11,161 bases of DNA from Candidatus Wolframiiraptor sinensis (lineage in GTDB: Archaea; Thermoproteota; Nitrososphaeria_A; Caldarchaeales; Wolframiiraptoraceae): positions 1 through 11,161 of the forward strand of contig JALNKA010000024.1 of assembly GCA_023261815.1 (NCBI GenBank). The letters are read 5' to 3'. Shown here in pieces: positions 1 to 11,161 of this stretch (position 1 is its first letter; each line of letters opens with the position of its first letter). A program made the translations under genes and the position numbers. The notes below the pieces were generated by a model. That model searched no databases and was not told where the DNA came from. It saw nothing but the letters and a program-made list of their open reading frames with translations.

Positions 1-254
1 CGCAGGAATTCTATTTCCGCTTTAAACCACTCGGGGAAGCGCTCTTTAATGTCGAGAAGAATGTCGGAGACGTCGTGAACCTTTGGATAATCTATTCCAA
101 CGGCCTTCAGGACCGCTTTTAGTGATAGCTCGACGCATTCTTGGCTTAGTCTCACAGCGTAGGGATAGTTGCCTTCCGCAAGGGCATCCTTGGCGTCTTT
201 AAGCCTCGCTTCAGCCTGCCTTAGATATGATTTGGCGATTTTAAGTAGCTGCAA
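1..254 (-). CDS. HEPN domain protein (toxin of MNT-HEPN pair), 3' end runs off the window
   Basis: Not in the ORF track. Manual translation from TTG at 254: LQLLKIAKSYLRQAEARLKDAKDALAEGNYPYAVRLSQECVELSLKAVLKAVGIDYPKVHDVSDILL..., with the HEPN-type QxxExxLKAxL...PKxHD pattern. A GGTGA RBS (264-260) lies 5 nt upstream and the gene overlaps the MNT stop. Confidence 0.88.
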   Translation of the reverse strand, partial: MQLLKIAKSYLRQAEARLKDAKDALAEGNYPYAVRLSQECVELSLKAVLKAVGIDYPKVHDVSDILLDIKERFPEWFKAEIEFL

Positions 255-984
255 TTTTCTCACCTTGCCCATGGCTTGGCATTAGATCCCAGTACCATCT
301 TCCTCCGGTCAGCTTCACGCGCCTGGCACCCTGTTTTAACAGCTTTTCGCGGAGTTCTAGCAGTATCGTCTCGAGAAAATTGTTTTTGTCATATAGTATT
401 GCCGCTTCCTCTGTCAGGTCCAAGAAGAGGAGCGGCATTCTTCTGGCCTCATCTCTTCTCAGCGGGTAGAAGCTGATTGACGTGTATATGCCGTGTTCTC
501 TGAGCCATTCAAGCTCGCCCTCCAGCTTCCTTTCAAGATGGTATAGCTTATCCAGTCTTGATGCTAGGCTTCCCTCCAGCGAGTCCGAGATCAGCAGAAT
601 ATCGACATCGCTGTAGTTTGATGCTGTCCCACGGGCCACGGATCCGTAGACGGCAAATGATTCGAGGTCCACTGCTTTCAGGGTTACCTTTAGGCAGTCG
701 AGTATGAGCTTGAGATATCTCTCGGAGCCTATTCTCTCGACATTTTTAACGATGCCGGAGGCTAGGAGGATGAAGTTCTCTGGGTCTAGGAGTCTATAAA
801 GCCTTGGCTTCTTTCGATCAAAAATGAGTAAAATTCTCTTTGAGTGAAGCTTACTGAACGCGACTAAGAGCTTGTTATTGCTAAAGGATAAGACTTCCTT
901 GGCATCTGAAAGGGTGAATAGTTCCTGGCCAAACCTCGTATAAAGCCTTGAATAGCATTCGCCGAGCCAGGAGGGAATCCACAT
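241..984 (-). CDS. Minimal nucleotidyltransferase (MNT) antitoxin with N-terminal winged-helix-like extension
   Basis: GSVARGTASNYSDVD matches the GSX10DXD pol-beta-like MNT motif. The C-terminal GARRV..GRWYWDL is typical of archaeal MNTs. It lies directly upstream of and overlaps a HEPN gene. The first ~75 aa look like an HTH/wing (FTLSDAKEVL...AFSKLHSKRILL...RLYRL). Confidence 0.88.
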   Translation of the reverse strand: MWIPSWLGECYSRLYTRFGQELFTLSDAKEVLSFSNNKLLVAFSKLHSKRILLIFDRKKPRLYRLLDPENFILLASGIVKNVERIGSERYLKLILDCLKVTLKAVDLESFAVYGSVARGTASNYSDVDILLISDSLEGSLASRLDKLYHLERKLEGELEWLREHGIYTSISFYPLRRDEARRMPLLFLDLTEEAAILYDKNNFLETILLELREKLLKQGARRVKLTGGRWYWDLMPSHGQGEKIAAT

Positions 985-994
985 TCTTCAGCCT

Positions 995-1026
995 AACTAT
1001 TAAGAAACCTTAACAACTTATTAATG
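995..1026 (-). promoter_or_regulatory. Putative promoter/operator of the MNT-HEPN operon
   Basis: AT-rich tract 10-40 nt upstream of the ATG at 984, containing the inverted repeat TTAAG-aaac-CTTAA (1000-1013) and TTAATA-like boxes on the minus strand. Confidence 0.4.
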
Positions 1027-1211
1027 TTTTTATCAGGAAGCGCAATCCGGTATCGCCTTGGCTATTAATCCTGCACACTCTCCACAAACATCGAAAGTGA
1101 TGGTGCACCTTCATCCTCTGGATCAGGTCATGATCTGGTGATGAACCTTCCCGCATCCTAGCTGAAGTATAAGGGATTATCGTTTTTAGGTGGGGGTTCT
1201 TGAGGCTTTTC

Positions 1212-2210
1212 ATGGCAAAAGTTCTCAATGCCGGCTTTCTCTGCGTCGATTTTATTGCCGCCCAACTGCCAGCTATTCCGGGGCCCGGCGAGATTGTTTA
1301 TGCTCCGGCTGGGATTAAGCTTAGAATTGGTGGGCATCCTGCTAATGTTTCTGTTGATTTGATGCAGCTGGGTGCCGGGCGCGGTGATGTCGGGTTAGCT
1401 TGCGCGGTTGGAGATGATGTCCTCAGGGATTTCGCGGTTAGGGTCTTAGAAGAGAAGGGGATTGTCGTTTTCCTCCAAGAGGTCGAGGGCGAGGAGACCT
1501 CGAAGACTCTGACGCTTATAGTTGAGGGTGAGGATCGCCGTTTCATAAATGATCCCGGGGCGAATCAGTATCTGAGCTTCAGCCATGTTCTCGGCGTTCT
1601 AGAGAAATTCAAACCCGAGATCTTCTACATCGCATCCGGAATTCTCGGGGATTTTGATTTTAAGGTTTGGGAACTACTGAGGTATTGCTAGGAGAAAGGC
1701 ATAATCACCGTGCTTGATCTCGTTAAGCCTGTTGGAAAGAGTTGGAGTTATATCCATCCCGCTTTGAGGTTCGCCGATATCATGCACTGCAACGTGCTTG
1801 AGCTGAAGGGGCTGAGCGGGTTGGCAAGCGCTGAAGAAGGGCTTAAATGGCTTATCAATATGGGAGTTAAGCTCCCGGTAGTCAGTAATGGCGAGAAGGG
1901 AGTTATCTCGCTATGCGGGGATAAGATCGTGAGGCAACCAGCATTCAAGGTGAGCGTGGTTGATCCGTCCGGGGCTGGCGACGCGCTATGCGCTGGGATT
2001 ATTTTCAAGCTTTCGGAAACACTTCCCAGAAAGAGGTTTGAGGAAATCTCCTTGGAGGATGTTCTCGAGCTATTATTGTTTGGTCAAGCCGCTGGAGCTG
2101 CTTGCGTGGAGAAAATAGGAACTACGCCCGGTGTTACGGCTGAGAGGGTGAGAAGTCTCATCGAGGAGCAAGGTGAAAGAATACGCCGCTCAACGCTAAT
2201 TGAGGGCTGA
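1212..2210 (+). pseudogene. PfkB/ribokinase-family carbohydrate kinase interrupted by one in-frame TAG (1689-1691); nonsense allele or readthrough
   Basis: Track ORFs 1200-1691 and 1710-2210 are in the same frame. Together they give 332 codons with the N-terminal GGHPANVS..L..LG and VGDD motifs and the C-terminal DPSGAGDA anion-hole motif. The start is placed at ATG 1212, with GAGG at 1202-1205. Confidence 0.88.
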
Positions 2211-2551
2211 TGTTAGGCAGCGTGACCCGCCGGAAAACGGTTGGCTCATTAAGCTGAAACAGGAGACAAGATATTCAGGTGCGCGGTTCCGTTGTTATGG
2301 TGCAGGCAATGCGCGATTTGGCGGTAAGCTTTAGTAAATGGAAGCTCCGCTCGTGGTTCTTCTCTGCATACTTATGGGGGCCTTGGGCGCGCTTTGCCTC
2401 ATTCATGCGACTTTCTCGCTCGCATTTCCGCGTTAGAAGGTTTTTCAGCAGAAGGTGACTCGGCGTCGCAGTCCTAAATGTCGGCCCTTCTATATACGGG
2501 ATGGCCGCAAGCGGCAACGGGCGATCCTGCATCGGCTATATATTGAGAGCT

Positions 2552-2756
2552 TTACCTAAATTTTCGCGGCGGCCCGTTTAAGAGTGTGTGGTTAAAGCGC
2601 TCAAGAAGCCTCCTGTTCTTCCATGCCTCCTCCAATAGCTGCCTCAACAAGCCTGCTATCTCTCCTTGGCCCCTTTTCGAGCTGTGATGATTCGAGATGT
2701 GAGCGGCCAGCTTTGGCCATGCTGTCGAATACTTCTCCGCAGTATCTGCATGCTAG
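2552..2756 (-). pseudogene. Frameshifted C2H2 zinc-finger protein (virus/plasmid-like small protein)
   Basis: One frame reads LACRYCGEVFDSMAK (Cys codons 2750-2748, 2741-2739). Removing one base in the T run at 2712-2714 continues it as LAAHISNHHSSKRGQGEIAGLLRQLLEEAWKNRRLLER..., giving an exact C-x2-C-x3-F-x5-L-x2-H-x3-H pattern. There is no in-frame start codon. Confidence 0.65.
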
Positions 2757-2779
2757 GAGGCGCGCATATGCGCGCGTCC
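2756..2779. repeat. GC-rich palindrome / hairpin
   Basis: Perfect 16-bp palindrome GCGCGCATATGCGCGC (2760-2775), extended by GGA/TCC arms across one G-G mismatch. Confidence 0.85.
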
Positions 2780-2788
2780 GCTAATCCC

Positions 2789-2900
2789 GTAAACATCCGG
2801 GCGATCCATGTTTACAAGGCCCCTAATCCGCGTAAACAAGGGGAGGGGGATGTAAACTGGTTGATGTTCTCGTTGTTTACATGAGCTTCCTCCTGTAAAC
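2789..2900. repeat. Phased array of six GTAAAC/GTTTAC boxes
   Basis: Hexamers start at 2789(+), 2810(-), 2832(+), 2852(+), 2875(-) and 2895(+), with spacings of 21, 22, 20, 23 and 20 nt. CTAATCC precedes boxes 1 and 3. Confidence 0.8.
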
Positions 2901-3130
2901 TCCGATCACGAGTATTAGGGGGCCGATCTTCAGGAGCATCTCGCGGCCATAGTAAATCCCGGAGTTCTCCTCCGAGAGCCCGCATTCCGAGGATGACAGC
3001 TCGGCCTCACGGGAAGCCTCCTCATCACCTTGAGCTAGAGGCCGTGGATGGCTTTAAGGGGGTGCCGCCCCGCACCTTCTCCTGGAACTCCTCGCAATCG
3101 AGGAGCGATGAGATAAAGCTCTAAAATGCG

Positions 3131-3173
3131 AAAGGTTTTAAGCGCGCTTACCCGGATCACGTGTTGAAGGAGG
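3131..3173 (+). promoter_or_regulatory. BRE/TATA promoter and RBS of the antitoxin-PIN operon
   Basis: AAAGG-TTTTAAG (3131-3142) is a BRE+TATA pattern. GGAGG at 3169-3173 lies 7 nt before ATG 3181. Confidence 0.6.
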
Positions 3174-3180
3174 CTCATGG

Positions 3181-3663
3181 ATGAAAGCCTGTCTCGACGT
3201 CTCCATTAGAAAGGGGGTCTTAGCGGCCTTCATACGCTTTCTGAGGGATAGGCTGGGCTATGTCTTCAACGTCGAGGAGGAGTTTGATAAGAGGTTCCTC
3301 CTGCAAAAATACGTCTTTCTGGCCAGATACTTTGGTCTCGACCTGGGATACGACTACTCGCTCTACATATATGGCCCCTATTCCAGGGAGCTGGCGGATG
3401 ACTATTATGAGCTGGCGGGGCAAAGGGTTCTGCCTGAAGCGGATCTGCCGAGCGGATTCGATGCCGAGGGCTTCATAGAGCTGGTGAGAGGCAGGGATGC
3501 TAGGTGGCTGGAGGTGGCCGCCAGCATATTAGCGGTCTCGAAGAGTTATCGGGATCTCCCGGAGGATGAGATATACGGCATACTCAGGATGTCTAAGCCA
3601 TGGCTAACCCGAGAATACTTCAAAGAAGTTCATGAAGCCCTAAAGAAGAAGCGGCTAATCTAG
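3181..3663 (+). CDS. YwgA/SocA-like (Panacea, DUF4065-related) putative antitoxin
   Basis: RFLLQKYVFL...LGYDYSLYIYGPYSREL matches the LQK..F/Y...GPY signature of Panacea/YwgA-like proteins, followed by a LEVAASI segment. It lies upstream of a PIN gene with a 17-nt gap. Confidence 0.75.
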   Translation: MKACLDVSIRKGVLAAFIRFLRDRLGYVFNVEEEFDKRFLLQKYVFLARYFGLDLGYDYSLYIYGPYSRELADDYYELAGQRVLPEADLPSGFDAEGFIELVRGRDARWLEVAASILAVSKSYRDLPEDEIYGILRMSKPWLTREYFKEVHEALKKKRLI

Positions 3664-3680
3664 CTGGGCATCAGCCGGAT

Positions 3681-4175
3681 ATGAGGAGTAGAGCGGAGCA
3701 ATTTTACTATCTGGACACGAATTATCTGATAAACTACCTCTCGTTTAAGCATGACTTGATAGCTAAGAGGATGTCCATCGATCGCGATGCCAGAACCATC
3801 GCGAACAGCGTGGTAAAGAGCCTCTCGCGGAGGATCAAGATACCCTTTATCGTAATATCGGAGGCGGCTGGAAAGTTCATGGAGCATGAGATAAACATCG
3901 GGATCATCGAGGTATTCGGCGATCTCGAGATCGCGTTCCTCGGAAGAGAACTCATAGCAGATTTCTCGAGCATCTTACAGGATCTCGCGGAGATGGATAG
4001 GAGGCTTGAGCCCATGGACTGTATGATAGCGGCCTTCTCCATAGCGAGCCCGGAATGCCTCGGCCTTCTCACATTCGACAGCAAGCTAATCGAGAACAGA
4101 GCGATCAAAAACATAGTTGAGGAAAAGTATCCAGGCCGAGAATTCCTAGTAACGAGCGATCCGAGGAGAAGCTAA
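3681..4175 (+). CDS. vapC: PIN-domain (VapC-like) ribonuclease toxin
   Basis: The four acidic PIN active-site positions are present: YYLDTN, VISE, PMDCMIAA and LLTFD. Confidence 0.82.
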   Translation: MRSRAEQFYYLDTNYLINYLSFKHDLIAKRMSIDRDARTIANSVVKSLSRRIKIPFIVISEAAGKFMEHEINIGIIEVFGDLEIAFLGRELIADFSSILQDLAEMDRRLEPMDCMIAAFSIASPECLGLLTFDSKLIENRAIKNIVEEKYPGREFLVTSDPRRS

Positions 4176-4190
4176 AACTAGGCTGAATAA

Positions 4191-4283
4191 CGCCTGACCT
4201 TCTCATTCATAGGACTCGGGCTGGCAATGATCATCTTGGGAATAATCGTCCTATTATCCGTGACCCTCATCAGAAGAACCTGA
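4191..4283 (+). pseudogene. Orphan C-terminal transmembrane anchor of a lost membrane/surface protein
   Basis: The frame reads RLTFSFIGLGLAMIILGIIVLLSVTLIRRT*, a hydrophobic helix with a basic tail. It is directly preceded by an in-frame TAA (4188-4190). Confidence 0.45.
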
Positions 4284-4290
4284 GAAACAT

Positions 4291-4315
4291 TCTATGGAAA
4301 CATAGAGGTTATAAA
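4291..4315 (+). promoter_or_regulatory. Short hairpin/palindrome abutting a TATA box
   Basis: TCTATG-GAAA-CATAGA (4291-4306) is followed by TTATAAA (4309-4315). Confidence 0.4.
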
Positions 4316-4381
4316 CAATACGCGCGAGGTTAAGCTAGGAGACCCTTTAAGGCCATCCAGCAGGAACGTGGAATGTGATGA

Positions 4382-4582
4382 GGAGAGGTAGGATGGCGCG
4401 CAAAGCTCCTCGAAGAGGAGATAGAACTAGCGGTATACATTATGGCAGAGGAATCATCAAGCCTGGAAAAGCTCAGCCTAGAACTCGAAGCCATCCTAAA
4501 ACACATGCTCGCCAAAGCCATGGAGGAGAACCGAAAAGCCCTAAAGCCATGCAATATAAATAACCCGAAAATCAAACTTTGA
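4382..4582 (+). pseudogene. Degraded small helical protein remnant (or 46-aa ORF from ATG 4442)
   Basis: The open frame GEVGWRAKLLEEEIELAVYIMAEESSSLEKLSLELEAILKHMLAKAMEENRKALK... has protein-like composition and is preceded by an in-frame TGA. It is more plausible than the two track ORFs covering this region. Confidence 0.35.
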
Positions 4583-4617
4583 CAAAAATGGTCATCTACA
4601 ACGCGATGGACTTCTAG

Positions 4618-5346
4618 TTAATCTTCTTGGTTCTCGGCGCCGATCGATTTCAGTTCTTTAATCCACTCGCTTATGTTCTGGATTCTCTGTATTGTTTTCC
4701 ACTCGCCTATGACGGCTTTGAATAGCTTGATCTCGTCATCGGGTATAGGTTCTATCTTTCCGAGAATTTTTGCTGCTATGAATATTCTCGCCGCCTCCTC
4801 GACTAGGATCGCCCTCGCCAATGCTGCCTTGAGGCTCGGCCCGACGGCTATGACCCCGTGATTCCTCATTATGGCCGCGTTAGCGCTCCTCAGCACCTCG
4901 ACCAGAGCTCTACCCAGCCTTCTCGTCCCAGCACAGGCGTATTCCGCTAGCGGGATTCTATCGCCTATCTCAGCAACCATCTCTAGGATTATGGGCGGTA
5001 TCTCCTCCCCGGCCACCCCGACGGCGGTCGCCATCGGAGAATGCGTATGAACTATCGCGTAAACGTGCTCGAGGCTTTTATATATCTCCAAGTGCATGGG
5101 AGCTTCTATTGACGGCTTGTGCCTGCCATCGATCACCGCTCCATTCAAGTCCATGACTATCATGTCATGCGGGTTGAGCCTGCTCTTATCGAATCCGCTA
5201 GGCGTTATCACCATGATCCTCCTATCGCGCGTCAATGCACTTATGTTGCCCCATGTAGCTGTGGCCAGCCCGGCTTCATGCATGGCCTTACCCGCTTCCA
5301 CCACCGCACATTTCAGAGATTCTACTTCATCATTCCCGCCAGCCAT
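4618..5346 (-). CDS. Class II aldolase/adducin family protein (L-fuculose-phosphate aldolase-like)
   Basis: TWGNIS, ITPSG, PSIE..MH, HTHS and RNHG motifs (catalytic Glu plus three Zn-binding His). The substrate cannot be determined from sequence. Confidence 0.92.
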   Translation of the reverse strand: MAGGNDEVESLKCAVVEAGKAMHEAGLATATWGNISALTRDRRIMVITPSGFDKSRLNPHDMIVMDLNGAVIDGRHKPSIEAPMHLEIYKSLEHVYAIVHTHSPMATAVGVAGEEIPPIILEMVAEIGDRIPLAEYACAGTRRLGRALVEVLRSANAAIMRNHGVIAVGPSLKAALARAILVEEAARIFIAAKILGKIEPIPDDEIKLFKAVIGEWKTIQRIQNISEWIKELKSIGAENQED

Positions 5347-5369
5347 GCAGAAACAGGAGAGCGAATTAA

Positions 5370-5383
5370 TTATAAGGCTTCTT
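5370..5383 (-). promoter_or_regulatory. TATA box of the aldolase gene (leaderless transcript likely)
   Basis: The minus strand reads AAGAAGCC-TTATAA, with TTATAA at 5375-5370, about 24 nt upstream of ATG 5346. Confidence 0.6.
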
Positions 5384-5447
5384 AGAAGCGCATCTACTTG
5401 GCATGCATTTTATCGGAAGCCTCTGGGCTAACTCGCGATTTGAGTTT

Positions 5448-6626
5448 TTAGGACTTCTTGAGCGATAGGATTGTTATGTAGGCGAAATGGCCTGTTCCGC
5501 CGACGTTGTGTATTAGGGCTTGGCCGTGTTTTATCGGGGCTTGTCTGCCTCGGTCGGCCTCCTGCCTGAGCTGTTTGACAGCCTCGTATACCATGGCTAG
5601 GCCTGAGGCTCCGATGGGATGGCCTTTCGCCTTGAGACCTCCATCAGTGTTCACGGGGATGAGGCCGCCGATGTATGTCTGCTCCTCTCTCGCGAGCATA
5701 TATCCCTCGCCTCTCCGGGCGAATCCGAGATCCTCGTAAGCTATTATCTCGGCGATCGTGAAGCAGTCGTGGACGAGTGCGAGGTCGAGGGACTTCACAG
5801 GATCCTCTATTCCGGCCTTCTTATAGGCCTGCCTCGATGCCTCGACAGCGCTCTCTATCGAGAGGAGATCGCTTCTCATGGTGAGGTTTGCTGGGGCCGT
5901 TGCCATAGCCTGGGCTTTCACCCATATTGGCGTATCAGTTAGCTTCGATGCCACCTTCTCGGAAGCGATGACCGCTGCGGCCGCCCCATCCGTTATCGGC
6001 GAGCAGTCATAGAGCTTGAGAGGCCAGGCCACGTACCTGGAGCTCATGACATCCTCGATCGTTATCTTCTTCTGAAACTGGGCCTTCGGGTTCATCGAGC
6101 CATAATAGTGGTTCTTGACGGCGATTTTCGCGAGATCTTCCTCCACCGCGCCATACTCGTCCATGTAGGCTCTGGCGTAGAGGGCGTAGTATGCGGGGAA
6201 TGTGAGGCCGAATGTCTCAAACTCCCAGAAGAAGTTTCCTCCCCTGCCGAGGAGCTCGATAACAGCTGACGTGGATGCCAGCTCATTCATCCGCTCAGCC
6301 CCGACCGCGAGCGCTATATCCGCGTAGCCCGACTCCACGGCCATGCAGGCTGCCGCGAGAGCCGCGCTTCCGGACGCGCAGGCCGCCTCAACCCTCATGC
6401 CGCCCCTGGGATTAAGGCCAGCATACTCGCAGATTATGGGGAGCGGGAAGAATTCGCCGCTCCATCCGCCGACGTTGGCGAGCGCGATGAACCCTATGTC
6501 TTCTCTCGATATGCCCGCGTCCCTTAAGGCTTCCTCGATGGCCTTGAAGGCGAGATCCGGGAGCTGATGCTCCAGGTCTCTTCCAAACCTCGTCATCCCG
6601 ACGCCGATTATCGCGGCGGTCATCAT
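5448..6626 (-). CDS. Thiolase (acetyl-CoA acyltransferase, archaeal/SCP2-type)
   Basis: VEAACASG (catalytic Cys), HDCF, KGHPIGASG and HNVGG motifs; 392 aa. Confidence 0.95.
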   Translation of the reverse strand: MMTAAIIGVGMTRFGRDLEHQLPDLAFKAIEEALRDAGISREDIGFIALANVGGWSGEFFPLPIICEYAGLNPRGGMRVEAACASGSAALAAACMAVESGYADIALAVGAERMNELASTSAVIELLGRGGNFFWEFETFGLTFPAYYALYARAYMDEYGAVEEDLAKIAVKNHYYGSMNPKAQFQKKITIEDVMSSRYVAWPLKLYDCSPITDGAAAAVIASEKVASKLTDTPIWVKAQAMATAPANLTMRSDLLSIESAVEASRQAYKKAGIEDPVKSLDLALVHDCFTIAEIIAYEDLGFARRGEGYMLAREEQTYIGGLIPVNTDGGLKAKGHPIGASGLAMVYEAVKQLRQEADRGRQAPIKHGQALIHNVGGTGHFAYITILSLKKS

Positions 6627-6644
6627 GCTTCACGAGTAACGCCT

Positions 6645-6700
6645 CGTTTTAGGCTTTCCGGTGGACGGCGCTCCGAGCCTTGGGGAAAAGAATTTTTAGC
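6645..6700. promoter_or_regulatory. Divergent promoter region between thiolase and HAD genes
   Basis: GAAAAG-AA-TTTTTAG (6685-6699, +) lies ~29 nt before ATG 6728. AAAGCC-TAAAA (minus strand, ~6657-6647) lies before ATG 6626. Confidence 0.45.
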
Positions 6701-6727
6701 GAGCTACGTGGGCGGGAGTAAAAGAGG

Positions 6728-7396
6728 ATGGGCATTGATGCCGTGATCTTCGATCTCGATGGGACGATCACAGACTTCTCGCTTAGGATACTGGATGCGA
6801 GGAAGGAGTTCATTAGAAGGATCAGGAGCATGGGCGTTGATCTGGGAGCGCTCGACGAGCATAGGCCCGCCGAGATCATAATCACCTATCTCGAGAGGTT
6901 TCGCGGGATTCCGAGAGAATGCTCCAGGAGGATCTTGGATGAGTGCATGGAGCCGTATGAGCTCGAGGCGGCCGAGTCGGCTAGGCTGAGGAGCGGTGCA
7001 TCCCGCGTCCTAGAGTCTCTCAAGAGAGCTGGATACAAGATCGGCTTAGCCTCGAATAATAGCGGGAGATGCGTCGGGATCGTGCTCGATGGGCTGGGAC
7101 TTCGCGGCTTCTTCGACGCGATAGTTAGCAGGGATGATGCCATGAGGCTGAAGCCCCATGAGGAGATAGTTGTTAAGGCTATTGAGCGGTTGAATGCGCC
7201 GCCTAGGAGATCGGTTTACGCCGGGGACTCGGCCTCCGACATGATAGCTGGAAGAAGGGCTGGAGCGCGCGTAGTGGCGGTAGCTGGAGGAGCCGACTCG
7301 AGGGACAAGCTTCTCAGAAGCGGCGCGGAGTATATCGTGGATGAGCTTGATGAGCTGATCGGGGTCATAGAGGTCATTGAGGAGAGAGGCTTATAG
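6728..7396 (+). CDS. HAD-superfamily hydrolase (phosphoglycolate phosphatase-like)
   Basis: Motif I IFDLDGT, motif II ASNN, motif III KP, motif IV GDSASD. Confidence 0.93.
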   Translation: MGIDAVIFDLDGTITDFSLRILDARKEFIRRIRSMGVDLGALDEHRPAEIIITYLERFRGIPRECSRRILDECMEPYELEAAESARLRSGASRVLESLKRAGYKIGLASNNSGRCVGIVLDGLGLRGFFDAIVSRDDAMRLKPHEEIVVKAIERLNAPPRRSVYAGDSASDMIAGRRAGARVVAVAGGADSRDKLLRSGAEYIVDELDELIGVIEVIEERGL

Positions 7397-7427
7397 GTGT
7401 GGAGCGCGATTAAACAGCCGGGGCATC

Positions 7428-8969
7428 ATGGAGAAGATCGTACCTGATACGAGCGTGCTGATAAACGGGGCGCTATCGAGGCTTATCGAGGCAAGCGAGA
7501 TCGAGGACTGCGAGCTGATAATTCCACTGGCTGTCATAGACGAGCTCCAAGCGCAGGCGTCGAAGGGAAAAGACATCGGGTTGAAGGGGCTCGAGGAGAT
7601 CAGGAGAATCAGGGAAATCGCGGGAGAGAAGAATATCCGGATAAGGTTTTCGGGCGAGAGGCCCAGCCTCGATGATATAAGGCTGGCTAGAAGCGGGAGG
7701 ATAGATGCCCTGATACGCGATGTCGCGAGGGCTGAGGGAGGAGCCCTCTATACTTCGGACTACGTGCAAGCTCTCGTGGCCGAGGCCGAAGGGATTCCGG
7801 TGAAATACATAGAGCCTTATCGGAGGCCGGAGGAGCCGGCTTACAAGAAGTATCTCGGGCCGGATGTCGTGAGCCTCTATCTTAGGGATGGAATGAGGCC
7901 TCGCGCCGACGTGCTCCGGGATGGAAGGCTGGAGACCATGATACTCGACGATGAGCCATGCAATGAGAATCTGCTCAATGAGATCTTGGAGGAGGTGATG
8001 GCCGTCGCCAGGGTCAGGGAGCGCGCGGACGTGATAATGCTCAGGCCCGAGGCGGTGATCCTTGAGACGGGCGATTACAGGATAAGGATCGTGAAGCCGC
8101 CGCTCTCGGATAGGATGGAGGCCGTGATCCAGAAGAATATCTTAGATCTCGTCTCAGAGGATGCCGTCATCGAGCCCATAGTCGTGGAAGGCTCTTTGAG
8201 ACCTCGTGGAATACTCGTGCTCAACCTCGATGGAGTTTACAGCTTCCCGATCGCAGAGAAGATAGCCGAGAAGCTTCGGGAAAGAGGATTGGAGGCGAGG
8301 ATCATAGGCCGCGCTAGGAGGATCAATGCCTCCGCGCCATACTATGGCCCGCTCGATGGAGACTTGGAGAAAGCGCTGCACCTCGCGCTCTCAAGCCCAT
8401 TAGATTACATCATAATAGACGAGGTGGCGGATTCGAGAGATCTAAAGCTCGTGAAGGATGCCAGGCTCGCGGGCATCGGGGTAATAGCATTCAAGCGGTC
8501 TAAGTTGATCAACGCCGCGCTTGCATCGCTCTTAGAGGTGGTAGGCCCGGCAATCATGCCCCAAGTGATAGACGAGATGGTTCTCATGAGGTGCTCCGGC
8601 ATCTTGGAGATCTTGAGCGTCTCTGCCTCCATAAGGGCGCCGAGCGGCCTAAGCCCTGAATCCGGCATCAGGCACGTGGTGGATATTTCTCGCGCCGGAG
8701 AAAAAATCTACGAGATCTATGAGTTTGATGGGCGCCCAATAATCTCCGATGTTAGAGAGGTTCGTGAGCGGCTTAAGAAAGCCGAGAAGATCGTCGAGGA
8801 AATTCTGAGAGGTTCTGGGCTCAAGGGTGCTGAGCTTGAGGCTCTCTGGCTCGATAAGGCCGTGATCCGCGTCGCCGGGAGAAAGAGGCGAGAGTTAATG
8901 AGACTCCGGAGGAGGATCGTGGAGGAACTGGGAATTGCGGTGGAGTTTAGGGCCCATCTCGGGCGATAA
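7428..8969 (+). CDS. PINA-like protein (PIN nuclease + degenerate PilT/VirB11-type ATPase + degenerate KH domain)
   Basis: N-terminal MEKIVPDTSVLI...IDELQAQASKG...GLEEI...GERP...SGRIDALIR...LYTSDYVQALVAEAEGI is characteristic of the archaeal PIN-ATPase family, as are YGPLDGD, DYIIIDEV, RLAGIG, PQVID, RAPSG and YEIY further on. The start was moved from 7377 to ATG 7428. Confidence 0.85.
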   Translation: MEKIVPDTSVLINGALSRLIEASEIEDCELIIPLAVIDELQAQASKGKDIGLKGLEEIRRIREIAGEKNIRIRFSGERPSLDDIRLARSGRIDALIRDVARAEGGALYTSDYVQALVAEAEGIPVKYIEPYRRPEEPAYKKYLGPDVVSLYLRDGMRPRADVLRDGRLETMILDDEPCNENLLNEILEEVMAVARVRERADVIMLRPEAVILETGDYRIRIVKPPLSDRMEAVIQKNILDLVSEDAVIEPIVVEGSLRPRGILVLNLDGVYSFPIAEKIAEKLRERGLEARIIGRARRINASAPYYGPLDGDLEKALHLALSSPLDYIIIDEVADSRDLKLVKDARLAGIGVIAFKRSKLINAALASLLEVVGPAIMPQVIDEMVLMRCSGILEILSVSASIRAPSGLSPESGIRHVVDISRAGEKIYEIYEFDGRPIISDVREVRERLKKAEKIVEEILRGSGLKGAELEALWLDKAVIRVAGRKRRELMRLRRRIVEELGIAVEFRAHLGR

Positions 8970-9004
8970 GCTTTTTACTTAGAGCCATTTTCCTGCCGAC
9001 GCGG

Positions 9005-9412
9005 ATGAGCTCTAGGAGACGGAGCTTCTCGGAGAAGCTCATCGCGCGGCTTAGATCTGAGACCACCAATACGATAATCGTCGCCATAATCCTGGCGCTC
9101 ACGATCGCGTTTCTCAGCGGCGCGGTATACTCTCTAGTCACAGACCGCCCAATCTCGATAATATTCCTCCCTGATGGGAGCATGCGGGTCTTCCTCTGGG
9201 ATATGAGGTGGCAGACTCACGCCGAGACCATAGTCATCTTCATCTATTATGCTCTCGGGGCGGGAGGACTCCTCCTTTATGCTCGAGCAATCCTAAGGCC
9301 ATCAGACCCCAGAACAACGAAGTACATGCTCTTCTTCAGCTTCCTCCTCCTACTGCTCTCATTCCTCGGGATGTATAGCGGGTATCTAGAGAAGTTCGCT
9401 AGGCCATATTAG
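9005..9412 (+). CDS. 3-TM membrane protein, OST3/OST6/DC2(OSTC)-like
   Basis: Three hydrophobic helices. FLSGAVY...P...G...F....QTHAETIV...GAGGLLL...LLSF...EKFARPY parallels the membrane domain of eukaryotic OST3/OST6 and DC2 (from my recollection of the family). Confidence 0.7.
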   Translation: MSSRRRSFSEKLIARLRSETTNTIIVAIILALTIAFLSGAVYSLVTDRPISIIFLPDGSMRVFLWDMRWQTHAETIVIFIYYALGAGGLLLYARAILRPSDPRTTKYMLFFSFLLLLLSFLGMYSGYLEKFARPY

Positions 9413-10077
9413 GGCGGCTGAGCTGGGGCTAGGCCGAAGCCCGTTATCTTGTAAGTTGTAGCCTCCGCTCTTTCCGGCTTCTCGATCAATATCCTGCCCA
9501 GCCTAGTCTTTGGATCCATCTCGAGCCTGAGAACCGTGTCCGACCAGTATACCAGGATTCTCTGGGCGACCGCTCTGGCCTCGCCCCGATCCGGGATGTC
9601 GTGAACCTGGCCCACAATCATGACCGCGAGACCGTTTCTCAGGGCGGCCTCTTTGAGCGCCGCAACATGGAATGCCAGCCGCCTGTAAACCCGCATATCA
9701 AGCCCGATGTCGCCCGAGAGCTCGAGCCTATGAAGAGCCGTGAAGTCGTCAAAGACCAGCAAACTGGCCGGAGGCCTAGAATCATGTATGCCGAGAATCG
9801 CCCTCTCCTGTGCGCTGAAGCTCTCGACGGATAGTATGTACAGCTTATCCTCATCTCCCCCGAGAGCCCTCATTATCTGCGAGATTCTGGCCGGGTGAAG
9901 CCTGCCGGAGCAGTCGACGTAGGCGGCTGGAAGGCTCCTCGTCGCGAGGGCGCACATCATGAGGGCGAGGCTCGTCTTCCCAGACTTCTCCTCGCCATAA
10001 ACCAGGGTTAAGGTTCCTGTCGCAACCCCTCCTCCCAGCCTCCTATCAAGCGCCGGTAAGCCTGTCGAAAACCTCAT
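9409..10077 (-). CDS. radB: RadB-like RecA-superfamily ATPase
   Basis: STGLPALDRRLGGG, Walker A GEEKSGKT, YVD, LLVFDD Walker B, GQV and SDTVLRL. At 222 aa it lacks the RadA N-terminal domain. Its stop overlaps the convergent gene's stop by 4 nt (TTAG, 9409-9412). Confidence 0.8.
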   Translation of the reverse strand: MRFSTGLPALDRRLGGGVATGTLTLVYGEEKSGKTSLALMMCALATRSLPAAYVDCSGRLHPARISQIMRALGGDEDKLYILSVESFSAQERAILGIHDSRPPASLLVFDDFTALHRLELSGDIGLDMRVYRRLAFHVAALKEAALRNGLAVMIVGQVHDIPDRGEARAVAQRILVYWSDTVLRLEMDPKTRLGRILIEKPERAEATTYKITGFGLAPAQPP

Positions 10078-10238
10078 TCAGCGCGATTAGGAGTCCTTAG
10101 GGCTAGATAAAAATTCGCGCACAAAAACCCCGTCGAGCCATTTTAGAGATTTCTGGAGCCTTAATTCTGAGGTATGAATCGCCGGCGATCTTAGGAATCT
10201 AAGCAAAAATATTAATGGCTCTCTTCGGAACTTTTTGT

Positions 10239-10856
10239 ATGAGATTATTCGAGGTCGGCGGGGTGAAGTACCTTCACCTCTCATGGAAAGATATTGAGGA
10301 TCTCGCTGAGAAGCTCGCCGACAGCATCTCGGCCGGCTATAAGCCCGATGTCGTGGTCGGCATCTTGAGGGGAGGGGCCACCGTGGCCCACCTCCTCTCC
10401 GACTTCCTCGACATTAGGACTATTTACCCGATCGGCTGCAATAGCTACGTGGATGTGGCCAAGAGGTTTAGCGTGAAGGTGTATAGCCCGCTTGCCCTGA
10501 GCGATCTCTCCGGGAAGAGGGTTCTACTAGTTGATGATGTTGCTGATGAAGGGCTGACGCTCAAGGCCGTGGTGGAGCAGGAGATAGCCCCGAAGAACCC
10601 CCTCGAGGTGAAGGTCGCGACACTCCACATGAAGCCTTGGTGCAAGTTCAAGCCAGACTACTATGTCCAGATGACCGATGCATGGATAATTTATCCATGG
10701 GAGAAGAGAGAGGTGGCCCGCCAGGTCGCCGAGAGCTTCATAAAGCATCTCGGGATCGAAGATGGCCTCAAGATGCTCGCAGAGATTCTCGAGGCCGATG
10801 TGGAGAAGGCTAGGAAGCTGCTGAAGTCCATCAAGAGCCTTCCCCTAACGGAGTAG
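10239..10856 (+). CDS. Type I phosphoribosyltransferase (purine PRTase-like)
   Basis: LSWKDI, VVGILRGG, PRPP-binding VLLVDDVADEGLT and KPDYY..WIIYPWE. The start is placed at ATG 10239, ~23 nt after AAAAATATTAAT (10205-10216); GTG 10263 is an alternative. Confidence 0.92.
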   Translation: MRLFEVGGVKYLHLSWKDIEDLAEKLADSISAGYKPDVVVGILRGGATVAHLLSDFLDIRTIYPIGCNSYVDVAKRFSVKVYSPLALSDLSGKRVLLVDDVADEGLTLKAVVEQEIAPKNPLEVKVATLHMKPWCKFKPDYYVQMTDAWIIYPWEKREVARQVAESFIKHLGIEDGLKMLAEILEADVEKARKLLKSIKSLPLTE

Positions 10857-10871
10857 CTCGGGCGCGCCCCT

Positions 10872-11161
10872 GCTGAGCTCGCCGAAAAATACAACAAAGT
10901 TTACATTGATAACACAATATTTCCGAGGATGTGGGATCAGCTGAAGGCGTTGATTGATAATGGTGTGAGGTTTTTTACTTCGCGTGGCCGTGGAAGTGGA
11001 AGAAACTACGCGAGAAATATGTTGAGGAGCTGAGGAAGAGGTTCGGCAGGGAGAAGACCGATTTCGGTGATGCCTATATCTTGTCGAGGATTCGTGATGA
11101 GGTGCCGAAGGCCTTCAGAGAAGTCACGCCTTTGGATGCCGTGTTCAAGCCGTTGCTGATG
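10872..11161 (+). mobile_element. IS110-like transposase remnant (5'-truncated, frameshifted; continues beyond window)
   Basis: AELAEKYNKVYIDNTIFPRMWDQLKALIDNGVR, then a -1 shift at the T6 run (10971-10976), then FYFAWPWKWKKLREKY...REKTDFGDAYILSRI. KTDxxDA (11054-11074) is the hallmark of the IS110 DEDD RuvC-like domain. Confidence 0.55.

What the first reader, a model, noticed from the sequence alone, without database searches (positions are those of the whole stretch)
7428..8969. PINA-like protein with intact PIN nuclease but dead ATPase and KH motifs (pseudo-ATPase)
Seen: the PIN domain keeps all four acidic residues (PDTS, IDEL, RIDA, TSD). Where the family has Walker A (GxPGxGK[ST]) the sequence reads RGILVLNLDGVYSF (8205-8246). 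Walker B YIIIDE survives (8406-8423), the GVVH His is replaced (GVIAFKRS), and the C-terminal KH-like segment lacks the GxxG loop. The frame is uninterrupted for 513 aa. Established: archaeal PINA is a hexameric ATPase implicated in Holliday-junction branch migration with Hjc/Hjm. Inference: a motor-less paralog acting as a nuclease scaffold or as a regulatory subunit of canonical PINA. It lies two genes from a RadB-like recombination mediator.
Basis: partly seen in the sequence, partly recalled or inferred. Interest (0 to 1): 0.7.

Follow-up and report, generated by a model that had tools for sequence, protein, structure and literature searches.

The report
PIN nuclease with dead ATPase ring
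This archaeal gene descends from a PIN-nuclease/motor-ATPase/KH protein; its ATP-using motifs and RNA/DNA-binding tail have been lost, while the nuclease domain is tightly conserved and a second, intact motor paralog remains in the genome.

Summary
ORF 7428-8969(+) is an intact 513-aa protein with the PINA fold. All four PIN acidic residues are present. There is no Walker A anywhere, the Asp box and His box are lost, the Walker B DE survives, and the KH-like tail lacks GxxG.

It is not a new duplicate of SisPINA. By synteny (thiolase-HAD-X-membrane protein-RadB-like) and by tree, it is the ortholog of the long, MJ1533/PRK13764-type PIN-ATPase-KH paralog. That paralog degenerated in two of the five genera of one Nitrososphaerota family, in 17 of 35 genomes. 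Those genomes keep a short SisPINA-like paralog with perfect motifs, found in 13 of the 17 plus a canonical-scoring fragment in one more; the other three are 70-82% complete. In this genome it lies about 4 kb from hjc.

The loss is conserved, not random. All 50 clade sequences lack the P-loop Lys and carry their own conserved replacement motifs. In the dead core, dN/dS is 0.08-0.34, against 0.00-0.03 in active paralogs. In the PIN domain it stays at 0.01-0.09.

Best reading: a motor-less PIN nuclease on a retained ring-ATPase scaffold. Co-assembly with the short PINA is untested. This is a new variant of a known kind, of moderate interest.

The parts
7428..8969 (+). Whole gene: PIN / pseudo-ATPase / KH-like protein, 513 aa plus stop (P0001)
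   Evidence: Intact frame. PRK13764 290 bits, below the 340 cut-off; PINA model 127 bits, below 800. AF2 model pLDDT 88.5. Foldseek top hits are SisPINA 5yww/5f4h, E 1e-34 to 1e-37.
7428..7817 (+). PIN nuclease domain (aa 1-130). Acidic residues: D7 (7446-7448), E39 (7542-7544), D93 (7704-7706), D111 (7758-7760).
   Evidence: Pfam PIN 26 bits, cut-off 23.6. MJ1533 PIN 3i8o: E 1.2e-31 by sequence and TM 0.89 on the target. All four acids are invariant in the 28 clade members. dN/dS 0.01-0.09.
7818..8162 (+). C1 / N-terminal domain of the PilT-like ATPase module (aa 131-245), with the invariant YR...PP[FL]SD..E motif
   Evidence: Aligned to the corresponding part of SisPINA. R218, P224, P225, S227, D228 and E231 are invariant. 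dN/dS 0.08-0.31. The domain boundaries are my own estimate from the alignment.
8163..8627 (+). Degenerate RecA-like ATPase core (aa 246-400)
   Evidence: Pfam T2SSE/AAA families are not detected, unlike in the canonical relatives. The fold is predicted confidently, with block pLDDT mostly 84-95. dN/dS 0.08-0.34, against 0.00-0.03 in active paralogs.
8205..8246 (+). Former Walker A: RGILVLNLDGVYSF in place of EGILIAGPPGSGKTTF
   Evidence: All 50 clade sequences lack the GK.
8301..8324 (+). Former Asp box: IIGRARRI in place of TLESPRDL
8403..8423 (+). Surviving Walker B-like strand: DYIIIDE
   Evidence: The motif is kept as hhhhDE (EE or DD in a few rows) in the g1 sub-clade and changed to ND in the g4 sub-clade.
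8478..8501 (+). Former His box: GVIAFKRS in place of GVVHAS
8628..8750 (+). C3-like beta region (aa 401-441), with invariant P405, G407 and E429
8751..8966 (+). KH-like tail (aa 442-513) without GxxG. The 4-residue deletion lies next to about 8871-8915. The ~90-aa C-terminal domain of the long type is absent.
   Evidence: alignment. No Pfam KH_1 hit here, whereas P0048 and P0089 have one. The tail is further lost or disrupted in some relatives.
6728..7396 (+). HAD-family phosphatase gene, 31 nt upstream on the same strand. It is fused to the long paralog in a related family.
   Evidence: Pfam HAD_2 100 bits. It sits directly upstream in 13 of 14 fetched relatives' loci that have upstream flank. 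Fusions: frames of 820-842 aa and P0089 with HAD+PIN+T2SSE+KH.
9005..9412 (+). Small membrane protein (weak OST3/OST6-like match), conserved downstream neighbour
   Evidence: Pfam 28.7 bits. Conserved position.
9409..10077 (-). RadB-like RadA paralog with intact Walker A (GEEKSGKTS), convergent with the gene under study
   Evidence: Present in 14 of 14 fetched relatives' loci that have downstream flank. It also lies next to the canonical long paralog in L007, L008 and L014.

Best explanation
The gene encodes a pseudo-ATPase derivative of the archaeal long PIN-ATPase-KH protein (MJ1533/PRK13764 type).

In the common ancestor of two sister genera, this protein lost its ability to bind and hydrolyse ATP. 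The Walker A Lys/Thr, the Asp box and the His box were replaced. It also lost the GxxG nucleic-acid-binding loop of the KH domain and the C-terminal domain. The PilT-like two-domain fold and a fully intact PIN active site were kept.

It most likely acts as a metal-dependent PIN endonuclease in a recombination/repair or RNA-processing context. That context is shared with the co-located HAD phosphatase and the RadB-like protein. The dead ATPase module would serve only as an oligomerisation or partner-binding scaffold.

The motor function in these genomes is left to the retained short SisPINA-like paralog.

Shown: the motif losses, their conservation, orthology to the long type, purifying selection on every domain, and the presence of the active paralog. 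Inferred: absence of ATP binding, nuclease activity, oligomeric state, substrate and pathway.
For: Motifs:
- There is no P-loop anywhere in the protein or in other frames.
- Walker A, the Asp box, the His box and the KH GxxG are replaced or deleted.
- Pfam finds only PIN. Canonical relatives give T2SSE plus KH_1.

Conserved loss:
- 50 of the 163 aligned homologs lack the Walker A GK.
- All 50 belong to one clade and carry their own conserved replacement motifs: G[IV]L..N.[DE]..Y..P[IL] in one sub-clade and IG.PESG.LEL in the other.

Orthology:
- The slot thiolase-HAD-X-membrane protein-RadB-like holds the degenerate gene in g1 and g4.
- Parts of the same gene order surround the canonical long gene: membrane protein and RadB-like downstream in g2 (L007, L008) and g5 (L014); thiolase and HAD upstream in g11 (L012).
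- The degenerate clade is monophyletic (SH-aLRT 100) and nested among the family's long-type sequences.
- Each sub-clade lands there when the other is left out.

Selection:
- dN/dS in the PIN domain is 0.01-0.09, and in the ATPase core 0.08-0.34 (13 pairs).
- In active paralogs the core gives 0.00-0.03.
- For the same genome pairs, core dN is 0.222 against 0.018 (G000-G002) and 0.146 against 0.011 (G020-G016). PIN dN is no higher than in the short paralog.

Sequence scores:
- The score to SisPINA falls from 407 bits (canonical long P0048) to 117 bits.
- The score to the MJ1533 PIN domain stays level, at 106 against 114 bits.

Fold:
- The fold is retained: pLDDT 88.5, and 5f4h matches at TM 0.60-0.71.

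Active paralog:
- It lies at C10:41221-42753 and carries GPPGMGKST, ESPRDLQ, FDEIR and GVIHAT.
- It scores 440 bits to 5f4h and sits about 4 kb from hjc.
Against: - No biochemical data exist for this protein or for any long-type member. PIN activity is inferred only from conserved acidic residues.
- The Walker B DE pair is kept in the window's sub-clade. dN/dS of the core is far below 1. The pocket region may therefore still have a function, such as ligand binding or an interface.
- Many dS values are near saturation. The dN contrasts are more reliable than the ratios.
- The trees used the quick search and carry a long-branch warning. A single origin of the two sub-clades is therefore likely but not proven.
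- Oligomerisation is unverified.
- Transcription is not shown. One search found one contig from an RNA library spanning convergent genes and 4 raw reads; this may be DNA carry-over.
Confidence: 0.7

Rival explanations
1. The dead protein is an obligate partner of the short SisPINA-like paralog. It would form mixed rings or a stacked complex, supplying a competent PIN nuclease to the only remaining motor. This would be a natural split into a motor subunit and a nuclease subunit.
For: - No canonical long copy is seen in any genome with the degenerate copy (0 of 17).
- A short active paralog is found in 13 of those 17 (10 of 14 g1 and 3 of 3 g4), and G012 adds a canonical-scoring fragment. The three genomes with none (G001, G006, G010) are 70-82% complete.
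- The N-terminal domain of the short paralog is not recognised as PIN by Pfam at E<=0.001 and does not hit the MJ1533 PIN. In the SisPINA alignment the third acidic position is Asn.
- Other genera carry only the long type (g3, 7 of 7) or only the short type (g7, 3 of 3). This suggests overlapping motor function.
Against: - The two paralogs are only about 26% identical. They coexist as two intact ATPases in most related genera, presumably as separate homo-oligomers.
- They are not neighbours: they lie on contigs C2 and C10.
- No interaction test succeeded.
Confidence: 0.17
2. The ATPase-like module still binds a nucleotide or another small ligand without hydrolysis. It would work as a sensor or switch that gates the PIN nuclease.
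For: - Walker B DE is retained in the window's sub-clade.
- The replacement motifs are themselves conserved (N.[DE]..Y and G[RHY][AST][RK]R).
- Core dN/dS of 0.08-0.34 indicates constraint.
Against: - The glycine-rich loop, Lys and Thr of Walker A are all gone, as are the Asp-box Glu/Asp and the His-box His.
- The sister sub-clade has also lost the DE, which reads ND.
- The constraint can be explained by folding and interfaces alone.
Confidence: 0.1
3. The PIN site is also non-catalytic in practice. The protein would be purely an adaptor or scaffold, for example recruiting the RadB-like protein, the HAD phosphatase or Hjc.
For: - Gene order with HAD and the RadB-like gene is strongly conserved.
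- In SisPINA the KH tail mediates protein contacts (PMC6061704, passages read).
Against: - All four acidic residues are invariant in the 28 sequences of A2.
- The PIN domain is the most constrained part of the protein. This is the pattern expected for a working active site.
- The KH-like tail is dispensable in several relatives.
Confidence: 0.1
4. It is a slowly decaying pseudogene with no function.
For: - It evolves about 3-4 times faster than the short paralog by tree path length.
- C-terminal truncations or disruptions occur in some relatives.
Against: - Open full-length frames persist across two genera down to 38% identity.
- dN/dS is 0.09-0.20 over the whole gene.
- The replacement motifs are conserved.
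Confidence: 0.03

Closest known systems
Long archaeal PIN-ATPase-KH protein
   Same: - The PIN domain is nearly identical. The motifs PDTS, IDELQAQASKG, ERPSLEDIKLARSGRIDALIRD and LYTSDYVQALVAEAEG are shared.
- It hits the solved MJ1533 PIN domain at E 1.2e-31.
- The YGPLxGDxEKT motif is shared.
- It occupies the same genomic slot and is nested inside this family in the tree.
   Different: - It scores 290 bits, below the 340-bit cut-off.
- It lacks the Walker A Lys/Thr, the Asp box, the His box, the KH GxxG and the ~90-aa C-terminal domain.
- It gives no Pfam T2SSE or KH_1 hit.
- The long type itself has no experimentally shown function. It is predicted to act in DNA/RNA repair or RNA metabolism (PMC4858521, passage read).
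SisPINA (Sulfolobus islandicus PINA; PDB 5f4h, 5yww), the Holliday-junction branch-migration ATPase
   Same: - Same domain order: PIN-C1-C2-C3-KH-like.
- Similar length, about 505-513 aa.
- Best structural match.
- Its KH also lacks GxxG (PMC6061704).
   Different: - Only 117 bits and about 20-23% identity.
- 127 bits to the PINA model, against a cut-off of 800.
- The ATPase motifs are dead.
- The PIN domain is of the MJ1533 type.
- The genome's real SisPINA-like gene is the other paralog, at 440 bits to 5f4h.
- The SisPINA activities (ATPase, helicase, HJ migration, Hjc/Hjm binding) cannot be assumed.
PilT/VirB11/CpaF-type secretion ATPases (FtsK-HerA-related ring ATPases)
   Same: The two-domain fold of the ATPase module is recovered after the PINA hits (CpaF, PilT, PilB, HP0525; E 1e-10 to 1e-13).
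   Different: - Of the four signature motifs, only the Walker B sequence survives. The motif set (Walker A, Asp box, Walker B, His box) is recalled from the literature, not taken from a call.
- The protein is fused to a PIN domain.
- There is no secretion-system gene context.

Membership tests
PINA sensu stricto (NCBIfam NF053733, SisPINA) | Reaches the curated model cut-off (800 bits) | tested here: not met
   127 bits. The genome's short paralog gives 507 bits and the canonical long P0048 gives 476 bits; both are also below the cut-off.
PINA sensu stricto (NCBIfam NF053733, SisPINA) | Functional Walker A/B ATPase | tested here: not met
   No P-loop anywhere. The Walker A position reads LNLDGVYSF. 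Only the sequence was tested; the enzyme was not assayed.
PINA sensu stricto (NCBIfam NF053733, SisPINA) | PIN-C1-C2-C3-KH architecture and fold | tested here: met
   AF2 model pLDDT 88.5. Foldseek 5f4h chains: E 1e-34 to 3e-35, TM 0.60-0.71.
PINA sensu stricto (NCBIfam NF053733, SisPINA) | Hexameric ring; HJ branch migration; binding of Hjc and Hjm | not testable with these tools
   The homodimer prediction gave no verdict. Biochemistry is needed.
Long PIN-ATPase-KH (NCBIfam NF010335 PRK13764, MJ1533 type) | Reaches the curated model cut-off (340 bits) | tested here: not met
   290 bits. Other clade members score 260-395 bits and canonical long copies 718-822 bits.
Long PIN-ATPase-KH (NCBIfam NF010335 PRK13764, MJ1533 type) | MJ1533-type PIN domain with four acidic residues | tested here: met
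   3i8o at E 1.2e-31. D7, E39, D93 and D111 are conserved.
Long PIN-ATPase-KH (NCBIfam NF010335 PRK13764, MJ1533 type) | T2SSE-type ATPase domain detectable, with intact motifs | tested here: not met
   No PF00437 hit, whereas P0048 and P0089 have one. Motifs are lost.
Long PIN-ATPase-KH (NCBIfam NF010335 PRK13764, MJ1533 type) | KH domain with GxxG, plus the C-terminal extension | tested here: not met
   A 4-residue deletion at the GxxG, and the last ~90 aa are absent. No KH_1 hit.
Long PIN-ATPase-KH (NCBIfam NF010335 PRK13764, MJ1533 type) | Descent (orthology) from the family | tested here: met
   Same syntenic slot. Nested in the long-type clade of the same taxonomic family.
PIN domain nucleases (Pfam PF01850) | Pfam gathering score and the conserved acidic quartet | tested here: met
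   26.0 bits against a cut-off of 23.6. The acids are invariant in A2.
PIN domain nucleases (Pfam PF01850) | Metal-dependent nuclease activity | not testable with these tools
   Needs an enzyme assay.
PilT/VirB11-like secretion ATPase superfamily | Walker A, Asp box, Walker B and His box (motif set recalled from the literature) | tested here: not met
   Only the Walker B sequence is kept. The fold is still recognised.

The most novel reading that the evidence does not exclude
After the long paralog's motor died, the cell was left with a division of labour. The short PINA keeps the motor but has an atypical PIN domain. The ex-long protein keeps a pristine PIN nuclease but has no motor and no KH. 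The two would work as one heteromeric machine, either as mixed or stacked rings or as a hand-off complex, in a recombination/repair module. That module would also involve the co-located HAD phosphatase and the RadB-like protein. This would be a naturally evolved motor/nuclease split within the PINA family. It would give a handle on what the uncharacterised PIN domain of these near-universal archaeal proteins does.
Probability: 0.15. Interest if true: 0.75.

Novelty: new variant of a known kind. Interest (0 to 1): 0.5.

Why it matters
PIN-ATPase(-KH) proteins are found in nearly all archaea. Only the short SisPINA has been studied biochemically, and the role of the PIN domain is unknown.

This lineage is a natural separation-of-function mutant. 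The ATPase, the KH loop and the C-terminal domain have been discarded, yet the PIN domain remains the most constrained part of the protein. That argues that the PIN domain has an ATP-independent function of its own.

The pattern across genera (long only, short only, both, or dead long plus short) suggests that the two paralogs share motor function. The conserved HAD and RadB-like neighbours, and the HAD fusions, point to testable partners.

This is a modest but clean case of pseudoenzyme evolution in an archaeal genome-maintenance family. I found no description of it in the searchable literature.

Tried and rejected
- **Homodimer prediction.** I ran residues 131-513 with 2 copies and alignment A2. 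The verdict was 'no answer' (score 0.00, controls not run). It says nothing about oligomerisation either way.
- **Expression.**
  - One RNA-library run (X1, Logan contigs) holds a 2420-nt contig covering 7322-9741. It has 52 differences and no gaps.
  - That contig spans convergent genes, and the tool warns that DNA can be present.
  - X4 gave 4 reads at 95-99% likeness, with first mates on both strands. X2 and X3 gave none, with about 3% of each run read.
  - I do not count this as evidence of transcription.
  - Of the 35 listed differences inside the ORF, 20 are synonymous and 15 are not. Only 1 of the 15 lies in the PIN domain. 24 further differences were not shown by the tool.
- **P-loop elsewhere.** I looked for an intact P-loop in the rest of the protein and in other frames and found none.
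- **Independent Walker A losses elsewhere.**
  - A profile search of 1.84 billion representatives gave 656 hits, of which the best 150 are listed.
  - The degenerate clade is represented by just two 50% clusters (P0018 at 830 bits, P0035 at 769 bits), followed by a drop to 521 bits.
  - Of the other 148, 44 failed a strict P-loop regular expression.
  - Five of the 44 are intein-split right after GK (P0132, P0136, P0141, P0144, P0230), and P0258 has GGGKT.
  - The remaining 38 are 120-329 aa long and look like fragments. I did not inspect all of them.
- **SisPINA R206.** I considered using the invariance of R218 (aligned to SisPINA R206) as evidence for a kept hexamer interface. I dropped it because the paper describes 5F4H as an R206A hexamer, and only the triple mutant is monomeric.
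- **Model coordinates.** These are not available to scripts. I could not check whether the former nucleotide pocket is filled.
Full report
**1.

Positions 7428-8969(+) translate to an uninterrupted 513-aa protein, P0001.
- Pfam recognises only a PIN domain (26 bits, cut-off 23.6).
- NCBIfam gives 290 bits to PRK13764 (cut-off 340) and 127 bits to the PINA model (cut-off 800).
- Against solved structures, the protein aligns end to end with SisPINA 5f4h/5yww (E 1e-32). Its first 130 residues match the MJ1533 PIN domain 3i8o (E 1e-31).
- In that alignment the P-loop of SisPINA faces LNLDGVYSFP.
- The protein holds no GK[ST], not even a K[ST] dipeptide. No P-loop is encoded in any frame of 7301-9000.

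**2. Two paralog types exist, and this genome keeps an active one.**

The window's assembly is 1.18 Mb in 33 contigs and 92% complete. The best homolog, 98% identical, is named by its source as a Nitrososphaerota archaeon MAG.
- A second family member lies at C10:41221-42753. It is a 508-aa protein with GPPGMGKST, ESPRDLQ, FDEIR and GVIHAT.
- This second copy scores 574 bits to PRK13764 and 440 bits to SisPINA 5f4h, with no hit to the MJ1533 PIN. It lies about 4 kb from hjc.

Across 41 genomes of the order, most carry two copies. One is a long copy of about 600 aa (718-822 bits; PIN + T2SSE + KH_1 + a C-terminal domain). The other is a short SisPINA-like copy of about 510 aa (530-631 bits).

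**3. The gene is the degenerate ortholog of the long type.**

I fetched 16 loci from the window's genus (g1) and from genus g4.
- The order thiolase - HAD - degenerate gene - small membrane protein - RadB-like (opposite strand) recurs.
- HAD is directly upstream in 13 of 14 loci with upstream flank. RadB-like is downstream in 14 of 14 loci with downstream flank.
- Parts of the same gene order surround the canonical long gene. In g2 (L007, L008) and g5 (L014) the membrane protein and the RadB-like gene follow it. In g11 (L012) thiolase and HAD precede it. In g8 the HAD is fused to it (frames of 820-842 aa).

A tree of 61 sequences (quick IQ-TREE, LG+C20) was rooted on the short paralogs.
- It puts all 24 degenerate sequences in one clade (SH-aLRT 100, stem 0.58).
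- That clade sits inside the family's long-type sequences, next to g2.
- The program warned that two long branches meet. I therefore rebuilt the tree with each sub-clade left out in turn.
- Without g1, the g4 sub-clade still falls in the g2+g5 long-type clade (SH-aLRT 95).
- Without g4, the g1 sub-clade is sister to the g2 long type (SH-aLRT 100).
- The short-paralog subtree also makes g1 and g4 sisters (99).

Both sub-clades share the same 4-residue KH deletion and the same C-terminal truncation. A single origin is the simplest reading, but it is not proven.

**4. The loss is conserved, not random.**

163 homologs were aligned.
- 50 of them lack GK at the Walker A position, and all 50 are in this clade. 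Some locus proteins duplicate P-ids.
- The g1 sub-clade reads G[IV]L..N.[DE]..Y..P[IL] at Walker A and I.G[RHY][AST][RK]R at the Asp box. It keeps an hhhhDE Walker B (EE or DD in a few rows) and has GV[IV]AF at the His box.
- The g4 sub-clade reads IG.PESG.LEL, VE[YF]G[RKG][MV]L, ND at Walker B, and GIIYA.
- None gives a Pfam T2SSE or KH_1 hit (precomputed domains; for three members).
- By contrast, the PIN segment is almost identical to that of the canonical long proteins. D7, E39, D93 and D111 are invariant in the 28 clade sequences of A2.

**5. Selection (my own Nei-Gojobori script).**

| Protein (pairs) | PIN dN/dS | ATPase core dN/dS |
|---|---|---|
| Degenerate (13 pairs) | 0.01-0.09 (12 computable) | 0.08-0.34 |
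| Canonical long (7 pairs) | 0.04-0.06 (5 computable) | 0.02-0.03 (4 computable) |
| Short (7 pairs) | 0.00-0.11 (5 computable) | 0.00-0.03 (5 computable) |

In the degenerate protein the KH-like tail gives 0.11-0.46 and the whole gene 0.09-0.20.

Many dS values are near saturation, so the same-genome dN contrast is safer.
- For G000-G002, core dN is 0.222 (degenerate) against 0.018 (short).
- For G020-G016, it is 0.146 against 0.011.
- PIN dN is 0.056 against 0.076, and 0.032 against 0.059, for the same pairs.

The usual order of constraint is therefore inverted. The dead core is more than ten-fold relaxed yet still under purifying selection, and the PIN domain is as constrained as ever.

The KH-like tail is being shed in some lineages.
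- In G002 it is interrupted by stops and an insertion.
- In G008 the frame ends about residue 440 and only a short match to the region remains.
- Several metagenome clusters are only 443-448 aa long.

**6. Structure.**

AlphaFold2 with alignment A1 gives pLDDT 88.5 and pTM 0.74. Foldseek returns, in order:
- SisPINA (5yww, 5f4h; E 1e-34 to 1e-37; TM 0.60-0.71 for the 5f4h chains);
- the MJ1533 PIN (TM 0.89 on the target);
- CpaF, PilT, PilB and VirB11 ATPases.

The fold of the ATPase module is thus predicted to be kept.

**7. Distribution.**

In the whole taxonomic family held by the tool (35 genomes, 5 genera), the degenerate form is present in all 14 g1 and all 3 g4 genomes.
- Some copies are cut by contig ends.
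- The 18 genomes of g2, g5 and g3 have hits in the score range of the canonical long type (545-626 bits to the clade profile). The newly added ones were not inspected residue by residue.

No g1 or g4 genome shows a canonical long copy.
- A short active copy was found in 10 of 14 g1 genomes, plus a canonical-scoring fragment in G012, and in 3 of 3 g4 genomes.
- The three g1 genomes without one are 70-82% complete.

Elsewhere, g3 has only the long type (7 of 7, 93-99% complete) and g7 only the short type (3 of 3).

In a profile search of 1.84 billion representatives, the clade collapses to two 50% clusters. These score 830 and 769 bits, before a drop to 521 bits.

**8. Mechanism.**

Shown:
- the signature residues of ATP binding and hydrolysis are absent;
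- the KH GxxG and the C-terminal domain are gone;
- the PIN catalytic quartet is intact and strongly constrained;
- the rest of the protein is constrained enough to remain folded and useful.

Inferred:
- the protein is a metal-dependent PIN nuclease whose PilT-like module now serves as a scaffold or interaction platform;
- the short SisPINA-like paralog provides the only motor of this family in these cells.

The neighbourhood and the HAD fusions suggest a nucleic-acid repair or recombination setting. However, the long type has no experimentally shown function. Makarova et al. predict DNA/RNA repair or RNA metabolism (PMC4858521, passage read).

Rival readings are listed with their tests in the Rival explanations section. 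They are co-assembly with the short PINA, a ligand-sensing pocket, a pure adaptor role, and a pseudogene.

**9. Literature.**

| Paper | What I read | Content used |
|---|---|---|
| PMC6061704 | passages | SisPINA domain names; KH without GxxG; KH contacts with Hjm/Hjc; R206A hexamer and monomeric triple mutant |
| PMC8775617 | passages | pina is not essential in S. acidocaldarius; deletion gives cold sensitivity; gene numbers show pina beside hjc |
| PMC4858521 | one passage | prediction for the MJ1533-like family |

Five full-text searches found no description of an ATPase-dead member. The original 2017 SisPINA paper was not read. What I say about it comes from the papers above.

**10. Caveats.**
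- The trees are quick searches with long branches.
- dS is partly saturated.
- The domain borders are my own estimate.
- PIN activity, oligomeric state, partners and expression are untested. The complex prediction gave no verdict, and the RNA-library evidence is not conclusive.

Noticed in passing
window 6728-7396 (+); L015-L019; P0074, P0089-P0092, P0121: A HAD-family phosphatase gene sits 31 nt upstream of the PIN gene here and in most relatives. In a related family (g8, named Caldarchaeum sp. by sources) it is fused to the N-terminus of the canonical long PIN-ATPase-KH protein, giving frames of 816-842 aa. This Rosetta-stone link suggests the phosphatase and the PIN-ATPase work together.
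   Followed up: partly
window 1200-1691 and 1710-2210 (+): A PfkB-family sugar kinase is split into N- and C-terminal halves by a single in-frame TAG at 1689-1691. Both halves are in the same frame. It could be a pseudogene, an assembly error or a read-through. This was not resolved.
   Followed up: no
P0132, P0133, P0136, P0141, P0144, P0230: Several long homologs from the representative search are 695-1323 aa long and read GKC... straight after the Walker A Gly-Lys, with the match split into two stretches. This is the signature of an intein inserted in the P-loop of this family.
   Followed up: partly
window 3181-3663 (+) and 3681-4175 (+): Two adjacent same-strand ORFs of 160 and 164 aa. 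The second gives a weak PIN-domain match (E 0.0035, below the cut-off). The first has no family. This may be a VapC-like toxin with an unrecognised partner.
   Followed up: no
L046 (G002) about 2213-2632 (-); L048 (G008); P0010, P0017, P0019, P0028: The KH-like tail of the degenerate protein is itself being lost in some lineages. In G002 it is interrupted by stops and an insertion of about 30 codons. In G008 the frame ends about residue 440 and only a short match remains. Four metagenome clusters are 443-448 aa long.
   Followed up: partly
G000:C10:41221-42753 (L001) and C10:46937-47233 (L053): The genome's active short PINA-like gene lies about 4 kb from the Holliday-junction resolvase gene hjc. 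This recalls the adjacent pina/hjc gene numbers in Sulfolobus acidocaldarius (PMC8775617).
   Followed up: partly
G044:C46:52816-54171 and G045:C23:7394-8728: Two g5 genomes show long-type hits in open frames of only 465 aa, matching profile positions 2-448. These could be C-terminally truncated canonical copies or assembly breaks. They were not inspected.
   Followed up: no
window 241-984 (-): A 247-aa ORF with a nucleotidyltransferase (NTP_transf_2/Polbeta) domain. It may be a MNT-type toxin-antitoxin or defence-related component. No partner was looked for.
   Followed up: no
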